Shown here: piece by piece, positions 1 through 64,000 of the stretch
Layout: each line of letters begins with the position of its first letter
Numbering within the stretch: position 1 is the stretch's first letter
DNA from: Escherichia phage mogra
Sequence record: MN850579.1
DNA length: 64,000 bases
Reading direction: 5' to 3' (one strand)
The notes under the pieces: generated by a model
Database searches by the model: none
Seen by the model: the letters and a program-made list of their open reading frames with translations, nothing else
What the model was told of the DNA's origin: nothing
Made by a program: the position numbers and the translations under genes

Positions 1-224
1 GGAACACTGGTGGATTCACAGACCAATGGCAGGACTTACGGTATACCCAAGCCTTTGCATCCATCGCATCATTTTGTACTGTAGTCTATTTTTACTACGA
101 TTTTATAAACCATAACAAGAAAAATAAAAAGATTTACGCTTCTCAAATGATTAGTTATAATGAACTTCTAGCTAAACGTGAAAATGAAACAATCGAAAAC
201 TTTATTAAGGAATGTAGAAAATGA
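1..224 (+). CDS. hypothetical protein, C-terminal part (5' end outside window)
   Basis: Open frame enters the window; stop TGA 222-224 overlaps next ATG (ATGA); tail ...ENFIKECRK resembles tail of the 2374..2679 product. Confidence 0.4.
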   Translation, partial: NTGGFTDQWQDLRYTQAFASIASFCTVVYFYYDFINHNKKNKKIYASQMISYNELLAKRENETIENFIKECRK

Positions 225-526
225 GTAAGATTATTGAAATTAAAGTACCAGAGTTTAATGATGCCAAATCCGCTTCAGATGCAATTTATAAACTTCTGAA
301 TCAAGCTGAACGTATCGAAGAAGAAGCAACAAAGATCGCAGACCAATATGCCGTGTCATTTTCTGTAGGTGATTATGGTAGCGGTCGTACTTATTATCCT
401 AAGGGTGAAATCGTATCCCAGTGGATGAAAGATGAAATTGAAAATAATGGTGGCGATGTTAAGCGTGAAGGTAATGGTTACGTTATTACTGAAGGTGCTT
501 GGGTTTCGTCTTCTGCGTTGTGCTAA
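221..526 (+). CDS. small hypothetical protein, GWVxSSxxC-tail family member 1
   Basis: 101 aa; C-terminus ...GAWVSSSALC shared with the next two ORFs. Confidence 0.55.
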   Translation: MSKIIEIKVPEFNDAKSASDAIYKLLNQAERIEEEATKIADQYAVSFSVGDYGSGRTYYPKGEIVSQWMKDEIENNGGDVKREGNGYVITEGAWVSSSALC

Positions 527-535
527 GGAATCATT

Positions 536-808
536 ATGTCTAAAGAACAAACCGAACTGGCTGAAGCTGTAGCAAAAATCTATGCAGCTATTGAGGCTGC
601 CAAAGAAATTGCTGATAAACAAAACACAACATTCAACTTGTACCCAGCTTATGGTATGGGTGGAACCTATCATTCACCCAGACATCTTAAAGCCGATCTT
701 GAACGTTGTACAAAAAACGGCTATGCTGAATGGGCTGACGTTTACCAATACGACTACAACCTGAGCCTCGAAACCGGTGGTTGGGTTGCATCTTCTCACA
801 CTTGCTAA
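536..808 (+). CDS. small hypothetical protein, GWVxSSxxC-tail family member 2
   Basis: 90 aa; AAGGAA RBS; C-terminus ...GGWVASSHTC. Confidence 0.55.
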   Translation: MSKEQTELAEAVAKIYAAIEAAKEIADKQNTTFNLYPAYGMGGTYHSPRHLKADLERCTKNGYAEWADVYQYDYNLSLETGGWVASSHTC

Positions 809-817
809 GGAAACAAT

Positions 818-1015
818 ATGTCTCGTGAATTAGATTGTGCTGTACGTACGGCAGTAGCTGCTCTGGAAAACCTGTTCCAAATTGCAACAGAAGAACGCGA
901 AGAAGTTACATTATGGATTGAAGATAACGCAGGTCTGAATCTCCAGGACGCGATCTCATTATCCCACAATAGTATCACTGTTCAAGGCTGGGTATCATCT
1001 AGTTATTCTTGCTAA
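818..1015 (+). CDS. small hypothetical protein, GWVxSSxxC-tail family member 3
   Basis: 65 aa; AAGGAA RBS; C-terminus ...QGWVSSSYSC. Confidence 0.5.
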   Translation: MSRELDCAVRTAVAALENLFQIATEEREEVTLWIEDNAGLNLQDAISLSHNSITVQGWVSSSYSC

Positions 1016-1019
1016 AACA

Positions 1020-1056
1020 GTTTACAACAAGATAGGGCTATGTTATAGTAGTCCTA
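1020..1056 (+). promoter_or_regulatory. early-type promoter (GTTTAC -35, TATAGT -10) with inverted repeat TAGGGCTA / TAGTCCTA bracketing the -10
   Basis: GTTTAC 1020-1025, TATAGT 1044-1049, arms 1033-1040 and 1049-1056; same module recurs at 2316, 13276, 51222. Confidence 0.5.
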
Positions 1057-1078
1057 TCAAAAACAAATGGAGTCCACA

Positions 1079-1318
1079 ATGATTTATTACGAAAGTATCG
1101 GAACCAAAGTGGTTGGTAAAACCATTACTCGTGAAAAGTTTGCAAAGATATTCGATATGCGTTATAAAAAATCTGAACACAAAGGCATCCGATTCGAAGA
1201 TGCGCACTGTACAATTTGCCCTTATAATGAAGACATAAACGGTACAATCGTTCCATTGGTAGAGGCTTCACACGATGACCTCTGGGACGAATATAATATC
1301 GCATGTCGTGAAATTTAA
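1079..1318 (+). CDS. hypothetical protein
   Basis: ATG 1079 six nt after GGAG; track start 1067 lies in the leader; 79 aa. Confidence 0.5.
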   Translation: MIYYESIGTKVVGKTITREKFAKIFDMRYKKSEHKGIRFEDAHCTICPYNEDINGTIVPLVEASHDDLWDEYNIACREI

Positions 1319-1346
1319 GTTAATGAATTAATCCGAGGAAAATATT

Positions 1347-2303
1347 ATGATGTTAGTTATTGGTTCTCGTGCACTTCACTATCACGGTCTTATTGATTCT
1401 AGCGCTATCAAAAATAGCGATTGGGACTTTATTGCGGACCAAGGTTCTTGGAATGCATTCAAAAATCAAATGATGGGTGTATATGTTCACCAAGATAACC
1501 CTGATGTCCAAGTTTTCAAATGCTTCCATAATGGACGCGAAACTCATTTTGAAGCATATATTGTTCCGGCAATCACTAATGTCCGTGAATTAGTCGGTGA
1601 ACTCACTCCTGAAGATTTCACGTCTTCTTATGACCTTTTAAAATACGCCAAGAAAAATTTGACTAAAGACCGTTTGAACGGGTTTTACTGGGCAACTCCT
1701 GAGATATGTCTTGCAATTAAGATGTCTCATCGTTTCAAGAAAAATAATCCATTCTTTTTAAAGACTATGAACCATATTCAGTATCTTCGTGGTAAAGGTG
1801 TTACACTGAACGATGAACTTACTGAAATTATGCTGAAACGCCAGAAAGAAACCTTGAACTATGCTCACCCGGTTCTTGACACTTCTAAAAGTGCGTTCTT
1901 TAAAGATGACATCTATACATATGACCATGATACTATTCATGAAGCCATTGCACTAACAGACCGTCCGGCTTATACATTTTATATGAAAGACGGTTCTGAA
2001 GTCATGACCTCACGCGAGAAGTTCGAATCGTTACCAGAAATGGTCAAATTGGCCGGTGTATATGAAGAATCATGTGTACTAGCATTAGAACGTTCTCAGA
2101 TTCCTAATGACTTTAAAATTAACCCTGAAGCCAGTTTCATGATGGCATTAGAAAAAGTCTGCACAAGCATCACCTCCGGTTGGTTCCGTGAATACGCCTG
2201 GGAAAACTACAGCAAAGTAGTAAGTATGTACCAAAGCTTAGGACATAACGATTACGTCAAACGTTTCAAACAAAATTTCCATATGGTAAAACCTTTCAAA
2301 TAA
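1347..2303 (+). CDS. hypothetical protein (318 aa)
   Basis: Long uninterrupted ORF with AGGAAA RBS; no motif recognised. Confidence 0.6.
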   Translation: MMLVIGSRALHYHGLIDSSAIKNSDWDFIADQGSWNAFKNQMMGVYVHQDNPDVQVFKCFHNGRETHFEAYIVPAITNVRELVGELTPEDFTSSYDLLKYAKKNLTKDRLNGFYWATPEICLAIKMSHRFKKNNPFFLKTMNHIQYLRGKGVTLNDELTEIMLKRQKETLNYAHPVLDTSKSAFFKDDIYTYDHDTIHEAIALTDRPAYTFYMKDGSEVMTSREKFESLPEMVKLAGVYEESCVLALERSQIPNDFKINPEASFMMALEKVCTSITSGWFREYAWENYSKVVSMYQSLGHNDYVKRFKQNFHMVKPFK

Positions 2304-2315
2304 TTTCGCAAAACT

Positions 2316-2352
2316 GTTTACACAATTATAGGACTATGTTATAGTAGTCCTA
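2316..2352 (+). promoter_or_regulatory. early-type promoter with palindromic -10 region (TAGGACTA N8 TAGTCCTA)
   Basis: GTTTAC 2316-2321; TATAGT 2340-2345; perfect 8-bp inverted arms 2329-2336 / 2345-2352. Confidence 0.55.
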
Positions 2353-2373
2353 CCAAAACATGAGGAGAATATT

Positions 2374-2679
2374 ATGAAATTAGGCGAAACCAACCGAATT
2401 GGTCTTTTAACAATATTTGCATCACTTTTTTACGCAACTCTTTCTGTTGCAGTATTACAAAAGGCTTACAGTATGGATGGTGTGCCTGGTTGTATATTCT
2501 TATCACCGTTTTTATTATTCGTCGGAGCTTTGTTATTATATGCCACGACTAGTTTCGACCATAATGTCTGGGTCAATTATAAACGTAAATTGACCGAAGA
2601 AGAACACGCAGAAGCTCGTAAAAAAGCTATTGAATCTACCAATCTAGAAAATTTCATTAAAGAATGTCGAGGAAAATAA
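2374..2679 (+). CDS. small membrane protein
   Basis: 101 aa, two hydrophobic helices, GAGGAG RBS; tail ...ENFIKECRGK like the ORF ending at 224. Confidence 0.55.
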   Translation: MKLGETNRIGLLTIFASLFYATLSVAVLQKAYSMDGVPGCIFLSPFLLFVGALLLYATTSFDHNVWVNYKRKLTEEEHAEARKKAIESTNLENFIKECRGK

Positions 2680-2680
2680 T

Positions 2681-3367
2681 ATGAATAGTTCTAAAGTGTT
2701 TAATAGTCAAGCTCGTGCAATAGGTGGTTTTGCTCATGCGATTAAAAACGACCAGATTAAAAACGAGCCTATGTTCTTTAACTGCGATTTGAATTTTGCT
2801 TTTGATAATGGCGGCCCAATTACTCGTAGCTTTATCCAAAATCTCCCTGACGATTGGAAAGACTCGGATGTAGTATTTGATTCACGAGTCCACATGCTGA
2901 TGCCTGGTTGGTACCCTGCTATTCCTGGATATCACCATGACGATGTTCCACGCCCTGATATTCCAGTTGGTCAACATTTTATTACTGCAGGACAACCTGA
3001 TTATGACAATCCTCGCTATTTGTCTGAACATATTCTTGGTCTTGTTAACGCTGATGTGTGTCCTACTCATTTTGCAACAGGAACTGCAGAGTTCAGTCAG
3101 ATTCCTGATGGCGAACTTATCTATCGCCAGTGGCACAAAGAAGTCCTCGAAAAAATCGAAAAAGGCGAACTAGAGAAATGGGAAGCTCCAGACCGTACTC
3201 TTCTTCAGTTTGATTGGCAAACATGGCACACTGGTTCTCGTGCAATTAGTAATGGATGGCGTTGGTTCGGACGTGTATCTCGTAATACAGACCGAGTTAA
3301 AAAGATTACCAATGAAATTCGTGTCAATGCCCAAGTTTATCTGGAATTCCCTATGGAAGGTTGGTAA
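2681..3367 (+). CDS. hypothetical protein (228 aa)
   Basis: ORF immediately after upstream stop (TAATATG); no motif recognised. Confidence 0.6.
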   Translation: MNSSKVFNSQARAIGGFAHAIKNDQIKNEPMFFNCDLNFAFDNGGPITRSFIQNLPDDWKDSDVVFDSRVHMLMPGWYPAIPGYHHDDVPRPDIPVGQHFITAGQPDYDNPRYLSEHILGLVNADVCPTHFATGTAEFSQIPDGELIYRQWHKEVLEKIEKGELEKWEAPDRTLLQFDWQTWHTGSRAISNGWRWFGRVSRNTDRVKKITNEIRVNAQVYLEFPMEGW

Positions 3368-3858
3368 TGATTAACAAAACATATTGGTCTAATATAGACG
3401 ATGGCAACGAAGGTATTTCGTATTATTCGGTAGATTGGACAGGATGTCCATCCTACTTAGTGAAACATATTTGCCAAGAATTTAAAATCTACCAGCCAGC
3501 AGGTATTATTGTGAACAGATACATTAATGGATATCAACCTATCGATGAAGTAATACGAACAACTCAAGCTGAGCTTGAAAAGTTTTTCAATAAGTGCCAA
3601 TGGATAACAGGATGGATTATATTTGTACCGTCTATATGGTTTTTTAGTACTAAAGTAAGTGCCTTTGCTGTACTAGATATTATCGCTATCTTATTAGCAT
3701 CTACTATCGTAAGTATTATTGGTGGTATTATTGGTGGAGGTATTGTAGGCATCATTATTAATCTTATTAAAAGTAGTTTACAAGAACATAAAGACAAGAT
3801 AAAAGCCAAGAATAATGAAGTTGAACGTTTTATTACCGAATGCAGGAATTTGAGATGA
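3367..3858 (+). CDS. membrane protein with glycine-zipper helix
   Basis: ATG 3367 overlaps upstream stop (TAATG); hydrophobic segment ...SIIGGIIGGGIVGIIINLI... Confidence 0.5.
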   Translation: MINKTYWSNIDDGNEGISYYSVDWTGCPSYLVKHICQEFKIYQPAGIIVNRYINGYQPIDEVIRTTQAELEKFFNKCQWITGWIIFVPSIWFFSTKVSAFAVLDIIAILLASTIVSIIGGIIGGGIVGIIINLIKSSLQEHKDKIKAKNNEVERFITECRNLR

Positions 3859-4091
3859 GTATAGCAATTTACATTAAATCAGAATCATGTGATAGTTATC
3901 TGTACACATACGATAAAGATGTGTCAGAAGAAAAAATCAAAGACGATCTTAATATGGACCTTGATATGTTCTGTCCTATTGCAGATTACAAACTTGCGGT
4001 CTCTAATAGTGAAAGTCCATCTAAAGAAACGCGCATCGAAGAATTTATGTCCGAATTAATGGCCAAATCATGGGACCGAGATGATGAGTAA
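3855..4091 (+). CDS. hypothetical acidic protein
   Basis: ATG 3855 overlaps upstream stop (ATGA); 78 aa. Confidence 0.45.
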   Translation: MSIAIYIKSESCDSYLYTYDKDVSEEKIKDDLNMDLDMFCPIADYKLAVSNSESPSKETRIEEFMSELMAKSWDRDDE

Positions 4092-4539
4092 GAAAAATAA
4101 AGTGAAAGAACTATCAGCCGGTATTATTTTCCTTACCGAAGATAAAGAATTATTCATGGGGCGTGTAACTGGTTCTTGTCCTAAAGGTTCTTTAGCTCAT
4201 AGGTGGGATATTCCTAAAGGCCGTGTCGAACCTGGCGAATCTTCTATTGAAGCCGCTATTCGTGAATGCGAAGAAGAAACTGGGTTTACACAATATGACC
4301 CTGCCTTCCTGAAAGACCTAGGTGAACATCGTTACTCAGACAATAAGAATATTCATCTGTTCCTATATGCCATCCCTGTAGAGCACGAGCAATTCAGAAA
4401 CAGTGTTTGTAATTCCTATCATACATTCCCAGACGGACGACAGATTCCTGAATTTGATGCATTCGCTTTAATTAAACCTTCTCAATGGGAATATGTGATG
4501 GGCAAATCATTATATAAGGTGCTCACTACCCTCCTATAA
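4081..4539 (+). CDS. nudE: Nudix hydrolase
   Basis: Nudix box GRVEPGESSIEAAIRECEEETGF; sits immediately upstream of lysozyme as T4 nudE (e.1) does. Confidence 0.85.
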   Translation: MMSKKNKVKELSAGIIFLTEDKELFMGRVTGSCPKGSLAHRWDIPKGRVEPGESSIEAAIRECEEETGFTQYDPAFLKDLGEHRYSDNKNIHLFLYAIPVEHEQFRNSVCNSYHTFPDGRQIPEFDAFALIKPSQWEYVMGKSLYKVLTTLL

Positions 4540-4540
4540 G

Positions 4541-4573
4541 TAATAAATACCTCCTATAAACGTGGGAGGTATT
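4541..4573 (+). promoter_or_regulatory. RBS-sequestering hairpin with late-promoter-like box ahead of lysozyme
   Basis: 9-bp stem AATACCTCC (4546-4554) / GGAGGTATT (4565-4573) contains the SD and abuts ATG 4574; TAATAAATA 4541-4549 just upstream. Confidence 0.5.
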
Positions 4574-5062
4574 ATGAATATATTTGAAATGCTTCGTAAT
4601 GACGAAGGTCTTAGACTGACTTTATACAAAGACACTGAAGGCTTTTGGACGATTGGCATAGGCCATTTAGTAACAAAGAACCCGTCTTTAGCCGTAGCTA
4701 AAGCTGAACTTGACAGAATGATCGGTCGTAAATGCAACGGTACAATTACCCTTGATGAGGCTGAAAAGCTATTTAATGAAGACGTTGATAAAGCCGTTCG
4801 CGGAATCTTGGGTAATGCTAAACTTAAACCGGTGTATGATTCTTTAGACGCGGTTCGTCGATGTGCATTGGTCAATATGGTCTTCCAAATGGGTGTAGCA
4901 GGCGTCGCTGGTTTTACTAATTCTCTTCGTATGCTTCAACAGAAACGTTGGGACGAAGCGGCAGTAAATCTAGCCCAATCTAAATGGTATCGTCAGACAC
5001 CTAATCGCGCGAAACGCGTAATCTCAACATTTAAAACAGGAACTTGGAAAGCGTATATATGA
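4574..5062 (+). CDS. e: lysozyme (endolysin, T4 e type)
   Basis: [31 protein letters not shown]... near-identical to recalled T4 lysozyme N-terminus with catalytic Glu11/Asp20 context; 162 aa. Confidence 0.95.
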
Positions 5063-5340
5063 AAACATACAATGAATTTTTATCAGAATCTATTCTTAAC
5101 GAAGCTACTGACACATTTGCAACTAAGCTAGGTGCAGCTTTGGTTGAAGCCGAAAGTCTATTAGCACGTATTTCTGAACTTGCTAGTAAGATAGATACTC
5201 GCAAATTTGAACGTACCAGCGATATCGTTAAGCTCGAAGCCTTGTTGCGTATGTGCGATAAACCGGAAGAAATCGCTAAGAACGGCTCGCTGATGAAACA
5301 ACGTCTTGAAAAATATATTTCAGGCGCTTCAGAAAAATAG
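5059..5340 (+). CDS. internal-protein-like protein with capsid targeting sequence
   Basis: ATG 5059 overlaps lysozyme stop (ATGA); N-terminus [10 protein letters not shown] matches the T4 internal-protein CTS MKTYQEFIAE. Confidence 0.6.
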
Positions 5341-5341
5341 T

Positions 5342-5395
5342 GTTTACTTCCTCCAAGGACTTTGATACTATACATCTATCAACTACTTGGAGGAA
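5342..5395 (+). promoter_or_regulatory. early-type promoter embedded in an inverted repeat that can sequester the denV SD
   Basis: GTTTAC 5342-5347; arm TTCCTCCAAG 5348-5357 between -35 and -10; complementary arm CTTGGAGGAA 5386-5395 carries the SD. Confidence 0.55.
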
Positions 5396-5398
5396 ATT

Positions 5399-5812
5399 AT
5401 GACTCGTATCAATTTGACACTTGTTTCTGAACTGACCGACCAACATCTTATGGCTGAGTATCGTGAATTACCACGCGTATTTGGTGCAGTCCGTAAACAT
5501 GTTCAAAACGGTAAACGTGTAAAGGATTTTAAAATCTCTCCAACATTTATCTTAGGCACAGGTCACGTAACATTCTTTTACGACAAACTCGAATTTTTAC
5601 GTTTACGACAAATCGAGCTAATCGCTGAATGCTTGAAACGTGGTTTCAAAATCAAGGACACGACAGTCCAGGATATTTCCGACATCCCTGCCGAATTTCG
5701 TAATAATTATGTCCCGTCTGAAGCGTCCATTGCGATAAGTCAAGCACGCTTAGATGAAAAAATTGCTCAACGTCCGACTTGGTACAAATACTATGGTAAA
5801 TCAATTTACTAA
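5399..5812 (+). CDS. denV: endonuclease V (pyrimidine dimer DNA glycosylase)
   Basis: [31 protein letters not shown]... matches recalled T4 endo V; ATG 5399 after GGAGG; 137 aa. Confidence 0.93.
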
Positions 5813-5818
5813 GGAAAA

Positions 5819-6079
5819 ATGAAAATGTATCAAGAATTTATCGCTGAAGCAGATGCCAAAGGTCCTAAATTTAAAGTTAAAGCTTTCATTGGTGATGCCG
5901 AAGACTTTGGCTCATTAAAACGTAATGGGTATTCTTTCTTAGGTGGCGATGGTAAAGAAATCAACACCTATGCAAAACGTAGTGAAATTGCTTATGTTGT
6001 AGCAAGTCCTAAAGTAGATGTTGACGATATTGGATACGATTTTAACAACTTCGGAATTATTTCTGGCGGTAAAGCTTAA
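5819..6079 (+). CDS. internal-protein-like protein with capsid targeting sequence
   Basis: N-terminus MKMYQEFIAEA; 86 aa. Confidence 0.6.
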   Translation: MKMYQEFIAEADAKGPKFKVKAFIGDAEDFGSLKRNGYSFLGGDGKEINTYAKRSEIAYVVASPKVDVDDIGYDFNNFGIISGGKA

Positions 6080-6142
6080 ACGGTTTACGCTTAAGTATTA
6101 ATATGGTATAATTACTCTATCAAAACAAACAAGGAAACAAAA

Positions 6143-6721
6143 ATGAAAACGTATAAAGAATTTATCGCCGAGGCCTTTGCAGGAAAAGCTCAAGGCATTA
6201 ATAAGGACGAGTGGAATTATCGTGGCGGAAACGGCTTTGACCCTAAAACTGCTCCACTTGAACGATATCTGGCCACAAAAGCTTCTGATTTTAAAGCCTT
6301 CGCTTGGGAAGGACTACGCTGGCGTAACGATCTAAATATTGAAGTTGACGGACTTAAATTTGCTCATATTGAAGATGTTGTTGCTAGTAACTTAGACGCA
6401 GCTTTTGTTAAAGCCGACAGTGACCTTCGTCGCTGGAATTTAAAACTGTTCTCTAAACAAAAAGGCCCGAAGTTTGTGCCTAAAGCAGGTAAATGGGTCA
6501 TTGATAATAAATTAGCTAAAGCTGTCAACTACGCCGGTCTTGAATTTGCCAAGCATAAATCATCATGGAAAGGTCTTGATGCAATGGCTTTCCGTAAAGA
6601 ATTTGCCGATGTTATGGCTAAAGGCGGCTTTAAGGCAGAAATAGATACAACTAAGGGCACGTTTAAAGACGCTAATGTTCAGTACGCTTACGCCGTTGCT
6701 AATGCAGCCCGTAATTCCTAA
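6143..6721 (+). CDS. internal protein (IPIII-sized) with capsid targeting sequence
   Basis: N-terminus MKTYKEFIAEA; 192 aa, basic. Confidence 0.65.
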   Translation: MKTYKEFIAEAFAGKAQGINKDEWNYRGGNGFDPKTAPLERYLATKASDFKAFAWEGLRWRNDLNIEVDGLKFAHIEDVVASNLDAAFVKADSDLRRWNLKLFSKQKGPKFVPKAGKWVIDNKLAKAVNYAGLEFAKHKSSWKGLDAMAFRKEFADVMAKGGFKAEIDTTKGTFKDANVQYAYAVANAARNS

Positions 6722-6762
6722 TAAAGCTAATACTCAGACCTATTTACATTTAAAGGAAACAT

Positions 6763-7065
6763 ATGAAAACATATCAAGAATTTATTACTGAAGCGCGAGT
6801 GAGTGCAGGTAAATTAGAAGCCGCTATAAATAAAAAGGCCCATTCATTTCATGATTTGTCCGATAAAGACCGTAAGAAACTTGTAAGCCTTTATATTGAC
6901 AAAGAGCGTATTCTCGCTCTTCCTGGCGCTAATGAAGGTAAACAGGCCAAGCCTTTGAATGCTGTCGAAAAGAAAATTGATAACTTTGCTTCTAAATTCG
7001 GTATGTCTATGGATGACCTTCAGCAAGCGGCTATCGAAGCAGCTAAAGTAATTAAAGGTAAATAA
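6763..7065 (+). CDS. internal protein (IPII-sized) with capsid targeting sequence
   Basis: N-terminus MKTYQEFITEA; 100 aa. Confidence 0.65.
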   Translation: MKTYQEFITEARVSAGKLEAAINKKAHSFHDLSDKDRKKLVSLYIDKERILALPGANEGKQAKPLNAVEKKIDNFASKFGMSMDDLQQAAIEAAKVIKGK

Positions 7066-7178
7066 CAGTTTACTTTCTCCTAGAATTGTGATAGTATATT
7101 CATAATTACTTGGAGGGGTAAATACAGAAATGGACAATTCATGCGCCACGGAATGGCCCAACCTAAAAGAGAAACTAA

Positions 7179-7718
7179 ATGAGAACATTTTTAACTGGTC
7201 CTTATCTATCCCTGATGAATGCTTTTACACACCATTCTGATGCTAGAGTAGAAGAAATTTGTAAGAATGGTTATGTCCCACCATTTGAAGACGTACTCAA
7301 GCAGTACTGTACACTTCGTTTAGACGGTGGCAGACAATCAGGTAAATCGTCCGCAGTAACTAATTTTGCTGTTAATTGGCTATACGATGGTGGAACAGTT
7401 ATTGTTCTTTCTAATACTTCAGCTTATGCTAAAATTTCTGCTGGCAACATTAAAAAAGAATTTTCTCGTTATTCTAGCGATGATATTCGATTCCGTTTAT
7501 TTACTGATTCTGTTCGTAGTTTTATTGGCAATGAAGGTTCTAAATTCCGTGGATTAACGCTTTCTCGTATTCTGTATATAATTGACGAGCCTATTAAAGC
7601 TCCTGATATGGATAAGATTTACAATGTCCACATTAAAACAGTACAGCACTGCTGCAAAAGCAAATATTGCATCGGCGGTAATGCTCGTCCTCAATTTTTT
7701 GTGATTGGAATGCAATGA
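7179..7718 (+). CDS. P-loop NTPase-like protein
   Basis: Walker A-like GGRQSGKSS and Walker B-like LYIIDE; 179 aa. Confidence 0.5.
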   Translation: MRTFLTGPYLSLMNAFTHHSDARVEEICKNGYVPPFEDVLKQYCTLRLDGGRQSGKSSAVTNFAVNWLYDGGTVIVLSNTSAYAKISAGNIKKEFSRYSSDDIRFRLFTDSVRSFIGNEGSKFRGLTLSRILYIIDEPIKAPDMDKIYNVHIKTVQHCCKSKYCIGGNARPQFFVIGMQ

Positions 7719-8023
7719 TGACCACTATTGAAGTTTTTGAGTATTGTTATAACAGCCCAGTATGCAATAAAAGGGCTCTTGTAGAAAATTACGAGATTTA
7801 CCATTTTAAACCTAAACGATATCGTTTGACTAAAGGTCCGTTCGCAGGGCAGCAGGTTCTTTGTACTGCTCCTAATGCACGGTTGATGACTAGTATTCCA
7901 CATTTCAAAATGGAATTTATTGATGGGCCATTTAAGGGATTAATCACTCAAAGTTTAATGGCGTTTAATTCCGACCCATTTTTGATTAAAGAAAAATCTT
8001 GGATAAATTTATTTTCTAATTGA
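7715..8023 (+). CDS. hypothetical protein
   Basis: ATGA overlap with upstream gene; 102 aa. Confidence 0.5.
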   Translation: MMTTIEVFEYCYNSPVCNKRALVENYEIYHFKPKRYRLTKGPFAGQQVLCTAPNARLMTSIPHFKMEFIDGPFKGLITQSLMAFNSDPFLIKEKSWINLFSN

Positions 8024-8029
8024 GGTTAT

Positions 8030-8392
8030 ATGAAAGCATATCAAATTCTTGAAGGTACACATAAAGGCACTATTTATTTTGAAGACGGTACTCAAGCCCG
8101 GATTATCGTCTCTAAGACTTTTAAAGAAGACTCTATTGTAGACCCGGAAATTTTCTACGGTTTGCATGCCCGTGAAATTGAAATTGAACATCAACCTAAA
8201 GTTAAAATTGAAGGTGGTCAACATCTGAACGTTAACGTTCTGCGTCGTGAAACTCTGGAAGATGCAGTTAAGCATCCGGAAAAATATCCGCAGCTGACCA
8301 TCCGTGTATCCGGTTATGCAGTTCGCTTTAACTCTCTGACTCCGGAACAGCAGCGCGACGTTATCGCTCGTACCTTTACTGAGAGTCTATAA
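8030..8392 (+). CDS. autonomous glycyl radical cofactor (GrcA/YfiD-like)
   Basis: C-terminal glycyl-radical motif ...[27 protein letters not shown]; size typical of GrcA; T4 Y06I-type protein. Confidence 0.8.
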
Positions 8393-8616
8393 TGGCTAAA
8401 TTGATTATAGAAGGGTCTGAAGATGTTTTAAAATGTTTTGCCGCCTGGTTTAGTTGCTCAGGCGAGCAATCATTCATTGAAGCATTTAGAACGGGTGATA
8501 TTACTGGAAACTATCCGACAACTGATATCACTGTACGTGGATATGGTATTAATGAGCCTATCCAATTGGTCGAATATGACCTTGCCACCGATGAGGAAAT
8601 TCCTTATGTCGATTGA
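8392..8616 (+). CDS. hypothetical protein
   Basis: TAATG overlap with upstream stop; 74 aa. Confidence 0.5.
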   Translation: MAKLIIEGSEDVLKCFAAWFSCSGEQSFIEAFRTGDITGNYPTTDITVRGYGINEPIQLVEYDLATDEEIPYVD

Positions 8617-8872
8617 AGACATCAAAGGCTACAAGCCACATACCGACGATAAAATCAGTAAAGTGAACGCTATTAAAGATGCAGAAGTCCGTCTTGGATT
8701 GATGTTTGATGCTCTGATTGAAGAAGCATATATCTTTAAAGAAAATGAAACAGAGCAACAAACCAAAGAAGATATGGATGCAGTGCAGGCTCTTAAGTAT
8801 GCTAAGCAACATCTAAAAGAAGCCAGCATGTGGGCATGTCGTGCAGTATTTCGACCTGAGGAAAAATACTAA
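8606..8872 (+). CDS. hypothetical protein
   Basis: ATG 8606 after GAGGAAA; track start 8438 is internal to the upstream gene; 88 aa. Confidence 0.5.
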
Positions 8873-9171
8873 TGGCTCAAATCCTATCAGGCTTTGGAAC
8901 TCATTATGAAGCATCTAGACGCATAACTGAAAGCAATCCTTTTGGCCTTGTTCCGAAGCACAAGAAAATTCAAAGCCTTGATGACTTTGAGAACCGCCTA
9001 TGGGCCCTCTTTAATGAGTACAAGGCATATCTGAAAGAAGACGCTGACTATTGTCTTGAAGAAGATGAGATTGCGTATTACGAACAACGCCTTGAACAGC
9101 TCAAGAACTTCCGTCAGGTTCGTGACGAAGTATCTAAAGCAGTTAAAAAGTTAATTCCTTTCAAAGAGTAG
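8872..9171 (+). CDS. hypothetical protein
   Basis: TAATG-coupled start; 99 aa. Confidence 0.55.
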
Positions 9172-9221
9172 TTTACTTCTCCTCTAGTTGTGTTACTATA
9201 GACTTGTCAACTAGAGGAGAA
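9171..9221 (+). promoter_or_regulatory. early-type promoter embedded in a 14-bp inverted repeat that can sequester the regB SD
   Basis: GTTTAC 9171-9176; arm TTCTCCTCTAGTTG 9177-9190; TACTAT 9194-9199; perfect complement CAACTAGAGGAGAA 9208-9221 includes the SD. Confidence 0.6.
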
Positions 9222-9227
9222 ATCAAA

Positions 9228-9686
9228 ATGACTATCAATTCGGAAGTTTTTATCCGCCGTAATAAACTCCGTCGAATCTTTGAAACGGAGTTCCGCAAAA
9301 TAAATGCCGGTATAAAAGATGCTGCAAAGTCTCTTGGACTACCAGGCTTTCATATCAAGTATTCTCAACATCTCTTAGATCGTGCCATCCAGAGAGAAAT
9401 AGATGAGAATTACGTTTTTGAATTATTTCATAAAGTAAAAAATCATGTTAAAGAAGTTGCAGAATTTTTATCAATGCCGGCACGTCCGGATGTTGATGAA
9501 GATTTTGTCGAAGGTGTCGAATATCGCCCAGGCCGTTTAGAAATAACTGATGGAAATCTTTGGTTAGGACTTACAGTTTGTCGCGAAAATCCAGCATTCA
9601 AAATGAAGACTCTTCAATGCAGAATGGCTATTATTAACAGTAAACGACTACCAGGAAAAGCTTCTAAAGCAGTGATTAAAATCTAG
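9228..9686 (+). CDS. regB: endoribonuclease RegB
   Basis: MTINSEVFIRRNKLRR...HIKYSQHLLDRAIQREIDE...LQCRMAIINSKRLPGKASKAVIK matches recalled T4 RegB; ATG 9228 after GAGGAG. Confidence 0.9.
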   Translation: MTINSEVFIRRNKLRRIFETEFRKINAGIKDAAKSLGLPGFHIKYSQHLLDRAIQREIDENYVFELFHKVKNHVKEVAEFLSMPARPDVDEDFVEGVEYRPGRLEITDGNLWLGLTVCRENPAFKMKTLQCRMAIINSKRLPGKASKAVIKI

Positions 9687-9694
9687 AGGTAAAC

Positions 9695-10237
9695 ATGAGA
9701 AAAGCACTACTCGCTGGTCTATTTGCTCTTTCGTTATCAGCACATAGCTCCGAGCATACTTTTAGTAATGTCCAACTCGATAACTTGAATTATGCTTATC
9801 AGTTTGGGGAACAGTTTTCTAAGGATGGAAAATTTAAAACGCATGAAAATATGCATAAGAAAGGACTTGGATACATAATGGCCGCAATACTATGGCAAGA
9901 ATCATCTGCCGGTATTAATCTTAAAGATAAGAAAGGTCACCATGCGTATGGAATGTTCCAAAACTATCTACCAACAATGAGGGCAAGAATTAACCAGCTT
10001 GGGTATAATATGACTGATGCCCAAATTAAGAAAATGCTATCTAAGCGGTCTAATTCAACCAGATGGGCTTATATCGAATTTTCTTATTGGTTAAATATAC
10101 ATAACGGGGATATAAGAAAAGCTATATCCTCATATAATGCTGGATGGAAGACAAGTGCTGGAAGTAAATATGCTTCTGAAGTCCTAGAAAAGGCTAATTA
10201 CCTTAAATCAAATAAACTACTGGAAATAAAAGAATGA
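9695..10237 (+). CDS. secreted lytic-transglycosylase-like protein
   Basis: Signal peptide MRKALLAGLFALSLSAHS; ESSAG and YNAGW motifs resembling SLT-domain catalytic regions. Confidence 0.5.
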   Translation: MRKALLAGLFALSLSAHSSEHTFSNVQLDNLNYAYQFGEQFSKDGKFKTHENMHKKGLGYIMAAILWQESSAGINLKDKKGHHAYGMFQNYLPTMRARINQLGYNMTDAQIKKMLSKRSNSTRWAYIEFSYWLNIHNGDIRKAISSYNAGWKTSAGSKYASEVLEKANYLKSNKLLEIKE

Positions 10238-10581
10238 CCAAAATGTTGGCTTTAATAGTTGGCTTGGTTTCATTTAACGCTCTTGCTAATACTACATATA
10301 CTGATGTAACGGAGTATACAAACAGAACGGCGTCTGATTATTGTGGTAAAAGTCAAGAGTGTAAAGTAGATTTTTCACAAAAATTGTTATACGCTTATAA
10401 AGACGGAGAAAAAGATGGGGCGTCTAGTAGGTTCAAGGCGTCTACCTTAATTAAAAGATACTATAAAAAATGGCAAATATTAGAATGCTCGGTGGCGGAA
10501 CCTAAAGATAAGGCAGCATGCAATTCTATGGTGGACCGTCTAGTTGACTCTTATAATAGAGGACTTGCAGCAAGTGATTAA
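10234..10581 (+). CDS. secreted small protein
   Basis: Signal peptide MTKMLALIVGLVSFNALA; 115 aa. Confidence 0.5.
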   Translation: MTKMLALIVGLVSFNALANTTYTDVTEYTNRTASDYCGKSQECKVDFSQKLLYAYKDGEKDGASSRFKASTLIKRYYKKWQILECSVAEPKDKAACNSMVDRLVDSYNRGLAASD

Positions 10582-11041
10582 AAACTATATCAAGGGCGAT
10601 ATTGTCGCCCTGTTTTCTAAAGGTAATAATATTGCTCATGGGTGTAATTGTTTTCATACAATGGGCGCTGGTGTGGCAGGGCAATTAGCAAAGGCTTATC
10701 CAAAAATTCTGGAAGCCGATAAACTTCAAACCGAATTCGGAGACAAGTCTAAACTCGGGACTTATTCGGTTTATGAAAAATATTTTAAGACCCATAAAGC
10801 TTATTGCTTTAATCTTTATACACAGTTTGAGCCGGGACCTAATTTTGAGTACTCTGCTTTAATGAATTGTATAATAGAATTAAATAAATTCGGAAAGAAT
10901 AAGATAACAAAGCCTGTAATTTATATGCCAAGAATTGGTGCAGGTATTGGTGGTGGAAACTGGGATGTCATCGAAGAGATTTTAGATACGTATTCCACTA
11001 AACTAGAAATTGTGATTGTTGATTGGGAACCGTTATTATGA
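10544..11041 (+). CDS. macro-domain protein (ADP-ribose binding / hydrolase fold)
   Basis: HGCNCFHTMGAGVAGQLAKA and PRIGAGIGGG resemble the two macro-domain glycine motifs; start uncertain (TTG 10544 or GTG 10574). Confidence 0.6.
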   Translation: MTLIIEDLQQVIKNYIKGDIVALFSKGNNIAHGCNCFHTMGAGVAGQLAKAYPKILEADKLQTEFGDKSKLGTYSVYEKYFKTHKAYCFNLYTQFEPGPNFEYSALMNCIIELNKFGKNKITKPVIYMPRIGAGIGGGNWDVIEEILDTYSTKLEIVIVDWEPLL

Positions 11042-11250
11042 ATATACATTATCCACATCCATATGATCCAAAGAATAAGGCAGTAATTATTCGTCAATGG
11101 GAACGCATTTGTCGTACCAAATGTCCAATTAATAGTCCACATGATGTAGATAAAGACTACATCGGAACATTCGTTGAATATACCTTTATTGATAAGAAAG
11201 GCCGTAAACAACATGTAGAAGAATATTGCTTAAAGGTGACATGGCTATGA
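11038..11250 (+). CDS. hypothetical protein
   Basis: ATG 11038 overlaps upstream stop (ATGA); 70 aa. Confidence 0.5.
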   Translation: MNIHYPHPYDPKNKAVIIRQWERICRTKCPINSPHDVDKDYIGTFVEYTFIDKKGRKQHVEEYCLKVTWL

Positions 11251-11453
11251 GTCAAACAAAAATTCTTACAGGTGCTAAATGCGAAAAATGCGAATGGCCT
11301 GTAGTTTTTGCTTTATGCAATGACGAAATGGCTTGTGATTTTGATTATTGGTGTTACTGTTCGAACAAAGGTTGTAGCAATCATAAAGGTGAAGGGTTTT
11401 ACTCAGGATTTTACCCTTACCCAGATTTCGTTAAAGAAGGTGAACCTAAATGA
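11241..11453 (+). CDS. cysteine-rich small protein
   Basis: CEKCEWP...CNDEMACDFDYWCYCSNKGCSNH cysteine cluster; start 11241 or 11247. Confidence 0.5.
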   Translation: MAMSQTKILTGAKCEKCEWPVVFALCNDEMACDFDYWCYCSNKGCSNHKGEGFYSGFYPYPDFVKEGEPK

Positions 11454-11632
11454 AATTAACTAAAGAAGAGAAAGCTAAACTGTTCGAACTTATCCATGAC
11501 CTATTGGATGAGCAAGCAGCCACCAATGCGTATGATGAATATGCTCCTTTGACGGACGAAGAATATCAAGCATTGTTGGAATCATTTGACAGGAAAGAAC
11601 AAGAACTCATTGACTACGTGAATTCACTATAA
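11450..11632 (+). CDS. hypothetical acidic protein
   Basis: ATGA overlap; 60 aa. Confidence 0.45.
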   Translation: MKLTKEEKAKLFELIHDLLDEQAATNAYDEYAPLTDEEYQALLESFDRKEQELIDYVNSL

Positions 11633-11641
11633 GGGACTCTT

Positions 11642-12223
11642 ATGGCTAGTTTAATTTTTACCTATGCCGCTATGAACGCTGGTAAGTCTGCTTCATTACT
11701 TACTGCCGCACATAACTATAAAGAACGTGGCATGGGTGTATTAGTTCTTAAACCGGCTATTGATACTCGCGATTCAAAAGGTGAAATAGTCTCTCGTATT
11801 GGTATTCGTCAGGACGCCAATATAATTACAAAAGACATGGATATCTTTGAATTCTATAAATGGGCTGCAGCACAAAAGGATATTCACTGCGTATTTGTTG
11901 ACGAAGCTCAGTTCTTAACTACTGAAAAGGTGTATCAACTTAGTCGTATTGTTGACGTATACAATGTGCCGGTAATGGCATATGGACTACGAACAGATTT
12001 TAAAGGTAATCTATTTGAAGGTTCTCAAGCATTAATGGCTATTGCCGATAAGCTTGTTGAACTTAAAGGGGTCTGTCATTGCGGTAAAAAGGCCACAATG
12101 GTAGCTAGAGTCACGGAAGACGGACTTCCAATTACAGATGGCAGTCAAATTGAAATTGGTGATACTGATAGATATGTGTCATTATGCCGGAAGCATTGGA
12201 ACGATTTGACAGGGTTGTTATAA
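11642..12223 (+). CDS. tk: thymidine kinase
   Basis: P-loop AMNAGKSASLL; C-terminal zinc motif CHCGKKA...C; matches recalled T4 Tk N-terminus MASLIFTYAAMNAGKSASLL. Confidence 0.93.
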   Translation: MASLIFTYAAMNAGKSASLLTAAHNYKERGMGVLVLKPAIDTRDSKGEIVSRIGIRQDANIITKDMDIFEFYKWAAAQKDIHCVFVDEAQFLTTEKVYQLSRIVDVYNVPVMAYGLRTDFKGNLFEGSQALMAIADKLVELKGVCHCGKKATMVARVTEDGLPITDGSQIEIGDTDRYVSLCRKHWNDLTGLL

Positions 12224-12250
12224 ATACTAATATCTAACCAAGAGGTATAT

Positions 12251-12463
12251 ATGCAGCAATTAAACGAAAGACAACTTCGTAATCTTACTGTAACCCAATT
12301 GGATGAAATCCGAAGAGAATTAGGACATTCTATTTCTCATTTAAACGAGGATATCCGTCAAACTGGTTCTAAAGCTGATTATACACGCAAGCGCAAGCTG
12401 GAAAAATACCTCGCAGATGTTAAGGCCGTCCAAAGGCGAAAAATAAATACTGGCCAAAATTAA
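12251..12463 (+). CDS. hypothetical protein
   Basis: GAGG RBS; 70 aa basic protein. Confidence 0.5.
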
Positions 12464-12475
12464 CAGGAGGCCTAT

Positions 12476-12778
12476 ATGGCCTTAAGAGCGATAGCTGTCA
12501 TGGCGATGCTGGGGTTTTTTGCAGCAACAACTCCTATCGTTGGTACTGCATATATCGACCCATATTTTGATAACTTTATGGAATCAGGGATTAAAAACGT
12601 ATATACTTTGTTTGAAATTCAAAATGTCGAGAATTCTGAAAAATTCTATAAGTATATGGCAAAGCATTACAAAAATAGTCCCTGTGATGATGCATTTGAA
12701 TGTCATGAACAAGGCATAAAAACTGCCAGACAATTTGCCGAGTTCATGAAAATAAAATTAGAGCCTACATCTATCTAA
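12476..12778 (+). CDS. rI: lysis-inhibition regulator RI (antiholin)
   Basis: Signal-anchor MALRAIAVMAMLGFFAA then ...DPYFDNFMESGI...KNSPCDDAFECHEQG resembling recalled T4 RI; directly downstream of tk. Confidence 0.8.
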   Translation: MALRAIAVMAMLGFFAATTPIVGTAYIDPYFDNFMESGIKNVYTLFEIQNVENSEKFYKYMAKHYKNSPCDDAFECHEQGIKTARQFAEFMKIKLEPTSI

Positions 12779-12784
12779 TTTACT

Positions 12785-12813
12785 AGCCCCTTCCGAAAGG
12801 TCGGGGCTTTTTG
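12785..12813 (+). terminator. intrinsic terminator
   Basis: Hairpin AGCCCC...GGGGCT followed by TTTTT. Confidence 0.6.
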
Positions 12814-12823
12814 GCATCTATCA

Positions 12824-12875
12824 GTTTACTTCTCCTCAGGTTGTGTTATAGTAAACCTTACTTACTAGAGGAGAA
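12824..12875 (+). promoter_or_regulatory. early-type promoter with SD-complementary upstream arm
   Basis: GTTTAC 12824-12829; arm TTCTCCTC 12830-12837; TATAGT 12847-12852; complement GAGGAGAA 12868-12875. Confidence 0.5.
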
Positions 12876-12879
12876 CGTT

Positions 12880-13059
12880 ATGTCACGTAAAGAAAAAATT
12901 TCTAAGTTAATGTTTTTGATTGAAGAGTACGCTAATGCGGTATCTGATTGGGAAAATGCTCATGGTTGCGAAGATGGAGACATCGACATTAACAGAGCTA
13001 TGAAAAAGATGGCCGACGCCCACACCGAATTGCAAATGTATGTTAACGAGATTATGTGA
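12880..13059 (+). CDS. hypothetical protein
   Basis: ATG 12880 after GAGGAG; track start 12811 lies inside the promoter; 59 aa. Confidence 0.5.
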   Translation: MSRKEKISKLMFLIEEYANAVSDWENAHGCEDGDIDINRAMKKMADAHTELQMYVNEIM

Positions 13060-13066
13060 GGATATT

Positions 13067-13276
13067 ATGCTTTACGATTATACTGGAAAATCTGAAGACG
13101 GTGTACTTGAACTTTTACCTGAAAGCGCTGAAGATGACGATATGGCGACGGTGATGTTTTGTAAAAATGGTCCCGGGGATAAGGGATGGATTTATCTTCG
13201 CCAAGAAAATGACCTAATTGTTTTAGACCCTAAACAAGTTGAAGAACTTTATCAACATTTAAAACACAATCGGTAG
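13067..13276 (+). CDS. hypothetical acidic protein
   Basis: ATG 13067 four nt after GAGGA; 69 aa. Confidence 0.5.
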   Translation: MLYDYTGKSEDGVLELLPESAEDDDMATVMFCKNGPGDKGWIYLRQENDLIVLDPKQVEELYQHLKHNR

Positions 13277-13312
13277 TTTACATCTTGGTAGGACTATGTT
13301 ATAGTAGTCCTA
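13276..13312 (+). promoter_or_regulatory. early-type promoter with palindromic -10 region
   Basis: GTTTAC 13276-13281; arms TAGGACTA 13289-13296 / TAGTCCTA 13305-13312; TATAGT 13300-13305. Confidence 0.55.
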
Positions 13313-13333
13313 TCAAAACGAACGGAGAACAAA

Positions 13334-13444
13334 ATGAAACTTTTGCTTATCGCTTATGTTGTAGTACAATACAATTATCCGATGTTTACTTATAACATGG
13401 TAAACGGCATAGTGAATCTTATTGAAACGAGTATGGTAAAATGA
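13334..13444 (+). CDS. very small hydrophobic ORF (36 aa)
   Basis: GGAGAA RBS then ATG 13334; stop overlaps next ATG (ATGA); not in supplied track. Confidence 0.25.
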   Translation: MKLLLIAYVVVQYNYPMFTYNMVNGIVNLIETSMVK

Positions 13445-13620
13445 CCCGTGAACAAGCTAATAAATTGATGGACCTTATCCGTGACCTACGTGAAGCCGAT
13501 TCAGATTTGAATGATGTAGCTTATCATGCGGTAAATGATAACGGAGACTTTTATGAAAATCAGGTTGACGCTTGTCAGAAGGCTTTGGTGAATTTTGTTG
13601 AAACTTTAATTGGTGAATAA
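13441..13620 (+). CDS. hypothetical protein (59 aa)
   Basis: ATG 13441; MTREQANKLMDLIRDLREADSD...; below track size cut-off. Confidence 0.4.
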   Translation: MTREQANKLMDLIRDLREADSDLNDVAYHAVNDNGDFYENQVDACQKALVNFVETLIGE

Positions 13621-13621
13621 T

Positions 13622-14152
13622 ATGAAAACTGTAATTGAAACAACCGAGTTGTTTGGCGATTTATGTATCGAAAAACGTGGTTATGCTTACGTTCTGACAC
13701 AAGAAGATGATGCTGTTACTATTCTTCCTATGGAACTGGACAAGATTTTGAAACTCAATCCGCCCGGCCATGCATCTGTAATTAACATTGATGAAGACCT
13801 TCAAGTTCGTTTTTATCACGGTCTTTATAGTGGGGTTAATATCGAAACAGAAGATGAATGCCTTTCTATCAATAATTGGAAAACATTCGTCTCTAAGGTG
13901 AAAGAATTCATAGAATCTGAAACTGCCAAAAAGGCCAAACTTCAATGGGCTAAATGCCGTAATGCTTTTATTACAAATCAGGACCGCCCTGACTATACAA
14001 CAGTCCTAGGCGTTAATCCTTCTTATGAAGACGGTGATGTCGTAGTTATTCGCCAAACTGATGACCTTCGTCAACATATCATTACATTAGACAAAGATGA
14101 AGCAGTTGCTCTTAAAGCTTATCTCGATTCTATTATCCCAACTTTGAAATAA
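13622..14152 (+). CDS. hypothetical protein
   Basis: TAATATG-coupled ATG 13622; 176 aa. Confidence 0.6.
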   Translation: MKTVIETTELFGDLCIEKRGYAYVLTQEDDAVTILPMELDKILKLNPPGHASVINIDEDLQVRFYHGLYSGVNIETEDECLSINNWKTFVSKVKEFIESETAKKAKLQWAKCRNAFITNQDRPDYTTVLGVNPSYEDGDVVVIRQTDDLRQHIITLDKDEAVALKAYLDSIIPTLK

Positions 14153-14161
14153 GGAATTATT

Positions 14162-14635
14162 ATGATTATCAATGAAAACTCTTGGCACTTTAAAATTTAT
14201 GCCGCGTTCAATAGTACATGGAATCGCCCGAAAACGTTGTGTGCTTATTTTTGGAAAACGTTAATCCCGGTATTGGCTGTTTCAATTATTGGATTTGCGA
14301 TTTTAGCAGCAGTCACAATCATTGGCCAGGAAATTTTAACTAAATTCTTTGTTTTTAGCAGTCTATGGACATTAGTTCCGGCCTCAATTGGTGTAGGCAT
14401 TTTAATTGTAGCAGTCATGGCTTTTATTGCTACAGGGTTAGTAATTGGTCCGTCTTGGCTGTTAGACAAATATAACGACAGAAAATATTATAAAGAAATT
14501 GAGCTCATTGCGCAAAACCAAGAACGAATTAAAAATGGACTTGAGCCTATTGAACGTAAGAAATCATTAATAGGCGAATACCTTAAAGCTCGTAAAGAAA
14601 AAGTCTGTCCTACTCTTGAATATAAGGCTAAATGA
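14162..14635 (+). CDS. membrane protein
   Basis: Three hydrophobic helices; 157 aa. Confidence 0.6.
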   Translation: MIINENSWHFKIYAAFNSTWNRPKTLCAYFWKTLIPVLAVSIIGFAILAAVTIIGQEILTKFFVFSSLWTLVPASIGVGILIVAVMAFIATGLVIGPSWLLDKYNDRKYYKEIELIAQNQERIKNGLEPIERKKSLIGEYLKARKEKVCPTLEYKAK

Positions 14636-15621
14636 TGAAAACAATTATGAAAGGCTACTTTGGTAGCCACCTTTATGGAACGTCTACTCCTGAATCTGAC
14701 GTCGATTTTAAAGAAATTTATGTCCCTCATGCTCGTGATATCTTGACCGGTAACGTTAAAGAACACATGAGCAAGAACACGAATAACACATCTTCTAAGA
14801 ACACAAAAGACGACGTGGACCATGAGTTGTATAGTCTCAAATATTTCTTTAAACTAGCTGCGGATGGTGAAACTGTCGCATTAGATATGCTTCACACTCC
14901 ACAAAGTCTAGTAGTTAAATCTGATTTGCCTGATGTATGGAAGTATATTCAAGATAACAGGTCTCGTTTCTATACCACTAACATGAAATCTTATTTAGGG
15001 TATGTCCGTAAGCAAGCTTCTAAATACGGTGTCAAGGGTTCTCGACTGGCTGTTCTTCGTCAAGCCCTTAAACGTTCTAATGAATGGGGACAATACTTTG
15101 ATAATGGCGCAGTAATTCGTTTATCACATATGAAGAATGTTCTGCCTGTAGGTGAATTTGCTTCGTGGGTTGAAACTGAAAACGAGAAAACAGGTAAGCA
15201 AACATTCTATAATCTGTTGGACCGTAAATTCCAAGACACATTAACCAATAAAGAGTTCAATGCCATCCTGGTTAAACTAGAAGAGAACTATGGCGAACGT
15301 GCTCGTAAGGCAGAAGCTAACGAAGGTATTGACTGGAAAGCATTGAGTCATGCATGTCGTGGTGGACTTCAATTATTGGAAATTTACAAAACCGGCGACC
15401 TGGTTTACCCACTTCAGGATGCTCCATTTATTCTCGATGTTAAGCTTGGTAAACATACGTTTAAAACTGTACAAGAATTCCTAGAAGATATTGTTGACCA
15501 AGTTGAACAAGCATCAGAAAAAGCCGCTAAGAACGGTATGCAACAAAAAGTAGATATGAGTTTCTGGGACGACTTCCTTGAACAAGTCTATCTCGAAAAT
15601 CATAATTCTTACTATAAATAA
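14632..15621 (+). CDS. nucleotidyltransferase-fold protein (Pol-beta superfamily-like)
   Basis: N-terminal GS...D-x-D signature (YFGSHLYGTSTPESDVDF); 329 aa. Confidence 0.5.
   Translation: MMKTIMKGYFGSHLYGTSTPESDVDFKEIYVPHARDILTGNVKEHMSKNTNNTSSKNTKDDVDHELYSLKYFFKLAADGETVALDMLHTPQSLVVKSDLPDVWKYIQDNRSRFYTTNMKSYLGYVRKQASKYGVKGSRLAVLRQALKRSNEWGQYFDNGAVIRLSHMKNVLPVGEFASWVETENEKTGKQTFYNLLDRKFQDTLTNKEFNAILVKLEENYGERARKAEANEGIDWKALSHACRGGLQLLEIYKTGDLVYPLQDAPFILDVKLGKHTFKTVQEFLEDIVDQVEQASEKAAKNGMQQKVDMSFWDDFLEQVYLENHNSYYK
15613..15620 (+). promoter_or_regulatory. late-promoter-like box TATAAATA
   Basis: Exact TATAAATA about 33 nt upstream of ATG 15653. Confidence 0.4.
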
Positions 15622-15652
15622 ATAGATAAATAACCATTAACTTGAGGTAAAT

Positions 15653-15934
15653 ATGAAAAAATTAGTAATTGGTTTATTCGCAGTAATGATGGCATTCTCT
15701 GTTGGTGCTACCACAGGTGCAACCGGCGGTAGTGCAGGAGCTGGTGGTAACCAGTCTTCTGGGCCTTCCAATGGTTCGGTAAATGCATCACATTCTCAGG
15801 GTATTGAGAATATCAGATCAAGCTATATTAATAGCACGGCCGGACAAGCAACTGAAGCATGGTCAAAGGGCCGAGTAGTTACTCGCTCCGTATTCTGTGA
15901 TATGCCTAATTATGTTGCTAAGTGCGATAAGTAA
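15653..15934 (+). CDS. secreted Gly/Ser-rich small protein
   Basis: Signal peptide MKKLVIGLFAVMMAFSVGA; Gly/Ser-rich mature region; 93 aa. Confidence 0.55.
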   Translation: MKKLVIGLFAVMMAFSVGATTGATGGSAGAGGNQSSGPSNGSVNASHSQGIENIRSSYINSTAGQATEAWSKGRVVTRSVFCDMPNYVAKCDK

Positions 15935-15938
15935 ATGT

Positions 15939-15958
15939 GGGGACCTTCGGGTCCCTTT
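15939..15958 (+). terminator. intrinsic terminator
   Basis: GGGGACC-TTCG-GGTCCC hairpin followed by TTT. Confidence 0.6.
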
Positions 15959-16052
15959 AGGGGGTTAAAATATTTTTAAAAAGTAGTGTACATGCTTTTA
16001 GGATATGTTATTATAGACCTATCGAAACGAAATGAGTAAATTGGAGAATAAA

Positions 16053-17033
16053 ATGTTCAACGTTCAAATCAAAAAAGGTATCTATCGTAATAACGAAATC
16101 TCTGGTTCTTATGTTGCCACAAAGACCTGGTTCCCGGCAAAGCTTAATCCTGAATGTTCCCACTTAGGTGATGGTAAAATTTTCGTTATGATTGATGGTT
16201 CTGAACGTGGAGTATGGGTCTTCAAATCAGACATCGTAATGGAAGGAGTTGAGACGTCACCAGTTGCAGTTATTGAAAGCACTGAAGATATGAAAACTCG
16301 TATCAACAAACGCTTTAAAGTAATGAACATGATGACGAATGGCATTATCGATGGCAAAATTCGTTCACTCATTATTTCAGGTGCAGCTGGTATTGGTAAG
16401 ACGTATTCTCTGGATAAAGCACTTAATAATGCTAATGATAACGGTTTCATCAAATACAAAAGCATTAATGGTAAAATCTCCGGTATTGGCCTTTACGAAC
16501 AACTTTGGCTCAACCGTGATGCAGACAGCGTTCTCTTAATCGACGACGTTGACGTATTCTCAGATATGGACATCTTGAACCTTCTTAAAGCAGCATTAGA
16601 TACCGGCGATAAACGCAAAGTTTGTTGGAGCACTGCGTCATCTTATCTCGAGGATAAGGGTATTGATAAAGAATTTGAGTTTGAAGGTACTATCGTTTTC
16701 ATTACAAACGTTGATATCGATAAAGAGTTAGAACGGGGTTCGAAACTTGCTCCACACCTTCAAGCTTTAGTATCTCGTTCAGTGTATCTCGACCTTGGAG
16801 TACACTCTAATGAAGAGATTATGGTTCGAGTTGAAGATGTAATATTATCTACTGACATGATGCAGAAACGTGGCCTGACGGATGCAGAAACGTACAAAGC
16901 ATTGTCCTGGATGAAGGCTAATGTATCTCGTCTTCGCAATGTATCATTACGTACCGCTCTTTATGTAGCAGATTTTATTTCAACTGATAAAGATGGTTGG
17001 GAGGAAATCTCTGAAGTAACTTTACTGAAATAA
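16053..17033 (+). CDS. P-loop ATPase (AAA-like)
   Basis: Walker A ISGAAGIGKTYS; Walker B VLLIDDVD; ATG 16053 after GGAGAA. Confidence 0.6.
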   Translation: MFNVQIKKGIYRNNEISGSYVATKTWFPAKLNPECSHLGDGKIFVMIDGSERGVWVFKSDIVMEGVETSPVAVIESTEDMKTRINKRFKVMNMMTNGIIDGKIRSLIISGAAGIGKTYSLDKALNNANDNGFIKYKSINGKISGIGLYEQLWLNRDADSVLLIDDVDVFSDMDILNLLKAALDTGDKRKVCWSTASSYLEDKGIDKEFEFEGTIVFITNVDIDKELERGSKLAPHLQALVSRSVYLDLGVHSNEEIMVRVEDVILSTDMMQKRGLTDAETYKALSWMKANVSRLRNVSLRTALYVADFISTDKDGWEEISEVTLLK

Positions 17034-17170
17034 GCTTATAGGAAGTTCTGAGGTAACAAAAGCCATAAAGATGAATAATCATATGGCTTACCTCAAAGAA
17101 GGACACCAGGAACCTACTGAGGGCATAGAAATATTTAAAATAATGATGTACAAATCAAAGAGGATATGTT

Positions 17171-17458
17171 ATGGATTTTATGCAAAAAATTAAAGCCGCA
17201 GTCGAACTGTATGCTCATCGTATGGTTAGTTCTACGATGCAATATAGCGAGGAGGTTCGCCAGGACTCTTCCTTGAAAGGAAAAACTAAAGCCTTAATTA
17301 CCTTAGATCGTTTGCAAAAGAATGCCATAGAGATGCTCCAGTACGACAAGGGTGTATATAAGAAAGAACAGGAAGAGAAACTTAAATCTGAAAAATTACA
17401 AAAAATCCCGAAGTCTGTTTGGTTCAGTGGAAAAAATACCGAAAAAAGTTTCTTTTAG
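17171..17458 (+). CDS. hypothetical protein
   Basis: GAGGA RBS; 95 aa. Confidence 0.5.
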   Translation: MDFMQKIKAAVELYAHRMVSSTMQYSEEVRQDSSLKGKTKALITLDRLQKNAIEMLQYDKGVYKKEQEEKLKSEKLQKIPKSVWFSGKNTEKSFF

Positions 17459-17460
17459 TT

Positions 17461-17495
17461 GTTTACAAGGTCTATGGTTATGTTATTATAGACCT
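17461..17495 (+). promoter_or_regulatory. early-type promoter with inverted repeat bracketing the -10
   Basis: GTTTAC 17461-17466; arms AGGTCTAT 17468-17475 / ATAGACCT 17488-17495; TATTAT 17484-17489. Confidence 0.5.
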
Positions 17496-17516
17496 ATCAA
17501 CTACTGGAGGTAAAAC

Positions 17517-18044
17517 ATGAACGCTAAAGATATTTTCAACCTGGTAAATTATAACGACGGTAAATTTAAATCTGAAGCACAAAGTAAGTTCTTTAATGAC
17601 ATTGCTTATGGTAACGAGATTACCGTGGACGGAGGTCAGATTTTCAAATCTCGCTGGAATTGGATTGTTATCATCGATTCAGTTGGAATTGTGGAAGTCT
17701 ACAAAAACACTAACAAAAAACGTACATTATTCTGGTCTCGTGAAACTAACGAGAAGTACAAAAAGGATAAAGCATCTCGTTTATCCAAAGTAACCCAGGA
17801 AGATATCGAGTTTATCAAGAAAGATATCGAGATGTACGAAAATTTAATCGCTGAAGACCAGGCAGTACTCGATAAGTTTGATGAAATTAAAGCTTCTCTT
17901 GAAATCCCTGACTTCATGAAAGAAACAGTAAACGAACGATACGCTCTCACTTCAGAACGTATTGCAAACTATACAAAACAGAAAGCAGAACGTATTAGTA
18001 CTCTTCGGAAATTTGAAGAACGTTTAAAGACGGTTCACGCATAA
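17517..18044 (+). CDS. hypothetical protein
   Basis: GGAGG RBS; 175 aa. Confidence 0.55.
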   Translation: MNAKDIFNLVNYNDGKFKSEAQSKFFNDIAYGNEITVDGGQIFKSRWNWIVIIDSVGIVEVYKNTNKKRTLFWSRETNEKYKKDKASRLSKVTQEDIEFIKKDIEMYENLIAEDQAVLDKFDEIKASLEIPDFMKETVNERYALTSERIANYTKQKAERISTLRKFEERLKTVHA

Positions 18045-18106
18045 ACGCTTTACCCAAGGACGGGTTATAATGGTTTTGAGTTCCAATTCAATCTGAGGAA
18101 ATAGTT

Positions 18107-19102
18107 ATGAGCATTACATCTGATGCGGTAAAACATGAAATTAATGGTTTATGTGCTTCACAGATTAAAGTGTGGTTTAAAGACCATAACGATCGCAGAG
18201 CACTTAATTATGAGCAAATTGCTATCCAAGTTCATCAATTACTGGTTAGTAAATTTGATTTTCATATGCCGTCTGAAATCTATACTAATCTGCCGCGAGC
18301 ACTTATTAAAGCGTGTAAAGGTTATGGAAAATCAATGGCTGATGGAATCTTCAGCGCGCTGAATAAACTTAACGTTCTGTCGATGATTAACTCTAACAAC
18401 ATCCTGAGTAATCTAGGACGTACTGATTTGTTCGGACGTGAACAGTGTAAAATGCCTTTGAAATGGATTGTTGCTCATCTTAACGAGAACCAAACACGTT
18501 TTATGGCCGTAACAGCACGTTTACAAATGGGCCTAGATCGTCAGATGAACTTTAAAACTCATCCACGTTATTCAGGTTCAACTGACTTTTATAAATGTGA
18601 GCTTCAAAAGGTTGGTGGCAAAACTGTCTTAGTAGTTCGTGTAACGTTTGAAGGACGTCGTCAAGGATATTTTGACATAATCGGCTCTGGACTTAAACAT
18701 TGTGGATTTATCGACGAAGTTGATATCAAGCGAGACGGCATTGGATACCGTATTGGGTATGTTTGTACTCTTAAAGAAGAGATTTCAGGACCAGCTCCAG
18801 GACTAAAAGACGTTAGATATAAAGACGAGCTCGTTGAAGAAATAAAAGAAGTTGAATATGATATCAACCAAGAAGATGCTCTTAAAGACCTTATTGATGA
18901 ACTGAACCAAGACGTTATTCCGGTTCAGAAATTTGAATCAAAACATGCTGAGCAAATCAAATACTTTGAAGCTTTGATTAACGAACTTAATGTAACTATT
19001 CAACAGACTGACGATGAAATCTCACGATTAGCAGGCTTAAACGGTAAAAATAAAACAGAACGAGCTAATCTTATTCAAGTAGTAAAACTTCTTAAGGAAT
19101 GA
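18107..19102 (+). CDS. hypothetical protein with C-terminal coiled coil
   Basis: 331 aa; first of three similar-sized consecutive genes. Confidence 0.6.
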   Translation: MSITSDAVKHEINGLCASQIKVWFKDHNDRRALNYEQIAIQVHQLLVSKFDFHMPSEIYTNLPRALIKACKGYGKSMADGIFSALNKLNVLSMINSNNILSNLGRTDLFGREQCKMPLKWIVAHLNENQTRFMAVTARLQMGLDRQMNFKTHPRYSGSTDFYKCELQKVGGKTVLVVRVTFEGRRQGYFDIIGSGLKHCGFIDEVDIKRDGIGYRIGYVCTLKEEISGPAPGLKDVRYKDELVEEIKEVEYDINQEDALKDLIDELNQDVIPVQKFESKHAEQIKYFEALINELNVTIQQTDDEISRLAGLNGKNKTERANLIQVVKLLKE

Positions 19103-19131
19103 TGTACAACCAAGGATGGTTGGAGTATAAT
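19103..19131 (+). promoter_or_regulatory. promoter module TGTACA-ACCAAGGATGGTTGGAG-TATAAT
   Basis: Conserved 27-bp module also at 20098, 61105 and 61663; TATAAT 19126-19131. Confidence 0.55.
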
Positions 19132-19157
19132 AAATTTTTCAACATGAGGAATATAAA

Positions 19158-20093
19158 ATGGCTTTTATTACACGTAGAGAACTTATCAAAGAATTTACCT
19201 CGAACGCATATACTCCAGGACCTAATCCTATCCGTATGCCTGTAAAGACTCCTGAAGAGATTGAGGAAGTCTGTTCATATTATGGGATTACTTCTCGTAA
19301 GTTTACTCAATTTGAATGCGTTACTAACACACCCGTTAAAGAGTTCATTAAAAATGGTGAGTTCAGCCGTTTATTAGCCAAACAGAAACTTCGTAATTTT
19401 TGTATTGGTGGTGAAGGACAATATTTCGCTAAGCAGTTCCGGAATAACCTTAACAATCTGATGGCCATTGCTTCTCGTATTCGTCCTCAAGCAATTAACA
19501 TGAAACATTTGAAATATACTTACGATAAGTTAGAAATCATGGTTATCAGTGAGAATGAGTTCACTCTTACGTATAAACCTAAGAATGATAACGTTGCTCG
19601 TGTATTCCACCAAGCGTTGGAAGTTTTAGGTGATAATATCCACCAGATTAAAGCAATTTATTCTCGTGAGCTTAATATTATCGACCCTATCAAGAATAAG
19701 GGCCATATCGCTATCCAGGCTCGTGTATCTATTGGTAAAAAGGTTCCTGCGCCATGGTGGCACAAAGACTCTGAATACTATCAAAATCTTAAAAAGGAAA
19801 ATGCAACGTTCGAAGCGTCAATTACTGCAACCCCAATTGGCCATGCTGAAGTTCTAGGTGCATATTCTACTGCTCCATCTATACACATTTCACCGTCGAC
19901 TAAACTGGAAATCTCTAACGGTCTTCTTCCTGCCGAAGATTACCATTATAATCAAATCAAGGCCACTGTAGACCAACTATCCGTTGAACTTGACAAAGCA
20001 CAAGCTAAGCTTCGTGATGCTCAACAAGTAGTTACCAAGCTCCAGTTGCAGTACTCTAAACTTTTTAACGCAATGAATGCATTAAAATCATAA
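19158..20093 (+). CDS. hypothetical protein with C-terminal coiled coil
   Basis: 311 aa. Confidence 0.6.
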   Translation: MAFITRRELIKEFTSNAYTPGPNPIRMPVKTPEEIEEVCSYYGITSRKFTQFECVTNTPVKEFIKNGEFSRLLAKQKLRNFCIGGEGQYFAKQFRNNLNNLMAIASRIRPQAINMKHLKYTYDKLEIMVISENEFTLTYKPKNDNVARVFHQALEVLGDNIHQIKAIYSRELNIIDPIKNKGHIAIQARVSIGKKVPAPWWHKDSEYYQNLKKENATFEASITATPIGHAEVLGAYSTAPSIHISPSTKLEISNGLLPAEDYHYNQIKATVDQLSVELDKAQAKLRDAQQVVTKLQLQYSKLFNAMNALKS

Positions 20094-20097
20094 ATCA

Positions 20098-20127
20098 GTT
20101 TACAACCAAGGATGGTTGGAGTATAAT
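20098..20127 (+). promoter_or_regulatory. promoter module GTTTAC-AACCAAGGATGGTTGGAG-TATAAT
   Basis: GTTTAC 20098-20103; TATAAT 20122-20127; spacer identical to the 19103 copy. Confidence 0.55.
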
Positions 20128-20157
20128 GAGAACCTATCTTAACGAGAGGAAAATATT

Positions 20158-21108
20158 ATGACACGTTCACATTACATTGAATACTTTGCCGGTCTTATCG
20201 CTAACGTTCATGCCCAACGTGCTTCTGGTTCATTAGGATTTGATGTTCCACACCGAGATGTAGTAAGTGGTATTCTTCGCGATTTTGGTACATACACAGG
20301 CCAAGAAAATCATATCTGTAAAGATACTCAAAATGCATATTCTCATTCACTAGGGACGCTGCTTCAATGGTTCAAACGTTCTCGTTTATTATCTTCTACT
20401 GTAGCTCGCGATAACATTAAAAACTTTATGAAACCGAGCTTTATTAAATCTGTGACATCTAAAACCGATTTGGTTGAATTCACTATTGTTAATGATGTTA
20501 AAAAGACTCATTTGGCTGATTGGTTATCTACCATTCCTGAAACTAAATTTGCTGATAAATTTGCTTGTGAATTCAATAAACAAGTGAATATGCTTTTTAA
20601 ACATTCTCGTAAATTATTCACTGGCGGTGATGGCCGTACAAATAAAGTTCATGTTAAAGATTGGGTTACTGCAGTATTCAAACCAACTGGTAATGGTAAC
20701 GCATCATTATCAATTGATATCCAGGTTCCTTATTACTACTCACGTAATCTCGGCACCATGAAAGCCGAAGAAATTAATAAGCACAACAAAACTATTCGTT
20801 CGTTGTCTTATAAACTTATTACATTGTTAGAGACTATGGATGTTGTTGAAACGTTCGACGAATCCGAAGATAACGGTTCAATGTTATATAGTTCTCGTAC
20901 CCGAATTAAGTTGAAGAACCCTAACGAGTATAAACTTAAGACTATTAAAGAACCTAAAGTAGAAAAAGTTGACAACTTGAGCGAAGAACGTGAGTACCTC
21001 AAATCTCGTCTGAAAGAAGTCGAAGCCCAGATTGCAGAACAAACTAAATCGTTAAAAGCTCTGAATGCGAAAGCGGATGGTTTACGAAATGCCATTGAGG
21101 TGTTATAA
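20158..21108 (+). CDS. hypothetical protein with C-terminal coiled coil
   Basis: 316 aa. Confidence 0.6.
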   Translation: MTRSHYIEYFAGLIANVHAQRASGSLGFDVPHRDVVSGILRDFGTYTGQENHICKDTQNAYSHSLGTLLQWFKRSRLLSSTVARDNIKNFMKPSFIKSVTSKTDLVEFTIVNDVKKTHLADWLSTIPETKFADKFACEFNKQVNMLFKHSRKLFTGGDGRTNKVHVKDWVTAVFKPTGNGNASLSIDIQVPYYYSRNLGTMKAEEINKHNKTIRSLSYKLITLLETMDVVETFDESEDNGSMLYSSRTRIKLKNPNEYKLKTIKEPKVEKVDNLSEEREYLKSRLKEVEAQIAEQTKSLKALNAKADGLRNAIEVL

Positions 21109-21413
21109 TGAAACTACGTCTTTTAGAGGATATTGATATGAGCACTAATCATGGCTTGGTTAAGTTTATTGATGATAGTTCAAAGATTGAATTTGTTCAG
21201 CGAGATAAAATCCACGGTGAAGAAAAGTTCGTTCCTCCGGCATGGAACGAAATAATGAAAATGGTTGAACGACGTGAAAATGCTGCCAAATCGGCAGCAA
21301 AACATCCATGTCCGGAATGTGGAACTATCCAAGTCCAACTGGTTAACTGGGCCAGTGATAACTTGAAATTGAAATGCCGTAAATGCTTCCACAAATTTGA
21401 GAGAACATTATAA
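21108..21413 (+). CDS. zinc-ribbon protein
   Basis: CPECG...CRKC pair at C-terminus; 101 aa. Confidence 0.5.
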   Translation: MKLRLLEDIDMSTNHGLVKFIDDSSKIEFVQRDKIHGEEKFVPPAWNEIMKMVERRENAAKSAAKHPCPECGTIQVQLVNWASDNLKLKCRKCFHKFERTL

Positions 21414-21820
21414 TGAGATATAGCCTTCGTTGTTTTATCGCAGCTTTAGTTTTTGCTATTATTCCATTCATTTGGAACAGCCAGAATACTTACATGGAAA
21501 CTAAAGTAATTCCTGTGGAGGTAGTGGAATTAATCTCAGGCCAATCTACAGGAAAATATTCTAAATTAGAATTTATTGCAGTCTATAAAGATGAGCAAGG
21601 ACGAGTTTTTGACAGGCGTGTATCACCTTCGTTTTATACGCTTCTGAATAAAGGTGATACGATAGCTATAGAAATTCGTGAGATGGATATCAAACAAACT
21701 ACTAAAGATAACTTGATTTGGTTCTTTGGTACAGTGTTGTTGGTTTCTATCTGTATCACAGGTTTTATTACATGTATTGTATTTGGCATTGCATATTTAA
21801 TCGATGAAAGGAAAAAATAA
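21413..21820 (+). CDS. membrane protein
   Basis: N- and C-terminal hydrophobic helices; 135 aa. Confidence 0.55.
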   Translation: MRYSLRCFIAALVFAIIPFIWNSQNTYMETKVIPVEVVELISGQSTGKYSKLEFIAVYKDEQGRVFDRRVSPSFYTLLNKGDTIAIEIREMDIKQTTKDNLIWFFGTVLLVSICITGFITCIVFGIAYLIDERKK

Positions 21821-22083
21821 TGTTTAAAGTGTACGGGTATGACTCTACTATTCATAAATGCATTTATTGTGATAATGCGAAACGATTGCTGACTGTTAAG
21901 AAACAGCCGTTCGAATTCATTAATGTTATGCCAGAAAAAGGTGTATTCGATGAAGAAAAAATTGCTGAGCTTCTGGCTAAGCTTGGACGTGAAACACATG
22001 TTGGATTGACGATGCCTCAGGTGTTTGCTCCTGATGGAACTTCGATCGGTGGCTTTGATCAACTGCGAGAATATTTTAAATGA
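21820..22083 (+). CDS. nrdC: thioredoxin/glutaredoxin NrdC
   Basis: MFKVYGYDSTIHKCIYCDNAKRLL... with CxxC; 87 aa; near-identical to recalled T4 NrdC. Confidence 0.9.
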   Translation: MFKVYGYDSTIHKCIYCDNAKRLLTVKKQPFEFINVMPEKGVFDEEKIAELLAKLGRETHVGLTMPQVFAPDGTSIGGFDQLREYFK

Positions 22084-22436
22084 CATATTCATTAAATCTT
22101 AAAGATTTCCAAGATGTATACGAAGTTTGTGCCAATGAACTTGGTCCTGATGCTCCAACTATTATTGAAGTTTTAAATGTGCTCCCTTCATCATTAGCTT
22201 ACGAAGCCAAATCATGGGGTTGGAACGACACTGTCGTTCGTGATGACCTTTACGTCCTGATGAACGATATGATGGTTAAAAAGGCAGAACCGGTTGCACC
22301 AATGGTTACCATTACCGTTGAAGAATATAATCGCCTGCAAGCCATTGAAGAGCTTCTGTGGAACATTGAATGTGACCTGCCGTCAGGGCTAGAATCCTGG
22401 ATTGATTATGAAGAGCTCAATAAACTCCGGGGTTAA
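22080..22436 (+). CDS. hypothetical acidic protein
   Basis: ATGA overlap with nrdC; 118 aa. Confidence 0.55.
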   Translation: MTYSLNLKDFQDVYEVCANELGPDAPTIIEVLNVLPSSLAYEAKSWGWNDTVVRDDLYVLMNDMMVKKAEPVAPMVTITVEEYNRLQAIEELLWNIECDLPSGLESWIDYEELNKLRG

Positions 22437-22564
22437 GCCATGGTATTCGGCTCGATGGGAAACTGTCGAGCCAGACGTCGAAACAGTTTACAACGACGAA
22501 GAAACGTGTTATGATGAACCTACAGTAAACGATATGATTGATTTGGAAATGGGAAGAGATTATT

Positions 22565-22735
22565 ATGCAAGTTAAATTATTGTACCGTTTATTAAAAAAT
22601 GGCAAGCATGATTGGTATTTGCTTATTAAAACCGATCCGAATTTTTTCTCCGGACGACCATTTACGGTTCGACCAACTAAACGTCAGCTTCGCAAAGCGA
22701 AACGCACGCATCGCAACTTTTATAGAGGATATTGA
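22565..22735 (+). CDS. small basic protein
   Basis: ATG 22565 after GGGAAGAGA; 56 aa; track start is TTG upstream. Confidence 0.4.
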   Translation: MQVKLLYRLLKNGKHDWYLLIKTDPNFFSGRPFTVRPTKRQLRKAKRTHRNFYRGY

Positions 22736-22736
22736 T

Positions 22737-23162
22737 ATGAATATTTCTGACACACATGGTAAATGGTTCAAGATTGTTAAAGAAGATGAAGAACTACAAG
22801 TCAAGTTTCCTGAATTAAAGAAAGATACAATCATCAAGGTAATTGGTACTACGACCGAAGATGGTTATGGCGACCATGGCATTATTGAAGTGATGTTGAA
22901 CACTGGTGAGAAACTTTGCATCTATGACCGTGATACTTCTCTTTGGTGCTTCTGGGAATCACATTCAATAGATGAACTCGAAGAAATTGATTCGGCTGAT
23001 ATTGCGGGTGTGCTAGGTAGTAAACTTGGCGAATTCGAAGGTGAACGAATTTCTTATGCATTAGCTAAATTAGCCGGACAAGAAAATAACGACGGCTATG
23101 AAGGTAACCTGATGCAAGCAGCCGCAGAATACATTGAATATTTAGAAAGACGTTTAAGTTAA
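22737..23162 (+). CDS. hypothetical acidic protein
   Basis: ATG 22737 after AGAGGA; track N-terminal extension is in a region better read as the previous small gene. Confidence 0.55.
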   Translation: MNISDTHGKWFKIVKEDEELQVKFPELKKDTIIKVIGTTTEDGYGDHGIIEVMLNTGEKLCIYDRDTSLWCFWESHSIDELEEIDSADIAGVLGSKLGEFEGERISYALAKLAGQENNDGYEGNLMQAAAEYIEYLERRLS

Positions 23163-23192
23163 TAAATACCCTTATCTATTTAAGGTAAGGGT
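23160..23192 (+). promoter_or_regulatory. late-promoter-like box plus hairpin in the gene 49 leader
   Basis: TAATAAATA 23160-23168 (same variant as upstream of e); stem ACCCTTA 23168-23174 / TAAGGGT 23186-23192. Confidence 0.45.
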
Positions 23193-23197
23193 TTATC

Positions 23198-23671
23198 ATG
23201 TTATTATCAGGCGCAAAATATAAAGAAGAAAAACAAAAATTTTATGATGCACAGAACGGTAAGTGTCCTATTTGCCACCGTGAATTAGACCCTGATGTTC
23301 AAGGTAACCATCTTGACCACGACCACGAATTAAACGGGCCAAAAGCTGGTAAGGTTCGTGGTTTACTATGTAACCTGTGCAATGCAGCAGAAGGCCAAAT
23401 GAAGCATAAGTTCAACCGTTCTGGTCTTAAAGGTCAAAACGTTGATTACCTCGAATGGCTTGAATCTCTTCTTGCTTATTTGAAACAAGATTATTCTGAT
23501 AATAATATCCATCCTAATTTTGTTGGAGATAAATCAAAGGAATTTTCTCGTTTAGGAAAAGAGGAAATGATGTCCGAGATGCTTCAAAGAGGATTTGAAT
23601 ATAATGAATCTGATACTAAAACACAATTAATAGCTTCATTCAAAAAGCAGCTTAGAAAGAGTTTAAAATGA
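23198..23671 (+). CDS. 49: endonuclease VII (Holliday junction resolvase)
   Basis: MLLSGAKYKEEKQKFYDAQNGKCPICHRELDPDVQGNHLDHDHELNGPKAGKVRGLLCNLCNAAEGQ... matches recalled T4 gp49; 157 aa. Confidence 0.93.
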   Translation: MLLSGAKYKEEKQKFYDAQNGKCPICHRELDPDVQGNHLDHDHELNGPKAGKVRGLLCNLCNAAEGQMKHKFNRSGLKGQNVDYLEWLESLLAYLKQDYSDNNIHPNFVGDKSKEFSRLGKEEMMSEMLQRGFEYNESDTKTQLIASFKKQLRKSLK

Positions 23672-25485
23672 AAATTGAAAAAGAAATTGAAGGATTAATT
23701 TATAAAACTAATAAAGATCTTTTGAACGAGAATGCTAATAAAGATTCTCGTGTTTTTCCAACTCAACGGGACCTTATGGCTGGTATTGTGTCTAAGCACA
23801 TTGCCAAAAATATGGTCCCGTCTTTTATTATGAATGCGCATGAAAGCGGAATCATTCACATGCATGATATTGATTATTCTCCTGCTCTTCCGTTTACCAA
23901 TTGCTGTTTAGTCGATTTAAAGGGGATGCTTGAGAATGGATTTAAATTAGGCAATGCTCAAATTGAAACGCCTAAATCTATTGGCGTTGCTACTGCAATT
24001 ATGGCACAAATTACCGCACAAGTTGCTTCACACCAGTATGGCGGAACTACATTTGCGAATGTCGATAAAGTTCTTTCTCCTTATGTTAAACGCACATACG
24101 CTAAACATATTGAAGATGCAGAAAAATGGCAAATCGCTGATGCGTTGAATTATGCTCAATCCAAAACAGAAAAAGATGTCTATGACGCGTTCCAAGCTTA
24201 TGAATATGAAGTAAATACTCTCTTTAGTTCAAACGGACAAACGCCTTTTGTAACAATTACATTTGGTACGGGAACTGACTGGACTGAACGAATGATTCAG
24301 AAGGCAATTCTTAAAAACCGCATTAAAGGTCTTGGTCGTGATGGAATAACTCCTATTTTTCCTAAACTTGTTATGTTTGTTGAAGAAGGTGTTAATCTTT
24401 ATAAAGATGATCCAAACTATGATATTAAACAACTTGCGTTAGAATGTGCAAGCAAAAGAATGTATCCTGACATTATTTCGGTTAAGAATAATAAAGCTAT
24501 TACCGGTTCTTCAGTTCCTGTTTCTCCGATGGGTTGCCGTAGTTTTTTGAGTGTGTGGAAAGATTCGACTGGTAATGAAATTCTTGATGGACGTAATAAT
24601 CTTGGTGTTGTAACACTGAATCTTCCTCGTATCGCATTAGATTCTTATATTGGAACACAGTTCAATGAACAGAAATTTGTTGAGCTATTTAACGAACGAA
24701 TGGACCTGTGTTTTGAAGCCTTGATGTGTAGAATTAGTTCTTTAAAGGGTGTTAAAGCGACTGTTGCTCCTATTCTTTACCAAGAAGGTGCATTCGGTGT
24801 TCGTCTTAAACCTGATGACGATATAATTGAGTTATTTAAAAACGGTAGAAGTTCAGTGTCTTTGGGATACATTGGTATTCACGAATTGAATATTCTTGTC
24901 GGTCGTGATATTGGGCAAGAAATTTTAACTAAAATGAATGCTCATCTTAAACAGTGGACTGAAAGAACCGGATTTGCTTTTAGTTTATATTCTACTCCTG
25001 CTGAAAACCTTTGTTATCGCTTCTGTAAACTTGATACAGAAAAATATGGAAGTGTAAAGGATGTTACAGATAAAGGCTGGTACACTAACAGTTTCCATGT
25101 TTCAGTAGAAGAAAATATTACTCCGTTTGAAAAAATTTCTCGTGAAGCTCCTTATCATTTCATAGCGACCGGCGGTCACATTTCTTATGTTGAACTTCCA
25201 GATATGAAAAACAATTTAAAGGGGCTTGAGGCCGTCTGGGATTATGCTGCACAACATTTAGATTATTTTGGTGTTAATATGCCAGTGGATAAATGTTTTA
25301 CATGTGGAAGTACCCATGAAATGACTCCTACTGAAAATGGATTTGTTTGTTCAGTTTGCGGAGAAACTGATCCTAAAAAGATGAACACAATAAGAAGAAC
25401 ATGTGGTTATTTGGGAAATCCGAACGAACGCGGATTTAATCTCGGTAAAAATAAAGAAATCATGCATAGGGTTAAACACCAATGA
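23668..25485 (+). CDS. nrdD: anaerobic ribonucleoside-triphosphate reductase
   Basis: 605 aa uninterrupted; C-terminal zinc ribbon CFTCGS...CSVCGE and glycyl-radical motif RRTCGYLG. Confidence 0.95.
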   Translation: MKIEKEIEGLIYKTNKDLLNENANKDSRVFPTQRDLMAGIVSKHIAKNMVPSFIMNAHESGIIHMHDIDYSPALPFTNCCLVDLKGMLENGFKLGNAQIETPKSIGVATAIMAQITAQVASHQYGGTTFANVDKVLSPYVKRTYAKHIEDAEKWQIADALNYAQSKTEKDVYDAFQAYEYEVNTLFSSNGQTPFVTITFGTGTDWTERMIQKAILKNRIKGLGRDGITPIFPKLVMFVEEGVNLYKDDPNYDIKQLALECASKRMYPDIISVKNNKAITGSSVPVSPMGCRSFLSVWKDSTGNEILDGRNNLGVVTLNLPRIALDSYIGTQFNEQKFVELFNERMDLCFEALMCRISSLKGVKATVAPILYQEGAFGVRLKPDDDIIELFKNGRSSVSLGYIGIHELNILVGRDIGQEILTKMNAHLKQWTERTGFAFSLYSTPAENLCYRFCKLDTEKYGSVKDVTDKGWYTNSFHVSVEENITPFEKISREAPYHFIATGGHISYVELPDMKNNLKGLEAVWDYAAQHLDYFGVNMPVDKCFTCGSTHEMTPTENGFVCSVCGETDPKKMNTIRRTCGYLGNPNERGFNLGKNKEIMHRVKHQ

Positions 25486-25952
25486 ATTATGATAGATTTT
25501 ATCCTTGCGATTTTGTGAATGGCCCTGGATGCAGGGTCGTTCTTTTCGTTACGGGTTGTTTGCATAAATGCGAAGGGTGTTATAATAAATCAACATGGAA
25601 TGCTAGAAATGGTATTCCATTCACTGGTGAAACACTAGAACAATTAATTGAATGTTTGAATAATGATTATATAGAAGGATTAACTATAACCGGAGGTGAC
25701 CCTCTCTATCCTGATAACCGAGATGTTATTCATTGCATTGTTCAAACAGTAAAAAATCTTTATCCCAATAAAAGCATTTGGTTGTGGACAGGATATAAGT
25801 TTGAAGATATTAAACAACTAGAAATGCTTAAATATGTTGATGTTATTATTGATGGGAAGTATGAGAAAAATCTTCCGACCAAAAAGCTGTGGCGAGGATC
25901 AGATAATCAGCGGCTTTGGTCAAATACCGATGGGGTGTGGAAACATGATTAA
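25482..25952 (+). CDS. nrdG: anaerobic RNR activating enzyme (radical SAM)
   Basis: CxxxCxxC cluster CLHKCEGC; ATGA overlap with nrdD. Confidence 0.92.
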   Translation: MNYDRFYPCDFVNGPGCRVVLFVTGCLHKCEGCYNKSTWNARNGIPFTGETLEQLIECLNNDYIEGLTITGGDPLYPDNRDVIHCIVQTVKNLYPNKSIWLWTGYKFEDIKQLEMLKYVDVIIDGKYEKNLPTKKLWRGSDNQRLWSNTDGVWKHD

Positions 25953-26058
25953 ATTGAATTACATTATGGATACTATAAATGATATGATTTTTAATTTTGG
26001 TCCAGAATTTTATTCGCAATATAGTTTAATGCTTATCAATGCTTAATTAAGGGTAAAT

Positions 26059-26274
26059 ATGTATAAATTTCGTAAAGGTTTAGCTGATTTTCTTACAACT
26101 GTAACGTTCTTTTTGTTTATGGCAGTTGGAGCTATTTTTCTTATTCCTTTTACTGGCGTATTTTTCGTGATTAGTTTAATTTCTCCAGAAAAGGGTTTAT
26201 CCTCCAGCGAATTCAATGAACGTTTGGACAAAATTACTAATAAACTGAATTCTGTTCTTGATAAAAAGGCTTAA
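26059..26274 (+). CDS. small membrane protein
   Basis: Two hydrophobic helices; 71 aa. Confidence 0.5.
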   Translation: MYKFRKGLADFLTTVTFFLFMAVGAIFLIPFTGVFFVISLISPEKGLSSSEFNERLDKITNKLNSVLDKKA

Positions 26275-26276
26275 TT

Positions 26277-26594
26277 ATGATTAGTTTTGAGCGGTATGTA
26301 GTAGAGAGTTGGAATGGTTTTGATATGTTCGGTAATGACTATTATTTCTATGAATGTAGTCTGAACCCAAGCTTCTGGGCTGGACGTGAACAAGACCTCG
26401 AAGAAATCAACGCTCGTGCCGATTTGTTAGGTGAACTGCCTACGGTTTATTTTACCTTTGATGAATCCGGCTTCGTTATCCAGGTTTATTTTCCTGAAGA
26501 AAACTCTGGTGAGGATTCTGTTAATCCTCCTTATTGGGCTTACCAAGGAATTATTTCTCGTGGAACAAAACTCGAACTTAAAGAACAAGATTGA
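26277..26594 (+). CDS. hypothetical acidic protein
   Basis: TAATTATG-coupled; 105 aa. Confidence 0.55.
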   Translation: MISFERYVVESWNGFDMFGNDYYFYECSLNPSFWAGREQDLEEINARADLLGELPTVYFTFDESGFVIQVYFPEENSGEDSVNPPYWAYQGIISRGTKLELKEQD

Positions 26595-26883
26595 AATTTA
26601 TGGCATCCCTGAAGAAGTTGGACGTTGTCCAGGATGTTATACTGTTACAAAACTTTTAAAGGAGCTCAATGCTCCTTATACATTTTATAAAGTCCTCACT
26701 AATAATGGTAAGATTGAATATGACCGTCCTTTAATCGTATCTCTTGCTAAACGTGCAGGATTCACTTCACTTAATATTCGTTATCCTGTCATATTTTTAA
26801 ATGATAAGAAACAAAAGAATATTGCAGAGTTTAAAAAGTCCTTGATTTCATTAGGATATGACTCTGATATCATAGAAGATTGA
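26560..26883 (+). CDS. nrdH: glutaredoxin-like protein (NrdH-like)
   Basis: IEIYGIPEEVGRCPGCYTVTKLL... with CPGC redox motif; 5' end unresolved: nearest in-frame starts are GTG 26560 or ATT 26590. Confidence 0.6.
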   Translation: MEQNSNLKNKIEIYGIPEEVGRCPGCYTVTKLLKELNAPYTFYKVLTNNGKIEYDRPLIVSLAKRAGFTSLNIRYPVIFLNDKKQKNIAEFKKSLISLGYDSDIIED

Positions 26884-26906
26884 CCAGGTGCCGCCTGGTC
26901 TTCTTT
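26882..26906 (+). terminator. intrinsic terminator
   Basis: GACCAGG-tgccg-CCTGGTC hairpin followed by T-rich tract. Confidence 0.6.
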
Positions 26907-27048
26907 ATCTCATTTCTAATATAATCCATTGGAATCTTCACTTCACTATCTCCTTGTGCCCCTCTCAAATCAAAAATATTTTCATAAAACAGTTTACATC
27001 CTCAATAGATGTGTTAAGATTAAACCATCTACTATAGAGGAAAATAAA

Positions 27049-27231
27049 ATGACAATTGAAGATAAAGAAATTAAGGTTGACCAGTACTATTCTGTCAATG
27101 GTAATGCCGTACAGATAACCAGAGTTTCAAGCCTGGATGTTTGGTACCGTTCAATCAAATATCCAGAAATTGGTGAAATGCTTTGTGACCGTGGTATCTT
27201 CTGTTCAATTGCGAAGGAAATTAAGCCATGA
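27049..27231 (+). CDS. hypothetical protein
   Basis: ATG 27049 after AGAGGAAAA; track start 26929 is upstream of promoter-like sequence; 60 aa. Confidence 0.45.
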   Translation: MTIEDKEIKVDQYYSVNGNAVQITRVSSLDVWYRSIKYPEIGEMLCDRGIFCSIAKEIKP

Positions 27232-27476
27232 TTAGTTTAGATTCAAAGAAAGTTGTTCTAACCCTTAAAGTTAATGACGAGCGACCGGTATTCGTTACCA
27301 TTTCCGATTTGTATGTTGAAATTGCTAATGGCGTTCGTACTTATCAAGCAAATAAAACTCATTGGGATTATATCCCGATGTTGACGCTTACTCAGCGTTT
27401 AGAATCAATCGGTCTTAAAGACCTTTCAGTAAGTGAAGTGAATTTTATCAAACGCATTGTATCAATCAACCTTTGA
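27228..27476 (+). CDS. hypothetical protein
   Basis: ATGA overlap; 82 aa. Confidence 0.5.
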   Translation: MISLDSKKVVLTLKVNDERPVFVTISDLYVEIANGVRTYQANKTHWDYIPMLTLTQRLESIGLKDLSVSEVNFIKRIVSINL

Positions 27477-27483
27477 GGTACTT

Positions 27484-27777
27484 ATGGGTAAAACATATCG
27501 TCGTAAAGATTTGAAAGTTCGTGATTACGACTATTTTGGTAAGCGTAAAGCTCCTGACGGTGTTAGCCACAAAGACATGGTTGAAAACATTTTCCGCTCA
27601 GATAAATGGAAACGTATGAAAGGCGTTGATTCTGAAGTCAAGAATGAAATGAATCGACAACTCCGCAAAGAAGTTCGTAAGTTGAAAAAAGATGTTTACA
27701 GTAAAGAAGAGTATGATTATAATACTTCTCATACTGAAGCCAAACGTAAAGCTAACGAATGTTATCGTTACAGTTGA
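27484..27777 (+). CDS. basic small protein
   Basis: ATG 27484 after GAGGT; Lys/Arg-rich; 97 aa. Confidence 0.5.
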   Translation: MGKTYRRKDLKVRDYDYFGKRKAPDGVSHKDMVENIFRSDKWKRMKGVDSEVKNEMNRQLRKEVRKLKKDVYSKEEYDYNTSHTEAKRKANECYRYS

Positions 27778-27784
27778 GGAAATT

Positions 27785-27919
27785 ATGAATATCAAACGAA
27801 TGCTTTTTAAGCAGGGATTATATACTTTAAATGTTAATCCAAAGGGTGATACAACTAAATGGTCTGTAAATGACTGGATTAAGTTCATCGATGAAAATGG
27901 GGCCTGGAATATAAAATGA
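27785..27919 (+). CDS. very small ORF (44 aa)
   Basis: ATG 27785 after GAGGAAA; ends ATGA-coupled to next gene. Confidence 0.35.
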   Translation: MNIKRMLFKQGLYTLNVNPKGDTTKWSVNDWIKFIDENGAWNIK

Positions 27920-28116
27920 ATCCTGAATCTATGTTATCTCAAAAACTTCGCGAAGAACGAGCTGAATTCTTTGCCAATATGAAACTCAACGGCGTTGAGG
28001 ATGAAGACTTCTTACGCTGGTTCTGGATTTACAAATACAAAGAATGCCAACACGCTGTGCTATTGACTTGCGCAGTTATGTACGAAGGCTGGAAAGGCGC
28101 TAAAAAGTTCGGATAA
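27916..28116 (+). CDS. hypothetical protein
   Basis: 66 aa. Confidence 0.5.
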   Translation: MNPESMLSQKLREERAEFFANMKLNGVEDEDFLRWFWIYKYKECQHAVLLTCAVMYEGWKGAKKFG

Positions 28117-28185
28117 CGATTTACAAACTCTTGAGAGCAGAGTATAATGCTCTCATTGGATAATAAAATAACCGAGGAAAATAAT

Positions 28186-28518
28186 ATGTCTACTAAAATC
28201 AAAAACGTAGTTAATTCTTTCGCTTTCGATAAAGTTGTTGCTCTTCTGGAATCCGGCAATATTGTTACTCCTCAAGTTCTTGACGCGTGGGAATTCCGTC
28301 TTTATGAAATCATGCAAAAACACGACCAGAAAATTGGACGTAATTCTATTCGCGAAATTCTAGTACAATATATTCTTTCTGAATTTGACGTTGCTGCATT
28401 TGGTGTTGAATCTAAAGCTTATCAGAAACATGAAATCTCTGAAAAGACTATCCGTCGTATGAAAAATCAACGTAAGAAAAAATTCGTTGATCTGAAAATT
28501 GTTAAGGCGGTAAAATGA
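28186..28518 (+). CDS. hypothetical protein
   Basis: ATG 28186 after GAGGAAA; track ATG 28147 sits inside the -10 element; 110 aa. Confidence 0.55.
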   Translation: MSTKIKNVVNSFAFDKVVALLESGNIVTPQVLDAWEFRLYEIMQKHDQKIGRNSIREILVQYILSEFDVAAFGVESKAYQKHEISEKTIRRMKNQRKKKFVDLKIVKAVK

Positions 28519-28742
28519 GCGTATTAACAGAAATTTTGATTAATGACCTGCGTCTAGCTGGTTACGAAGTTGGTACAAATAGCCTAGGTCTTCCTCAGAT
28601 TGAAGGTCCTGGATTTATTCTAGAATACGAATTCAAACAATGGTGGTTATATGCTACGGTTGACGATGCGTTGAATATTGATTTCGTTGACCAATTTGAT
28701 TCGTTGGATGCTGCCTTATTTGCAGCAAAGGAAATAGAATGA
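28515..28742 (+). CDS. hypothetical acidic protein
   Basis: ATGA overlap; 75 aa. Confidence 0.5.
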   Translation: MSVLTEILINDLRLAGYEVGTNSLGLPQIEGPGFILEYEFKQWWLYATVDDALNIDFVDQFDSLDAALFAAKEIE

Positions 28743-28897
28743 AACTATCTCGAATCACTATAACCGAAGAAAAGTTTGGTGAATTTTAAGTCGACAACTT
28801 TATAAAAGTTACGTATCTTTGATAGTATCTCGTGCTTTAAGATAGGTCTCTAAATATTATGATATAATAGACCTATGAATTGAGCCAAGAGGTACTT

Positions 28898-29455
28898 ATG
28901 ACTGAACAAAAACCTAAAAATAACTATGTGAATAATAAAGAGCTTCTCGCCGCTATAATCGAGTGGAAAAAGGAGCTCTTAAATAATAAAGACCCAAACA
29001 AAATTATTCGTCAGAATGATACTATCGGTTTAGCAATTATGCTTATCGCCGAAGGCCTGTCCAAACGTTTCAACTTTTCAGGATATACCCAGTCTTGGAA
29101 GCAGGAGATGATTGCAGATGGGATTGAAGCCTCTATTAAGGGACTTCATAATTTCGACGAAACTAAGTACAATAACCCACATGCATACATAACTCGAGCT
29201 TGTTTTAATGCTTTTGTCCAACGTATCAAAAAAGAACGTAAGGAAGTTGCAAAGAAATATAGTTACTTCGTTCATAATGTCTACGACAGTCATGACGATG
29301 ATATGGTAGCGTTGGTAGATGAAACGTTTATTCAAGACATCTACGATAAAATGACGCATTATGAAGAATCCGCTTATAAAGCTCCTGGGGCTGAAAAGAA
29401 GGAAGTTGTTAGCGATTCGCCTAGTTTGGATTTTTTATATGAGGATGACAATTGA
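28898..29455 (+). CDS. 55: late-transcription sigma factor gp55
   Basis: [83 protein letters not shown]... near-identical to recalled T4 gp55. Confidence 0.93.
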
Positions 29456-29654
29456 CATCTCTAACTACTTAGAAGAACCTTTTGACGAAGCAATCCCTTA
29501 TTTGGTAAAACTGTTGGGTCGTGAATTTAAAATTAATTTTGACATCGACCCTTTGAACCCACATGACGTGTCATTTTCAATAAATGGGACTCCGGTTGAG
29601 TATGAGTTCTGTATTGAAGAGGATGGACGTTTTTATTTTAATTTAATGAGATAA
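29439..29654 (+). CDS. hypothetical protein
   Basis: In-frame ATG 29439 overlapping gp55 end; 71 aa; start uncertain. Confidence 0.45.
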
Positions 29655-29655
29655 T

Positions 29656-29979
29656 ATGACTACCGAGATTATTGAAAATAAAGAAGCAGAAGATGCAGTA
29701 GCTAAAATGCTACAAGAAATCCAAAAGAAAAATGAAGCTGAAGCACGTAAAAAATCCGAAAAGATTCTTAAAAAGAATCGTTTTGAACTAAACCGTCTTT
29801 ATGCTCATGCTCAAGAAGCAGCAATTCAAAACAACTTCGAAGCTTACGAATATGCTATTAAGAAATCTCGGGATATTCTACGACAACCATATAATGACAA
29901 GTTAATTAAAATCCAGTGGGTTACTACTCGTCAGGCTATTGAGGACATCATTAATGGCGCTAGTTCAAACAAAGTTTAA
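29656..29979 (+). CDS. hypothetical protein
   Basis: TAATATG-coupled; coiled-coil-like; 107 aa. Confidence 0.5.
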   Translation: MTTEIIENKEAEDAVAKMLQEIQKKNEAEARKKSEKILKKNRFELNRLYAHAQEAAIQNNFEAYEYAIKKSRDILRQPYNDKLIKIQWVTTRQAIEDIINGASSNKV

Positions 29980-30160
29980 ACGTCTGAAGCTGAACGCAGG
30001 GTTCACCATTAAATTGGGTGGTCCTCTTTGTGTTAAAATTTCTGAAAAGGAATATCATGACGGTTCTATTACAGAAATTTGTCCGCCTATTGTAAAGGCA
30101 GACCCAAAACAACTCGTGTGGGTTGATTCATTTCAAGTTAAGAAATGGTGGAAACAATGA
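29939..30160 (+). CDS. hypothetical protein
   Basis: 73 aa; alternative start ATG 29954. Confidence 0.45.
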   Translation: MRTSLMALVQTKFKRLKLNAGFTIKLGGPLCVKISEKEYHDGSITEICPPIVKADPKQLVWVDSFQVKKWWKQ

Positions 30161-30199
30161 GAGAAATCGGTTTAGGTATTTTCTGAGAGGTGCTTATGC

Positions 30200-30373
30200 A
30201 TGACGAACATCCCGACTTCTGAAAATTTCGATAAAATCCGTAAAGGCAAAGCAGAAAGAATGAGACGTTTTAAAGAGTCTTATGATAAAGCTAAAGCCGA
30301 AGGAACTATTACATACAAGCCCATTCGATTTAAAAGTTCAAATGAGCCTCTGTACGGTGTACTATGTGGATAG
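30200..30373 (+). CDS. hypothetical protein (57 aa)
   Basis: GAGAGG RBS then ATG 30200; ends at terminator hairpin; not in track. Confidence 0.4.
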   Translation: MTNIPTSENFDKIRKGKAERMRRFKESYDKAKAEGTITYKPIRFKSSNEPLYGVLCG

Positions 30374-30396
30374 GAACTCTTCGGAGTTCCTTTTTT
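30372..30396 (+). terminator. intrinsic terminator
   Basis: AGGAACTC-TTCG-GAGTTCCT hairpin followed by TTTTTT. Confidence 0.7.
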
Positions 30397-30442
30397 GCTT
30401 TATAAACGGATGATAGAATGAATTAACTAATGAGGAAATAAT

Positions 30443-31462
30443 ATGAAAATTTTGCACTTAGGCGACTTCCATATCGGAGTCAAACAAGACGACCCATGGG
30501 TTCAAGATATTCAACGTGATGGTATTCATCAAGCAATTGAATACTCTAAGAAACACGGGATTAAAACTTGGATTCAGTACGGTGATTGGTTTGACGTCCG
30601 TAAAGCAATAACACATCGTACAATGGAATTCAATCGTGAAATCGTTGATATGATTTCTAAAGCAGGCATTCACGTTCATGTCACGATAGGAAACCATGAC
30701 ATGGCGTTTAAGAATACAATAACACCTAACACTGTTTCTGAATTGTTAACTCAATTTGAAAACTTTACTATTTACGAGCATCCGACTACTGTAGATTTTG
30801 ACGGATGTCTGATTGATATCGTTCCATGGATGTGTGAAGAAAATACAGGTGAAATCTTAGAGCACATCAAGACTTCTTCCGCAGCGTATTGTGTTGGGCA
30901 CTGGGAACTGAATGGCTTTTATTTCTATAAAGGGATGAAGTCTCATGGGCTTGAACCTGATTTCTTAAAGACCTATAAACAAGTCTGGTCCGGCCACTTC
31001 CACACAATCTCTGAAGCTGCTAACGTCAAATATATTGGGACACCATGGACCCTTACTGCAGGTGATGAGAACGACCCGCGCGGATTCTGGGTATTTGACA
31101 CTGATGATGAACGTATGGAATTTATTCCTAATGAAACAACATGGCATCGACGAATCACTTATCCATTTAAAGGCAAAATCAATTATTCTGATTATACTAA
31201 TCTAGCCGTACGTGTTATAGTATCAGAAATTGATTCAGAGTTGACTAAGTTTGAATCTGAACTTGAAAAAGTAGTTCACTCTCTTCGTATGGTTTCTAAA
31301 GTTGATAACAGTGTTGAATCTGATGACGACCAGGAAATCGAGATTAAATCACTTCAAGATATCATTAAAGAATATATTGACGCGATTCCAGATATCTCAG
31401 ACGAAGACAGAGAAGCGCTGGTCAAATATTCCAACGAACTTTATATTGAGGCAACACAATGA
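30443..31462 (+). CDS. 47: recombination nuclease subunit gp47 (Mre11-like)
   Basis: Calcineurin-like phosphoesterase motifs ILHLGDFH, QYGDWFD, TIGNHDM; 339 aa. Confidence 0.92.
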   Translation: MKILHLGDFHIGVKQDDPWVQDIQRDGIHQAIEYSKKHGIKTWIQYGDWFDVRKAITHRTMEFNREIVDMISKAGIHVHVTIGNHDMAFKNTITPNTVSELLTQFENFTIYEHPTTVDFDGCLIDIVPWMCEENTGEILEHIKTSSAAYCVGHWELNGFYFYKGMKSHGLEPDFLKTYKQVWSGHFHTISEAANVKYIGTPWTLTAGDENDPRGFWVFDTDDERMEFIPNETTWHRRITYPFKGKINYSDYTNLAVRVIVSEIDSELTKFESELEKVVHSLRMVSKVDNSVESDDDQEIEIKSLQDIIKEYIDAIPDISDEDREALVKYSNELYIEATQ

Positions 31463-31716
31463 CTTTAGATGAATTTAATAATGCTGGGCTCGGGCTTGAA
31501 GTCGAAATGGACGTTAAAGATGACGATGGATTCGAGAACACTATCAAGTATTGGATTGAGCCATTACGCGTTGAATGCAATGAAGTTAAAGCAGTTCATG
31601 TCTGCACCGACTGGGCTATTGAATTTAGCTTTAATATAATGGACAACGATACTCCTGGCTCTATTCTTAAAATGGCTGAAGCGTGTATTGAGGATGCGTA
31701 TAATGACGAAGACTGA
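31459..31716 (+). CDS. hypothetical acidic protein
   Basis: ATGA overlap with gene 47; 85 aa. Confidence 0.5.
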   Translation: MTLDEFNNAGLGLEVEMDVKDDDGFENTIKYWIEPLRVECNEVKAVHVCTDWAIEFSFNIMDNDTPGSILKMAEACIEDAYNDED

Positions 31717-31942
31717 TTATGAAATCCATCGTCATGAATTTAGTATTGGTGACGGTTATATTGGTATCGTTGAATGGACTGAGAATTACGAGGAATCAAC
31801 TCCTCGTTTCTTTGGAACAATGTATGTTACCTGTGAGTATGCACCAGGTGTTGTTATGTATGCAGAACTAGATGAATATTTTGCTGATAGAGATGACATG
31901 TTAAAATATGTAGAGGACTTCATTCGAAGAGAATACATATGA
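31703..31942 (+). CDS. hypothetical protein
   Basis: ATG 31703 after GAGGA; 79 aa. Confidence 0.5.
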   Translation: MTKTDYEIHRHEFSIGDGYIGIVEWTENYEESTPRFFGTMYVTCEYAPGVVMYAELDEYFADRDDMLKYVEDFIRREYI

Positions 31943-33627
31943 AATCATTTAAATTAAACCGTGTTCGTTATCAAAACATCATGTCGGTAGGTGGGAATCC
32001 TATTGATATCCAATTAGATAAAGTCCAAAAGACATTAATCACTGGTAAAAATGGTGGTGGTAAATCTACGATGTTAGAAGCCATTACTTTCGGACTTTTC
32101 GGTAAACCATTTCGTGATGTTAAGAAAGGACAAATCATTAATAGCACGAACAAGAAAGAGCTCTTAGTTGAGCTTTGGATGGAATTCGATGATAAAAAAT
32201 ACTTCATTAGACGTGGCCAAAAGCCCAATATTTTCGAAATCTCCGTTGACGGTGTTCGTCTCGATGAATCTGCCAGCAGTCGTGACTTCCAAGAAGAATT
32301 TGAACGTAGCATCGGAATGTCATACGCGTCTTTTAAACAGATCGTTGTGCTTGGGACGGCAGGGTATACCCCTTTCATGGCTCTTAGCACCCCTGCTCGT
32401 AGAAAACTTGTCGAAGACCTTTTAGAAGTCGGCACACTCGCTGAAATGGATAAAATCAATAAGTCTCAAGTTCGAGAACTTAATTCCCAGGGACAAGTTC
32501 TCGATGCCAAGAAAGATGGTGTTATCCAACAAATTAAGATTTATAACGAGAATATCGAACGTCAAAAGAAATTATCTGGTGATAATGTAGCGCGTCTACA
32601 GAATATGTATGACGACCTAGCCAAAGAAGCTCGTTCATTAAAAGCAGAAATCGAAGAAGCTAATGAGCGACTACTTAATATCGTTCTTGATGAAGACCCT
32701 ACTGAGGCATTCAACAAGATAGGACAAGAAGCATTCTTGATTAAATCTAAAATTGACTCATACAACAAAGTTATTAAGATGTATCATGATGGCGGTACAT
32801 GTCCTACTTGCGCATCACAGTTGCACCAGGGTGACCCTATTGTCTCTAAGATTACCGATAAGCTTCATGAATGTAATCACTCATTCGAGCAACTTACCTG
32901 TCACAGAGATAATCTGAGTGTCCTAGTTGATGAATATAGAGCTAATGTTAAGACTAAGCAGGACCTTGCATCTGATATTCGTACCAAGAAACAAGCAATG
33001 ATTGCCACTATTGATAAAGCTAAGAAAGTTAAAGCTGCAATAGAGCAAGCCTCAGCAGAATTTATCGACCATGCCGATGAGATAGCTTTGCTTCAAAAAG
33101 AACTTGATAAAATCATTAAAACAAAATCGGATATCGTTCTTGAAAAATACCATCGTGGTATTATCACAGATATGTTAAAAGATTCTGGTATTAAAGGTGC
33201 TATCATTAAAAAATATGTGCCTCTGTTCAACAAGCAGATTAACCATTATCTTAAAATTATGGAAGCCGATTACGTGTTTTCTATTGACGAAGAATTCAAT
33301 GAATCTATAAAATCACGTGGTCGTGAAGAGTTCAGTTATGCTTCATTTAGTCAAGGTGAAAAAGCACGTATCGATATCGCGCTGTTGTTTACATGGCGAG
33401 ATATTGCTGAAAAGGTTTCTGGTGTTAGAATTAATACATTAATTATGGACGAAGTCATGGATTCCGCGACTGATTCTGAAGGTATTAAAGCTATTTCAAC
33501 AATTCTTAACTCTCTAACCGATGCAAACGTGTTTATAATTAGTCACAGAGACCATGACCCACAAGCTTATGGACAACATCTTCAAATGAGCAAAGTTGGA
33601 CGATTTACTGTGATGACTGTTTCATAA
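31939..33627 (+). CDS. 46: recombination ATPase subunit gp46 (Rad50/SbcC-like)
   Basis: Walker A GKNGGGKST; zinc hook CPTC; Walker B LIMDEV; coiled-coil middle; 562 aa. Confidence 0.93.
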   Translation: MKSFKLNRVRYQNIMSVGGNPIDIQLDKVQKTLITGKNGGGKSTMLEAITFGLFGKPFRDVKKGQIINSTNKKELLVELWMEFDDKKYFIRRGQKPNIFEISVDGVRLDESASSRDFQEEFERSIGMSYASFKQIVVLGTAGYTPFMALSTPARRKLVEDLLEVGTLAEMDKINKSQVRELNSQGQVLDAKKDGVIQQIKIYNENIERQKKLSGDNVARLQNMYDDLAKEARSLKAEIEEANERLLNIVLDEDPTEAFNKIGQEAFLIKSKIDSYNKVIKMYHDGGTCPTCASQLHQGDPIVSKITDKLHECNHSFEQLTCHRDNLSVLVDEYRANVKTKQDLASDIRTKKQAMIATIDKAKKVKAAIEQASAEFIDHADEIALLQKELDKIIKTKSDIVLEKYHRGIITDMLKDSGIKGAIIKKYVPLFNKQINHYLKIMEADYVFSIDEEFNESIKSRGREEFSYASFSQGEKARIDIALLFTWRDIAEKVSGVRINTLIMDEVMDSATDSEGIKAISTILNSLTDANVFIISHRDHDPQAYGQHLQMSKVGRFTVMTVS

Positions 33628-33681
33628 ACGCTTTAACATGATGTGGTTATAATGACCACATCAAATTAAATGGAGAACAAC

Positions 33682-33870
33682 ATGGAGTATTCAACTGGAC
33701 AACATCTTCTCGTTGTCCCTGAAATTAAAAAATATGTTTTGACCAATACGTTTTCAGGTGAAGAACATATTGTTACTGAACAAATGCTCAAATCTGCTTT
33801 TAAAGATGAGTATAATAAAATAATGTCTAATCGCAATTCCGCATGGACAGTTACCGACTTCTACGAATAA
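33682..33870 (+). CDS. hypothetical protein
   Basis: ATG 33682 after GGAG; 62 aa. Confidence 0.45.
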   Translation: MEYSTGQHLLVVPEIKKYVLTNTFSGEEHIVTEQMLKSAFKDEYNKIMSNRNSAWTVTDFYE

Positions 33871-33882
33871 GAGAGAAATAAT

Positions 33883-34299
33883 ATGTTTACTACTGCTAAA
33901 GGTTTTACCGCTGCTGATCTGAAAGTTACTTCTATCCGTACTGACGCTAACCCACATAACCATAATCGTGTTCGTAAAGCATGGGTCCTGCATTGTGATG
34001 ACGCAAGTGCTAAAAAGCTTCAATCTCTTCCACAAGAAACTCGTTTCATGATTTATGGCTTTATTGATAACGATGTGTCTGATATGTGGATTCATTTGAT
34101 GCGTAAGCATTATAAAGATTCTATCGAAGCAGGTGCTAAAATCGTTCTTGATAAAGACGGTTCTGAACGCCTTGAAGATTTTTACTGTGTTGATGCCGAC
34201 GAACAACTAATTGCCGCTGGTGAAATTGTTGCTTCTAAAATTCCAGAATATATTGAATCACTGCCTGAAGCTATTAAAAAGCAGATGGTTGCTGCATAA
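33883..34299 (+). CDS. hypothetical protein in the rpbA position
   Basis: 138 aa; lies between 46 and 45 where T4 has rpbA; identity not confirmed. Confidence 0.5.
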   Translation: MFTTAKGFTAADLKVTSIRTDANPHNHNRVRKAWVLHCDDASAKKLQSLPQETRFMIYGFIDNDVSDMWIHLMRKHYKDSIEAGAKIVLDKDGSERLEDFYCVDADEQLIAAGEIVASKIPEYIESLPEAIKKQMVAA

Positions 34300-34341
34300 T
34301 AAATTTGTTATAAACTTTGAATTGTCTTGAAAGGAAATAAA

Positions 34342-35028
34342 ATGAAACTGTCTAAAGATACTATCGCTATTCTGAAAAACTTTGCCTCTATTAACTCTGG
34401 CATTCTGCTGAGTCAAGGTAAATTTATTATGACTCGTGCAGTTAATGGCACCACTTATGCGGAAGCAAATATCTCCGATGAAATTGATTTTGACGTAGCA
34501 CTTTATGATTTGAATAGCTTCTTAAGCATTTTGAGTCTAGTGTCTGATGATGCCGAAATTTCAATGCATACTGATGGCAATATTAAAATTGCAGATACAC
34601 GTTCCACAGTTTATTGGCCTGCTGCCGACAAGAGCACCATTGTTTTTCCTAATAAGCCAATTCAATTCCCAGTGGCTTCTGTGATTACTGAAATTAAAGC
34701 TGAAGACCTTCAACAATTGCTTCGAGTTTCACGTGGACTTCAGATTGATACAATTGCTATTACAAATAAAGATGGTAAAATTGTTATCAATGGCTATAAT
34801 AAAGTTGAAGATTCCGGACTAACTCGTCCTAAGTATTCTTTGACTCTTACTGATTATGACGGTTCTAATAACTTTAACTTCGTAATCAATATGGCTAATA
34901 TGAAAATCCAGCCAGGTAACTATAAAGTAATGTTGTGGGGAGCTGGTGATAAAGTTGCAGCTAAGTTTGAAAGCTCTCAAGTAAGTTATGTTATTGCGAT
35001 GGAAGCCGATTCTACTCACGACTTCTAA
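34342..35028 (+). CDS. 45: sliding clamp gp45
   Basis: MKLSKDTIAILKNFASINSGILLSQGKFIMTRAVNGTTYAEANISDEIDFDVALYDLN... matches recalled T4 gp45; 228 aa. Confidence 0.93.
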   Translation: MKLSKDTIAILKNFASINSGILLSQGKFIMTRAVNGTTYAEANISDEIDFDVALYDLNSFLSILSLVSDDAEISMHTDGNIKIADTRSTVYWPAADKSTIVFPNKPIQFPVASVITEIKAEDLQQLLRVSRGLQIDTIAITNKDGKIVINGYNKVEDSGLTRPKYSLTLTDYDGSNNFNFVINMANMKIQPGNYKVMLWGAGDKVAAKFESSQVSYVIAMEADSTHDF

Positions 35029-35103
35029 GTCAAAGCTTTACGTTTATTGTGATACGATTATGGAGGAGAAATCCTCCAGTTTAATGATAATGAGGAAAAT
35101 TAC

Positions 35104-36066
35104 ATGATTACTATCAATTCCAAAGAACACATTCTAGAACAGAAATATCGTCCTTCTTCCATTGACGAATGTATTCTGCCTGCGTATGACCATGAAACAT
35201 TCAAGTCTTTAGTATCTAAAGGAAAACTTCCTCATATTATTTTGCACTCTCCTTCTCCTGGTACCGGTAAAACAACCGTAGCAAAAGCATTATGTAACGA
35301 TATCAACGCTGAAATGATGTTCGTCAACGGTTCTGATTGTAAAATTGATTTTGTACGTGGTCCATTAACTGCATTCGCTCGTTCAGTCTCAATGGAAGGC
35401 AAGCCTAAAGTTATTGTTATTGATGAATTTGACCGTAGTGGCCTCGCTGAATCACAACGTCACCTTCGTACATTCATGGAAGAATTCTCTAGTAACTGTT
35501 CTATTATTATTACTGCCAACAACATCGATGGAATTATCGAACCGTTACGTAGTCGTTGTCGAGTTATCGAATTCGGACGTCCAACCGAAGAAGATAAAAT
35601 CTCAATGATGAAGAAAATGATTCATCGCATGGTTGAAATCTGTAAGAACGAAAATATCGAAATCGCTGATATGAAAGTTGTTGCAGCTCTGGTTAAAAAG
35701 AACTTCCCGGACTTTCGACGTACAATTGGTCAATTAGACCAGTACTCGTCTAAAGGTGTTCTTGATGCAGGTATTTTGTCGATTGTAACCAATGATCGTG
35801 GCACGGTAGATGATGTCATAGAAGCAATGAAAAATAAAGATATCAAACAGCTTCGTGCGTTAGCTCCAAAATATGCCGCTGATTATTCATGGTTCATCGA
35901 TAAATTAGTTTCTGAGTGTTATGACAAAGTTGCACCAGGTAAAAGTATTATTTCGCTTTATGAAATTGCAGGCGAAAATAATAAGTTTCATGGATTAGCA
36001 AGTAATATTGAATTACATGTTATGTATATGCTTCTTCAACTGACCTGCGAACTGACTTGGAAATAA
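35104..36066 (+). CDS. 44: clamp loader large subunit gp44 (AAA+)
   Basis: Walker [11 protein letters not shown]; Walker B VIVIDEFD; 320 aa. Confidence 0.93.
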
Positions 36067-36067
36067 T

Positions 36068-36631
36068 ATGAACTTATTTGATGATGACGTCCAACTTAAC
36101 GAGCACCAAATTGCATGGAAGTCTAACGACGCTGATGCGATTCAAAAATGTGCTGACATGTTTAAAGAAAAACCTGAGAATGAATTCTTTAAAATCATTA
36201 ATGCTATTAATGAAAAGAAATCTATGTCAATTGCTCAGGTCGACTACTCAAAATTTATGGTTGAGAACTCATTATCCCAGTTCCCAGAATGTATGCCAGC
36301 CGTTTACATGATGAACTTAGTCGGTTCTGAATTAAGTGATGAAGCGCACTTCAACTATATGATGGCGGCAATTCCACGTGGCCGACGATTCTCTAAATGG
36401 GCTAAACTAGTCGAAGACACTTCAGAGTTACTAGTTATCAAACTGTTGATGAAACATTACACAATCAACATGAATGATGCTACCGAGTATAAGCGGCTCC
36501 TTGAAAAAAATAACAAGTTGCCAATAGTCCTTAAAGAACTGAAGGCCATGGTCACTGATGAGTTTCTCAAAGAAGTTACAAAAAATGTGAAAGAACAAAA
36601 ACAATTTAAAAAATTAGCATTGGAATGGTAA
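36068..36631 (+). CDS. 62: clamp loader small subunit gp62
   Basis: 187 aa between 44 and regA; ...[32 protein letters not shown]... matches recalled T4 gp62. Confidence 0.88.
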
Positions 36632-36633
36632 AA

Positions 36634-37002
36634 ATGATCGAAATTAAATTGAAGAACCCCGAAGATTTTCTGAAAGTCAAAGAGACTCTGACCCGTATGG
36701 GCATCGCTAATAACAAGGATAAAGTTCTTTATCAGTCCTGTCATATCCTCCAAAAGCAAGGTAAATATTACATCGTCCACTTTAAAGAAATGCTGCGTAT
36801 GGACGGACGTCAGGTTGATATTGATGGTGAAGACTATCAGCGACGTGATTCGATTGCTCAGTTGCTTGAAGACTGGGGATTGATTGTTATTGAAGACTCT
36901 GCTCGTGAAGATCTGTTTGGCCTGACTAATAACTTCCGTGTTATCTCTTTTAAACAGAAAGATGACTGGACTTTGAAAGCAAAATATACAATTGGTAATT
37001 AA
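36634..37002 (+). CDS. regA: translational repressor RegA
   Basis: MIEIKLKNPEDFLKVKETLTRMGIANNKDKVLYQSCHILQK...; 122 aa as in T4. Confidence 0.9.
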   Translation: MIEIKLKNPEDFLKVKETLTRMGIANNKDKVLYQSCHILQKQGKYYIVHFKEMLRMDGRQVDIDGEDYQRRDSIAQLLEDWGLIVIEDSAREDLFGLTNNFRVISFKQKDDWTLKAKYTIGN

Positions 37003-37005
37003 AGC

Positions 37006-37026
37006 AATGGGACTTCGGTCCCATTT
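37006..37026 (+). terminator. stable hairpin after regA (weak terminator or processing structure)
   Basis: AATGGGAC-TTCG-GTCCCATT; only a short U-tract follows; TATAAT for gene 43 lies 5 nt downstream. Confidence 0.45.
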
Positions 37027-37083
37027 GGAGTATAATAAGTTCATCAACAAACAAAAGACAATAACTCGTCTAAAGGAAATTAA

Positions 37084-39795
37084 ATGAAAGAATTTTACTT
37101 AACGGTTGAACAGATTGGTGATTCAATTTTTGAACGTTACATCGATTCTAATGGCCGTGAACGTACTCGTGAAGTAGAATATAAACCATCACTGTTTGCT
37201 CATTGTCCAGAAAGTCAGGCTACGAAATATTTCGATATCTACGGTAAGCCGTGTACTCGTAAGCTGTTCGCTAATATGCGTGATGCCTCCCAATGGATTA
37301 AACGCATGGAAGATATCGGACTTGAAGCACTTGGCATGGACGATTTCAAATTGGCGTATTTGTCTGACACTTATAACTATGAAATCAAATACGACCATAC
37401 AAAAATTCGTGTGGCTAACTTCGACATCGAAGTAACATCTCCGGATGGGTTCCCTGAGCCGTCACAAGCAAAACATCCGATTGATGCTATCACCCATTAT
37501 GACTCAATTGACGACAGGTTCTACGTATTTGATCTATTGAATTCTCCATATGGTAATGTAGAAGAATGGTCTATTGAAATCGCTGCTAAGCTTCAAGAAC
37601 AAGGCGGTGATGAAGTTCCATCTGAAATTATCGATAAAATCATTTATATGCCGTTCGATAACGAAAAAGAATTGTTGATGGAATATCTCAACTTCTGGCA
37701 ACAGAAAACTCCTGTCATTTTGACTGGATGGAACGTTGAGTCATTTGATATTCCATATGTGTATAACCGAATCAAGAATATTTTTGGCGAATCTACTGCG
37801 AAACGTTTATCGCCACATCGTAAAACTCGTGTTAAAGTTATCGAAAACATGTATGGTTCTCGTGAAATCATTACATTGTTCGGTATCTCTGTTCTTGATT
37901 ACATTGACCTTTACAAAAAATTCTCTTTTACCAATCAACCGTCGTATTCTCTGGATTACATTTCAGAATTTGAATTGAACGTTGGTAAACTGAAATATGA
38001 CGGCCCTATTTCTAAACTTCGTGAAAGCAATCACCAACGATATATTTCTTATAACATTATCGATGTGTATCGTGTATTGCAAATTGATGCTAAGCGTCAG
38101 TTCATCAACTTGAGTTTGGACATGGGTTATTATGCTAAGATACAGATTCAATCTGTGTTTAGCCCAATTAAAACATGGGATGCTATTATTTTTAATAGCC
38201 TTAAAGAGCAGAACAAGGTGATTCCACAAGGTCGTTCTCACCCGGTTCAACCTTATCCTGGCGCTTTTGTTAAGGAACCTATTCCAAATCGATACAAATA
38301 TGTAATGAGTTTCGACCTTACATCTCTGTATCCAAGCATCATTCGCCAAGTGAATATTAGCCCAGAAACAATAGCAGGAACGTTTAAAGTAGCTCCATTA
38401 CATGATTATATTAACGCAATCGCTGAACGTCCTTCAGATGTGTACAGTTGTTCTCCTAACGGCATGATGTATTATAAAGACCGTGATGGTGTAGTTCCAA
38501 CTGAAATCACTAAGGTCTTTAATCAACGTAAAGAACATAAAGGTTACATGCTTGCAGCTCAACGTAATGGTGAAATAATTAAAGAGGCATTGCATAATCC
38601 TAATCTTTCTGTTGACGAACCATTAGATGTTGATTATCGTTTCGACTTCAGCGATGAGATTAAAGAAAAGATTAAAAAGTTGTCTGCTAAATCTCTTAAT
38701 GAAATGTTGTTTAGAGCTCAACGTACTGAAGTTGCAGGTATGACTGCACAAATTAACCGTAAATTGCTCATCAACTCACTTTATGGTGCACTTGGCAACG
38801 TTTGGTTCCGTTATTATGATTTGCGTAATGCTACTGCAATCACAACATTCGGGCAAATGGCTTTACAGTGGATTGAACGTAAAGTTAATGAATATCTGAA
38901 TGAAGTTTGTGGTACAGAAGGTGAAGCTTTCGTTCTTTATGGTGATACAGACTCCATTTACGTATCTGCGGATAAAATTATTGATAAGGTTGGTGAATCT
39001 AAATTCCGTGATACTAACCATTGGGTAGACTTCTTAGATAAGTTCGCTCGTGAACGTATGGAACCTGCTATTGATAGAGGTTTCCGTGAAATGTGCGAAT
39101 ACATGAATAATAAGCAACATTTGATGTTCATGGACCGAGAAGCTATTGCTGGCCCTCCGCTCGGTTCTAAAGGTATTGGTGGATTCTGGACTGGTAAGAA
39201 ACGTTATGCATTAAACGTGTGGGATATGGAAGGCACTCGTTATGCTGAGCCTAAACTCAAAATCATGGGTCTAGAGACTCAGAAATCTTCGACCCCTAAA
39301 GCAGTACAGAAAGCTCTTAAAGAATGTATTCGTCGTATGCTTCAAGAAGGTGAAGAATCATTACAAGAATATTTTAAAGAGTTTGAAAAAGAATTCCGTC
39401 AATTGAATTATATTAGCATCGCGTCGGTATCTTCTGCGAATAACATTGCTAAATATGATGTCGGTGGATTCCCTGGTCCCAAATGCCCGTTCCATATTCG
39501 TGGAATTCTGACGTATAACCGGGCTATCAAAGGTAATATCGATGCACCACAAGTTGTAGAAGGTGAAAAAGTATATGTTCTGCCTTTACGTGAAGGAAAC
39601 CCATTCGGTGATAAATGTATCGCATGGCCTTCTGGCACTGAAATAACAGATTTAATTAAAGACGACGTACTTCATTGGATGGACTACACTGTTCTCCTTG
39701 AGAAGACATTTATTAAACCACTTGAAGGATTCACATCAGCAGCGAAACTCGATTACGAGAAGAAAGCATCTCTGTTCGATATGTTCGATTTTTGA
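37084..39795 (+). CDS. 43: DNA polymerase gp43 (family B)
   Basis: Exo I motif ANFDIEVT; polymerase motif LYGDTDSIYV; 903 aa. Confidence 0.95.
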   Translation: MKEFYLTVEQIGDSIFERYIDSNGRERTREVEYKPSLFAHCPESQATKYFDIYGKPCTRKLFANMRDASQWIKRMEDIGLEALGMDDFKLAYLSDTYNYEIKYDHTKIRVANFDIEVTSPDGFPEPSQAKHPIDAITHYDSIDDRFYVFDLLNSPYGNVEEWSIEIAAKLQEQGGDEVPSEIIDKIIYMPFDNEKELLMEYLNFWQQKTPVILTGWNVESFDIPYVYNRIKNIFGESTAKRLSPHRKTRVKVIENMYGSREIITLFGISVLDYIDLYKKFSFTNQPSYSLDYISEFELNVGKLKYDGPISKLRESNHQRYISYNIIDVYRVLQIDAKRQFINLSLDMGYYAKIQIQSVFSPIKTWDAIIFNSLKEQNKVIPQGRSHPVQPYPGAFVKEPIPNRYKYVMSFDLTSLYPSIIRQVNISPETIAGTFKVAPLHDYINAIAERPSDVYSCSPNGMMYYKDRDGVVPTEITKVFNQRKEHKGYMLAAQRNGEIIKEALHNPNLSVDEPLDVDYRFDFSDEIKEKIKKLSAKSLNEMLFRAQRTEVAGMTAQINRKLLINSLYGALGNVWFRYYDLRNATAITTFGQMALQWIERKVNEYLNEVCGTEGEAFVLYGDTDSIYVSADKIIDKVGESKFRDTNHWVDFLDKFARERMEPAIDRGFREMCEYMNNKQHLMFMDREAIAGPPLGSKGIGGFWTGKKRYALNVWDMEGTRYAEPKLKIMGLETQKSSTPKAVQKALKECIRRMLQEGEESLQEYFKEFEKEFRQLNYISIASVSSANNIAKYDVGGFPGPKCPFHIRGILTYNRAIKGNIDAPQVVEGEKVYVLPLREGNPFGDKCIAWPSGTEITDLIKDDVLHWMDYTVLLEKTFIKPLEGFTSAAKLDYEKKASLFDMFDF

Positions 39796-39835
39796 TATAA
39801 TGCCAAGGACGGCCAACTAATTAAATGAGAGAAAT

Positions 39836-40471
39836 ATGAAAACTACACCAATCACTATCGCTATTGACGCAATTGTAAAACAAGCTTCATCTCTTGCCAC
39901 TATGGCTAAAGTAATTAGTCAAAACCATGCTCGTTATAATGCTATTCTAGAAACTCTTCGACGCCCTGGACTTAGTAATTATGAAAGCCGGGTAATTATT
40001 ACAGGTGTTGGTAAGAATGCTAATATCGCAACTAAAGCTTCCGAGACTTTTGCTTCACTAGGTATTCCTAGCATGTATTTGAATACCGGGCATTATTCTC
40101 ATGGTGACGCAGGATTTATTGCACCTAATGATGTATTAGTTCACATCAGTCGTTCTGGTAAGACTGAAGAAATGATAGGTGTTGCTAAACATCTTCGTAT
40201 GATTCGTCCTCAGGTTAAACAGATTCTGTTACATTGTAACCCTGACATTCCACAAGAATACGAAGCTCTTTTTGATTATACGTTCTGTACCGGTATCGCG
40301 GTAGAAGTTGACGAGAACTCTTTAGCTCCGACAATGTCTACTACATTGTTGTTAGCGCTTATCGATACGTTCGCTATCAACCTTTCGTCTGAACGTGGAT
40401 TTACCTCTAATGATTTCCTTAAGTTCCATCCAGGCGGTGCACTAGGTGCCATGTTACGAGGCGAACAATGA
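39836..40471 (+). CDS. SIS-domain sugar-phosphate isomerase, arabinose-5-phosphate isomerase (KpsF/GutQ)-like
   Basis: ITGVGKNANIATKASETFASLG, HISRSGKTEE, LAPTMSTT and HPGGALG match recalled KpsF/GutQ SIS signatures; no CBS domains. Confidence 0.78.
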   Translation: MKTTPITIAIDAIVKQASSLATMAKVISQNHARYNAILETLRRPGLSNYESRVIITGVGKNANIATKASETFASLGIPSMYLNTGHYSHGDAGFIAPNDVLVHISRSGKTEEMIGVAKHLRMIRPQVKQILLHCNPDIPQEYEALFDYTFCTGIAVEVDENSLAPTMSTTLLLALIDTFAINLSSERGFTSNDFLKFHPGGALGAMLRGEQ

Positions 40472-40611
40472 AAGCAATAACAATAGGACTTTTACTATTG
40501 ATGCTTGCCATGACTATCTACTGGAGCTTAACGGCTCCGGTAATGATTCCAACACTTGTAATTGGATGGATTATGATTGGACTACAAGCAAAGTATGAAT
40601 GCTTTAACTAG
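40468..40611 (+). CDS. 47-aa two-helix membrane peptide
   Basis: ATG 40468 overlaps upstream stop (ATGA); MKAITIGLLLLMLAMTIYW...PTLVIGWIMIGL; not in track. Confidence 0.45.
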   Translation: MKAITIGLLLLMLAMTIYWSLTAPVMIPTLVIGWIMIGLQAKYECFN

Positions 40612-40652
40612 AATAGTGTACAATACTCCTACTTACCAATGAGGACTTCAAC

Positions 40653-42338
40653 ATGAAAAAAGCTGTTATTCTTGGTGCTGGACTGGCAACTCGTTTGTAT
40701 CCAATAACGCATCATATTCCTAAGGTGCTTGTGAACTATAAACAAGACACTATTCTGAGCAATTTGTATACAATTTATTCTGACCTTGGCGCAGATGAAA
40801 TTATTGTAGTAGTTCATTCAAAATTTGCTGAAACTGTTCGAGCTTATTGTGAGCAAGAAGGGTTCAATGTGACTATTCGTACAGTTGATGAAGCGTATGG
40901 TTCTGCTTATGCTCTTGCTAAATTACACAAAGATTTAGACGGTCATAATGTAATTGTTAACTGGTGCGATATTATTCCTGATTTTGGTTCATGGTCTTGG
41001 AATGTTAACGCAATCTATGTTAAGGGTGATGAATGTCGATATAATTTCGACGGTGAAAATATCACTAACGTAGGTTCAACAGGTGGTAATGTTGTAGGAA
41101 TTTATCAGTTCAAAGACTGGGAATTCTATATGGGTTCTACTGATGAGGAAATTCATGAATACTGCAAAGGACGTGATTTCGTAGAATTCCTTTACAGCGC
41201 CGCATTCAATAAATCAGAGCTTATGAATCTAATTGATTTAGGTGATATGCCTAAACTTGAAAAGGCTCATGAAGTTCGTGAACTTAATCGTAGTTTTAAC
41301 GCAGTTGAAATTGGTGAAGAAACTGTAACTAAATTCGCATTAACCGAACAGGGTCGAGCTCTTCAGAAAGATGAGATTTCATGGTATTTGAAAGTGAAAT
41401 CAGATTCAGTTCCTCAGTTAGTTTCTGTTAATGAAAATAACTTTGAAATGGAACGCATTAAAGGTAAGCCAGCATTTGAATATATTAAATCCAAATCAAG
41501 TCTTGCTCGTCCACAAATTGTTGATGCAATTTTAGATGCACTGAAATTCAGCACAGACACTTATTTTGTAAGTCCTGAAACTGTTCGTCGTGATTTCACT
41601 AAAGAATTCTATACGAAAGTTATTGATCGTTGTGAAAGCATTCAACCATTGATTGATTCATTTGGTAAAATCACGCATGTGAACTACACTAAGATTGGAC
41701 GTCTGAAGCCAATGCTGAAACAAGCTTTAGAACACCTTATTCGTTATCATAACCGTTCTCAGGGACAGTACTCTGTTATTCATGGCGACCCGAACTTCAG
41801 TAATACTATGATTACTGATAATGGCGAAGTCAAGTTTATCGACCCTCGTGGATATTTTGGTGAAACCAAGATTTACGGGCCGAAATTGTACGACGAAGCT
41901 AAAGTGCTTTACGCTGTTTCAGGTTATGATGAATTCAACGCTAATCCGACCTGGGGGCAGTTTACTATTGATGAAACAACTTGTAATGTGACTATTAACA
42001 TCAATCCATTAGTTTACAAATATGGAAAGATGAGTTCGTTTAACGAGTATCATCATTTGGCAGTGGCAATTATCTGGATTGCATTAGGTGGTTATTTCAA
42101 GAATAATCCACTTAAAGCGGTAGCCGCATATTATAAAGGTATGGAACTTCTGACTAAGCAATTACGTAACATGGGCCGTGTACTTCAGGACGGCTCTATT
42201 AGTTATGACGTAGCAGAACCTGTAACGGCTACTCTGATTACAAAAAATCCTGGTAAGTGGGTACTAACTGATAAAGAAACTGGTGTTTCCTATCGTCCAA
42301 TAGGTGGCGATATCACTCATCAATGGGAACGAATCTAA
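40653..42338 (+). CDS. bifunctional sugar-1-phosphate nucleotidyltransferase / APH-fold sugar kinase
   Basis: N-terminal LGAGLATRLYP...PK (GxGxR NTP-transferase motif); C-terminal VIHGDPNFSNTMITDNGEVKFIDPRG (kinase catalytic and metal loops); 561 aa. Confidence 0.72.
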   Translation: MKKAVILGAGLATRLYPITHHIPKVLVNYKQDTILSNLYTIYSDLGADEIIVVVHSKFAETVRAYCEQEGFNVTIRTVDEAYGSAYALAKLHKDLDGHNVIVNWCDIIPDFGSWSWNVNAIYVKGDECRYNFDGENITNVGSTGGNVVGIYQFKDWEFYMGSTDEEIHEYCKGRDFVEFLYSAAFNKSELMNLIDLGDMPKLEKAHEVRELNRSFNAVEIGEETVTKFALTEQGRALQKDEISWYLKVKSDSVPQLVSVNENNFEMERIKGKPAFEYIKSKSSLARPQIVDAILDALKFSTDTYFVSPETVRRDFTKEFYTKVIDRCESIQPLIDSFGKITHVNYTKIGRLKPMLKQALEHLIRYHNRSQGQYSVIHGDPNFSNTMITDNGEVKFIDPRGYFGETKIYGPKLYDEAKVLYAVSGYDEFNANPTWGQFTIDETTCNVTININPLVYKYGKMSSFNEYHHLAVAIIWIALGGYFKNNPLKAVAAYYKGMELLTKQLRNMGRVLQDGSISYDVAEPVTATLITKNPGKWVLTDKETGVSYRPIGGDITHQWERI

Positions 42339-42724
42339 TGCACCGCGTAGAAAACATGCTTAATCTTTGTTTTGATGTCGATGATTGTATAACAGAGTGG
42401 AATAACAATCGTGATTACGTGAACTTCAAGCCAGACGTCGAAATGGTGTCTGCCATTAATGCCCTGTATGATGCAGGGCATACCATAACGCTTTACACTG
42501 CTCGCGGTATGAAGTCAGTCGGTCCTGGTCGTATAGCAATTGACATTCTCCCAAGTCTGATTCAGAACTTGGCAAACATTGGCTTGAAGTACCATAATTT
42601 GCTAACACATAAACCAGTATATGATTGGATTATCGACGACAAAGCTATGCGTCCTGACGAATTCAAAGCTCTTATGAATAAAGGCGAATTCGAAACATTT
42701 AAATCATATAAACCGAATCTATAA
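42338..42724 (+). CDS. HAD-superfamily phosphatase
   Basis: Motif I CFDVDDCIT, Thr/Arg motif LYTARG, C-terminal DD (WIIDDKA); ATG 42338 overlaps upstream stop (TAATG). Confidence 0.6.
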   Translation: MHRVENMLNLCFDVDDCITEWNNNRDYVNFKPDVEMVSAINALYDAGHTITLYTARGMKSVGPGRIAIDILPSLIQNLANIGLKYHNLLTHKPVYDWIIDDKAMRPDEFKALMNKGEFETFKSYKPNL

Positions 42725-42784
42725 TAATTTAAGTAAGACCTGCAAAAAAAAACCATCGCATCAATTAACGCGAGATGCAAAAAA

Positions 42785-43945
42785 ATGAATACTTTTAAAA
42801 TCGGAACGAATTTTGATTTAGCTCTTCTTGATAAAATCGTAGAGCTCAATAAAACTTATCCTAATAGCTTGATAAATGAAGTATACGGCTCTACAAGAGA
42901 AATGGCTTTTGTAGCAGCCAGACCTGATTTTAGGCTTCCTGACATTGACAAAAAGATGTTAGAAGATTATGTTAAACGTTGTAACGAATTAGGTATTTGC
43001 TTTAACTATACACTCAACACGATAAATCCTGGTTCAAAAAGAGAACTAGTTGAGTGGAAGAAGAAAGCTATTCAGGATTATGTTCAGTATCTTTGGTCAA
43101 TAGGCGTATGGCGTATTACTATCGCTAACCCTGTTGTTATGGAAATTGTTCGTGAAGTCAATAAAGACATTGAGATTGAAGTTTCAACAATTCTACATGT
43201 CGATGCTGTAACTCAAATCAAATACTTGCATGACCAGTATAATATCAAAAAGGTCTGCTGTGGAATTCATAAGAACCGTTCAGTTTCTTTCCTGAAGCGT
43301 GCAGCAGAGTTTTGCAATAAGAACAATATAATATTTGAAGTTCTTGTAAATGAGTTCTGTTCTAATGCTGGTAAAGGGTATACAACACATTGTAGCTATC
43401 GTGACTCTTGCTATATTTTCCATAGTACTGATGTTACAGCTGATGATGCTAAATCCTTAAACGGATATCCAATGCAGCACTGTATTAAAGCTCGTGATAC
43501 AGACCCATTTAACTGGTTGAGAACTCGTTTTGTTCGTCCTCAAGATTTGAAACTTTATAATGATATCGGTATCACTCAATTCAAAGTTTCAGGACGTACA
43601 GGTAGCACAGACTACATTTTGAAAGTTCTTGAAGCATACGCTTCTGAAAAGTTTGAAGGTAATTTGTTAGAACTGTGGAAGCCTTTAGAGACTATTTTCA
43701 CTCTTGAAAACGAAACTGAGTTTTCACATACAGTAAATATTGAAACCTCTTTGTTAGATGGCTTTTTAGAAAAAAGGTGGTTCAGACATCCAGATTTCGA
43801 TTGTGCTAATGAAATCTGCGGGACGACGTGTACATATTGTGAAAGATATTATAAACGTCAATTATCTAAAAACGGGTTAGCAGAAAACTCTATATCTATT
43901 ATTGATATAACTAACTCTGATGACGCTTTGAGGTACCCGGAATGA
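42785..43945 (+). CDS. peptidase-U32-family protein (family includes O2-independent hydroxylases)
   Basis: Block pattern FNYTLNT...ITIANPVV...EIEVST...VLVNEFC...G...HCSYRDSC parallels recalled U32 TIM-barrel signature; second cluster CANEICGTTCTYC. Confidence 0.5.
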   Translation: MNTFKIGTNFDLALLDKIVELNKTYPNSLINEVYGSTREMAFVAARPDFRLPDIDKKMLEDYVKRCNELGICFNYTLNTINPGSKRELVEWKKKAIQDYVQYLWSIGVWRITIANPVVMEIVREVNKDIEIEVSTILHVDAVTQIKYLHDQYNIKKVCCGIHKNRSVSFLKRAAEFCNKNNIIFEVLVNEFCSNAGKGYTTHCSYRDSCYIFHSTDVTADDAKSLNGYPMQHCIKARDTDPFNWLRTRFVRPQDLKLYNDIGITQFKVSGRTGSTDYILKVLEAYASEKFEGNLLELWKPLETIFTLENETEFSHTVNIETSLLDGFLEKRWFRHPDFDCANEICGTTCTYCERYYKRQLSKNGLAENSISIIDITNSDDALRYPE

Positions 43946-44181
43946 TTTCTAGAAAAACTTTTAACCACCGACTTAATGAAGAGATTTTGACTATGAAACT
44001 GAACACTAATGAACAAATTCTTAAAAAGGCCCTGATGGGCCTGTTTGAAACTAAAGCGGCTAAAGTGATTAAAGAACCTGTTCAATTGGAATACTACGCT
44101 GATGCATTTCTTCATAGTGTTCTTGGAAGTATCGATGCTGAATCTTTACGTTATATCAACATTGTCAAGAAATTCAAATAA
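43942..44181 (+). CDS. hypothetical small protein
   Basis: ATGA overlap with U32-like gene; 79 aa; no motif. Confidence 0.45.
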   Translation: MISRKTFNHRLNEEILTMKLNTNEQILKKALMGLFETKAAKVIKEPVQLEYYADAFLHSVLGSIDAESLRYINIVKKFK

Positions 44182-44223
44182 GCTTTACGAATTGAGTATA
44201 TAATAAATTGTATTGAGGTAAAC

Positions 44224-44940
44224 ATGGGAAAACATAACACAATGAAATATATCAAAGCCGCAGATTTTCAAACCGCATTTAAAGCAGTCAATCGTGAAAT
44301 TTTAGAAAACCCGGAATTCGTAACTGATTCTCGTATTGGACGTTGTAATGAAATTGGGTCTATGACAGTAGTTGTTGACACTCCATCATCATTCAAAATG
44401 ACCGACCCACGTATTAACCGCATCTCTTATGAATATGCCGAAGACTTCTGGAAGTTTATGATTTCCGGTGGTACCAACGCAGAAGAAGCGTTTAAGGCAT
44501 ATCCTAATGTCGCTAAATTTATTTCTAAACCAAAATCAGATGTTTTGCCGGCGAACTTCAACACTTTCTATGGTCCTCGCATTGCGGCCCAATTACCAGC
44601 TCTTCTAAAAGAACTTAAAGAGAAGCCTAACTCTCGAAGAGTTGTGTTCCAAATTCTAGAAAGTTCTGATCAGGCTTTGCTTGATTCGGACGAAACGCTT
44701 GAATATCCATGTACTGACTCAGTGACTTATTATATTCGTGATGGTAAGCTTTATACCCACTGTCATATGCGTTCTCAGAACTGTGCTGTTGTTATGCAGT
44801 TGGATTTTTATCTCCAAGGAAAATTACTTCATTATATCGCTAACGAATGTGGTGTAGAAGTTGGTGATTATACTCATACCATGGTAAGTGCCCATGTGTT
44901 TGAACGTGATTTTGATTATGTTAAAGGATTCCTTGACTAA
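44224..44940 (+). CDS. thymidylate-synthase-fold pyrimidine C5 enzyme, dCMP hydroxymethylase-like, divergent
   Basis: PNSRR phosphate loop; catalytic Pro-Cys (YPCTD); MRSQN...QLDFY with Asp at the ThyA Asn177-equivalent position; EVGDY...H. Confidence 0.78.
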   Translation: MGKHNTMKYIKAADFQTAFKAVNREILENPEFVTDSRIGRCNEIGSMTVVVDTPSSFKMTDPRINRISYEYAEDFWKFMISGGTNAEEAFKAYPNVAKFISKPKSDVLPANFNTFYGPRIAAQLPALLKELKEKPNSRRVVFQILESSDQALLDSDETLEYPCTDSVTYYIRDGKLYTHCHMRSQNCAVVMQLDFYLQGKLLHYIANECGVEVGDYTHTMVSAHVFERDFDYVKGFLD

Positions 44941-45839
44941 TGGCTATTTTCCGCGTACCAATCTTGAGTATGCGGTCTTATGAAACTGGACAGTATGCTA
45001 TCCTTAAGGATGGCAACTTCCAACTTCATTTGCACCGTGCTAATCCAGGCGATGTGATTACATATCCACGTAATGCATCTGATATTAAAGAATGTGAACG
45101 TCTTTTCCCAGAATTTAAGTTTGTTCCATTATGGTATAAAGATAACGCGTATAACACTCGTAAATATTTCTGGTCCGAAAATGAATTTGTGGTTGATTCA
45201 TTAATTGCTTATTATGATTGTGATTTTCTAATCACAGATATCACTGGATATAACGGCGCTTTTGATGTAGAATTCAATTTCAATATCACGGCAGACCCTA
45301 ATAAACCACGTTTTTATATTGGCGAATTCTTAAAAACCGATATGTTGTCAGTTAATAGTTCACTTCAAACTACTGTGTTGAATGAACGTCAAAAAGAAGT
45401 GCTGGTTAACGCAGGTGCAGATGGTAATAAGATTATCGTAACTCAGAAAGTTATACGTCCTTCCATCATGCAGCGTCTTGTAGGTGATTTGGCTCCTATT
45501 CATCTAGATGGTATTTTTCATCCATTTCGAATTAGTGACCCGTGCTATCGTTTTGAACAAGTGGTTGAATGTGCAATTCAATTAGGCCAACCGCTTTATA
45601 TAACCGATCCAAATAATAGCTTCGACAGAAATAAGTATCCTGAAGAAGCGCTGATTCGAATTTTTAAACCAACTAAAACTGAGTACTATCAAATTCTTAA
45701 AGGACGTCCGAAGATTCAATATTTCGAAAATCCTGAAGAAGTATTTCATCCAGGTCTTGGTGAGTTCATCTACTTTAATGCTTTAATTTCTTCGCCGTAT
45801 AATATACCTAAATACGAAGATGTCGTAATCGAGGAATAA
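44940..45839 (+). CDS. hypothetical protein (299 aa), candidate DNA sugar transferase
   Basis: TAATG-coupled to the TS-fold gene; no recognisable motif; function inferred from context only. Confidence 0.5.
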   Translation: MAIFRVPILSMRSYETGQYAILKDGNFQLHLHRANPGDVITYPRNASDIKECERLFPEFKFVPLWYKDNAYNTRKYFWSENEFVVDSLIAYYDCDFLITDITGYNGAFDVEFNFNITADPNKPRFYIGEFLKTDMLSVNSSLQTTVLNERQKEVLVNAGADGNKIIVTQKVIRPSIMQRLVGDLAPIHLDGIFHPFRISDPCYRFEQVVECAIQLGQPLYITDPNNSFDRNKYPEEALIRIFKPTKTEYYQILKGRPKIQYFENPEEVFHPGLGEFIYFNALISSPYNIPKYEDVVIEE

Positions 45840-45840
45840 A

Positions 45841-46389
45841 ATGGCTAAAATTATTTTAGTAGATGGCCCGGATAATGCCGGTAAAACAACTTTCATTAAT
45901 GACATAATGGAAATTAGTGAAAGATATGTAAAGATTGATTTCCCTAAACGAACAGTTGATGGACGTTTCGATGTTAAGTCTCGAAATGAAGTTGGTTGTT
46001 TCGAAACGATGTTGAATTATTTAGACCCTACTAAGATTTATCTGTTAGACCGTGGATATATTAGTAACTGGGTTTATGGACGTATTCGACAAGATGCGGA
46101 CTCTGTTCTTGATGTTTATGAGCAGGATTATGTTCGTCTTTGCCAAAACCATGATGTGTTCACAATTATTTTAACACGTAACGAAATGACTGAAAGTTTT
46201 GAAGACGACCTTATTACTTTGTCTTCATTCGGTTTTAATACAGTCATTTCACATTTTGAAGAGTTTGCAATTCATAACAAAATCCAAACGTATCAATTAC
46301 TTAATCATGATGGTGCTAACAAAGTTATAGGATTTAATGCAAGCGAACGTAATGGTTTGATTACAGAAATCATCAAATGGGCTCGTTAA
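45841..46389 (+). CDS. P-loop nucleotide kinase (thymidylate-kinase-like)
   Basis: P-loop VDGPDNAGKTT; DRGY motif (LLDRGYISNWVYGR) reminiscent of Tmk DRY/DRH; 182 aa. Confidence 0.62.
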   Translation: MAKIILVDGPDNAGKTTFINDIMEISERYVKIDFPKRTVDGRFDVKSRNEVGCFETMLNYLDPTKIYLLDRGYISNWVYGRIRQDADSVLDVYEQDYVRLCQNHDVFTIILTRNEMTESFEDDLITLSSFGFNTVISHFEEFAIHNKIQTYQLLNHDGANKVIGFNASERNGLITEIIKWAR

Positions 46390-46487
46390 GAGCCATTTAA
46401 AGTTTTAAATGCTGTATAACCCTTAGTATATAATCGTCTTATCTTTTAAACATGAGTAAAATATAATGATGCCTATGGAAAAATACA

Positions 46488-47660
46488 ATGTCTGATTTAA
46501 AATCTCGTCTGATTAAAGCTTCTACTTCTAAAATGACTGCAGACTTGACTAAGTCTAAGCTGTTTAATAATCGTGATGAAGTCCCTACTCGTATTCCGAT
46601 GTTGAATATCGCACTAGGTGGTGCTCTGAATGCAGGATTGCAATCAGGCTTGACTATTTTTGCTGCACCTTCTAAACATTTTAAAACATTGTTTGGACTG
46701 ACCATGGTTGCAGCATATATGAAGAAATATAAAGATGCAATTTGTTTGTTCTATGATTCGGAATTTGGTGCTTCAGAATCTTATTTTCGATCAATGGGTG
46801 TTGATTTAGACCGAGTAGTTCATACTCCGATTCAATCTGTCGAACAACTTAAAGTTGATATGACTAATCAGCTTGACGCGATTGAACGCGGCGATAAAGT
46901 TATTATCTTTATCGATTCAATCGGTAATACTGCATCTAAGAAAGAAACCGAAGATGCGTTGAACGAGAAAGTTGTAGGTGATATGTCTCGTGCTAAGGCA
47001 CTTAAATCTCTTTTCCGTATTGTGACTCCTTATCTGACTATTAAAGATATTCCATGTGTTGCAATCAACCATACAGCAATGGAAATTGGCGGATTGTATC
47101 CTAAAGAGATTATGGGCGGCGGTACAGGTATTCTTTACTCGGCTAACACTGTATTCTTTATCTCTAAACGTCAGGTTAAAGATGGCACTGAATTGACCGG
47201 TTATGACTTCACGTTGAAAGCAGAAAAATCTCGCACAGTTAAAGAGAAATCTACTTTCCCAATCACAGTTAATTTTGATGGTGGTATCGACCCATTCAGT
47301 GGCTTGTTAGAAATGGCAACTGAAATTGGATTTGTTGTTAAGCCTAAAGCCGGTTGGTATGCTCGTGAATTCCTTGACGAAGAAACAGGCGAAATGATTC
47401 GTGAAGAGAAATCGTGGCGTGCTAAAGCTACTGATTGTGTAGAATTCTGGGGACCGTTGTTTAAACACAAACCTTTCCGAGATGCAATTGAAACTAAATA
47501 TAAACTAGGTGCTATCTCTTCTATTAAAGAAGTTGATGACGCTGTTAACGACCTTATTAATTGCAAAGCAACAACTAAAGTTCCTGTTAAAACTTCTGAT
47601 GCTCCGTCTGCAGCAGATATAGAAAACGACCTTGACGAAATGGAAGATTTCGATGAATAA
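46488..47660 (+). CDS. uvsX: recombinase UvsX (RecA-like)
   Basis: MSDLKSRLIKASTSKMTADLTKSKLFNNRDEVPTRIPMLNIALGG... and ...GWYAREFLDEETGEMIREEKSWRAK... match recalled T4 UvsX; 390 aa. Confidence 0.95.
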   Translation: MSDLKSRLIKASTSKMTADLTKSKLFNNRDEVPTRIPMLNIALGGALNAGLQSGLTIFAAPSKHFKTLFGLTMVAAYMKKYKDAICLFYDSEFGASESYFRSMGVDLDRVVHTPIQSVEQLKVDMTNQLDAIERGDKVIIFIDSIGNTASKKETEDALNEKVVGDMSRAKALKSLFRIVTPYLTIKDIPCVAINHTAMEIGGLYPKEIMGGGTGILYSANTVFFISKRQVKDGTELTGYDFTLKAEKSRTVKEKSTFPITVNFDGGIDPFSGLLEMATEIGFVVKPKAGWYAREFLDEETGEMIREEKSWRAKATDCVEFWGPLFKHKPFRDAIETKYKLGAISSIKEVDDAVNDLINCKATTKVPVKTSDAPSAADIENDLDEMEDFDE

Positions 47661-47994
47661 TCTCGTTGATTTAAATCTAGAAATCGTTGATGAATCCCCT
47701 TCTTCGGAAGGGGAAGACATTCGCAAAGAACGAGTGTTTAATGAATCTCTTAAAATTGTCCGTTCAGCAATGGAAAATGTCATTCAAGAGATTCTGATTA
47801 CACTTGAAGACGGTTCCCATCATATAGTCTATATTACAAAACTAGACTGGGTTGATGGTAAAATCGTAATGGACTTTGCAGTTCTTGACCAGGACAGAAA
47901 AGCAGAACTTGCACCACATGTTGAAAAATGTGTTACAATGCAAGTACAACAAGCTTTTAATGAACGGACCAAGAAAAAATTTAAATTCTTTTAA
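47653..47994 (+). CDS. 40: gp40-position protein
   Basis: ATG 47653 overlaps uvsX stop; 113 aa between uvsX and 41 as in T4. Confidence 0.65.
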   Translation: MNNLVDLNLEIVDESPSSEGEDIRKERVFNESLKIVRSAMENVIQEILITLEDGSHHIVYITKLDWVDGKIVMDFAVLDQDRKAELAPHVEKCVTMQVQQAFNERTKKKFKFF

Positions 47995-48003
47995 GGAGTT
48001 ATC

Positions 48004-49446
48004 GTGGTAGAAATTATTTTGTCTCATCTCGTATATGACCAGGCTTATTTTTCTAAGGTCTGGCCTTATATGGATTCTGAGTATTTTGAGCGTGGACCGG
48101 CAAAAAACGTCTTTAAAATTATAAAGAGCCACGTTAACGAATATAATGCAATGCCATCTATCAATGCATTAAAGGTGGCTTTAGATAACAGTTCTTTAAC
48201 TGAAGCCGAATATAAAGGAACTTCAGACCTAATTGAAAAATTGGCTGATACTCCTGAAGACCACGAATGGTTGGTTAAAGAAACTGAGAAATATGTCCAG
48301 CAAAAAGCGATGTATAATGCTACGTCTAAAATCATTGAGATTCAGTCTAATGCTGAACTACCTCCAGAACAACGTAACAAGAAAATGCCCGACGTAGGAG
48401 CTATTCCTGATATTATGCGTCAAGCACTTTCAATTTCGTTTGATAGTTATATTGGGCATGACTGGATGGAAGACTATGAAGCACGCTGGCTTTCTTATCT
48501 GAACAAAGCACGTAAGGTCCCGTTCAAATTAAACATTTTGAATAAAATCACCAAAGGCGGCGCAGAAACAGGTACACTAAACGTTTTAATGGCTGGTGTT
48601 AACGTCGGTAAATCTTTAGGCCTTTGTTCACTTGCTGCAGATTATCTTCAAACAGGTCATAATGTTCTTTATATTTCAATGGAAATGGCTGAAGAAGTTT
48701 GTGCTAAGCGTATAGATGCAAACATGCTTGACGTATCACTCGATGATATTGATGATGGTAACGTATCTTATGCTGAATATAAAGCCAAGATGGAAAAATG
48801 GCGTTCAAAAACAACATTAGGACGTTTAGTAGTTAAACAGTATCCTACTGGTGGAGCTAATGCTAATACATTTCGTGCATTGCTTAATGAGTTAAAACTT
48901 AAGAAGAACTTTGTGCCATCTGTAATCATGGTTGATTACTTAGGTATTTGTGGGTCTTGTCGTATCAGAGTTTACACTGAAAATAGCTACACATTAGTTA
49001 AAGCTATCGCAGAAGAACTTCGTGCATTAGCAGTAGAATCTGAAACAGTTCTATGGACTGCAGCTCAAGTAGGACGTGCAGCATGGGATGCTTCAGACAT
49101 GAACATGAGTGATATCGCAGAATCAGCAGGTTTACCAGCAACGGCAGATTTCATGTTGGCTGTAATTGAAACCGAAGAACTTGCACAAGCTGAACAACAA
49201 CTTATCAAACAAATCAAATCACGATACGGCGATAAGAATAAGTGGAATAAATTCCTGATGGGTGTACGTAAAGGCAATCAGAAATGGGTTGAGATTGAGC
49301 AAGAAGGCATGAACACACCTAACACAGTAAATGAAAACGCAGGTGCTCAGATGCGTCAGGCAGAGGTGAATCGTACGGAACGCGTAGGTAAAGCCAAAGC
49401 AACACGTGCTGACCTAGATAGCTTAGCCAATGAGTTAAAATTTTAA
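48004..49446 (+). CDS. 41: replicative DNA helicase gp41 (DnaB-like)
   Basis: GTG start; MVEIILSHLVYDQAYFSKVWPYMDSEYFE...; Walker A AGVNVGKS; 480 aa. Confidence 0.95.
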   Translation: MVEIILSHLVYDQAYFSKVWPYMDSEYFERGPAKNVFKIIKSHVNEYNAMPSINALKVALDNSSLTEAEYKGTSDLIEKLADTPEDHEWLVKETEKYVQQKAMYNATSKIIEIQSNAELPPEQRNKKMPDVGAIPDIMRQALSISFDSYIGHDWMEDYEARWLSYLNKARKVPFKLNILNKITKGGAETGTLNVLMAGVNVGKSLGLCSLAADYLQTGHNVLYISMEMAEEVCAKRIDANMLDVSLDDIDDGNVSYAEYKAKMEKWRSKTTLGRLVVKQYPTGGANANTFRALLNELKLKKNFVPSVIMVDYLGICGSCRIRVYTENSYTLVKAIAEELRALAVESETVLWTAAQVGRAAWDASDMNMSDIAESAGLPATADFMLAVIETEELAQAEQQLIKQIKSRYGDKNKWNKFLMGVRKGNQKWVEIEQEGMNTPNTVNENAGAQMRQAEVNRTERVGKAKATRADLDSLANELKF

Positions 49447-49452
49447 TAAAAA

Positions 49453-49472
49453 GGAGACTTCGGTCTCCTTTC
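49453..49472 (+). terminator. intrinsic terminator
   Basis: GGAGAC-TTCG-GTCTCC hairpin followed by TTT. Confidence 0.65.
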
Positions 49473-49534
49473 GGGGTTTACATCTTCCTCTAGGCATGAT
49501 ATGATGTACTTACACAAACCAAGAGGAAAACATT

Positions 49535-49909
49535 ATGAATATGTCTCAAGCAATTTTTACTGCAATCACCGAAAACACAACTGTTGAAGTAGTTTCTCCG
49601 CTGGCAACTTACGTTATTCTTGCTCCTAAAACTATTGTATCTCGTATGGAAAACATGGGCAAACGTATCGTACAAATTGTTGGAGCCGGAAATCAAAAAC
49701 TTGATTATCTACGAACCATCAAAGCTTATGAACATTTCCAACTCGAAAAAGGTTCTCCTATCCAGGTAGAACTCGTAAATGGTGATATCGTTCGAGCAAT
49801 GTTCCATCATTTCTATGCATTGAATGACCCATCTAAAGCGGTTCGTTTAATTGCATATGACGCAAACCAAAACGAAATCAACGCGGATATATCTAAATTA
49901 CGTTTTTAA
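49535..49909 (+). CDS. hypothetical protein
   Basis: AAGAGGAAA RBS; 124 aa. Confidence 0.55.
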   Translation: MNMSQAIFTAITENTTVEVVSPLATYVILAPKTIVSRMENMGKRIVQIVGAGNQKLDYLRTIKAYEHFQLEKGSPIQVELVNGDIVRAMFHHFYALNDPSKAVRLIAYDANQNEINADISKLRF

Positions 49910-49960
49910 GTTTACTTCTCCAGTAGTTGTGTTATTATAGACCTATCAACTACTGGAGAA
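49910..49960 (+). promoter_or_regulatory. early-type promoter embedded in a 14-bp inverted repeat that can sequester the SD
   Basis: GTTTAC 49910-49915; arm TTCTCCAGTAGTTG 49916-49929; TATTAT 49933-49938; perfect complement CAACTACTGGAGAA 49947-49960. Confidence 0.6.
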
Positions 49961-49964
49961 CAAA

Positions 49965-50282
49965 ATGAAAACCATCGATTGTAAAGCAGAATTTAAGATT
50001 TTTTATCACGGTTCAAGTAGTTCAGCTAACATCGAAAACATGCTTTGTCCTCCTGAAGAAACAGGAGTTCTGTCTGAAACTGGACGTAAGAAAAACTTGG
50101 ATCGTGTATTCTTTACTGAAGATATCGGTTTAGCAAAGATTTATGCAGGACGAGCAGCACGCTCTTATGGAGGTGAACCACGTCTCTATCGAGTAATTTC
50201 TCCGGTAGATGTAGTTCAAATGAATGATACTAAAGGCGCTACAGTTTATCACGCTGAATGGGCATTTTGCGAGGAAATATGA
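49965..50282 (+). CDS. hypothetical protein
   Basis: 105 aa. Confidence 0.55.
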   Translation: MKTIDCKAEFKIFYHGSSSSANIENMLCPPEETGVLSETGRKKNLDRVFFTEDIGLAKIYAGRAARSYGGEPRLYRVISPVDVVQMNDTKGATVYHAEWAFCEEI

Positions 50283-50467
50283 GCAAATTAACTAAAGTTA
50301 CTTTTATCGGTTGGTTTAAAAGCGGTGAGATGTTCACTAAAGATATCATGTTATCAGGTGATCGCGAAGAAATCGAGTGGGTTACGGTACAACTTGCTGA
50401 AGTGAACAAAGCATTAGTTAAAGCATTTGTTAATGACGAGAAAGTTTTTGAAGCAGATTTTCGATAA
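50279..50467 (+). CDS. small protein, possible Dmd-like antitoxin
   Basis: ATG 50279 overlaps upstream stop (ATGA); 62 aa; size and position downstream of 41 fit T4 dmd; identity from incomplete recall. Confidence 0.45.
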   Translation: MSKLTKVTFIGWFKSGEMFTKDIMLSGDREEIEWVTVQLAEVNKALVKAFVNDEKVFEADFR

Positions 50468-50538
50468 TTTTAAAATAACTGTTTACAAGCACCACATACT
50501 GTGTTACTATCTTTCTATCAACTACAGAGGAAATTGAA

Positions 50539-50907
50539 ATGAAAAAATTAATCGCTTTAGCAATGGTATTTGGATTAACCGGATGTGGTGCCCATGGCTT
50601 TATCCCTAATAACGTTGGCCAACTGATTTACAATCCGAATGTTAAACAGTACGACCAACCTAAAGTTGAAGTGGAAGACCCGGTTACTGTAGGTAATCGA
50701 ATGATTCAAGCTGATGCTCATGCTCAACGTTATCGTGATTCTGATACTGTAGCATTGTCAAAAGAACAACGCGTTAAAGAACATTGTCTACAGGCTACTG
50801 AAATTGCATTCATTCGCTATGTTGAAACAACTGGTAAAGAGCCTACCCAGAAACAAATCGCGAATAACTACGTCCAGTGTATTGAACGTTTAAACAAATT
50901 TAATTAA
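50539..50907 (+). CDS. lipoprotein
   Basis: Signal peptide with lipobox MKKLIALAMVFGLTGC; 122 aa. Confidence 0.6.
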   Translation: MKKLIALAMVFGLTGCGAHGFIPNNVGQLIYNPNVKQYDQPKVEVEDPVTVGNRMIQADAHAQRYRDSDTVALSKEQRVKEHCLQATEIAFIRYVETTGKEPTQKQIANNYVQCIERLNKFN

Positions 50908-50968
50908 TTGGTTTACACCAAAGTTAAAATAAGATACTATAAACATAACAAATCAAGAGGAAATTAAC

Positions 50969-51217
50969 ATGGAATTATTCGTAGCTAGTTCAGTAGCAGT
51001 TTTAATCGCAGGTATTGGTTCAATCATCATTTACATGTTGCCTTGGGTAATCGCACTTATTCGTGGCACAAAAAGCACAACAGCAATCTTCTTTGTATCT
51101 TTACTCTTTAACTGGACGATGGTTGGTTGGATTGGAACTTTAATTTGGTCTATCGTTGCCGAAAAGAAATCTGCTCAGCAGCATCAACAAGTAATTATTA
51201 TTCGCGAAAAAGAATAA
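50969..51217 (+). CDS. small two-helix membrane protein, superinfection-immunity (Imm)-like
   Basis: MLPWVIALIRG...TMVGWIGTLIWSIVA resembles the Imm_superinfect motif from memory; 82 aa. Confidence 0.45.
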   Translation: MELFVASSVAVLIAGIGSIIIYMLPWVIALIRGTKSTTAIFFVSLLFNWTMVGWIGTLIWSIVAEKKSAQQHQQVIIIREKE

Positions 51218-51221
51218 ACTT

Positions 51222-51256
51222 GTTTACATTATAGATGGACTATAGTATAGTAGTCC
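51222..51256 (+). promoter_or_regulatory. early-type promoter with palindromic -10 region
   Basis: GTTTAC 51222-51227; arms GGACTA 51237-51242 / TAGTCC 51251-51256; TATAGT 51246-51251. Confidence 0.5.
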
Positions 51257-51280
51257 TATCAAATCAACTAAGGAGTTAAA

Positions 51281-51574
51281 ATGAAAAAGTTATCATTGGC
51301 AGCAATCTTACTTGCAGTATCATGTGCACCGGCTCCAGTTACGGCAGGTTATGATAAAGACCTCTGTGAGTGGTCAATGACTGCAAATCAAGAAGATGTT
51401 GAACAACAAATCTTCTCTGATATCATGAACATCACTAAACGAGACCGTCCTAATATGGTTAATAAAGTTGTTGAACAACTTAAGTCTGGCGGTATCATGC
51501 AGTACAACTATGTTTTGTATTGTGACCCTAATTTCGATAACAAAGATATCGTAACCGAAATCACAGGTGAATAA
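51281..51574 (+). CDS. sp: spackle periplasmic protein
   Basis: Signal peptide MKKLSLAAILLAVSCA then ...GYDKDLCEWSMTANQEDVEQQ...SGGIMQYNYVLYCD... matches recalled T4 Sp; 97 aa. Confidence 0.8.
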   Translation: MKKLSLAAILLAVSCAPAPVTAGYDKDLCEWSMTANQEDVEQQIFSDIMNITKRDRPNMVNKVVEQLKSGGIMQYNYVLYCDPNFDNKDIVTEITGE

Positions 51575-51575
51575 T

Positions 51576-52226
51576 ATGATTTATTATATACACAAAAATG
51601 CACCATTTAAATATGGTAAATTTCCTAATGCACAATGCTATAATATAACGCCGAATGAAAATAATAACGGATACCATATTGGTGTAATTTTTGTAATTGT
51701 TAAAGATAACGAAATCGTTGCCTGGGCAGATTTTAAAGGTACAACATATGATGTTAATCCTGTGCCTTTCACATATTACAATATAATGGATTTGGCATAT
51801 GATTATAATTGGTTTAATCATGACACGTTGGCTCATATTGAAGGTGTAGGATTTGACATCTCTTATTCTAGCTATTCATTATGTCCTATGAGCCGAGCTC
51901 ACGGTAAAGATGCATCGTATCTTTCAATTCGTAAACGTGTAAACTTCAAACGTAGTACAGAGTATGTTGGTGGACTCTTTGTTAAAGATAATAAAATAAC
52001 CCGTATTAGTTATCCTTTAAGTGTGGGACAAAAAGATGTTGATGTCGATTTAGACTTAACTGAAAATAACATTAATCGTATTGCTTCTGTATATTTTGAT
52101 ATCGATGAAAAAATTGTAGTGTGTGGATACGAATTACCACCTGAAGAAAAGGCTGAAGCAATTGAAGTCGAATTAGAAATTTCTGTTGATGACCAAATAT
52201 TTAATGCATTTATGAATCGAGGTTAA
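51576..52226 (+). CDS. hypothetical protein in the 61.2 position
   Basis: ATG 51576 two nt after sp stop; 216 aa. Confidence 0.55.
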   Translation: MIYYIHKNAPFKYGKFPNAQCYNITPNENNNGYHIGVIFVIVKDNEIVAWADFKGTTYDVNPVPFTYYNIMDLAYDYNWFNHDTLAHIEGVGFDISYSSYSLCPMSRAHGKDASYLSIRKRVNFKRSTEYVGGLFVKDNKITRISYPLSVGQKDVDVDLDLTENNINRIASVYFDIDEKIVVCGYELPPEEKAEAIEVELEISVDDQIFNAFMNRG

Positions 52227-52227
52227 A

Positions 52228-52425
52228 ATGACTACTGCAATTTGCACTGGTTCTAAAATTAGTGTTTTTACAAGTTTTGAAGATTATGAAGTTGTTTCAA
52301 AACACCAATGCCATATTAGCGTAAAAGCTAATGACGGTGTAATTTGGAATATTCCACAGTATGAAGGCACTACATATGAAGTCACAGATATAAATGGTGA
52401 CAAAGCAATCTTTGTAATTGATTAA
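52228..52425 (+). CDS. hypothetical protein
   Basis: 65 aa. Confidence 0.5.
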   Translation: MTTAICTGSKISVFTSFEDYEVVSKHQCHISVKANDGVIWNIPQYEGTTYEVTDINGDKAIFVID

Positions 52426-52444
52426 ATATACTCAGGAGGTACCT

Positions 52445-52912
52445 ATGGGTATTATTAACACTGCAATAGATTCTGTTTATGCATATAAGTTTATTCGACT
52501 AATGCAAAAACCTTTTACCGAATGGAAAGCATATGAAGCCAAAATCATCGATGAACGTGGAAGTGTTCTTAAACGCCCTTCCACTCCTGAAGAGAAAGCG
52601 GCTTATACACCTTTTCATGCTTCAGTTCGTTCAATGAAGCGAATGATGAGCACTGTTCCAGGTCTTAATGGAATGGCCTCAATGATGTCTGCTTGGAGTG
52701 CTGTAGCTTCACGCTATAACATTACTGAAGAACAACAGAAAGAAATATTTAAAGAACTCCCTTTATTTGAGGATATGGTTGCTGGCGATTCAGGTGGCAG
52801 CCCTCAAGCTATTGCATCAGGAACTACTACAGGTGCAATTGTAAATAAAGGTCCCGAACAAATTCCTTCCAAGAAAAGAAAGCGAATTAAAGTAAATATT
52901 AATAAGTTGTGA
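52445..52912 (+). CDS. hypothetical protein
   Basis: ATG 52445 after AGGAGG; basic C-terminus KKRKRIKVNINKL; 155 aa. Confidence 0.55.
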   Translation: MGIINTAIDSVYAYKFIRLMQKPFTEWKAYEAKIIDERGSVLKRPSTPEEKAAYTPFHASVRSMKRMMSTVPGLNGMASMMSAWSAVASRYNITEEQQKEIFKELPLFEDMVAGDSGGSPQAIASGTTTGAIVNKGPEQIPSKKRKRIKVNINKL

Positions 52913-52951
52913 TAAGATGGCCTTATTAATTTAAGGCCTCTGGAGAATACT

Positions 52952-53974
52952 ATGGCTGAATGGATAGATAATGAATTTGCTTATCGTGCGTTTTCTCACC
53001 TACCTCGTTTTAGACAAATCAATAATTCAAGCACATTTAAATTAACATTTCGATGTCCAGTTTGTGGCGACTCCCAGACAGATGCAATGAAAGCTCGCGG
53101 ATGGTATTATGGCGGTACTCCTGGTAATGTGCATTGCTATAACTGTCAATACCACAATACAATTTCCGGATACTTAAAAGAGTATGATGAAGAGCTTTAT
53201 CGCGAGTATCTAATGGAAGTTCGTAAAGAAAAAGCTAGAATGGAACCAAAGATTGAAAAGGTTCCTGAACATAAACCAGAACCGGAGAAAAAGACTATAA
53301 ATTCTTTGCCGTCTTGTTCTCGTCTGGACAAGCTGCCTGAAGAGCATCCTATTGTGAAATATGTTAAGTCTCGGTGTATTCCTAAAGAATCATGGAACAG
53401 ATTATGGTTCACATTAGAATGGCCTAAATTGGTCAACAAGATTCAACCTGGTACGTATAAGAAAGAGATTCCTGAACCGCGTTTAGTTATTCCTATTTTT
53501 AATAAAGATGGGAAGGCCGAGTCGTTCCAAGGACGTGCACTTCGTAAAGATGCTCCTCAGAAATATATCACTATTAAAGCATTTGAGTCTGCAACAAAAA
53601 TTTATGGTGTTGAACGTGTTAAGGAAGGAGACGTCTGGGTAATGGAAGGCCCTATTGATAGTTTATTCATACCCAATGCAATCGCTATTACAGGCGGCTC
53701 AATAGATTTAGATGTGGTACCATTTAAAGAACGTCGGGTATGGGTAATGGATAATGAACCTAGGCATCCGGATACTATAGCTCGTATGAAGCGATTAGTT
53801 GATGCAGGCGAACGTGTCATGTTCTGGGATAGAGCTCCATGGAGTTCAAAGGATGTTAATGATATGGTAATGAAAGAAAATGCAACACCACAAGAAATTT
53901 TAGAATATATGAAACAGAATATTTCAAGTGGGTTGCATGCTAAAATGAGATTATCTCGTTATTCGAAGATTTAA
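52952..53974 (+). CDS. 61: DNA primase gp61
   Basis: Zinc ribbon CPVCGDSQTD...CYNC; TOPRIM-like acidic motifs (VMEGPIDSL, DNEPRH); 340 aa. Confidence 0.92.
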   Translation: MAEWIDNEFAYRAFSHLPRFRQINNSSTFKLTFRCPVCGDSQTDAMKARGWYYGGTPGNVHCYNCQYHNTISGYLKEYDEELYREYLMEVRKEKARMEPKIEKVPEHKPEPEKKTINSLPSCSRLDKLPEEHPIVKYVKSRCIPKESWNRLWFTLEWPKLVNKIQPGTYKKEIPEPRLVIPIFNKDGKAESFQGRALRKDAPQKYITIKAFESATKIYGVERVKEGDVWVMEGPIDSLFIPNAIAITGGSIDLDVVPFKERRVWVMDNEPRHPDTIARMKRLVDAGERVMFWDRAPWSSKDVNDMVMKENATPQEILEYMKQNISSGLHAKMRLSRYSKI

Positions 53975-54168
53975 ACAAGCCCTATAACGGCAAAAGCTAG
54001 GTCAACTACAGTATCCAACGGAACAGAAGGAACCATAACACCATGGGCAACTAACAATGGTGCAATTCCGAAGTTCCATGAAATAATGCCACCTACAACT
54101 ATTGCAGCGATAGCAGTTTTCTTTTTATTGCCTTTAATAGCATTGATTAACGATGGAAGTTTAAACAT
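53971..54168 (-). CDS. small membrane protein (only minus-strand gene in window)
   Basis: Strong RBS on - strand (AAGGAGATATT then ATG); 65 aa, two hydrophobic helices; 3' end overlaps gene 61 stop. Confidence 0.5.
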   Translation of the reverse strand: MFKLPSLINAIKGNKKKTAIAAIVVGGIISWNFGIAPLLVAHGVMVPSVPLDTVVDLAFAVIGLV

Positions 54169-54257
54169 AATATCTCCTTAGTTACCTATTATTTATTACG
54201 CTTTATAAAATTAATGGTAGAATTAAACTCTCTTATACTGAATTGAAAGGAAAAATA

Positions 54258-54779
54258 ATGGCGCACTTTAATGAATGTTCACAACTTATTTCTGGTGTTG
54301 ATAAAGCAGAAGAAGCTTATTTTAATGCTCTGATTCACGAAGATAAAGACCCACTTCAGGTAATGCTTGATATGCAGAAATCTTTACAGGTTCGTCTGGC
54401 AAATGACAAGCCTGAACATAACAAACATCCTGATGAATTGGCTACTGCTGGTGATGTTGTTGATTGGCTGCGTAATCAGAAAGATTATATTGATGATGAA
54501 TTCCGTGAACTGTTGACTTCACTTGGTGGTATGAGCAATGGTGAAAAAGCCGCCAGCAGTGTATGGAAGCCTTGGAAAGCACAACATGCTGAATATCGAA
54601 ATCGTCGTATCGATGAACTGTCTCCTGAAGACCAGCTTGAAATTAAATTTGAGATGATTGATATTCTTCATTTCGTTCTGAATATGTTCCAGGGTCTTGG
54701 TCTTACAGCAGAAGAAATCTTTAAACTTTACTACTTGAAAAACCAACACAACTTTGAACGCCAGGATAATGGTTACTGA
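54258..54779 (+). CDS. 56: dCTP pyrophosphatase gp56 (MazG-like)
   Basis: ATG 54258 after AGGA; all-alpha MazG-like NTP-PPase; position between 61 and soc; 173 aa. Confidence 0.8.
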   Translation: MAHFNECSQLISGVDKAEEAYFNALIHEDKDPLQVMLDMQKSLQVRLANDKPEHNKHPDELATAGDVVDWLRNQKDYIDDEFRELLTSLGGMSNGEKAASSVWKPWKAQHAEYRNRRIDELSPEDQLEIKFEMIDILHFVLNMFQGLGLTAEEIFKLYYLKNQHNFERQDNGY

Positions 54780-54785
54780 TTAAGT

Positions 54786-54793
54786 TATAAATA
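54786..54793 (+). promoter_or_regulatory. late promoter box TATAAATA for soc
   Basis: Exact TATAAATA about 32 nt upstream of soc ATG. Confidence 0.55.
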
Positions 54794-54824
54794 CACCTGT
54801 AATTAAACAACAAAGGAGTTAATT

Positions 54825-55061
54825 ATGGGTGGTTATGTAAACATCAAAACCTTTACGCATCCTGCGGGTGAAGGCAAAGAAGTTAAAGGTATGGAAGTTT
54901 CTGTACCGTTTGAGATTTATTCAAACGAACATCGGATTGCAGATTCTCATTACCAAATCTTTCCATCAGAAAAGGCAGCTTATTCTGATGTCGTTTCTGA
55001 TGCAGCAACTTGGAAAACTAAGAACGCTGCAATGTTTACCCCTACACCAGTAAGTGGTTAA
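54825..55061 (+). CDS. soc: small outer capsid protein Soc
   Basis: GYVNIKTF...HYQIFPSEKAAYS... matches recalled T4 Soc; 78 aa; late promoter and terminator flank it. Confidence 0.88.
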   Translation: MGGYVNIKTFTHPAGEGKEVKGMEVSVPFEIYSNEHRIADSHYQIFPSEKAAYSDVVSDAATWKTKNAAMFTPTPVSG

Positions 55062-55068
55062 ATAATTT

Positions 55069-55096
55069 AAGGAATCCTTCGGGATTCCTTTTTTTG
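55069..55096 (+). terminator. intrinsic terminator
   Basis: AAGGAATCC-TTCG-GGATTCCTT hairpin followed by TTTTTTT. Confidence 0.75.
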
Positions 55097-55162
55097 TTTC
55101 TACAGTTTACAACCACTAAAAACTGTGTTAAGATATTCTTACTTACTCAAGAGGAGAACAAT

Positions 55163-55390
55163 ATGTTAAATCGTTGGATTAAACCTAATAACACATTAGG
55201 TGCTTTGATTGCTCAAGAAGTTTCGTTGAAATACGGTCTTGGATATTATGATGATGTAGTCGTACACTCATTCATGATGGATGGTGAAGACGTCAAATTT
55301 AATGCCGAAATCCGTTGGGATGACGGTGGTGTTCGTTTTGTTCGAGGAACAATTAATGCTTACGATACTGAAGAAGTTGTTTGCTGTTAA
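55163..55390 (+). CDS. hypothetical protein
   Basis: ATG 55163 after GAGGAG; 75 aa; track start 55094 is upstream of the promoter. Confidence 0.5.
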   Translation: MLNRWIKPNNTLGALIAQEVSLKYGLGYYDDVVVHSFMMDGEDVKFNAEIRWDDGGVRFVRGTINAYDTEEVVCC

Positions 55391-55403
55391 ACCAGGCGAA
55401 GGT

Positions 55404-55604
55404 ATGATGCCTATTCCTGATACACATGAAAAAAGTTGGGAATATATCGGTGACGGAATGATGGAAGAAGTTGTTCGTCCAAAAACAAAACATGTTAATG
55501 CTTCAAGCTCTTCAAGTTATAATCATTCATACGTATCGTCTTGGCCTGGTGATTCTGGGTCAAGTTATTCTGATTGTGGTTCAAGCTCAGGGAGCTGCGA
55601 ATGA
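55404..55604 (+). CDS. small protein with Ser-rich C-terminus
   Basis: First in-frame ATG after upstream stop; ...NASSSSSYNHSYVSSWPGDSGSSYSDCGSSSGSCE; 66 aa. Confidence 0.4.
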   Translation: MMPIPDTHEKSWEYIGDGMMEEVVRPKTKHVNASSSSSYNHSYVSSWPGDSGSSYSDCGSSSGSCE

Positions 55605-55780
55605 ACAAGATAGTTAAATGGTTTAAAAGCTGGGACGATGGTGTCGGTCCAGAAGATTGGCTGGATGTTCTTGAAGAGAATATGGCTAAAGAATTCCAGA
55701 AACATGAAGAAAAGCTCGTCGAAGATGAAGGCGAACGTATTGTAAAACTTTATATGGGTGAACCATCGAGGAAATTATAA
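55601..55780 (+). CDS. hypothetical acidic protein
   Basis: ATG 55601 overlaps upstream stop (ATGA); 59 aa. Confidence 0.45.
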   Translation: MNKIVKWFKSWDDGVGPEDWLDVLEENMAKEFQKHEEKLVEDEGERIVKLYMGEPSRKL

Positions 55781-56244
55781 TGGATGCTATGCTATTTAAA
55801 ATGTATTTGCTTGAAGCCAAGTCGTTTAAACATATACCGGTGGAAGATAAGACCCCACTAGAAATAGCTATTCTCATTAACAAAAGTCTAAATAATCCGC
55901 AATATATCGTAGAAGAATTCTGCAAATTGCAGATTCCTAAAGGTTACAAAATTCGTGTAGAGCGAGTTGGAGCTATTACTCATTCTAAAAATTCTCCGTT
56001 TAGTCTTGAAGAAGGCATAAAGGACTTAGGGTATGAATCTACAGAAAATGCTGTTTATGTGAATCCTGAAAAGCGTTTAGACCTGTTTGAAAAGCGAGAC
56101 CATACGTATTTTGCCAAAAAATACTTTATTACATCATTAGCAGATTTAATCCATTTGCAACGAGCTATTTGGAAATTTTTTAAGACAAAAGGTGTAGCAC
56201 TAGAAACATTCTCTGAGCAGCCTAGTTTTTATCTCGGTGAATAA
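55780..56244 (+). CDS. hypothetical protein
   Basis: 154 aa. Confidence 0.55.
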   Translation: MDAMLFKMYLLEAKSFKHIPVEDKTPLEIAILINKSLNNPQYIVEEFCKLQIPKGYKIRVERVGAITHSKNSPFSLEEGIKDLGYESTENAVYVNPEKRLDLFEKRDHTYFAKKYFITSLADLIHLQRAIWKFFKTKGVALETFSEQPSFYLGE

Positions 56245-56245
56245 T

Positions 56246-56425
56246 ATGGACTTGATGAGTATGTTTGATGAGTCCGAAGTTGAGGCTCCTAAAGTGCATC
56301 GTAGTGAACTTGTTGATGAACTAGATAGTATTATACAACGACATGGCTTTAGTTTACCATTAGATGTCCTGAAAGACCTCGCCTCTTATTATGATGACCC
56401 TCCACCATGGAGTCCTTGGAAATGA
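56246..56425 (+). CDS. hypothetical acidic protein
   Basis: ATG 56246 one nt after upstream stop; 59 aa. Confidence 0.45.
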   Translation: MDLMSMFDESEVEAPKVHRSELVDELDSIIQRHGFSLPLDVLKDLASYYDDPPPWSPWK

Positions 56426-56586
56426 AAGAGAAATTTAAAGAGAAATTCTTACTAGAAATCAAGGAAAAAGACTTTGAGACATGGTATCGAATGGTGAAAG
56501 GGTTGACATTGCTTTTTAAAGCATCCTTATTCATGTTAGAACAACCTGGTCCTGATGGTCCTTTAGTAGGAAAGCTTAAAAAGTAG
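56422..56586 (+). CDS. hypothetical protein (54 aa)
   Basis: ATGA overlap; not in track. Confidence 0.4.
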   Translation: MKEKFKEKFLLEIKEKDFETWYRMVKGLTLLFKASLFMLEQPGPDGPLVGKLKK

Positions 56587-56641
56587 TTTACATTCCCTCC
56601 TCTCGTGTTATGATAGGCTTATCTTTAAATGGAGGTCTATC

Positions 56642-57223
56642 ATGACATGTCAATCTGAACTTCAAGAACGTGAATACCTAACAAATCTGATTGATAGCAA
56701 ATTCACCCACCAAGAACAAAACATTCTCTGGGCTTGCACCGATTCTAAGGAAGACCCGGATTTCCATTATGAATTAGACCATCTTGTTCGTAAGCATATG
56801 ACTTCTACAGTACCAGTAGAACTCTACCGTGGTGTAACTCCAGAAGAAGTAGAACGTCTTTCCCTTCTTTCTGTTGGATGCCATTGGTCTCCTGGACGAG
56901 TAACATCGTTCACAGCTGATTTCAGTACAGCTCGTCAATTCTCTGGGAGATGGGAATATCAGACGTACACTATTCTTAGTCTCAGGAATGCTCCGTTCAT
57001 TTTTGATTACTACCAAAACATGGTTAACATTGTACTCGCCGGAAAGAACCCTAAGCATGTTATGGAAGAAACGCGTGTTGACGTCCTAGATATGATTGAA
57101 TCTGAACAAGAGTACATGGTCTCAGGTATCTCTAGATTTGAGATTGTGGAAATTGAAGACTTAGAATATGACCCTTTATCTCGGTTATACAAAATCATTC
57201 ATTTGAAAATGTTGAATTTTTAG
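56642..57223 (+). CDS. Mod-family ADP-ribosyltransferase (modB position)
   Basis: R-S-E ART signature: LYRGV, FTADFSTARQF, ESEQEYMVSG; 193 aa; paralog of next gene. Confidence 0.72.
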   Translation: MTCQSELQEREYLTNLIDSKFTHQEQNILWACTDSKEDPDFHYELDHLVRKHMTSTVPVELYRGVTPEEVERLSLLSVGCHWSPGRVTSFTADFSTARQFSGRWEYQTYTILSLRNAPFIFDYYQNMVNIVLAGKNPKHVMEETRVDVLDMIESEQEYMVSGISRFEIVEIEDLEYDPLSRLYKIIHLKMLNF

Positions 57224-57280
57224 TGTACAAACTCTACCGACGATGATACTATACTTTTATCAACCACAGGAGAAACCTAA

Positions 57281-57889
57281 ATGTTTATGCCGTATAACGA
57301 GTGTGAAATTGAAGAAATGGTTCGACGTGCTCAATGCCCGGATTATCAATATATGCTTCAGTACAAAATCGATGAGCAATTCAGCGACATTGAACAAAGT
57401 GTACTGTGGCAGTGTATGGAAAACAAGCCTGATAGCATCCAACAAGATTTAAGTGCAATTGTTCGTAGAAATTGGTCTTCTTCAGTTCCTGAGACAATGT
57501 ATCGTGGAATCTCTAAGAAAACTATGGCTACACTCGATGATAAAAGCATTGGTAGTATTATTAAATTTGACAGAGTAATGAGCTTTAGTCCGGTGTTTGG
57601 TGTAGCACGTAACTTCGCTTCATATAATTTTTATGGAACATTTAATATGTTCTGCATCAAAGATGCACCATTTGCTTTCAACTTCCGTGAACATATGCTT
57701 AACATGATTCTGGCTGCGCCATCTTGTGAGTTCAATGGAGCTTTCCCTGAAGCGACAAGACGGTCTAATGCTAGACTTATATCTGACGAATGTGAATTTA
57801 TGCTCCCTATAGGGACTACACTGCGTGTAGATTCTATTATTCAAGATGGACGTTATACAATCTGGAATCTGTCTATTGTCAGTTACTGA
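57281..57889 (+). CDS. Mod-family ADP-ribosyltransferase (modA position)
   Basis: R-S-E ART signature: MYRGI, MSFSPVFGVARNF, SDECEFMLP; 202 aa. Confidence 0.72.
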   Translation: MFMPYNECEIEEMVRRAQCPDYQYMLQYKIDEQFSDIEQSVLWQCMENKPDSIQQDLSAIVRRNWSSSVPETMYRGISKKTMATLDDKSIGSIIKFDRVMSFSPVFGVARNFASYNFYGTFNMFCIKDAPFAFNFREHMLNMILAAPSCEFNGAFPEATRRSNARLISDECEFMLPIGTTLRVDSIIQDGRYTIWNLSIVSY

Positions 57890-58041
57890 CTGAATTGGAA
57901 TAACCGGATGGAACTCAGAACCATTATAACACATAAAAAATTAAAGCATTTTACGAAAAAAGAGTGTACACTACCTGAGGGCATGATATTATAAGCTTAT
58001 CAGCTAAATGACCTAACGTCCGTAAGACAGAGGAAAATATT

Positions 58042-58788
58042 ATGTTATCAAATAATAAAATTAACAAAATCAATCGTCGTCTTGACCACACCAGAGCTTC
58101 TGCGAAGAGACGCTCTAAGGATTTTAACTTAGACTTTAATTACCTTAAAAACATTCTTGACCAAAAGGTCTGCGCTTACTCAGGTGAATCTTTTAATAAC
58201 TCTGTTGAAGGTGAGAAATTATCCTTAGAACGTTTTAATAATGATATAGGCTACATTAAAGGCAATGTTATCCCAGTTAAGAAAAAATATAACACGGCTC
58301 GTTCTGATTTAACATTAGAAGAACTTATTGTGAAACGTGATGCCATTGCAAGACGTATCGCTAATCCTTCTGCCCGTAAAGTAGAGAAACTTAATCTCGA
58401 TGAGAAGAAATGGGCCCAAATTAAAAATGTTTATGGTACTATTTTAAAAATCCGAGCAAAACGTGAAAATCGTGTTAAGCATATGGCGAACATGATGAAA
58501 AATCAACCTTTATCTAACGAATCTAAACTTAGAATTGTTGCTTTGAAAGCACGCATTAATGGTTCACATCAAGCAGAAGGCCATGAACTTACTAAACTCA
58601 ACGTTCTTCTTAAAGGCTCTGACTGGAAAACTAAAACTAAATTAACTGACGCTGAATCGCTTTTCGATACATATGATAAAGTTATCCAAGGTCTGCAACG
58701 TTTTGAAAAGATTGGTTTCATTGGTAAATTAAAATTGAAACGTGGCTTACCACTTAGCGCATCATTATTCCAACTGATTAAAGGTTAA
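58042..58788 (+). CDS. hypothetical basic protein (srd position)
   Basis: 248 aa between Mod genes and dda; LERFNNDIGYIKGNV motif of uncertain meaning. Confidence 0.55.
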   Translation: MLSNNKINKINRRLDHTRASAKRRSKDFNLDFNYLKNILDQKVCAYSGESFNNSVEGEKLSLERFNNDIGYIKGNVIPVKKKYNTARSDLTLEELIVKRDAIARRIANPSARKVEKLNLDEKKWAQIKNVYGTILKIRAKRENRVKHMANMMKNQPLSNESKLRIVALKARINGSHQAEGHELTKLNVLLKGSDWKTKTKLTDAESLFDTYDKVIQGLQRFEKIGFIGKLKLKRGLPLSASLFQLIKG

Positions 58789-58790
58789 TT

Positions 58791-59102
58791 ATGGTTTATG
58801 TATATGCAATAGTTTATCGAGATATGGAAGGATTTACTGTCCCGGTTCCACTTGATGAGCATCGTCCTGCGGTATTTTTTAGAAAGGATATTGCAGATAA
58901 AGTTTTCGATACTTTGAAAACACAGTATAAAACAGATTTAAAAATGGGAGTTCTAAGAATGGTCGAAACTCCGCGTAAGTTCTGGTTTAATAAGCTTGAA
59001 ATGAAACACATTAAACTAGATGCGGAGACGCAAAGATTGTATCAACGAATCCTGGACACAGGACGTATTGTTAGTATTCCAATTGCAGGGACTTTACGAT
59101 GA
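58791..59102 (+). CDS. hypothetical protein (dda.1 position)
   Basis: 103 aa; ATGA-coupled to dda. Confidence 0.5.
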   Translation: MVYVYAIVYRDMEGFTVPVPLDEHRPAVFFRKDIADKVFDTLKTQYKTDLKMGVLRMVETPRKFWFNKLEMKHIKLDAETQRLYQRILDTGRIVSIPIAGTLR

Positions 59103-60412
59103 CATTTGATGATTTGACTGACGGCCAGAAAAACGCCTTCAACGTTGTTATGAAAGCTATTAAAGAAAAGAAACATCACGTAACTATTAATGGGCCTGCT
59201 GGTACAGGTAAAACAACCCTTACTAGATTTATTGTTGAAGCTCTTATTTCTGCCGGAGAATCAGGTATTATTTTAGCAGCCCCTACACATGCTGCTAAAA
59301 AGGTTCTAAGCAAACTTGCGGGTCAAGAAGCATCGACTATTCATAGCATTCTTAAAATCAACCCAACTACATACGAAGAAAACGTATTGTTTGAACAGAA
59401 AAAGGTTCCAGACTTAGCCTTGTGCCGTGTACTGTTATTTGATGAAGCGTCAATGTGCGACCGTTCTCTGTTTAAAATAATGTTAGCTAGTATCCCTAAA
59501 TGGTGTACAGTAATTGGAATTGGTGACCGATGTCAGATTCGACCGGTAGACCCAGGCGAATCAACTGCGTATCTAAGTCCTTTCTTCACTCACAAAGACT
59601 TCGTGCAATGCAACCTTACAGAAGTTAAACGTAGCAATGCACCAATTATTGATGTTGCGACTGATATTCGTAATGGCAAATGGATTTACGATAAAGTAGT
59701 TGATGGACACGGTGTTCACGGATATACAGACCTTAAATCGTATATGATGAACTATTTTAACGTCGTTAAAACTCCTGAAGACCTTTTCGAAAATCGAATG
59801 ATGGCATTCACAAATAAGTCTGTGGACAAGTTAAATTCAATTATTCGACGAAAACTTCTTGAAACAGAAAAACCATTTATTAAAGACGAAGTCATTGTTC
59901 TACAAGAGCCATTTACTAAGACATATAAGTTAGATGGTAAAAATATGACCGAAATGCTTTTCAATAACGGGCAATTCGTTCGTATTCGAGATGCTGTAGA
60001 AACGTCTACATTCGTTAAAGCACGTGGTGTTTCAGGCGAATATATGATACGATACTGGAATCTTACAGTAGAAACATATGGGGATGATGAAGAATACATC
60101 CGCGAAGATATAAAGGTTATTTCTTCCGAAGAAGAGCTTTATAAATTCAATTTGTTTTTGGCTAAGACCGCAGAAACATACAAATTTTGGAATAAAGGTG
60201 GTAAAGCTCCATGGAGCGAATTCTGGGATGCTAAACGTATGTTCACTAAGGTGAAGGCACTACCAGTATCAACCTTCCATAAGGCCCAGGGTATGTCTGT
60301 TGACACGGCCTTTGTTTATACACCGTGTATCCATTATGCCGATTCAGAATTAGCTAAACAGTTATTGTATGTCGGCACAACTCGTGGTCGGTTTGACGTC
60401 CATTTTATTTGA
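59099..60412 (+). CDS. dda: SF1 DNA helicase Dda
   Basis: Walker A NGPAGTGKTT; Walker B LLFDEASM; 437 aa. Confidence 0.92.
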   Translation: MTFDDLTDGQKNAFNVVMKAIKEKKHHVTINGPAGTGKTTLTRFIVEALISAGESGIILAAPTHAAKKVLSKLAGQEASTIHSILKINPTTYEENVLFEQKKVPDLALCRVLLFDEASMCDRSLFKIMLASIPKWCTVIGIGDRCQIRPVDPGESTAYLSPFFTHKDFVQCNLTEVKRSNAPIIDVATDIRNGKWIYDKVVDGHGVHGYTDLKSYMMNYFNVVKTPEDLFENRMMAFTNKSVDKLNSIIRRKLLETEKPFIKDEVIVLQEPFTKTYKLDGKNMTEMLFNNGQFVRIRDAVETSTFVKARGVSGEYMIRYWNLTVETYGDDEEYIREDIKVISSEEELYKFNLFLAKTAETYKFWNKGGKAPWSEFWDAKRMFTKVKALPVSTFHKAQGMSVDTAFVYTPCIHYADSELAKQLLYVGTTRGRFDVHFI

Positions 60413-60421
60413 GAGAAAATT

Positions 60422-61099
60422 ATGAGCACTGATGTTATTATAGATTTTGAAACATTCGGCAATACATCAAAAGCGGCTGTTATTGACCTTGCGGTTATTG
60501 CATATAATTCCGACCCTGAAGTTGTTGAATCATTTGAAGAACTTGTTCAACGAGGTAAGCGAATTAAATTTAATTTAGCTTCTCAGAAAGGGAAGCGAGT
60601 TTTCGCTAAATCCACTATGAAATGGTGGAAAGAACAATCGGCTGAAGCGCGTAAAAACTTGGCTCCGTCTGAAGACGATGTCACTACGCTTGAAGGCATT
60701 AAAATCTTTTTAGATTATTGTCGAGCTAATAAAGTTGACCAATGGAAATCGCAAATGTGGTGCCGTGGTATGAGCTTTGACTTCCCAATATTGGTTGATT
60801 TGATTCGTGACCTCTATCGTGATGAAGGTGTTCTTGAACCAGATATTGATACTGATAAATTAGAACCGGTTAAATTCTGGGCTCAACGCGATATTCGTAC
60901 GGCAATCGAAGCTTACTCGTTGACACGAGGATTAAGTATGTGTCCATTACCGATGGGTACGCTAAAAGGATTCGTTGCCCATGATAGTATTCATGATTGT
61001 GCTAAAGATATTTTGATGTTAAAATATGCTCAGCGTTATGCGCTTGGCCTTGAAGATGTCCCTGAGAATCCTGACCCGTTAAGTGTAAAACAGCGATAA
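60422..61099 (+). CDS. dexA: exonuclease A (DEDD 3'-5' exonuclease)
   Basis: Exo I motif VIIDFETFG; 225 aa immediately after dda as in T4. Confidence 0.8.
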   Translation: MSTDVIIDFETFGNTSKAAVIDLAVIAYNSDPEVVESFEELVQRGKRIKFNLASQKGKRVFAKSTMKWWKEQSAEARKNLAPSEDDVTTLEGIKIFLDYCRANKVDQWKSQMWCRGMSFDFPILVDLIRDLYRDEGVLEPDIDTDKLEPVKFWAQRDIRTAIEAYSLTRGLSMCPLPMGTLKGFVAHDSIHDCAKDILMLKYAQRYALGLEDVPENPDPLSVKQR

Positions 61100-61104
61100 A
61101 ATCA

Positions 61105-61134
61105 GTTTACAACCAAGGACGGCTGGAGTATAAT
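61105..61134 (+). promoter_or_regulatory. promoter module GTTTAC-AACCAAGGACGGCTGGAG-TATAAT
   Basis: Variant (2 mismatches) of the 19103/20098/61663 module; TATAAT 61129-61134. Confidence 0.5.
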
Positions 61135-61164
61135 CTTTCTATCTTAACCAAACAGGAAAACATT

Positions 61165-61659
61165 ATGAATATCAATACTACGGCTACTTACATCCTGAAA
61201 GACGAAAAACAAATCAACTGGTACGGTGCTTCAGTGCGAGCTTATGAAAAGTTTTGTGAAATTTTAGGTGCCACTCAAGGTAATAGTTTTACTATTGTTA
61301 ACTTCATCAAACAAGCTGAAGGCCCTTGGTTATTCTTAGAAATTAAAAATTCATATGGTACAATTTCTACTACCGCCCTTCCAAGCACCGACTTTGAACT
61401 GTTGATTGAAGAAGTAGAACCCGTTAAAGACATCTGTATTGATATGGATATCGCTTGTATGTACGGTACTCTGATTAAGCCTATTGAGCCTACTGATTTG
61501 TTGTGTAAAGCTGTTTCAATTCGACGTCCGTTCGCAGGACCAGTGAGTGGATGGGTAACTGATCAATGGATTGAAAATGGTGTTGAACTTCTGAACGTAG
61601 TTCATGCAGGTGATTTTAGTGTAGTTCCACGTAGTGCTGTGGTTAATATTCTAAATTAA
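61165..61659 (+). CDS. hypothetical protein, DQW(I/V)E(D/N)G family member 1
   Basis: 164 aa; C-terminal ...GWVTDQWIENGVELLNVVHAGDFSVVP shared with next two genes. Confidence 0.55.
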   Translation: MNINTTATYILKDEKQINWYGASVRAYEKFCEILGATQGNSFTIVNFIKQAEGPWLFLEIKNSYGTISTTALPSTDFELLIEEVEPVKDICIDMDIACMYGTLIKPIEPTDLLCKAVSIRRPFAGPVSGWVTDQWIENGVELLNVVHAGDFSVVPRSAVVNILN

Positions 61660-61662
61660 TGT

Positions 61663-61691
61663 TGTACAACCAAGGATGGTTGGAGTATAAT
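61663..61691 (+). promoter_or_regulatory. promoter module TGTACA-ACCAAGGATGGTTGGAG-TATAAT
   Basis: Identical spacer to the 19103 and 20098 copies; TATAAT 61686-61691. Confidence 0.55.
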
Positions 61692-61721
61692 GAATTCAAC
61701 TTAAACAAAGAGAGAAAAATT

Positions 61722-62177
61722 ATGATTACTATTGGTGAAATTAAGCGTGTATCAACTGCATCCCGTTCTAAAGCCGCAGGTCGTCTGGTTGAAGTTGTCG
61801 GACTTCGCACAAATGGCATGGGACGTATTAAAGAAGTTAAAGTTCGAATCATTCCTAGTTTTGGACGTCAGGATACTCAGTACGCTTACGTAAGTCCTAA
61901 ATTCTTGGAAACTCATGTGAGCGCTCATTTTGCTTCTACTGAACCTAATGTACAGTTCAAATGGGCTCTTTGTAAAGGTGTTGAATTCCAGACTGATAAA
62001 GAATTTGACTTCATCGATGAATACGGTTATCCAAGCAAAACTGATACTATGTGTGGCTTCATTAGTGACCAATGGGTTGAAGATGGTGAAAAGTTATACA
62101 ATATCGTATTCTTAGGTGACTTCCGAGTTGTTAAAGAATCTGAAATCACTCGCTATGTGTCTCCTCGTAAAGCTTAA
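61722..62177 (+). CDS. hypothetical protein, DQW(I/V)E(D/N)G family member 2
   Basis: ATG 61722; track start 61659 lies within the promoter module; ...GFISDQWVEDGEKLYNIVFLGDFRVV. Confidence 0.55.
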   Translation: MITIGEIKRVSTASRSKAAGRLVEVVGLRTNGMGRIKEVKVRIIPSFGRQDTQYAYVSPKFLETHVSAHFASTEPNVQFKWALCKGVEFQTDKEFDFIDEYGYPSKTDTMCGFISDQWVEDGEKLYNIVFLGDFRVVKESEITRYVSPRKA

Positions 62178-62186
62178 GGAATTATT

Positions 62187-62606
62187 ATGAATATTGCAAA
62201 TCTCTCTATTGGTGATTATGTACACGTATCGGATGCTTCTCGCTCTAAAGTTGCCGGGAAGTTGGTTGAAGTTCTTTCTGTGAGTGATCCGGTTTTTGGA
62301 CGTAACGAAGTTAAAGTTCGTGACGCAGATGGTAACATTGGTTACGTTAAAAGCCAATTCATTGAGCCAGAAGAACGTGCGTTCAAATGGAAACTGTGCA
62401 GGTCTGTTTTAGTTGTAAAAGACCACAAATTTACTATTGCTGCTGCAACTGACGGGTCTCCATGGAAAACGAATCAAGTTGCTGGCTTTATTTCGGACCA
62501 ATGGGTAGAAGATGGTGTTAAGCTTTATAACATCGTTTTCGCTGGACAGTTCATGGTAGTTCCTGAGTTCCAAATCAAAAAATATTGTCCAGCATCTTTT
62601 GCATAA
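62187..62606 (+). CDS. hypothetical protein, DQW(I/V)E(D/N)G family member 3
   Basis: 139 aa; ...GFISDQWVEDGVKLYNIVFAGQFMVVP. Confidence 0.55.
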   Translation: MNIANLSIGDYVHVSDASRSKVAGKLVEVLSVSDPVFGRNEVKVRDADGNIGYVKSQFIEPEERAFKWKLCRSVLVVKDHKFTIAAATDGSPWKTNQVAGFISDQWVEDGVKLYNIVFAGQFMVVPEFQIKKYCPASFA

Positions 62607-62610
62607 AGTT

Positions 62611-62661
62611 GTTTACTTCTCCTCCGGTTTTGATATTATAACCATATCAACCAGAGGAGAA
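62611..62661 (+). promoter_or_regulatory. early-type promoter embedded in an inverted repeat that can sequester the SD
   Basis: GTTTAC 62611-62616; arm TTCTCCTCCGGTT 62617-62629; TATTAT 62634-62639; complement AACCAGAGGAGAA 62649-62661 (one mismatch). Confidence 0.55.
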
Positions 62662-62665
62662 TAAT

Positions 62666-63190
62666 ATGTTAGTTTATCGCGTAGAACGTAGTTTTTGTAC
62701 TCAACGTGAATCATTACCAGGAATTGCTATCGAAGATGGTAAAGCCGTCAGAATTTGGGAAACCTCTTGGAATAAAGAACCTCGCTCGCCATACGGTTGG
62801 TCGGGCACCGACAACTCTGAAGAAACATGGGAGTTCCTTGATAAGCATGGAATACTCTCAGGTAACTTCTACCATCACGGCGACAACTATAATGTCCCTA
62901 ATCGTCCTACAGTAAATGAAGACAAACTCCTTGAACAAAATATCTTAAGATACCATAGAATTGAGCACACATTTGAATTGAGTGAAGATTGGGCTCAAGG
63001 GTTCTATTTTGGATTTGAAAGTGTTGACGCGGTTTATGCATGGTTTGATGACCAGGTGGATGTTGAACTCTTGAAAGCTAAAGGATACTACATCGCGGTC
63101 TATGAAGCACCTGATTTCATCCTCGGAAGTTGTCAATTAATGTTCAGACGTTCATTGGCAGAACAAGTTGATTTTATTTTGCTAAAATGA
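62666..63190 (+). CDS. hypothetical protein
   Basis: 174 aa. Confidence 0.55.
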   Translation: MLVYRVERSFCTQRESLPGIAIEDGKAVRIWETSWNKEPRSPYGWSGTDNSEETWEFLDKHGILSGNFYHHGDNYNVPNRPTVNEDKLLEQNILRYHRIEHTFELSEDWAQGFYFGFESVDAVYAWFDDQVDVELLKAKGYYIAVYEAPDFILGSCQLMFRRSLAEQVDFILLK

Positions 63191-63247
63191 TGTACAACAA
63201 CTGTGGTCTATGATACTATAGACCTATCAAAACAAGAGGAGAATATT

Positions 63248-63475
63248 ATGAAACGTCAAATCATTAAAAACGTAACTACTGATTCAAACATCGATGAGTT
63301 TGAAGATGTTCTGTTTAATCCTGATTTAGTTGTTGTACAGAAAAACTGGACCGAATTTTTATGCTACACCGAAGTGGTTTACGTTTACGAAAAACTCGGT
63401 GACGAAATGCCTATCTATGGTATCTTCCGTGAAATCACTGAAAACGGTACAACTTATTGGAAGGAAACTTACTAA
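63248..63475 (+). CDS. hypothetical protein
   Basis: ATG 63248 after AGAGGAG; 75 aa; track start 63203 is inside the promoter. Confidence 0.5.
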
Positions 63476-63888
63476 TGGCTAATAAATTTGAAGTTAATAA
63501 ATGGTATCAGTTCATAGATAAACGTGCCCAAGAAGAGTTTATTAAAGACCACACTGATAATGGGATTTATGCACGACGTCTTGGCATGGAACCATTTAAA
63601 GTATTAGATGTTGACCATCTTGGTCGTCCTACTAAAATTGTGACATCTACTGGCATGGTTGGATACGCAACAGGCGGTGATATCCTTGATGAAAACTTTA
63701 TCTGGCTCTCCACGAATGAAGCAGAGTTCTTTGACGAAGTTGGAAATCTGTATCAAGCGTCAGAAGAGCAAGATTCTGGTGAACTTGATGAATTGTCTGA
63801 ATTTCCTGTGATGACGATTACTATCAAAAATAATGACCAGGCATGGTCTTTGTATCAAATGTTGAAAGCTCACTTTAAGGAACAATAA
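63475..63888 (+). CDS. hypothetical acidic protein
   Basis: ATG 63475 overlaps upstream stop (TAATG); 137 aa. Confidence 0.55.
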
Positions 63889-64000
63889 TGCCGTTATACG
63901 ACTATAAATGTCAATATGAAGATTGTGGTCATGAATATGAAAAAATTAAAAGGATTTCTGAACGAGAAAACGATGTTTGCCCTGAATGTCATCGTCTGTC
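63888..64000 (+). CDS. zinc-ribbon protein, N-terminal part (3' end outside window)
   Basis: [18 protein letters not shown]...CPECHRL: CxxC...CxxC ribbon; TAATG-coupled. Confidence 0.5.
   Translation, partial: MPLYDYKCQYEDCGHEYEKIKRISERENDVCPECHRL

Follow-up and report, generated by a model that had tools for sequence, protein, structure and literature searches.

Early promoters built into Shine-Dalgarno hairpins in an RB69-like phage: candidate cassettes with a translational gate

The position of the regB promoter in Escherichia phage mogra (MN850579.1) raises a question about how early phage genes are controlled. The promoter is built into an inverted repeat whose 3' arm carries the Shine-Dalgarno (SD) sequence of the gene, such that an RNA containing both arms could fold over its own ribosome-binding site (RBS). 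What might a gene gain from a promoter enclosed in the structure that would silence it, and is the arrangement particular to regB? Here, we consider these questions for a stretch of 64,000 nucleotides of this genome (the window) and for related loci of other T4-family phages, including T4 itself.

The elements and their place in the early region

The window is a Mosigvirus (RB69-like) early region, as judged from its ~98% identity over 6 kb to RB69-like Mosigvirus phages (e.g. mobillu, mar005P1, ATK47). Its early and middle gene block lies on the + strand, with a gene order that was read from annotated relatives:

+ strand, in order: e, denV, regB and tk; then nrdC, 49, 55, 43 and 41; then modA/B, dda, dexA and motB

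A scan of this strand found ~25 early units, each consisting of a T4-type promoter followed by an SD, an ATG and an open reading frame. The early promoters are of the sigma-70 type with the form GTTTAC-N17-TAnnnT. A generic sigma-70 scan missed most of them, returned no more sites in the window than in shuffled sequence, and left most of the embedded promoters uncalled; the T4 early consensus fits these instead. The RB69 genome paper predicted 57 early promoters and leaves hairpins unmentioned. Transcription starts (+1) were placed by the 7-nt rule only, that is, at the seventh base after the -10 box. In the elements of interest the order is GTTTAC (-35), the spacer arm, TGnTAnnnT (an extended -10), ~7 nt, the SD arm (GGAG or GAGGAG), 4-6 nt and the ATG. 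The elements found in the window are as follows:

9171..9176, + strand: regB -35 box, GTTTAC, the G of which also ends the vs.3 stop codon TAG (9169-9171)
9177..9190, + strand: regB 5' arm, TTCTCCTCTAGTTG, an anti-SD inside the promoter spacer
9194..9199, + strand: regB -10 box, TACTAT after TGT, in the hairpin loop; predicted +1 at ~9206
9208..9221, + strand: regB 3' arm, CAACTAGAGGAGAA, with the SD GAGGAG at 9214-9219; ATG at 9228
49910..49967, + strand: element before a 105-aa phrog_2110 gene; -35 at 49910-15, -10 at 49933-38, predicted +1 at 49945, ATG at 49965; 5' arm TTCTCCAGTAGTTG (49916-29) and 3' arm CAACTACTGGAGAA (49947-60) form a perfect 14-bp helix
5342..5401, + strand: denV element; -35 at 5342-47, -10 at 5366-71, predicted +1 at 5378, ATG at 5399; 5' arm TTCCTCCAAG (5348-57) and 3' arm CTTGGAGGAA (5386-95) form a perfect 10-bp helix
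62611..62668, + strand: element of a motB.2-like gene; -35 at 62611-16, -10 at 62634-39, predicted +1 at 62646, ATG at 62666; 5' arm TTCTCCTCCGGTT (62617-29) and 3' arm AACCAGAGGAGAA (62649-61) form 13 bp with one C.A mismatch
12824..12882, + strand: element of a mobD.2a-like gene, with a weak helix (12830-37 with 12868-75)
56610..56643, + strand: element of a modB-like gene; 5' arm ATGATAGGCTT at 56610-20, overlapping the -10 box and ending 1 nt before the predicted +1 (56621); 3' arm AGGTCTATCAT at 56633-43, taking in part of the SD together with the first two bases (AU) of the start codon
17440..17520, + strand: nrdC.8-like gene; a hairpin spanning the -10 box is nested in a longer helix that joins the SD region to sequence upstream of the -35 box
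26992..27052, + strand: weaker SD-type element, TCCTCAATAG/CTATAGAGGA, with one A.A mismatch
49476..49538, + strand: weak SD-type element of 7 bp (TTCCTCT/AGAGGAA), directly after a terminator

The regB helix is perfect over 14 bp. It has a second 14-bp copy at 49910; two neighbouring positions distinguish the copies, and at these both arms have changed together (CTCTAG/CTAGAG vs CAGTAG/CTACTG). At 62611, three close relatives carry T at the position of the mismatched C and so have a perfect helix; the mismatch is by this comparison a recent change. The loops are of 17-23 nt, and A-rich tails follow the 3' arms; the SD plus tail at 49910 (GGAGAACAAAA) is an exact match to the RegB/S1 consensus GGAGRAYARAA, and the site at 62611 matches 10/11 of its positions. 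At every site, the upstream gene ends with its stop codon 5-10 nt short of the 5' arm.

When six elements were used to build a covariance model, it matched nine sites in the window (49910, 9171, 62611, 12824, 26992, 17461, 5342, 49476 and 7068). Altogether, we count ~5 strong and ~4 weak helices among the ~25 early promoters, the strong set being regB, 49910, denV, 62611 and the modB-like gene at 56610-56643, in which the 5' arm lies over the -10 box. To call the arrangement systematic, as the original prediction did, is therefore too strong: the predicted SD helix marks a conserved, gene-specific subset of early promoters and not all of them. Many of the others have a short-loop palindrome centred on the -10 box that leaves the SD untouched, for example TAGGACTAT-GTTATA-GTAGTCCTA at 1031, 2329, 13285 and 51237. 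The -10 box is in or near the loop in both classes of hairpin.

Cases beyond the five sites first noticed (regB, 49910, denV, 62611 and 12824) were seen at 56610-56643 (modB-like), 17461 (nrdC.8-like), 26992, 49476 and 7068, and these are weaker or differently placed. Rfam covariance models run against the whole window gave 0 matches at the gathering score. For the gated genes without known function, Pfam and PHROGs returned only DUF or unknown families and no common protein function.

Folding, chance and conservation

The RNAs were folded from the -35 box to ATG+17, with 200 shuffles per site. The long RNAs of regB, 49910, denV and 62611 are more structured than shuffled sequence (z = -3.3 to -4.2; 0/200 shuffles), and the short leaders that start at the cassettes' own promoters are less so (z > 0). 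At 12824, where 8 contiguous bp and 10/14 positions are paired, the fold is not significant (z = -1.05; 29/200 shuffles as good). The arms of 10-14 nt that had been claimed for all five sites are present at four of them, and the fifth, a marginal case, falls short of that length.

The accessibility of the SD was expressed as the mean unpaired probability from -15 to -4 relative to the ATG. In read-through RNA the predicted value is 0.01-0.19 at the five sites first noticed; in own-promoter RNA it is predicted to be 0.64-0.79. The 10-14-bp helices have a predicted energy of -18 to -21 kcal/mol. The contrast agrees, in the folding model, with the expectation that RNA entering from upstream would pair both arms and occlude the RBS and that RNA from the embedded promoter would hold only the 3' arm and leave the RBS free. 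The predicted +1 does fall downstream of the 5' arm at these sites, 1-2 nt before the 3' arm at four of them and 8 nt before it at denV. The other early promoters offer no such contrast, being mostly ~0.5 in both RNA forms. The analogy first drawn with T4 genes e and 49 is also borne out in the window, where the same scan recovered the hairpins of e (4546-4573) and 49 (23168-23192); at -15.3 and -12.4 kcal/mol, these are weaker than the early-promoter hairpins of the same genome.

Chance pairing is a poor account of the helices. Shuffled spacers equalled the observed helix in 0-1 of 5000 trials (regB, 49910, denV). Across 21 promoters, the gene's own SD region pairs with the spacer better than do the SDs of other genes (p = 0.002), and the preference for the own SD among the six SD-type loci was equalled in 2/720 arrangements.

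Two controls address the relation between the helix and the promoter that it encloses. The window has 63 SD-preceded genes with no early promoter next to them, and of these only e and 49 reach an SD helix of 9 or more. Since these two sole cases have an embedded late promoter, strong predicted SD masking occurs only where an embedded promoter could relieve it. The second control concerns terminators. Of the unique elements, 1/37 of those that closely follow a terminator have a strong helix, vs 45/154 of those that do not (Fisher p = 2e-4, on related, non-independent loci chosen around regB). Within the window, the two weakest sites (12824 and 49476) lie directly after terminators, the former after an intrinsic terminator at ~12785-12815. 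The gene at 49965 shows both states: its spacer and SD match over 5-6 bp where a terminator adjoins the promoter, and the 14-bp helix is found only in the Mosigvirus lineage, in which terminator and promoter are separated by an extra gene that has a promoter of its own (49476-49906). Co-oriented upstream genes and promoters are present, and four of the sites have no intervening terminator-like site.

The helix extends well beyond the window. Loci of RegB relatives were taken from IMG/VR, and T4 was read from AF158101. Upstream of regB, a spacer/SD helix is present in 29/43 loci, with 14 distinct 5' arms, each matched by its own 3' arm; at denV it is present in 15/30 loci, with 9 distinct arms. 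The helix is absent in some regB and denV lineages (L019, L042-43). Examples of the arms are:

T4 regB: TTTTCCTCTTGACTG/CAGTTAAGAGGAGAA, a 15-bp helix with two sense-strand G.U pairs
regB of lineage L012: TTTCTCCTCTTTATG/CATAAAGAGGAGAAA
regB of lineage L025: ATCTCCTTTTAGT/ACTAAAAGGAGAT
regB of lineage L035: ATCCTCATTTG/CAAATGAGGAT
T4 denV: TCTCCTGTAG/CTACAGGAGA
another denV lineage: ATGTCCTCCTA/TAGGAGGACAT, one of several in which the 5' arm lies over the -10 box and up to +1, upstream of the start, and pairs with the SD

In a plain MAFFT alignment of the regB leaders of ten lineages the SD cores fell out of register, and we used a chimera/permutation test and a covariance-model alignment instead. 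When the 5' half of one lineage was joined to the 3' half of another, own halves paired better than chimeras, with 0/100000 permutations as extreme for regB and denV alike. The covariance-model alignment, of 80 hits from 0.97 Mb, has 83.8% of its cells paired and a covariation of 0.348 vs 0.126 +/- 0.010 in shuffles (0/500), and both sides change in 12/14 pairs (slid controls, 0.02-0.06). These figures lean towards structure, because the alignment was fitted to it and because the sequences are relatives; of these two weaknesses, the chimera test is free of the first.

In T4, SD helices are found at regB, nrdC.8 (a 12-bp spacer/SD helix), modB, denV, e.8 and motB.2. The genes that carry one in both T4 and the window are regB, denV, motB.2, nrdC.8 and modB, with the modB geometry common to the two. 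The strongest cases precede conserved genes, and two other gene families always have a non-SD hairpin (8/8 and 6/6). The predicted helix is therefore conserved at orthologous genes in many T4-family phages, T4 included, with compensatory change. The diversity of the arms could partly reflect the copying of whole cassettes between genes and not stepwise compensation: in some genomes the same cassette stands upstream of both regB and denV, and a cassette junction inside the spacer (L013) and the extra gene at 49535-49906 are further signs of cassette exchange.

A putative gate on translation and its alternatives

We propose that each of these elements is probably a cassette for early expression that includes its own gate on translation. 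Its anti-SD, the 5' arm, would lie upstream of the cassette's own start, usually in the spacer and in some genes over the -10 box. RNA from an upstream promoter would carry both arms, and the resulting hairpin would conceal the SD from 30S subunits; since RegB needs a single-stranded GGAG, the same hairpin would also conceal it from RegB. RNA from the cassette's own promoter would start past the 5' arm, with a leader of ~20 nt that would be unstructured and translatable. Since the embedded promoter is early, translation would be confined to the few minutes of its firing, such that the gene would be made only in the first minutes of infection and would be silent on later read-through, middle or late transcripts. 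The short RNAs would be translated and then cut by RegB, while the long RNAs would be neither translated nor cut at the SD site. Where transcription starts, whether and how much RNA reads through, and how translation is affected are inferred from the DNA, and the interpretation first offered for these repeats is supported as far as evidence of this kind goes.

The effect on RegB could be taken as the main selected role. The helix would then serve to hide GGAG from RegB (perhaps from other RNases) on long transcripts, so that polycistronic RNA survives and short RNAs are cut. RegB does need a single-stranded GGAG, and structure protects (PMC3014915, PMC1702504); moreover, regB, motB.2, nrdC.8 and modB, four of the five helix-bearing T4 genes, are RegB targets that are cut in vivo, and the exact and 10/11 consensus matches at 49910 and 62611 are in keeping with this reading. 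Nevertheless, we regard it as unlikely. The fifth gene, T4 denV, has the helix and is not a RegB target, its GGAG being resistant through a missing A-rich tail and not through structure. Since denV bears the helix and yet is no RegB substrate, RegB protection cannot be the general reason for the helix. A helix over the SD would also necessarily block 30S subunits, making RNA protection an added consequence of the gate and not an alternative to it, and the hairpins of e and 49 function without RegB.

Alternatively, the elements might be ordinary PeSL cassettes, in which the stem-loop attenuates or terminates upstream transcription and provides recombination homology, the overlap with the SD being incidental. 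A PeSL is likewise composed of an early promoter, a stem-loop and an SD; one such stem-loop cut lacZ expression as much as rrnB T1, and the signs of cassette exchange described above (the L013 junction in the spacer, the cassette shared by regB and denV, the extra gene at 49535) are what this explanation would expect. However, the 3' arms are followed by no U-tract, the loops are of 17-23 nt, and a terminator scan calls none of the hairpins. The SD also lies outside all five published stem positions, across genera the SD-type helix goes with certain conserved genes while other genes keep non-SD hairpins, and SD helices occur only where a promoter is embedded. The PeSL reading is quite improbable on these grounds.

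Could the inverted repeat act in DNA? A cruciform or single-strand hairpin exposing the -10 box, or a site for a dimeric protein, might tune or shut the early promoter. The location of the -10 box in or near the loop in both hairpin classes would suit such a role, and the shut-off of T4 early promoters has been described as incompletely understood (PMC3014915). The exceptions to Watson-Crick pairing inside the helices give little direction, since G.U and A.C count 2 vs 2 under strict rules with few informative positions. The two A.C exceptions are single-genome variants whose relatives are Watson-Crick, whereas the G.U pairs are fixed on the sense strand in several genomes (T4 regB; U.G in denV lineages). 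A role in DNA would further leave unexplained why the SD serves as the 3' arm, the arms vary between promoters and lineages with no single conserved protein site, and loops of 17-23 nt make cruciform extrusion unfavourable; all told, we find such a role very improbable. A repressor-operator reading was rejected, the arm sequences differing between promoters.

Also very improbable is translational coupling, in which ribosomes finishing the upstream gene would melt the 5' arm and open the SD on polycistronic RNA: an upstream stop 5-10 nt before the 5' arm at every site would allow for it, but the unwinding reach of the ribosome is ~+11 to +13 from the P site, with the stop codon in the A site this covers no more than 1-2 bp at the start of a 10-14-bp helix (none in T4 regB), and the same geometry at gene e gives repression.

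More tentatively, with somewhat less than even confidence, we suggest that regB, denV, motB.2, nrdC.8 and modB are conserved self-insulating immediate-early cassettes, translated only from own-promoter RNA, and that read-through RNA is untranslated and RegB-resistant at these genes. If so, the gate together with RegB cleavage of the short RNAs would produce a hard-wired pulse lasting a few minutes. The RegB resistance of many intergenic GGAG sites on middle and late RNAs would be accounted for as well, and the cassette would be portable without inheriting upstream expression. T4 is the reference for phage gene timing, and promoter shut-off and RegB account for only part of the way in which many early proteins cease to be made although RNA still crosses their genes. 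A conserved gate acting in cis at early promoters would be a third level of control, joining the choice of start, translation and RegB sensitivity in one 50-nt element. It would redefine part of the catalogued PeSL stem-loops, and a promoter combined with a translational insulator would be a portable design useful for phage engineering. As T4 regB and denV carry the same helices, the idea is directly testable in T4.

Relation to known hairpins, cassettes and cleavage sites

Sequestration of the RBS by a hairpin that encloses a promoter is established for T4 e, soc, 49 and I-TevI (PMC3014915; PMC2988022), and this type of gate also occurs at segB and at Aeh1 mobE. As in e, 49, soc and I-TevI, the SD/AUG region is paired here with a 5' arm upstream of the proximal promoter start, and long transcripts would be silent and short ones translated, the silencing being predicted in our case. 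The embedded promoters differ, however. Those of e and 49 are late (TATAAATA), the accessible reviews of 2010 name only late genes, and one of them states that the genes regulated by an RBS hairpin 'are all late genes' (PMC2988022), whereas the promoters described here are early (GTTTAC...TAnnnT); that of T4 regB has been found experimentally to be a typical early promoter (PMC3014915). An early gate would limit translation to the first minutes, in place of delaying it to late times. The loop is also long (17-23 nt), because the -10 box sits in it.

The second relative of these elements is the PeSL cassette, known from RB49/phi1, PST/T4 and nt-1/KVP40 and consisting of an early promoter, a stem-loop and an SD. 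Its stem has been given two roles, one in terminating or attenuating transcription and one in recombination, and the published positions are upstream of the -35 box, over it, between the boxes, over the -10 box and just before +1, the SD being a separate 3' element; for PST/T4, the stems were assigned to positions upstream of the promoter. The likeness to PeSLs that had been pointed out is sound as a resemblance. Here too, composite units of early promoter, stem-loop, SD and ATG recur in the gaps between small early genes, with signs of cassette exchange and a stem within or overlapping the promoter, and the class of hairpin centred on the -10 box in the window fits a published PeSL position. 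The position of the SD-type stem is different: it runs from the spacer to the SD, enclosing the -10 box and +1, and its 3' arm is the SD. Furthermore, the helix is tied to conserved genes (regB, denV) and has no U-tract, whereas PeSLs are tied to ORFans. The elements also differ from an intrinsic terminator, which is a G+C-rich, short-loop hairpin with a U run.

Finally, RegB/S1 sites (GG*AGRAYARAA) occur in the SDs of T4 early genes, and secondary structure, where present, protects such sites from cleavage (PMC3014915; PMC1702504). The 3' arms described here resemble such sites in having GGAG and an A-rich tail. A RegB/S1 site is a single-stranded motif, however, while the present element is a promoter-spanning structure; the RegB work analysed RNAs around the cleavage site, and the helix was not considered. 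We did not find the early-promoter version of the gate in the accessible literature, although older subscription literature may mention the regB or denV helix. Based on these comparisons, the early-promoter gate would be the known mechanism of e and 49 with an early promoter in place of a late one, carried on PeSL-like cassettes, present in T4 and conserved across the subfamily.

Control hairpins and the gene behind the 49910 element

The hairpins of genes e and 49 served as positive controls; both of these textbook ribosome-binding site (RBS)-sequestering structures were found in the window, each with a late-type promoter motif.

Positions of the two control hairpins and of a gene predicted to be gated by the early promoter and Shine-Dalgarno (SD) helix at 49910
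4546-4573, gene e hairpin, arms AATACCTCCTAT/GTGGGAGGTATT
23168-23192, gene 49 hairpin, arms ACCCTTATCT/AGGTAAGGGT
49965-50279, gene of a 105-aa protein (phrog_2110)

A Pfam search of the 105-aa protein gave no match. The protein is kept in T4-like contigs of sizes up to 235 kb, and dmd lies just downstream of its gene.

Variant helices, a shared leader motif and adjoining terminators

A variant geometry was also observed, in which the loop is short and the 5' arm overlaps the -10, ending at about +1. Its 3' arm spans the SD and in some cases also the AUG, and several of these helices contain U.G pairs on the sense strand.

Sites of the variant helix
Window 56586-56644
T4 modB, AF158101 about 13130-13190
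denV leaders of L024, L033, L035, L037, L040, L041 and L044

Many early transcripts of both the window phage and T4 share a leader motif, (C)TATCAACTAC, at or just 3' of the predicted +1 (window 5378-5388, 49945-49955, 17496-17506 and 50517-50527), and several 3' arms are partly made up of it. SD helices are weak at most in the early promoters directly following three intrinsic terminators that adjoin the -35.

Terminators adjoining an early-promoter -35
49434-49475
About 12785-12815
55069-55100

Possible exchange of cassettes between leaders

In one genome group (L028, L030, L032 and L034), regB (at about 5935) and denV (at about 3440-3830) have an almost identical cassette in front of them, GTTTACATCTCCTGTAG...CTATCAACTACAGGAGAT, which suggests that cassettes are copied or converted between genes. 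Two other genomes (L013:5943-6003 and L012:5943-6003) have a regB leader in common that starts midway through the promoter spacer, but their flanks upstream of it are unrelated. In L013 the 5' arm carries GG in place of the needed TT, breaking two pairs, and what looks like a recombination junction lies inside its promoter spacer.

Hairpins centred on the -10

Some early promoters carry a second class of hairpin, a short-loop palindrome with the -10 at its centre.

Early promoters with the -10-centred hairpin
1031-1058, short-loop palindrome
2329-2352, short-loop palindrome
13285-13316, short-loop palindrome
51237-51256, short-loop palindrome
17468-17495, further site
28132-28155, further site

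Four near-identical copies of the palindrome, TAGGACTAT-GTTATA-GTAGTCCTA, occur in the window; the SD lies outside it, and the predicted +1 falls within its 3' arm. The hairpin is kept gene by gene across lineages (8/8 and 6/6), and the class fits the subclass of promoter-early stem-loop cassettes (PeSLs) published as "overlapping the -10".

Follow-up and report, generated by a model that had tools for sequence, protein, structure and literature searches.

The window analysed here, a stretch of 64,000 nucleotides of Escherichia phage mogra (MN850579.1), comes from a Mosigvirus, that is, an RB69-like T-even phage, and carries between vs and tk.3 a gene that is, by sequence and gene order, the syntenic ortholog of T4 tk.4 (adfM). 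The order vs-tk.4-tk.3-tk.2-tk.1-tk is the same in the window, in the T4 annotation and in the annotation of phage mobillu; in the window, tk.3, tk.2 and tk.1 correspond to DUF7202, Phage_zn_bind and DUF7438, respectively. The product is identical to T4 Tk.4 at 130 of 155 residues (84%; 146/155 positives, 0 gaps) over the full length, and the two proteins share their length, their neighbourhood and the motifs HGCNC, YTQ and PRIGAGI, while differing at position 127 of the phosphate loop, which is Gly in mogra, as in the family consensus, and Lys in T4. The gene is already known and the function of tk.4/adfM has been published; many GenBank records also label adfM homologs "macro domain protein". 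The annotation of the family in T4 and in PHROG 335 is that of a phosphatase, and 'phosphatase; A1pp motif' and 'regulator of RNase III' are found among its legacy labels. The features of the locus are collected in Table 1.

Table 1. Features of the adfM locus of phage mogra (positions in the window; residue numbers count from the GTG start).
Feature	Position	Strand	Basis or remark
adfM (tk.4 ortholog), coding sequence	10574..11041	+	GTG start, 155 aa plus stop; T4 orthology, Pfam Macro, AF2
In-frame 5' extension (TTG start), within the 3' end of vs	10544..10573	+	Probably untranslated; no counterpart in any homolog
GAGGA, likely Shine-Dalgarno (function inferred)	10559..10563	+	Sequence; 10 nt before the GTG; GAGGA also kept in T4
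First signature, H22-G-C-N25-C-F-H-T-M-G-A-G-V-A-G36	10637..10681	+	Asn25 and first Gly-rich loop, predicted to bind ADP-ribose
Asn25, conserved catalytic-site Asn (by alignment)	10646..10648	+	
Y82-T83-Q84 motif	10817..10825	+	Q84 at the catalytic Lys position of DarG/TARG1
Q84 codon	10823..10825	+	
Second signature, P119-R-I-G-A-G-I-G-G-G-N-W130	10928..10963	+	Predicted phosphate-binding Gly-rich loop

In the open-reading-frame listing of the window, the longest frame at this position runs from a TTG codon over 10544..11041 (+ strand; 165 aa), and it was this frame that the preliminary description had taken for the gene; the frame is real, but its start had probably been placed 30 nt too far upstream. 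The true start of adfM is most likely GTG 10574, which is preferred because of the N-termini of the homologs, the alignment with T4 and the spacing of the Shine-Dalgarno sequence. This GTG aligns with the ATG of T4 tk.4 and corresponds to the start annotated in phage mobillu, and the N-terminus that begins there reads MI..YIKGD in every homolog. TTG 10544, which merely opens the longest mechanical frame, is outdone on each of these three grounds. The vs frame ends at 10581, so that the GTG start of mogra overlaps it by 8 nt, as opposed to an ATG with a 4-nt overlap in T4. A terminator-like hairpin lies inside the adfM frame (10593..10611; z-score only -2.2), where the same sequence is present in T4 and ime09 and the pairing is largely forced by the KGDIVAL codons. 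The label 'early region', also given to the gene in the preliminary description, would follow from T4 homology only, and a promoter scan of 8500..12500 is uninformative on timing, with 10 sigma-70-like sites found there, fewer than the 12.7 in shuffled controls.

The claim that the product carries macro-domain motifs, made originally from the two strings AHGCNCFHTMGAGVAGQLAKAYP and YMPRIGAGIGGGNWD, both of which are present in the 10544..11041 frame, is borne out by profile, fold and orthology. The macro-domain HMM search proposed with it places Pfam Macro (PF01661) above its gathering cut-off (28.6 bits vs 22; E=1.5e-6), with 116 of the 118 profile positions (2-117) matched by residues 32-146 of the 165-aa frame, and a sequence search of the PDB gave BT1257 as the best match (1.3e-10) and Poa1p at 1e-8. 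An AF2 model of AdfM (pLDDT 95.4, pTM 0.91) found 141 matches at E<=0.001 in a Foldseek search against the PDB, each of the best 50 being either a macro domain or a designed serine hydrolase with a macro-domain scaffold, all with a probability of 1.00. Among the matches listed, the TM-score was best for Poa1p (0.80), followed by the DarG macrodomains (0.72-0.74; T. aquaticus 5m31/5m3e and M. tuberculosis 5m3i), TARG1 (about 0.7) and SCO6735 (0.69); the nearest solved structures, which are these four and BT1257, all belong to the ALC1/TARG1-like class. The likeness to macro domains goes far beyond chance, and the confident model predicts mogra AdfM to be a macro-fold protein with the three-layer alpha/beta/alpha arrangement. 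Profiles for DarG cover its macro part only: NCBIfam DarG (NF048014) gave 31 bits, its cut-off being 250, and was matched at profile positions 4-146 of 338, and PADLOC DarG at positions 4-145 of 329.

Conservation within the AdfM family was computed over 55 members, in which G23, N25, C26, G33 and A35 of the first signature and P119, I121, G122, G124 and W130 of the second are invariant, and the segments M30-G-A-G33 and G122-A-G-I-G-G-G128, like N25, are invariant or nearly so. The YTQ motif is likewise invariant in the 55 members, and 79 of 80 cellular relatives retain it. Whether aligned by MAFFT or by profile, Q84 falls at the position of DarG K80 and TARG1 K84, where YTQ stands opposite PTK in DarG and in PhiKZ gp104, ITK in TARG1 and IGQ in BT1257. 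By way of BT1257, which has been placed in the same subclass as SCO6735 (PMC9411070), Q84 would be equivalent to SCO6735 Gln85, a residue that is essential for hydrolysis of thymidine-ADP-ribose DNA, with Q85A being dead (PMC9411070). Judged by motif position (HGCN vs His24-Val25-x-Asn27), N25 appears to match SCO6735 Asn27, and it aligns with N23 of PhiKZ AdfM, whose N23A mutant shows reduced removal of dT-ADP-ribose (PMC13309987). The second signature has its counterpart in PRIGCGLAGGKW of BT1257 and in PRIGCGLAGGTW of SCO6735, in which Gly128 of the second Gly-rich loop is required for full activity (PMC9411070).

With SCO6735 and BT1257, AdfM shares the Gln at the DarG-K80/TARG1-K84 position, the conserved Asn and a PRIG.G..GG.W loop, at an identity of only about 23-28%. 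SCO6735 is a stand-alone protein that has been shown to cleave dT-ADP-ribose DNA, to neutralise DarT and to rescue DarT toxicity (PMC9411070). AdfM differs from this subclass in its mobile loop, which in that subclass exceeds the loop of DarG/TARG1 by about five residues and carries Lys residues (PMC9411070), whereas in AdfM the loop after Q84 (FEPGPNFE) is short as in TARG1/DarG, acidic and without Lys; measured against the AdfM family profile, BT1257 has a 6-residue insertion after the Gln, while TARG1 and DarG align free of gaps. A further difference is the invariant Gly23 of AdfM (H22-G23-C24-N25, against H-I-C-N in BT1257) at the position where the authors of the SCO6735 study regard Val/Ile25 as subclass-specific, although the role proposed for that position uses the backbone oxygen, so that the side chain may not matter (PMC9411070). 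Another stand-alone phage macrodomain that counters DarTG2 is PhiKZ gp104, which is also called AdfM and has been shown to remove DarT2 marks in vitro (Cell Rep 2026, PMC13309987). It belongs to another subclass, in which the DarG-type Lys is kept (FPTKDNW). Of all the references compared it stands furthest away (30 bits to the AdfM family profile; 23 residues only aligned by BLASTP), which suggests, as far as sequence comparison goes, that the T-even and PhiKZ AdfM proteins were acquired independently despite their common name. The DarG2 macrodomain has the same fold as AdfM, whose whole macro part is matched by the DarG profiles, and shares with it the presumed substrate and biological logic, the undoing of DarT2, but AdfM has neither the C-terminal DarT-binding domain nor an adjoining darT, has Gln in place of Lys80 and is only about 21-24% identical to DarG. 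The best structural likenesses are to yeast Poa1p, whose H-x-C-N-C motif is as in AdfM, and to human TARG1/OARD1; in these the position of Q84 is occupied by Ser and Lys, respectively, and the Asp125 partner of TARG1 is replaced by Gly in AdfM. The known substrates of the two are a metabolite for Poa1p and Glu/Asp-linked protein ADP-ribose for TARG1.

DarTG systems stop phages by ADP-ribosylation of phage DNA. T4 lacking both adfA and adfN is still resistant to DarTG2, and a further anti-DarTG2 factor had therefore been predicted (PMC11825919). In a HIDEN-SEQ preprint of November 2025, a T4 transposon library grown on DarTG2 hosts showed significant depletion of tk.4 and of no other gene, a clean T4 tk.4 knockout became DarTG2-sensitive, and the gene was named adfM, for anti-DarT factor Macrodomain (bioRxiv 10.1101/2025.11.20.689424). 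This genetic evidence comes from a preprint and from one DarTG2 system in T4, a different phage from mogra, and the authors regard enzymatic removal by Tk.4 as something that 'seems likely' (bioRxiv 10.1101/2025.11.20.689424). The published genetics agree with the suggestion in the preliminary description that a phage macro domain could reverse the ADP-ribosylation of phage DNA by host defences, and by analogy the mogra copy would behave on DarTG2 hosts as the T4 copy does.

Mogra AdfM is, in our view, probably a stand-alone 155-aa macro-domain enzyme, an 'orphan antitoxin' that acts against DarTG2 through SCO6735-like hydrolysis of dT-ADP-ribose. In the proposed mechanism, host DarT2 would ADP-ribosylate thymidines in single-stranded phage DNA and block its replication, upon which the two Gly-rich loops of AdfM would bind the ADP-ribose and the enzyme would hydrolyse the thymidine-ADP-ribose bond, restoring replicable DNA. 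The presence of an invariant Gln84, together with Asn25, instead of a Lys points to a water-mediated, lysine-independent hydrolysis, and the chemistry expected would be like that of SCO6735, unlike that of DarG. This reading is also favoured by the in vitro activity of PhiKZ gp104 on DarT2 marks and by those cellular family members that directly follow a NADAR gene. Several observations count against AdfM as an enzymatic DNA eraser: the catalytic Lys of DarG is missing from the family; so are the longer, Lys-bearing mobile loop and the Val/Ile25 that have been proposed as DNA-substrate features of SCO6735; and its closest structural match, Poa1p, is an ADP-ribose-1''-phosphate phosphatase.

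Protection against DarTG2 need not be enzymatic, since SCO6735 Q85A, DarG K80A and TARG1 K84A all inhibit DarT on DNA in vitro, SCO6735 most strongly (PMC9411070). AdfM could act in the same manner, by stoichiometric binding of DarT2 or of ADP-ribosylated DNA, as has been proposed for AdfA and AdfB, and the literature reports no catalytic mutant of T4 Tk.4. We nevertheless consider this unlikely, as AdfM, at 155 aa, is without the C-terminal DarT-binding domain of DarG (whose profiles have 329-338 positions) and its invariant residues are precisely those of the ADP-ribose site and the catalytic centre, namely N25, Q84 and the two Gly-rich loops. Such a pattern, which holds across phages of many hosts and in the cellular relatives, is expected of an enzyme and not of a binder to one fast-evolving toxin. 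It is more improbable still that AdfM is mainly an enzyme of small molecules, whether an ADP-ribose-1''-phosphate phosphatase or an O-acetyl-ADP-ribose deacetylase. Poa1p is both the best Foldseek match and a strong sequence match, has the H-x-C-N-C motif in common with AdfM (as HSCNC) and aligns its H23 and S30 with H22 and T29 of AdfM in a HMMER alignment (the deposited Poa1p mutants probe H23, S30 and F152), and T4 and PHROG 335 carry the phosphatase label. That label, however, comes from domain naming and not from an assay, the clearing of a metabolite would not explain why T4 tk.4 becomes essential specifically on DarTG2 hosts, and Poa1p has Ser at the invariant Gln position, where the DNA-active SCO6735/BT1257 subclass has Gln.

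The preliminary description had also raised the idea that a phage macro domain could regulate its own ARTs, in which case AdfM would counteract Alt, ModA and ModB, undoing the ADP-ribosylation or RNAylation of host proteins. The two Mod-type ADP-ribosyltransferases that it had located at 56642..57889 are indeed encoded in the same genome, both ORFs matching PHROG 832 ('RNA polymerase ADP-ribosylase') with values near 1e-38 and being annotated ModA/ModB in near-identical phages, and SCO6735 and TARG1 act on protein substrates too (PMC9411070). The regulatory idea itself is without support and we regard it as barely credible: homologs of AdfM were found in 2,840 phage records, against 1,080 records for Mod-type transferases; many of the carriers are of other types, infecting Pseudomonas, Vibrio or Acinetobacter or having genomes of 86-150 kb; and adfM lies 45 kb from the mod genes. 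Alt, ModA and ModB of T4 make arginine-linked ADP-ribose, a linkage that is removed by ARH-type enzymes and that macro domains of the TARG1/DarG class are not known to cleave. CmdTAC, a defence system that ADP-ribosylates RNA, still blocks T4, and Tk.4 is therefore no general eraser (PMC11618068).

As to the origin of the T-even protein, AdfM is not classed as a phage copy of DarG, in view of its missing C-terminal domain, its score far short of the DarG cut-off, the exchange of Lys for Gln and flanking genes, vs and tk.3, that include no darT. The cellular relatives number 349, and 80 of their loci were surveyed together with flanks of at most 4 kb at either side. A tblastn search of these 80 loci with the DarT2 of P. 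aeruginosa 505 gave nothing better than E=0.8, a result of limited sensitivity that comes from a single-sequence query and covers DarT2-type toxins only. Clustering of the neighbouring ORFs returned for the most part housekeeping genes with no relation to one another. A single recurrent neighbour was informative, a NADAR gene, which directly precedes the AdfM family member in 6 of the 80 loci. NADAR proteins are a family of erasers of guanine-ADP-ribose on DNA. We propose, tentatively, that AdfM may belong to a separate, very widespread orphan lineage (HGCNC...YTQ...PxIGAGIxGGxW), present in many bacteria and in some 5.6% of the phage genomes sequenced, and may not be a domesticated DarG. The lineage would hydrolyse dT-ADP-ribose with Gln and water in the manner of SCO6735, though with a short TARG1-like loop, and the anti-DarT2 macrodomains of phages would have arisen at least twice. 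If this is true, the NADAR and macro genes that lie head-to-tail in Ruegeria and Bacteroidales could make up a toxin-free two-gene cassette repairing T- and G-linked ADP-ribosylation of DNA, and the anti-DarT2 macrodomains of phages would be of two types, a Gln type in T-even phages and a Lys type in PhiKZ.

The value of the present analysis is mainly corrective, in that the 'phosphatase' of the T-even annotation becomes AdfM, an anti-DarT2 macrodomain, and its start moves to the GTG. What is new is the invariant Gln of the YTQ motif in the T-even family, where DarG, TARG1 and PhiKZ AdfM carry a catalytic Lys, so that the predicted catalytic residue for mutagenesis is Gln84 instead of a Lys; this difference and the bacterial NADAR-macro pairs offer modest new leads on the mechanism and origin of the eraser. 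In the T-even phages, AdfM would take its place in a layered set of counter-measures comprising AdfA, the NADAR enzyme AdfN, directed against DarT1, and the AdfM macrodomain, directed against DarT2. An RB69-like phage that carries adfM is predicted to resist DarTG2 naturally, which bears on the prediction of host range and on phage therapy.

On gene order and protein alignment, T4 tk.4/adfM has its Mosigvirus ortholog in the macro-domain gene of phage mogra, hereafter adfM. Escherichia phages vB_Eco_F27, AV111 and mobillu match the region 9600..12300 at 99% identity. Mobillu is assigned to Mosigvirus, which is the RB69 group within the T-even phages, and the local order (regB-like, vs.1, vs, macro gene, three small genes, thymidine kinase) agrees exactly with regB-vs.1-vs-tk.4-tk.3-tk.2-tk.1-tk in T4. 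The protein is 84% identical and 94% similar to T4 Tk.4 over 155/155 residues, without gaps. The T4 record labels tk.4 'phosphatase; contains A1pp phosphatase motif', and 'macro domain protein' is already the label in many other records. The preliminary description had placed the frame at 10544..11041 (+); its frame and end were confirmed, and both quoted glycine-rich peptides (AHGCNCFHTMGAGVAGQLAKA and MPRIGAGIGGGNW) are found in the translation, while its start has been moved to the GTG at 10574. The TTG at 10544, which falls within the preceding gene vs, is simply the earliest start codon that the open frame offers, whereas the homolog N-termini, all MI..YIKGD, and the T4 alignment, in which this GTG pairs with the ATG of tk.4, point to 10574. 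This is also the annotated start in mobillu, with a GAGGA 10 nt 5' of it, and it gives a protein of 155 aa, from which residues are numbered here.

Several features of the locus were observed alongside. The vs/adfM overlap (GTGATTAA) is 8 nt with a GTG start, in contrast to the usual 4-nt ATGA overlap of T4, and a 1-nt indel just 5' of it alters the vs C-terminal residues relative to T4. A terminator-like hairpin lies at the 5' end of the adfM CDS, within its first 40 nt; T4 and phage ime09 have an identical stem, and a terminator is annotated at this place in some GenBank records, but its fold z-score is only -2.2, its pairing is mostly dictated by the KGDIVAL codons, and no covariation is available. 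Tequatroviruses carry two strongly different tk.4 alleles, a T4 type about 84% and an ime09 type about 59% identical to the mogra protein. The first 38 nt of tk.4 are identical between ime09 (locus L083, 1501-1980) and T4 (L002, 3423-3890), and this identical 5' end with a diverged remainder looks like a recombination junction inside the anti-defence gene. Directly 3' of adfM lie the three small genes, and the vs.1 ortholog is labelled 'SLT transglycosylase' in one related record.

Coordinates of the features discussed (positions in the window, except for the NADAR-macro pairs, given per bacterial locus)
Feature	Position	Strand	Remarks
vs.1 ortholog	9695..10237	+	signal-like N-terminus; SLT lytic-transglycosylase 19.4 bits, below threshold of 21.3
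adfM (tk.4 ortholog)	10574..11041	+	macro domain
vs/adfM overlap	10574..10581		8 nt
Terminator-like hairpin	10593..10611	+	8 bp stem, 3-nt loop, then GTTTTCT
tk.3, tk.2, tk.1 orthologs	11023..11632	+	DUF7202, phage zinc-binding domain, DUF7438; between adfM and tk
ModA/ModB-type tandem pair	56642..57223, 57281..57889	+	PHROG 832, about 1e-38
NADAR-macro pairs	about 3450-4450	same strand	Ruegeria L031, L041, L056, L070; Bacteroidales MAGs L042, L076

The assignment to the macro-domain fold was borne out by every line of comparison, from Pfam, PHROG and DarG models to PDB sequence matches, AlphaFold2 and Foldseek. The Pfam Macro (PF01661) score was 28.6 bits, above the gathering threshold of 22, with the profile nearly fully covered, PHROG 335 matched at 2.5e-66, and the NCBIfam and PADLOC models of DarG, the antitoxin of the DarTG2 defence system, align to the macro part of the protein. 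Sequence matches in the PDB comprised BT1257 (1.3e-10), Poa1p (1e-8), SCO6735, TARG1/OARD1 and DarG macrodomains. The AlphaFold2 model, built from an alignment of 55 homologs, reached a mean pLDDT of 95.4 and a pTM of 0.91; among the matches listed by Foldseek against the PDB, Poa1p was best (TM 0.80), T. aquaticus and M. tuberculosis DarG reached 0.72-0.74 and SCO6735 0.69, and these, TARG1 and BT1257 all had probability 1.00.

A role for this gene has been described in T4, where phage lacking adfA and adfN remained fully resistant to DarTG2 and a further factor was predicted (Johannesman et al., PMC11825919). That gap is filled by the identification of tk.4: in the HIDEN-SEQ preprint of November 2025, a T4 transposon library was grown on a DarTG2-expressing host, tk.4 was its sole significant hit, and a clean tk.4 knockout is DarTG2-sensitive. 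The authors named the gene adfM (anti-DarT factor Macrodomain), pointed out that its product resembles M. tuberculosis DarG in structure, and wrote that the enzymatic stripping of ADP-ribose from DNA 'seems likely' (bioRxiv 10.1101/2025.11.20.689424). The anti-DarTG2 macrodomain gene is hence already known. Mogra adfM, its Mosigvirus ortholog, is with good probability likewise an anti-DarTG2 gene, with enzymatic activity predicted, and the preliminary interpretation is supported in that its second idea, that the protein undoes ADP-ribosylation placed on phage DNA by the host, was right, matching the T4 genetics. In the published chain of events, DarT2 ADP-ribosylates thymidine in single-stranded DNA, the DNA becomes unreplicable, and a macrodomain glycohydrolase undoes the mark. 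T-even DNA carries cytosine hypermodification; this would not shield it from a thymidine-directed transferase, so that an eraser would be a sensible solution.

Across 55 family members, with identity down to 38%, the invariant residues (G23, N25, C26, G33, A35, D49, L61, G62, N80, Y82, T83, Q84, P119, I121, G122, G124 and W130) fall into three motifs, HGCNC..MGAG, NxYTQ and PxIGAGIxGGxW. Reference sequences were placed by MAFFT addition and by alignment to the family HMM, which agree; the M. tuberculosis DarG reference is a 100% match to 5m3i, and the T. aquaticus sequence came from the 5m31 alignment. Q84 lies opposite the catalytic lysine K80 of DarG (FPTK), K84 of TARG1 (LITK) and the lysine of PhiKZ gp104 (FPTKDNW), and BT1257 has Gln there (MIGQ). 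In SCO6735, Gln likewise replaces the catalytic lysine, and the Q85A mutant is inactive; the enzyme releases ADP-ribose from thymidine in DNA and relieves DarT toxicity in cells, and a water held by the residue 25 backbone has been proposed as the proton donor, with Asn27 fixing the Gln rotamer (PMC9411070). As N25 and Q84 correspond to these residues, AdfM would be expected to use an SCO6735-like, lysine-independent chemistry. Judged by alignment, it is not simply an SCO6735: its post-Gln loop is as long as in TARG1 and DarG (BT1257 has a six-residue insertion) and is acidic (FEPGPNFE), where that of SCO6735 bears Lys, and position 23 is an invariant Gly as opposed to Val in SCO6735 and Ile in BT1257.

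The same comparisons bear on other readings. The legacy annotation, by which AdfM would be an ADP-ribose-1''-phosphate phosphatase or OAADPr deacetylase, draws on Poa1p being the top structural match among those listed and on HxCNC being common to both, but it leaves the DarTG2-specific requirement unexplained and Poa1p has Ser where the family has Gln, making it quite improbable. Slightly less improbable, though still unlikely, is that AdfM inhibits DarT2 non-catalytically, as catalytically dead SCO6735, DarG and TARG1 each do in vitro (PMC9411070); against it, the conserved residues cluster at the ADP-ribose site even among phages infecting unrelated hosts, and the protein has no DarT-binding domain.

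The first idea of the preliminary description, that AdfM controls the phage's own ADP-ribosyltransferases, appears the most remote. Both Mod-type transferases are indeed encoded in the same genome, as a ModA/ModB-type pair recognized by PHROG with no Pfam match, but the macro gene has homologs by tblastn in 2,840/50,697 phage records, Mod homologs occur in only 1,080, and T4 is still blocked by CmdTAC, an RNA ADP-ribosyltransferase system. Macro domains of this class are not known to act on the arginine linkage made by Alt/Mod-type transferases. Counterparts in many Tequatroviruses share only about 33% identity with the second Mod copy, making the Mod genes far more diverged than adfM.

The phages that carry a member of this macro family infect, among others, Klebsiella, Salmonella, Pseudomonas, Vibrio, Acinetobacter and Aeromonas, and homologs also occur in non-T4-like genomes of 86-150 kb. 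When one genome per bacterial species was scanned with sequence patterns, 349 cellular relatives emerged, and the best 80 share 36-45% identity with the mogra protein; YTQ, which lay outside the search patterns and is thus an independent check, is kept in 79/80. At these 80 loci, tblastn with P. aeruginosa DarT2, a search of limited sensitivity, detected no homolog of the toxin within 4 kb, and the neighbours are mainly unrelated housekeeping genes. Six loci from two distant lineages, four in Ruegeria genomes and two in Bacteroidales MAGs, are an exception: there a NADAR gene (Pfam NADAR 2e-37; weak match to the phage gp30.3 family) lies directly 5' of the macro gene, the Ruegeria and Bacteroidales NADARs being only 27% identical. 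NADAR enzymes, T4 AdfN among them, remove guanine-linked DNA ADP-ribosylation, and the pairing lends guilt-by-association support to DNA de-ADP-ribosylation by the macro family; the pair may form a toxin-free cassette erasing G- and T-linked marks.

Another protein called AdfM is PhiKZ gp104, named independently by Morgan et al., which strips DarT2-made ADP-ribose from a TNTC oligonucleotide in vitro, less so as N23A (PMC13309987). In the portions searched, this paper and the T4 preprint do not name each other's AdfM. The family profile gives gp104 only 30 bits and BT1257 66 bits, and two subclasses can be distinguished, a DarG-like Lys type (PhiKZ gp104) and an SCO6735/BT1257-like Gln type (T4 Tk.4, YTQ). 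This split, with the context of the cellular relatives, suggests that the T-even family and gp104 are independent acquisitions sharing a name by chance. The Gln-type active site would imply a mechanism unlike that of DarG or PhiKZ AdfM, and this, together with the family's proposed non-DarG ancestry and the bacterial NADAR-macro pairs, is the modest novelty that remains beyond the known gene.

Follow-up and report, generated by a model that had tools for sequence, protein, structure and literature searches.

The window analysed here is the whole stretch of 64,000 nucleotides from Escherichia phage mogra (MN850579.1), which has a G+C content of ~37% and carries nearly all of its genes on the + strand. 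Two of its regions, 17500–21500 and 59500–64000, are 96–98% identical to Mosigvirus genomes (pEB20, APCEc01, AV110 and ATK47), and by this comparison the source phage is a Mosigvirus, i.e., an RB69-like relative of T4. Both belong to the classic early, non-essential portions of T4-type genomes. The first is the nrdC.x block, with the gene order nrdC.8, nrdC.6-like, nrdC.5-like, nrdC.3-like, nrdC.2 ... nrdC, and the second contains dda, dexA, four MotB-like genes, cef and goF in this order. The promoter-like sites of interest (A–E) and the genes that they precede are:

Site E, 18046–18071, + strand: CGCTTTA (18046–18052), a 13-nt spacer and TATAAT (18066–18071), upstream of gene 18107
Gene 18107: nrdC.6-like, downstream of site E, no Pfam match
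Site A, 19103–19131, + strand: −35 TGTACA (19103–19108), hairpin CAACCA-AGGA-TGGTTG (19107–19122), −10 TATAAT (19126–19131)
Gene 19158, 19158–20093, + strand: 311 aa, DUF7235, nrdC.5-like, between sites A and B
Site B, 20098–20127, + strand: GTTTACA (20098–20104), hairpin (20103–20118), TATAAT (20122–20127)
Gene 20158, 20158–21108, + strand: 316 aa, nrdC.3-like, downstream of site B, no Pfam match
Site C, 61105–61134, + strand: variant cassette before gene 61165, with a −35 and −10 of the same form and two stem changes (GGACGGCTGG)
Gene 61165, 61165–61659, + strand: 164 aa, MotB-family C-terminal domain, between sites C and D
Site D, 61663–61691, + strand: TGTACA (61663–61668), hairpin (61667–61682), TATAAT (61686–61691), before gene 61722
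Gene 61722, 61722–62177, + strand: 151 aa, MotB (PF17613, E = 3e-37), downstream of site D

The downstream genes had initially been assigned to two paralog groups, one of which stands: genes 61165 and 61722, grouped on a DQWVEDG motif, belong to the MotB family (PF17613) and are, together with gene 62187, true paralogs according to Pfam and BLASTP. The other group, a pair of 'coiled-coil' paralogs at 19158 and 20158, is not supported by sequence similarity; BLASTP returned no match between these two genes, the other pairwise matches among the nrdC.x genes have E > 0.1, and identity in a multiple alignment of the nrdC.x genes is 11–22%. Genes 18107, 19158 and 20158 share no similarity with one another that is detectable by BLASTP, though the modules at sites A and B are identical.

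The annotation of these genes varies among relatives. Many records label all nrdC.x genes as 'thioredoxin' (window 14632–22083; L001 and L128 in our comparison set), apparently by propagation from the gene names; T4 and RB69 annotate only the 87-aa nrdC as thioredoxin. The nrdC.5-like gene is 936 nt long in the window (19158–20093) and 960 nt in ATK47-type relatives (L001 3159–4118), an in-frame difference of 24 nt. Within its nrdC.6-like gene, the ATK47 record also carries an 11-bp 'direct repeat sequence1, possible binding site of StbAB' (L001 2756–2766, corresponding to about 18755 in the window), an annotation of the plasmid-partition type that is odd for a lytic phage. The RB69 orthologue of gene 61165 (L009 3377–3873, minus strand) is split by a frameshift into a 132-aa 'motB.1' and a 29-aa ORF, and is either a pseudogene or the product of a sequencing error in the reference.

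The sequence TACAACCAAGGATGGTTGGAGTATAAT is identical at 19105, 20101 and 61665, and the 26-mer ACAACCAAGGATGGTTGGAGTATAAT has exact copies at 19106, 20102 and 61666, in all cases on the + strand, with 0.00 chance matches expected from dinucleotide shuffles; a copy with two mismatches, GGACGGCTGG, is found at 61109. This is in agreement with the initial annotation, which placed an identical module at 19103, 20098 and 61663 and a two-mismatch variant at 61105, these coordinates being the first base of the −35 region in each case. The three exact copies have a run of 27 bp in common (TACAACC...TATAAT), and longer pairwise runs of 29 bp are shared by sites A and D and by sites B and D; the flanks of A and D are similar as well. 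The −35 element of site A abuts the stop codon TGA (19100–19102) of the upstream gene. At site C, the hairpin is broken by the two stem changes in this genome, and relatives have the canonical sequence at this position. Across ~150 Mosigvirus records the module is nearly invariant, and relatives carry 2–4 copies per genome, all within the nrdC.x and motB regions. In IMG/VR, exact matches to the full module came from two sources only, and a looser scan with CCAAGGAYGG-N0-8-TATAAT returned mostly chance matches in unrelated viruses, with only ~8 T4-like loci.

Sites A–D share the form (T/G)T(T/G)TACA-N17-TATAAT. Their −35 and −10 hexamers match sigma-70 at 11 of 12 positions for B and C (GTTTACA) and at 10 of 12 for A and D, where the −35 (TGTACA) is poorer (4/6). 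The upstream sequences are A/T-rich (aaaatcataaatcag, gataaaatcag and ctaaattaatg), the 3′ end of the spacer is GT-rich (TGGTTGGAG), the distance from the −10 to the ATG is 26–30 nt at all four sites, including an SD, and the downstream genes are early-gene orthologues in the correct orientation (nrdC.5-like, nrdC.3-like and MotB-family). In early promoters of T4 and RB69, the consensus has GTTTAC from −36 to −31, A-rich sequence between −40 and −44, a GT-rich stretch ahead of −12, and TATAAT (PMC1524935, PMC2988021), and conservation in T4 early promoters extends beyond the −35 and −10. Sites A–D resemble these promoters in their hexamers and the spacing between them, in the A-rich tract upstream and the GT-rich end of the spacer, and in their place before early-gene orthologues; they differ in that the published consensus does not demand this particular spacer, that the sites here are without a TGn extended −10, and that the −35 of A and D departs from the consensus (ATGTAC). 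In RB69, three of the sites carry the exact module and the fourth a variant, and Nolan et al. 2006 list all four orthologous sites among the predicted early promoters (A, Pe:52042; B, Pe:51019; C, Pe:8947; D, Pe:8387; PMC1524935), with low HMM scores for the counterparts of A and D (18.2 and 6.2, respectively; PMC1524935). We infer, on good grounds, that sites A–D are early promoters, and their activity is predicted.

A mini-ORF within the module (ATG GTT GGA GTA TAA) was considered and dropped, because the SD-like AGGA overlaps its ATG and because the ATG is missing in C variants. The motB-like ORF is started at ATG 61659 in the ORF list and in some relatives (moskry_31), and then reads through the promoter module; ATG 61722 is preferred, since it has an SD and gives the length of RB69 motB (151 aa). 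The same over-extension is seen for cef in Klebsiella phage Mineola, with an annotated start at 1499 versus ATG 1560 (L131). Elsewhere in the nrdC.x block, a putative internal promoter at 21081–21109 (+), TTTACG-N17-TATAAT with TG before the −10, overlaps a stop/start junction, and the ATG of ORF 21108–21413 sits within its TATAATG.

Site E belongs to a different promoter class. A 'shortened relative' of the module had been placed at 18048, and a site does exist there; its sequence is CTTTACCCAAGGACGGGTTATAAT, which has only the CCAAGGACGG core in common with the module, and rather than a truncated copy it appears to be the orthologue of T4 PnrdC.7, with a MotA box. The possibility of a decayed early promoter was rejected, as any −35 would leave too short a spacer and the MotA box fits. 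MotA-dependent middle promoters have the consensus (a/t)(a/t)(a/t)TGCTTtA, a spacing of 11–13 bp, TAtaAT and no −35 (PMC2988021), and site E, with aaaCGCTTTA-N13-TATAAT (18043–18071) and likewise no −35, conforms to it. The site carries an AGGA-loop hairpin, ACCC-AAGGAC-GGGT (18052–18065). In T4, the junction after nrdC.8 carries CGCTTTA-N12-TATAAT with an 8-bp AGGA-loop hairpin, and the mapped start of the middle promoter PnrdC.7, 53325 (PMC2988021, table 1), is seven nt past the last base of this TATAAT (eight positions downstream). Site E is best read as a middle promoter with the shared hairpin, orthologous to T4 PnrdC.7, with which it has in common the homologous junction after nrdC.8, the CGCTTTA box, the 12–13 nt spacing, the TATAAT and the AGGA-loop hairpin; experimental mapping applies to the T4 site only, and the downstream gene is nrdC.7 in T4 and nrdC.6-like here. 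The site corresponds to the 'PmSL' class of Comeau 2014 (PMC4122927), and its orthologue is missing from Nolan's list of RB69 middle promoters (PMC1524935).

The spacer hairpin of the module, CAACCA-AGGA-TGGTTG, has a 6-bp stem, a 4-nt loop and a fold energy of −6.9 kcal/mol, which is unexceptional compared with shuffled sequences (z about −1). At homologous or related junctions, the stem varies in a compensated manner: CATCCA/TGGATG (in moskry and IMG/VR contigs at site D, and also before an nrdC.4-like gene in Dhakavirus-like contigs), CTTCCA/TGGAGG, which includes one G-T pair, AGCCA/TGGCT before T4 nrdC.3, CCACA/TGTGG before T4 nrdC.4, ACCC/GGGT at site E, and TTATACCA/TGGTATAA at T4 PnrdC.7. 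Over 12 distinct variants, 87.5% of the cells are paired versus 62.9% in shuffles, a covariation inflated somewhat by one or more variants that came from a stem-requiring scan, although covariation is already evident among those read earlier at homologous junctions. The copies are also related to one another. Double changes are present in four of the six stem pairs, the observed covariation score was reached by none of 500 shuffles, and registers slid by 1–3 columns are only 18–42% paired. Pairing is that of the sense strand, where G-U is tolerated and A-C is not. The spacer had been described as a quasi-palindrome (CCAA...TTGG). An inverted repeat is indeed present; however, the CCAA...TTGG register, with the loop GGATGG, breaks in the CATCCA/TGGATG variant, while the register supported by covariation, CAACCA/TGGTTG with the loop AGGA, holds throughout the variants. 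Stem covariation could also arise in DNA, by templated quasi-palindrome mutation rather than by selection.

A terminator scan of 14000–23000 called none at sites A, B and E. The combination of a G+C-rich stem and a U-run that marks intrinsic terminators is absent, the tail after the hairpin at sites A–D being GAGUAUAAU. Without a U-tract or a scan call, and at −6.9 kcal/mol with a z of about −1, a terminator function of the hairpin is doubtful; the 'terminator' half of the definition of promoter-early stem-loops (PeSLs), to which we return below, is likewise unsupported by sequence, because the hairpin is weak and lacks a U-tract.

The offset of the hairpin from the −35 and −10 varies between sites, it accompanies early promoters and one middle promoter, and it is found in Tequatrovirus, Mosigvirus, Dhakavirus-like contigs, Jiaodavirus and Winklervirus. 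As a tentative possibility, the AGGA-loop hairpin may be a functional element in its own right, carried along with early and MotA-dependent middle promoters across Tevenvirinae genera, and acting either on read-through RNA, for example as a structured entry site for RegB/S1 or another RNase or as an attenuator that insulates each cassette, or on single-stranded DNA as a recombination hotspot. If so, the cassette would combine 'promoter + insulator + recombination handle' in one self-contained unit, which is more than a repeated promoter.

Somewhat more doubtful is the proposition that the conserved core functions mainly in read-through RNA, for example as a site for the RegB/S1 endoribonuclease or for other processing or attenuation, with a promoter that merely overlaps it. 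According to a review of RegB, the enzyme cuts GGAG/U in early-gene intergenic regions, strong sites fit GGAGRAYARAA, and RegB alone cleaves sites with an unpaired GGA and a constrained fourth base. In the hairpin, the GGA is unpaired in the loop (A-GGA-U, with the U in the closing pair), the stem is followed by GGAGUAUAAU, and GGAGUAUAAU(A/G) partly fits the strong-site consensus; the covariation on the sense strand, with G-U allowed and A-C not, and the varying offsets at early and middle promoters also point in this direction. However, the module is a candidate RegB site by resemblance only, T4 PnrdC.4 and site E are without GGAG, and the same review states that secondary structure generally protects against RegB. 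Furthermore, a role in RNA would complement rather than exclude one in promotion and recombination.

Evidence for recombination at the module comes from relatives that lack the gene between two copies. AV110 and F2 are without gene 19158–20093, and their junction, read base by base, consists of the upstream flank of A, the module and the downstream flank of B. AV114 is without gene 61165–61659, and its junction, read in the same manner, runs from the end of dexA through the upstream flank of C, the module and the downstream flank of D into motB. At both loci, a single chimeric module remains at the deletion junction. Among ~150 Mosigvirus records, the A–B fusion junction was matched in ~20 and the C–D fusion junction in ~17, counting full-length matches of ≥95% identity. 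Both genes are present in this window, RB69 and pEB20; only 19158 is missing in AV110, only 61165 in PNJ-9 and JK45, and both in AV114 and AV118. A comparison of relatives for gene presence or absence bounded by the module had been suggested as a check, and its outcome is positive at both loci.

The A–B junction exists as two haplotypes, TATAATgaatctatc and TATAATctttctatc (gaatctatc and ctttctatc), each of which matches a haplotype found at site B in genomes that retain the gene, pointing to more than one event or to subsequent exchange. The pattern of presence and absence could reflect one old deletion per locus that has been reassorted by ordinary recombination, and not recurrent events. 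Deletion is the likelier direction, because both genes have T4 or RB69 counterparts.

Identity between copies reaches into the 5′UTR and the 3′ ends of the upstream genes, and in RB69 the sites B and C, ~42 kb apart, share an exact run of 48 bp that includes 12 nt of the 5′UTR. The stem of site D is of the A/B type in the window and CATCCA/TGGATG in most relatives, which is most simply explained by a short conversion tract in the window. Copies at the motB locus are confined to Mosigvirus, and Dhakavirus genomes have one copy at ~45 kb, by position in the nrdC region. In T4, the early promoter at the junction homologous to site D has an unrelated spacer, and no promoter was found at the one homologous to site A. 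In Klebsiella phage Mineola, cef is preceded by a sister cassette of the T4 PnrdC.4 type (GTTTAC-tttg-CCACA-AGGA-TGTGG-TA...) whose leader is also similar, and in Erwinia phage Virsaitis27 a close variant of this type precedes sp (spackle).

These data make it unlikely that sites A–D are ordinary early promoters whose identity is due to purifying selection on one optimal promoter sequence, with indels that coincide with them by chance. T4 early promoters are known to be conserved beyond the −35 and −10, and the near-invariance of the module in ~150 Mosigvirus records would be compatible with such selection. However, the window's other T4-type promoter-like sites on the + strand (156, 6107, 21104, 25581 and 28143) have spacers unrelated to that of the module, so that its identity amounts to more than the early-promoter consensus; moreover, the deletion junctions at two loci fall exactly within the module, identity extends into the 5′UTR and the 3′ ends of upstream genes, and homologous T4 junctions have a different spacer or no promoter.

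Equally hard to sustain, and slightly less probable, is the idea that the copies are leftovers of a tandem gene-plus-promoter duplication in each paralog array, with no movement between loci. It would accord with the fact that both loci are arrays of similar-sized genes, with the true paralogy of the MotB-family genes 61165, 61722 and 62187, and with the presence of hairpin-promoters before T4 nrdC.3, nrdC.4 and nrdC.7, but genes 18107, 19158 and 20158 share no detectable similarity and the same module recurs 42 kb away before MotB-family genes. Nor is it easily reconciled with a motB-locus module that is found only in Mosigvirus, a single copy in Dhakavirus and a different spacer at T4 PmotB, or with the sister cassettes before cef and sp in other genera. 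Finally, an operator for a dimeric phage or host DNA-binding regulator of this early-promoter subset is highly improbable: the inverted repeat has the classic operator position between the −35 and −10 and is limited to a few promoters, but its arms vary with complementarity kept (AACC/GGTT, ATCC/GGAT, TTCC/GGAG, AGCC/GGCT and CCAC/GTGG), which is the signature of a folded single strand and not of base-specific half-site recognition, its 4-bp centre AGGA is asymmetric, and conserved symmetric half-sites were not found.

The reading that we favor, with a probability of about 0.8, is that sites A–D are PeSL-type host sigma-70 ('early') promoter cassettes that double as short direct repeats for recombination. 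Each site would drive a single early gene, small and non-essential, within the hyperplastic nrdC.x or motB region, and the copies would be near-identical by virtue of recombination or gene conversion from one another, not through a need of the promoter for the spacer. Direct repeats of 27–48 bp would let the phage recombination/replication machinery delete the gene between two copies, and the deleted gene could in principle re-insert as a circle. One chimeric promoter would remain after deletion, and because of it the next gene would stay expressed. We infer transcription starts at the sites, a role for the hairpin and the type of event, which may be homologous recombination, replication slippage or mini-circle excision/integration. 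The initial annotation had proposed a portable promoter module that marks recombination-driven gene gain and loss; the base-resolved junctions at two loci and the RB69 promoter predictions lend support to this proposal, the idea of which has already been published for PeSLs.

Promoter–hairpin combinations of other types were also observed. A second cassette type is located at 28120–28155 (+) in the window, TTTACA-AACTCTTG-GAGAGC-AGAGTATAAT-GCTCTC, where the hairpin overlaps the −10; it precedes a 110-aa gene (ATG 28186) upstream of gene 55. T4 PmotB (L127) has this second cassette sequence with the stem GGGACC...GGTCCC, i.e., with two compensated pairs, and a downstream gene different from that in the window. 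The IMG/VR contigs L033 (~87−, 5079+ and 5660+), L076 (1149+ and 6977+) and L097 (2227+) contain TTGACA-N17-TATAAT with stem-(A/G/C)GGA-stem hairpins that end at the −10 (for example, AGCCCA-AGGA-TGGGCT, GTGCA-GGGA-TGCAC and TCGCCA-AGGA-TGGCGA); these are probably further PeSL families. The leaders in L033 resemble that of site C in the window (ctttc..aac.aaacaggaa.aaca.tATG), and this contig may derive from a distant T4 relative.

Taken as a whole, sites A–D provide an unusually clean natural example of the gain and loss of accessory early genes by T4-like phages with the neighbours undisturbed, covering two loci, ~150 sequenced relatives, all four presence/absence states and base-resolved junctions. 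They extend the PeSL idea to the RB69 group, and they show that a single cassette family, marked by the covarying AGGA-loop hairpin, precedes eight or more different genes across five genera and is common to an early and a middle promoter class. In practical terms, the analysis points to annotation errors that recur, namely ORFs that run on through the promoter and nrdC.x genes labelled as 'thioredoxin', and it yields a prediction as to the accessory genes that are unstable in Mosigvirus stocks for therapy.

PeSLs are repeated early promoters with a stem-loop in the hyperplastic regions of RB49/phi1, T4/PST and KVP40/nt-1, where they flank indels between close relatives and form mini-circles; placement of the stem-loop between the −35 and −10 is one of the two most common arrangements (PMC2839356, PMC4122927). 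Full or degraded PeSLs are located near 47–51 kb of PST/T4, which by position is the nrdC.x region (PMC4122927). The following sequence hallmarks of PeSLs are found here: a sigma-70-type early promoter, an A/T-rich upstream region, a stem-loop between the −35 and −10, a 3′ SD with a start codon, location in hyperplastic regions before small non-essential genes, repetition within the genome, and indels with junctions in the element that leave one chimeric copy. There are also differences. In RB49 PeSLs, TTGACA-ggggatcggtgatcccc-TATAAT, the hairpin fills the spacer and has the 7-bp stem GGGGATC/GATCCCC, whereas the stem here is short, A/T-containing and of −6.9 kcal/mol; the module is without a U-tract, which makes terminator activity doubtful, and its loop is a conserved AGGA. 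The published stems of PST/T4 PeSLs are of the AGNA...TCNT type and lie just upstream of the promoter, unlike the module here. The role proposed for the PeSL hairpin is attenuation of upstream transcription (PMC2839356, PMC4122927), for which the present sequences offer little support. No description of the Mosigvirus copies or of the natural deletion variants was found in Arbiol 2010 (PMC2839356) or Comeau 2014 (PMC4122927); the PeSL concept is already published, and judged by its sequence the module is a new case of a PeSL in the RB69 group, not a new kind of element.

In T4, deletion between short direct repeats is served by homologies of < 50 bp, according to Singer 1982 and Mosig 1998 as cited in PMC2839356. 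The clean deletions between direct repeats of 27–48 bp, 557 and 996 bp apart, are of the same type, with the difference that the repeat here is itself a regulatory unit, and for this reason the deletion product would keep a working promoter.
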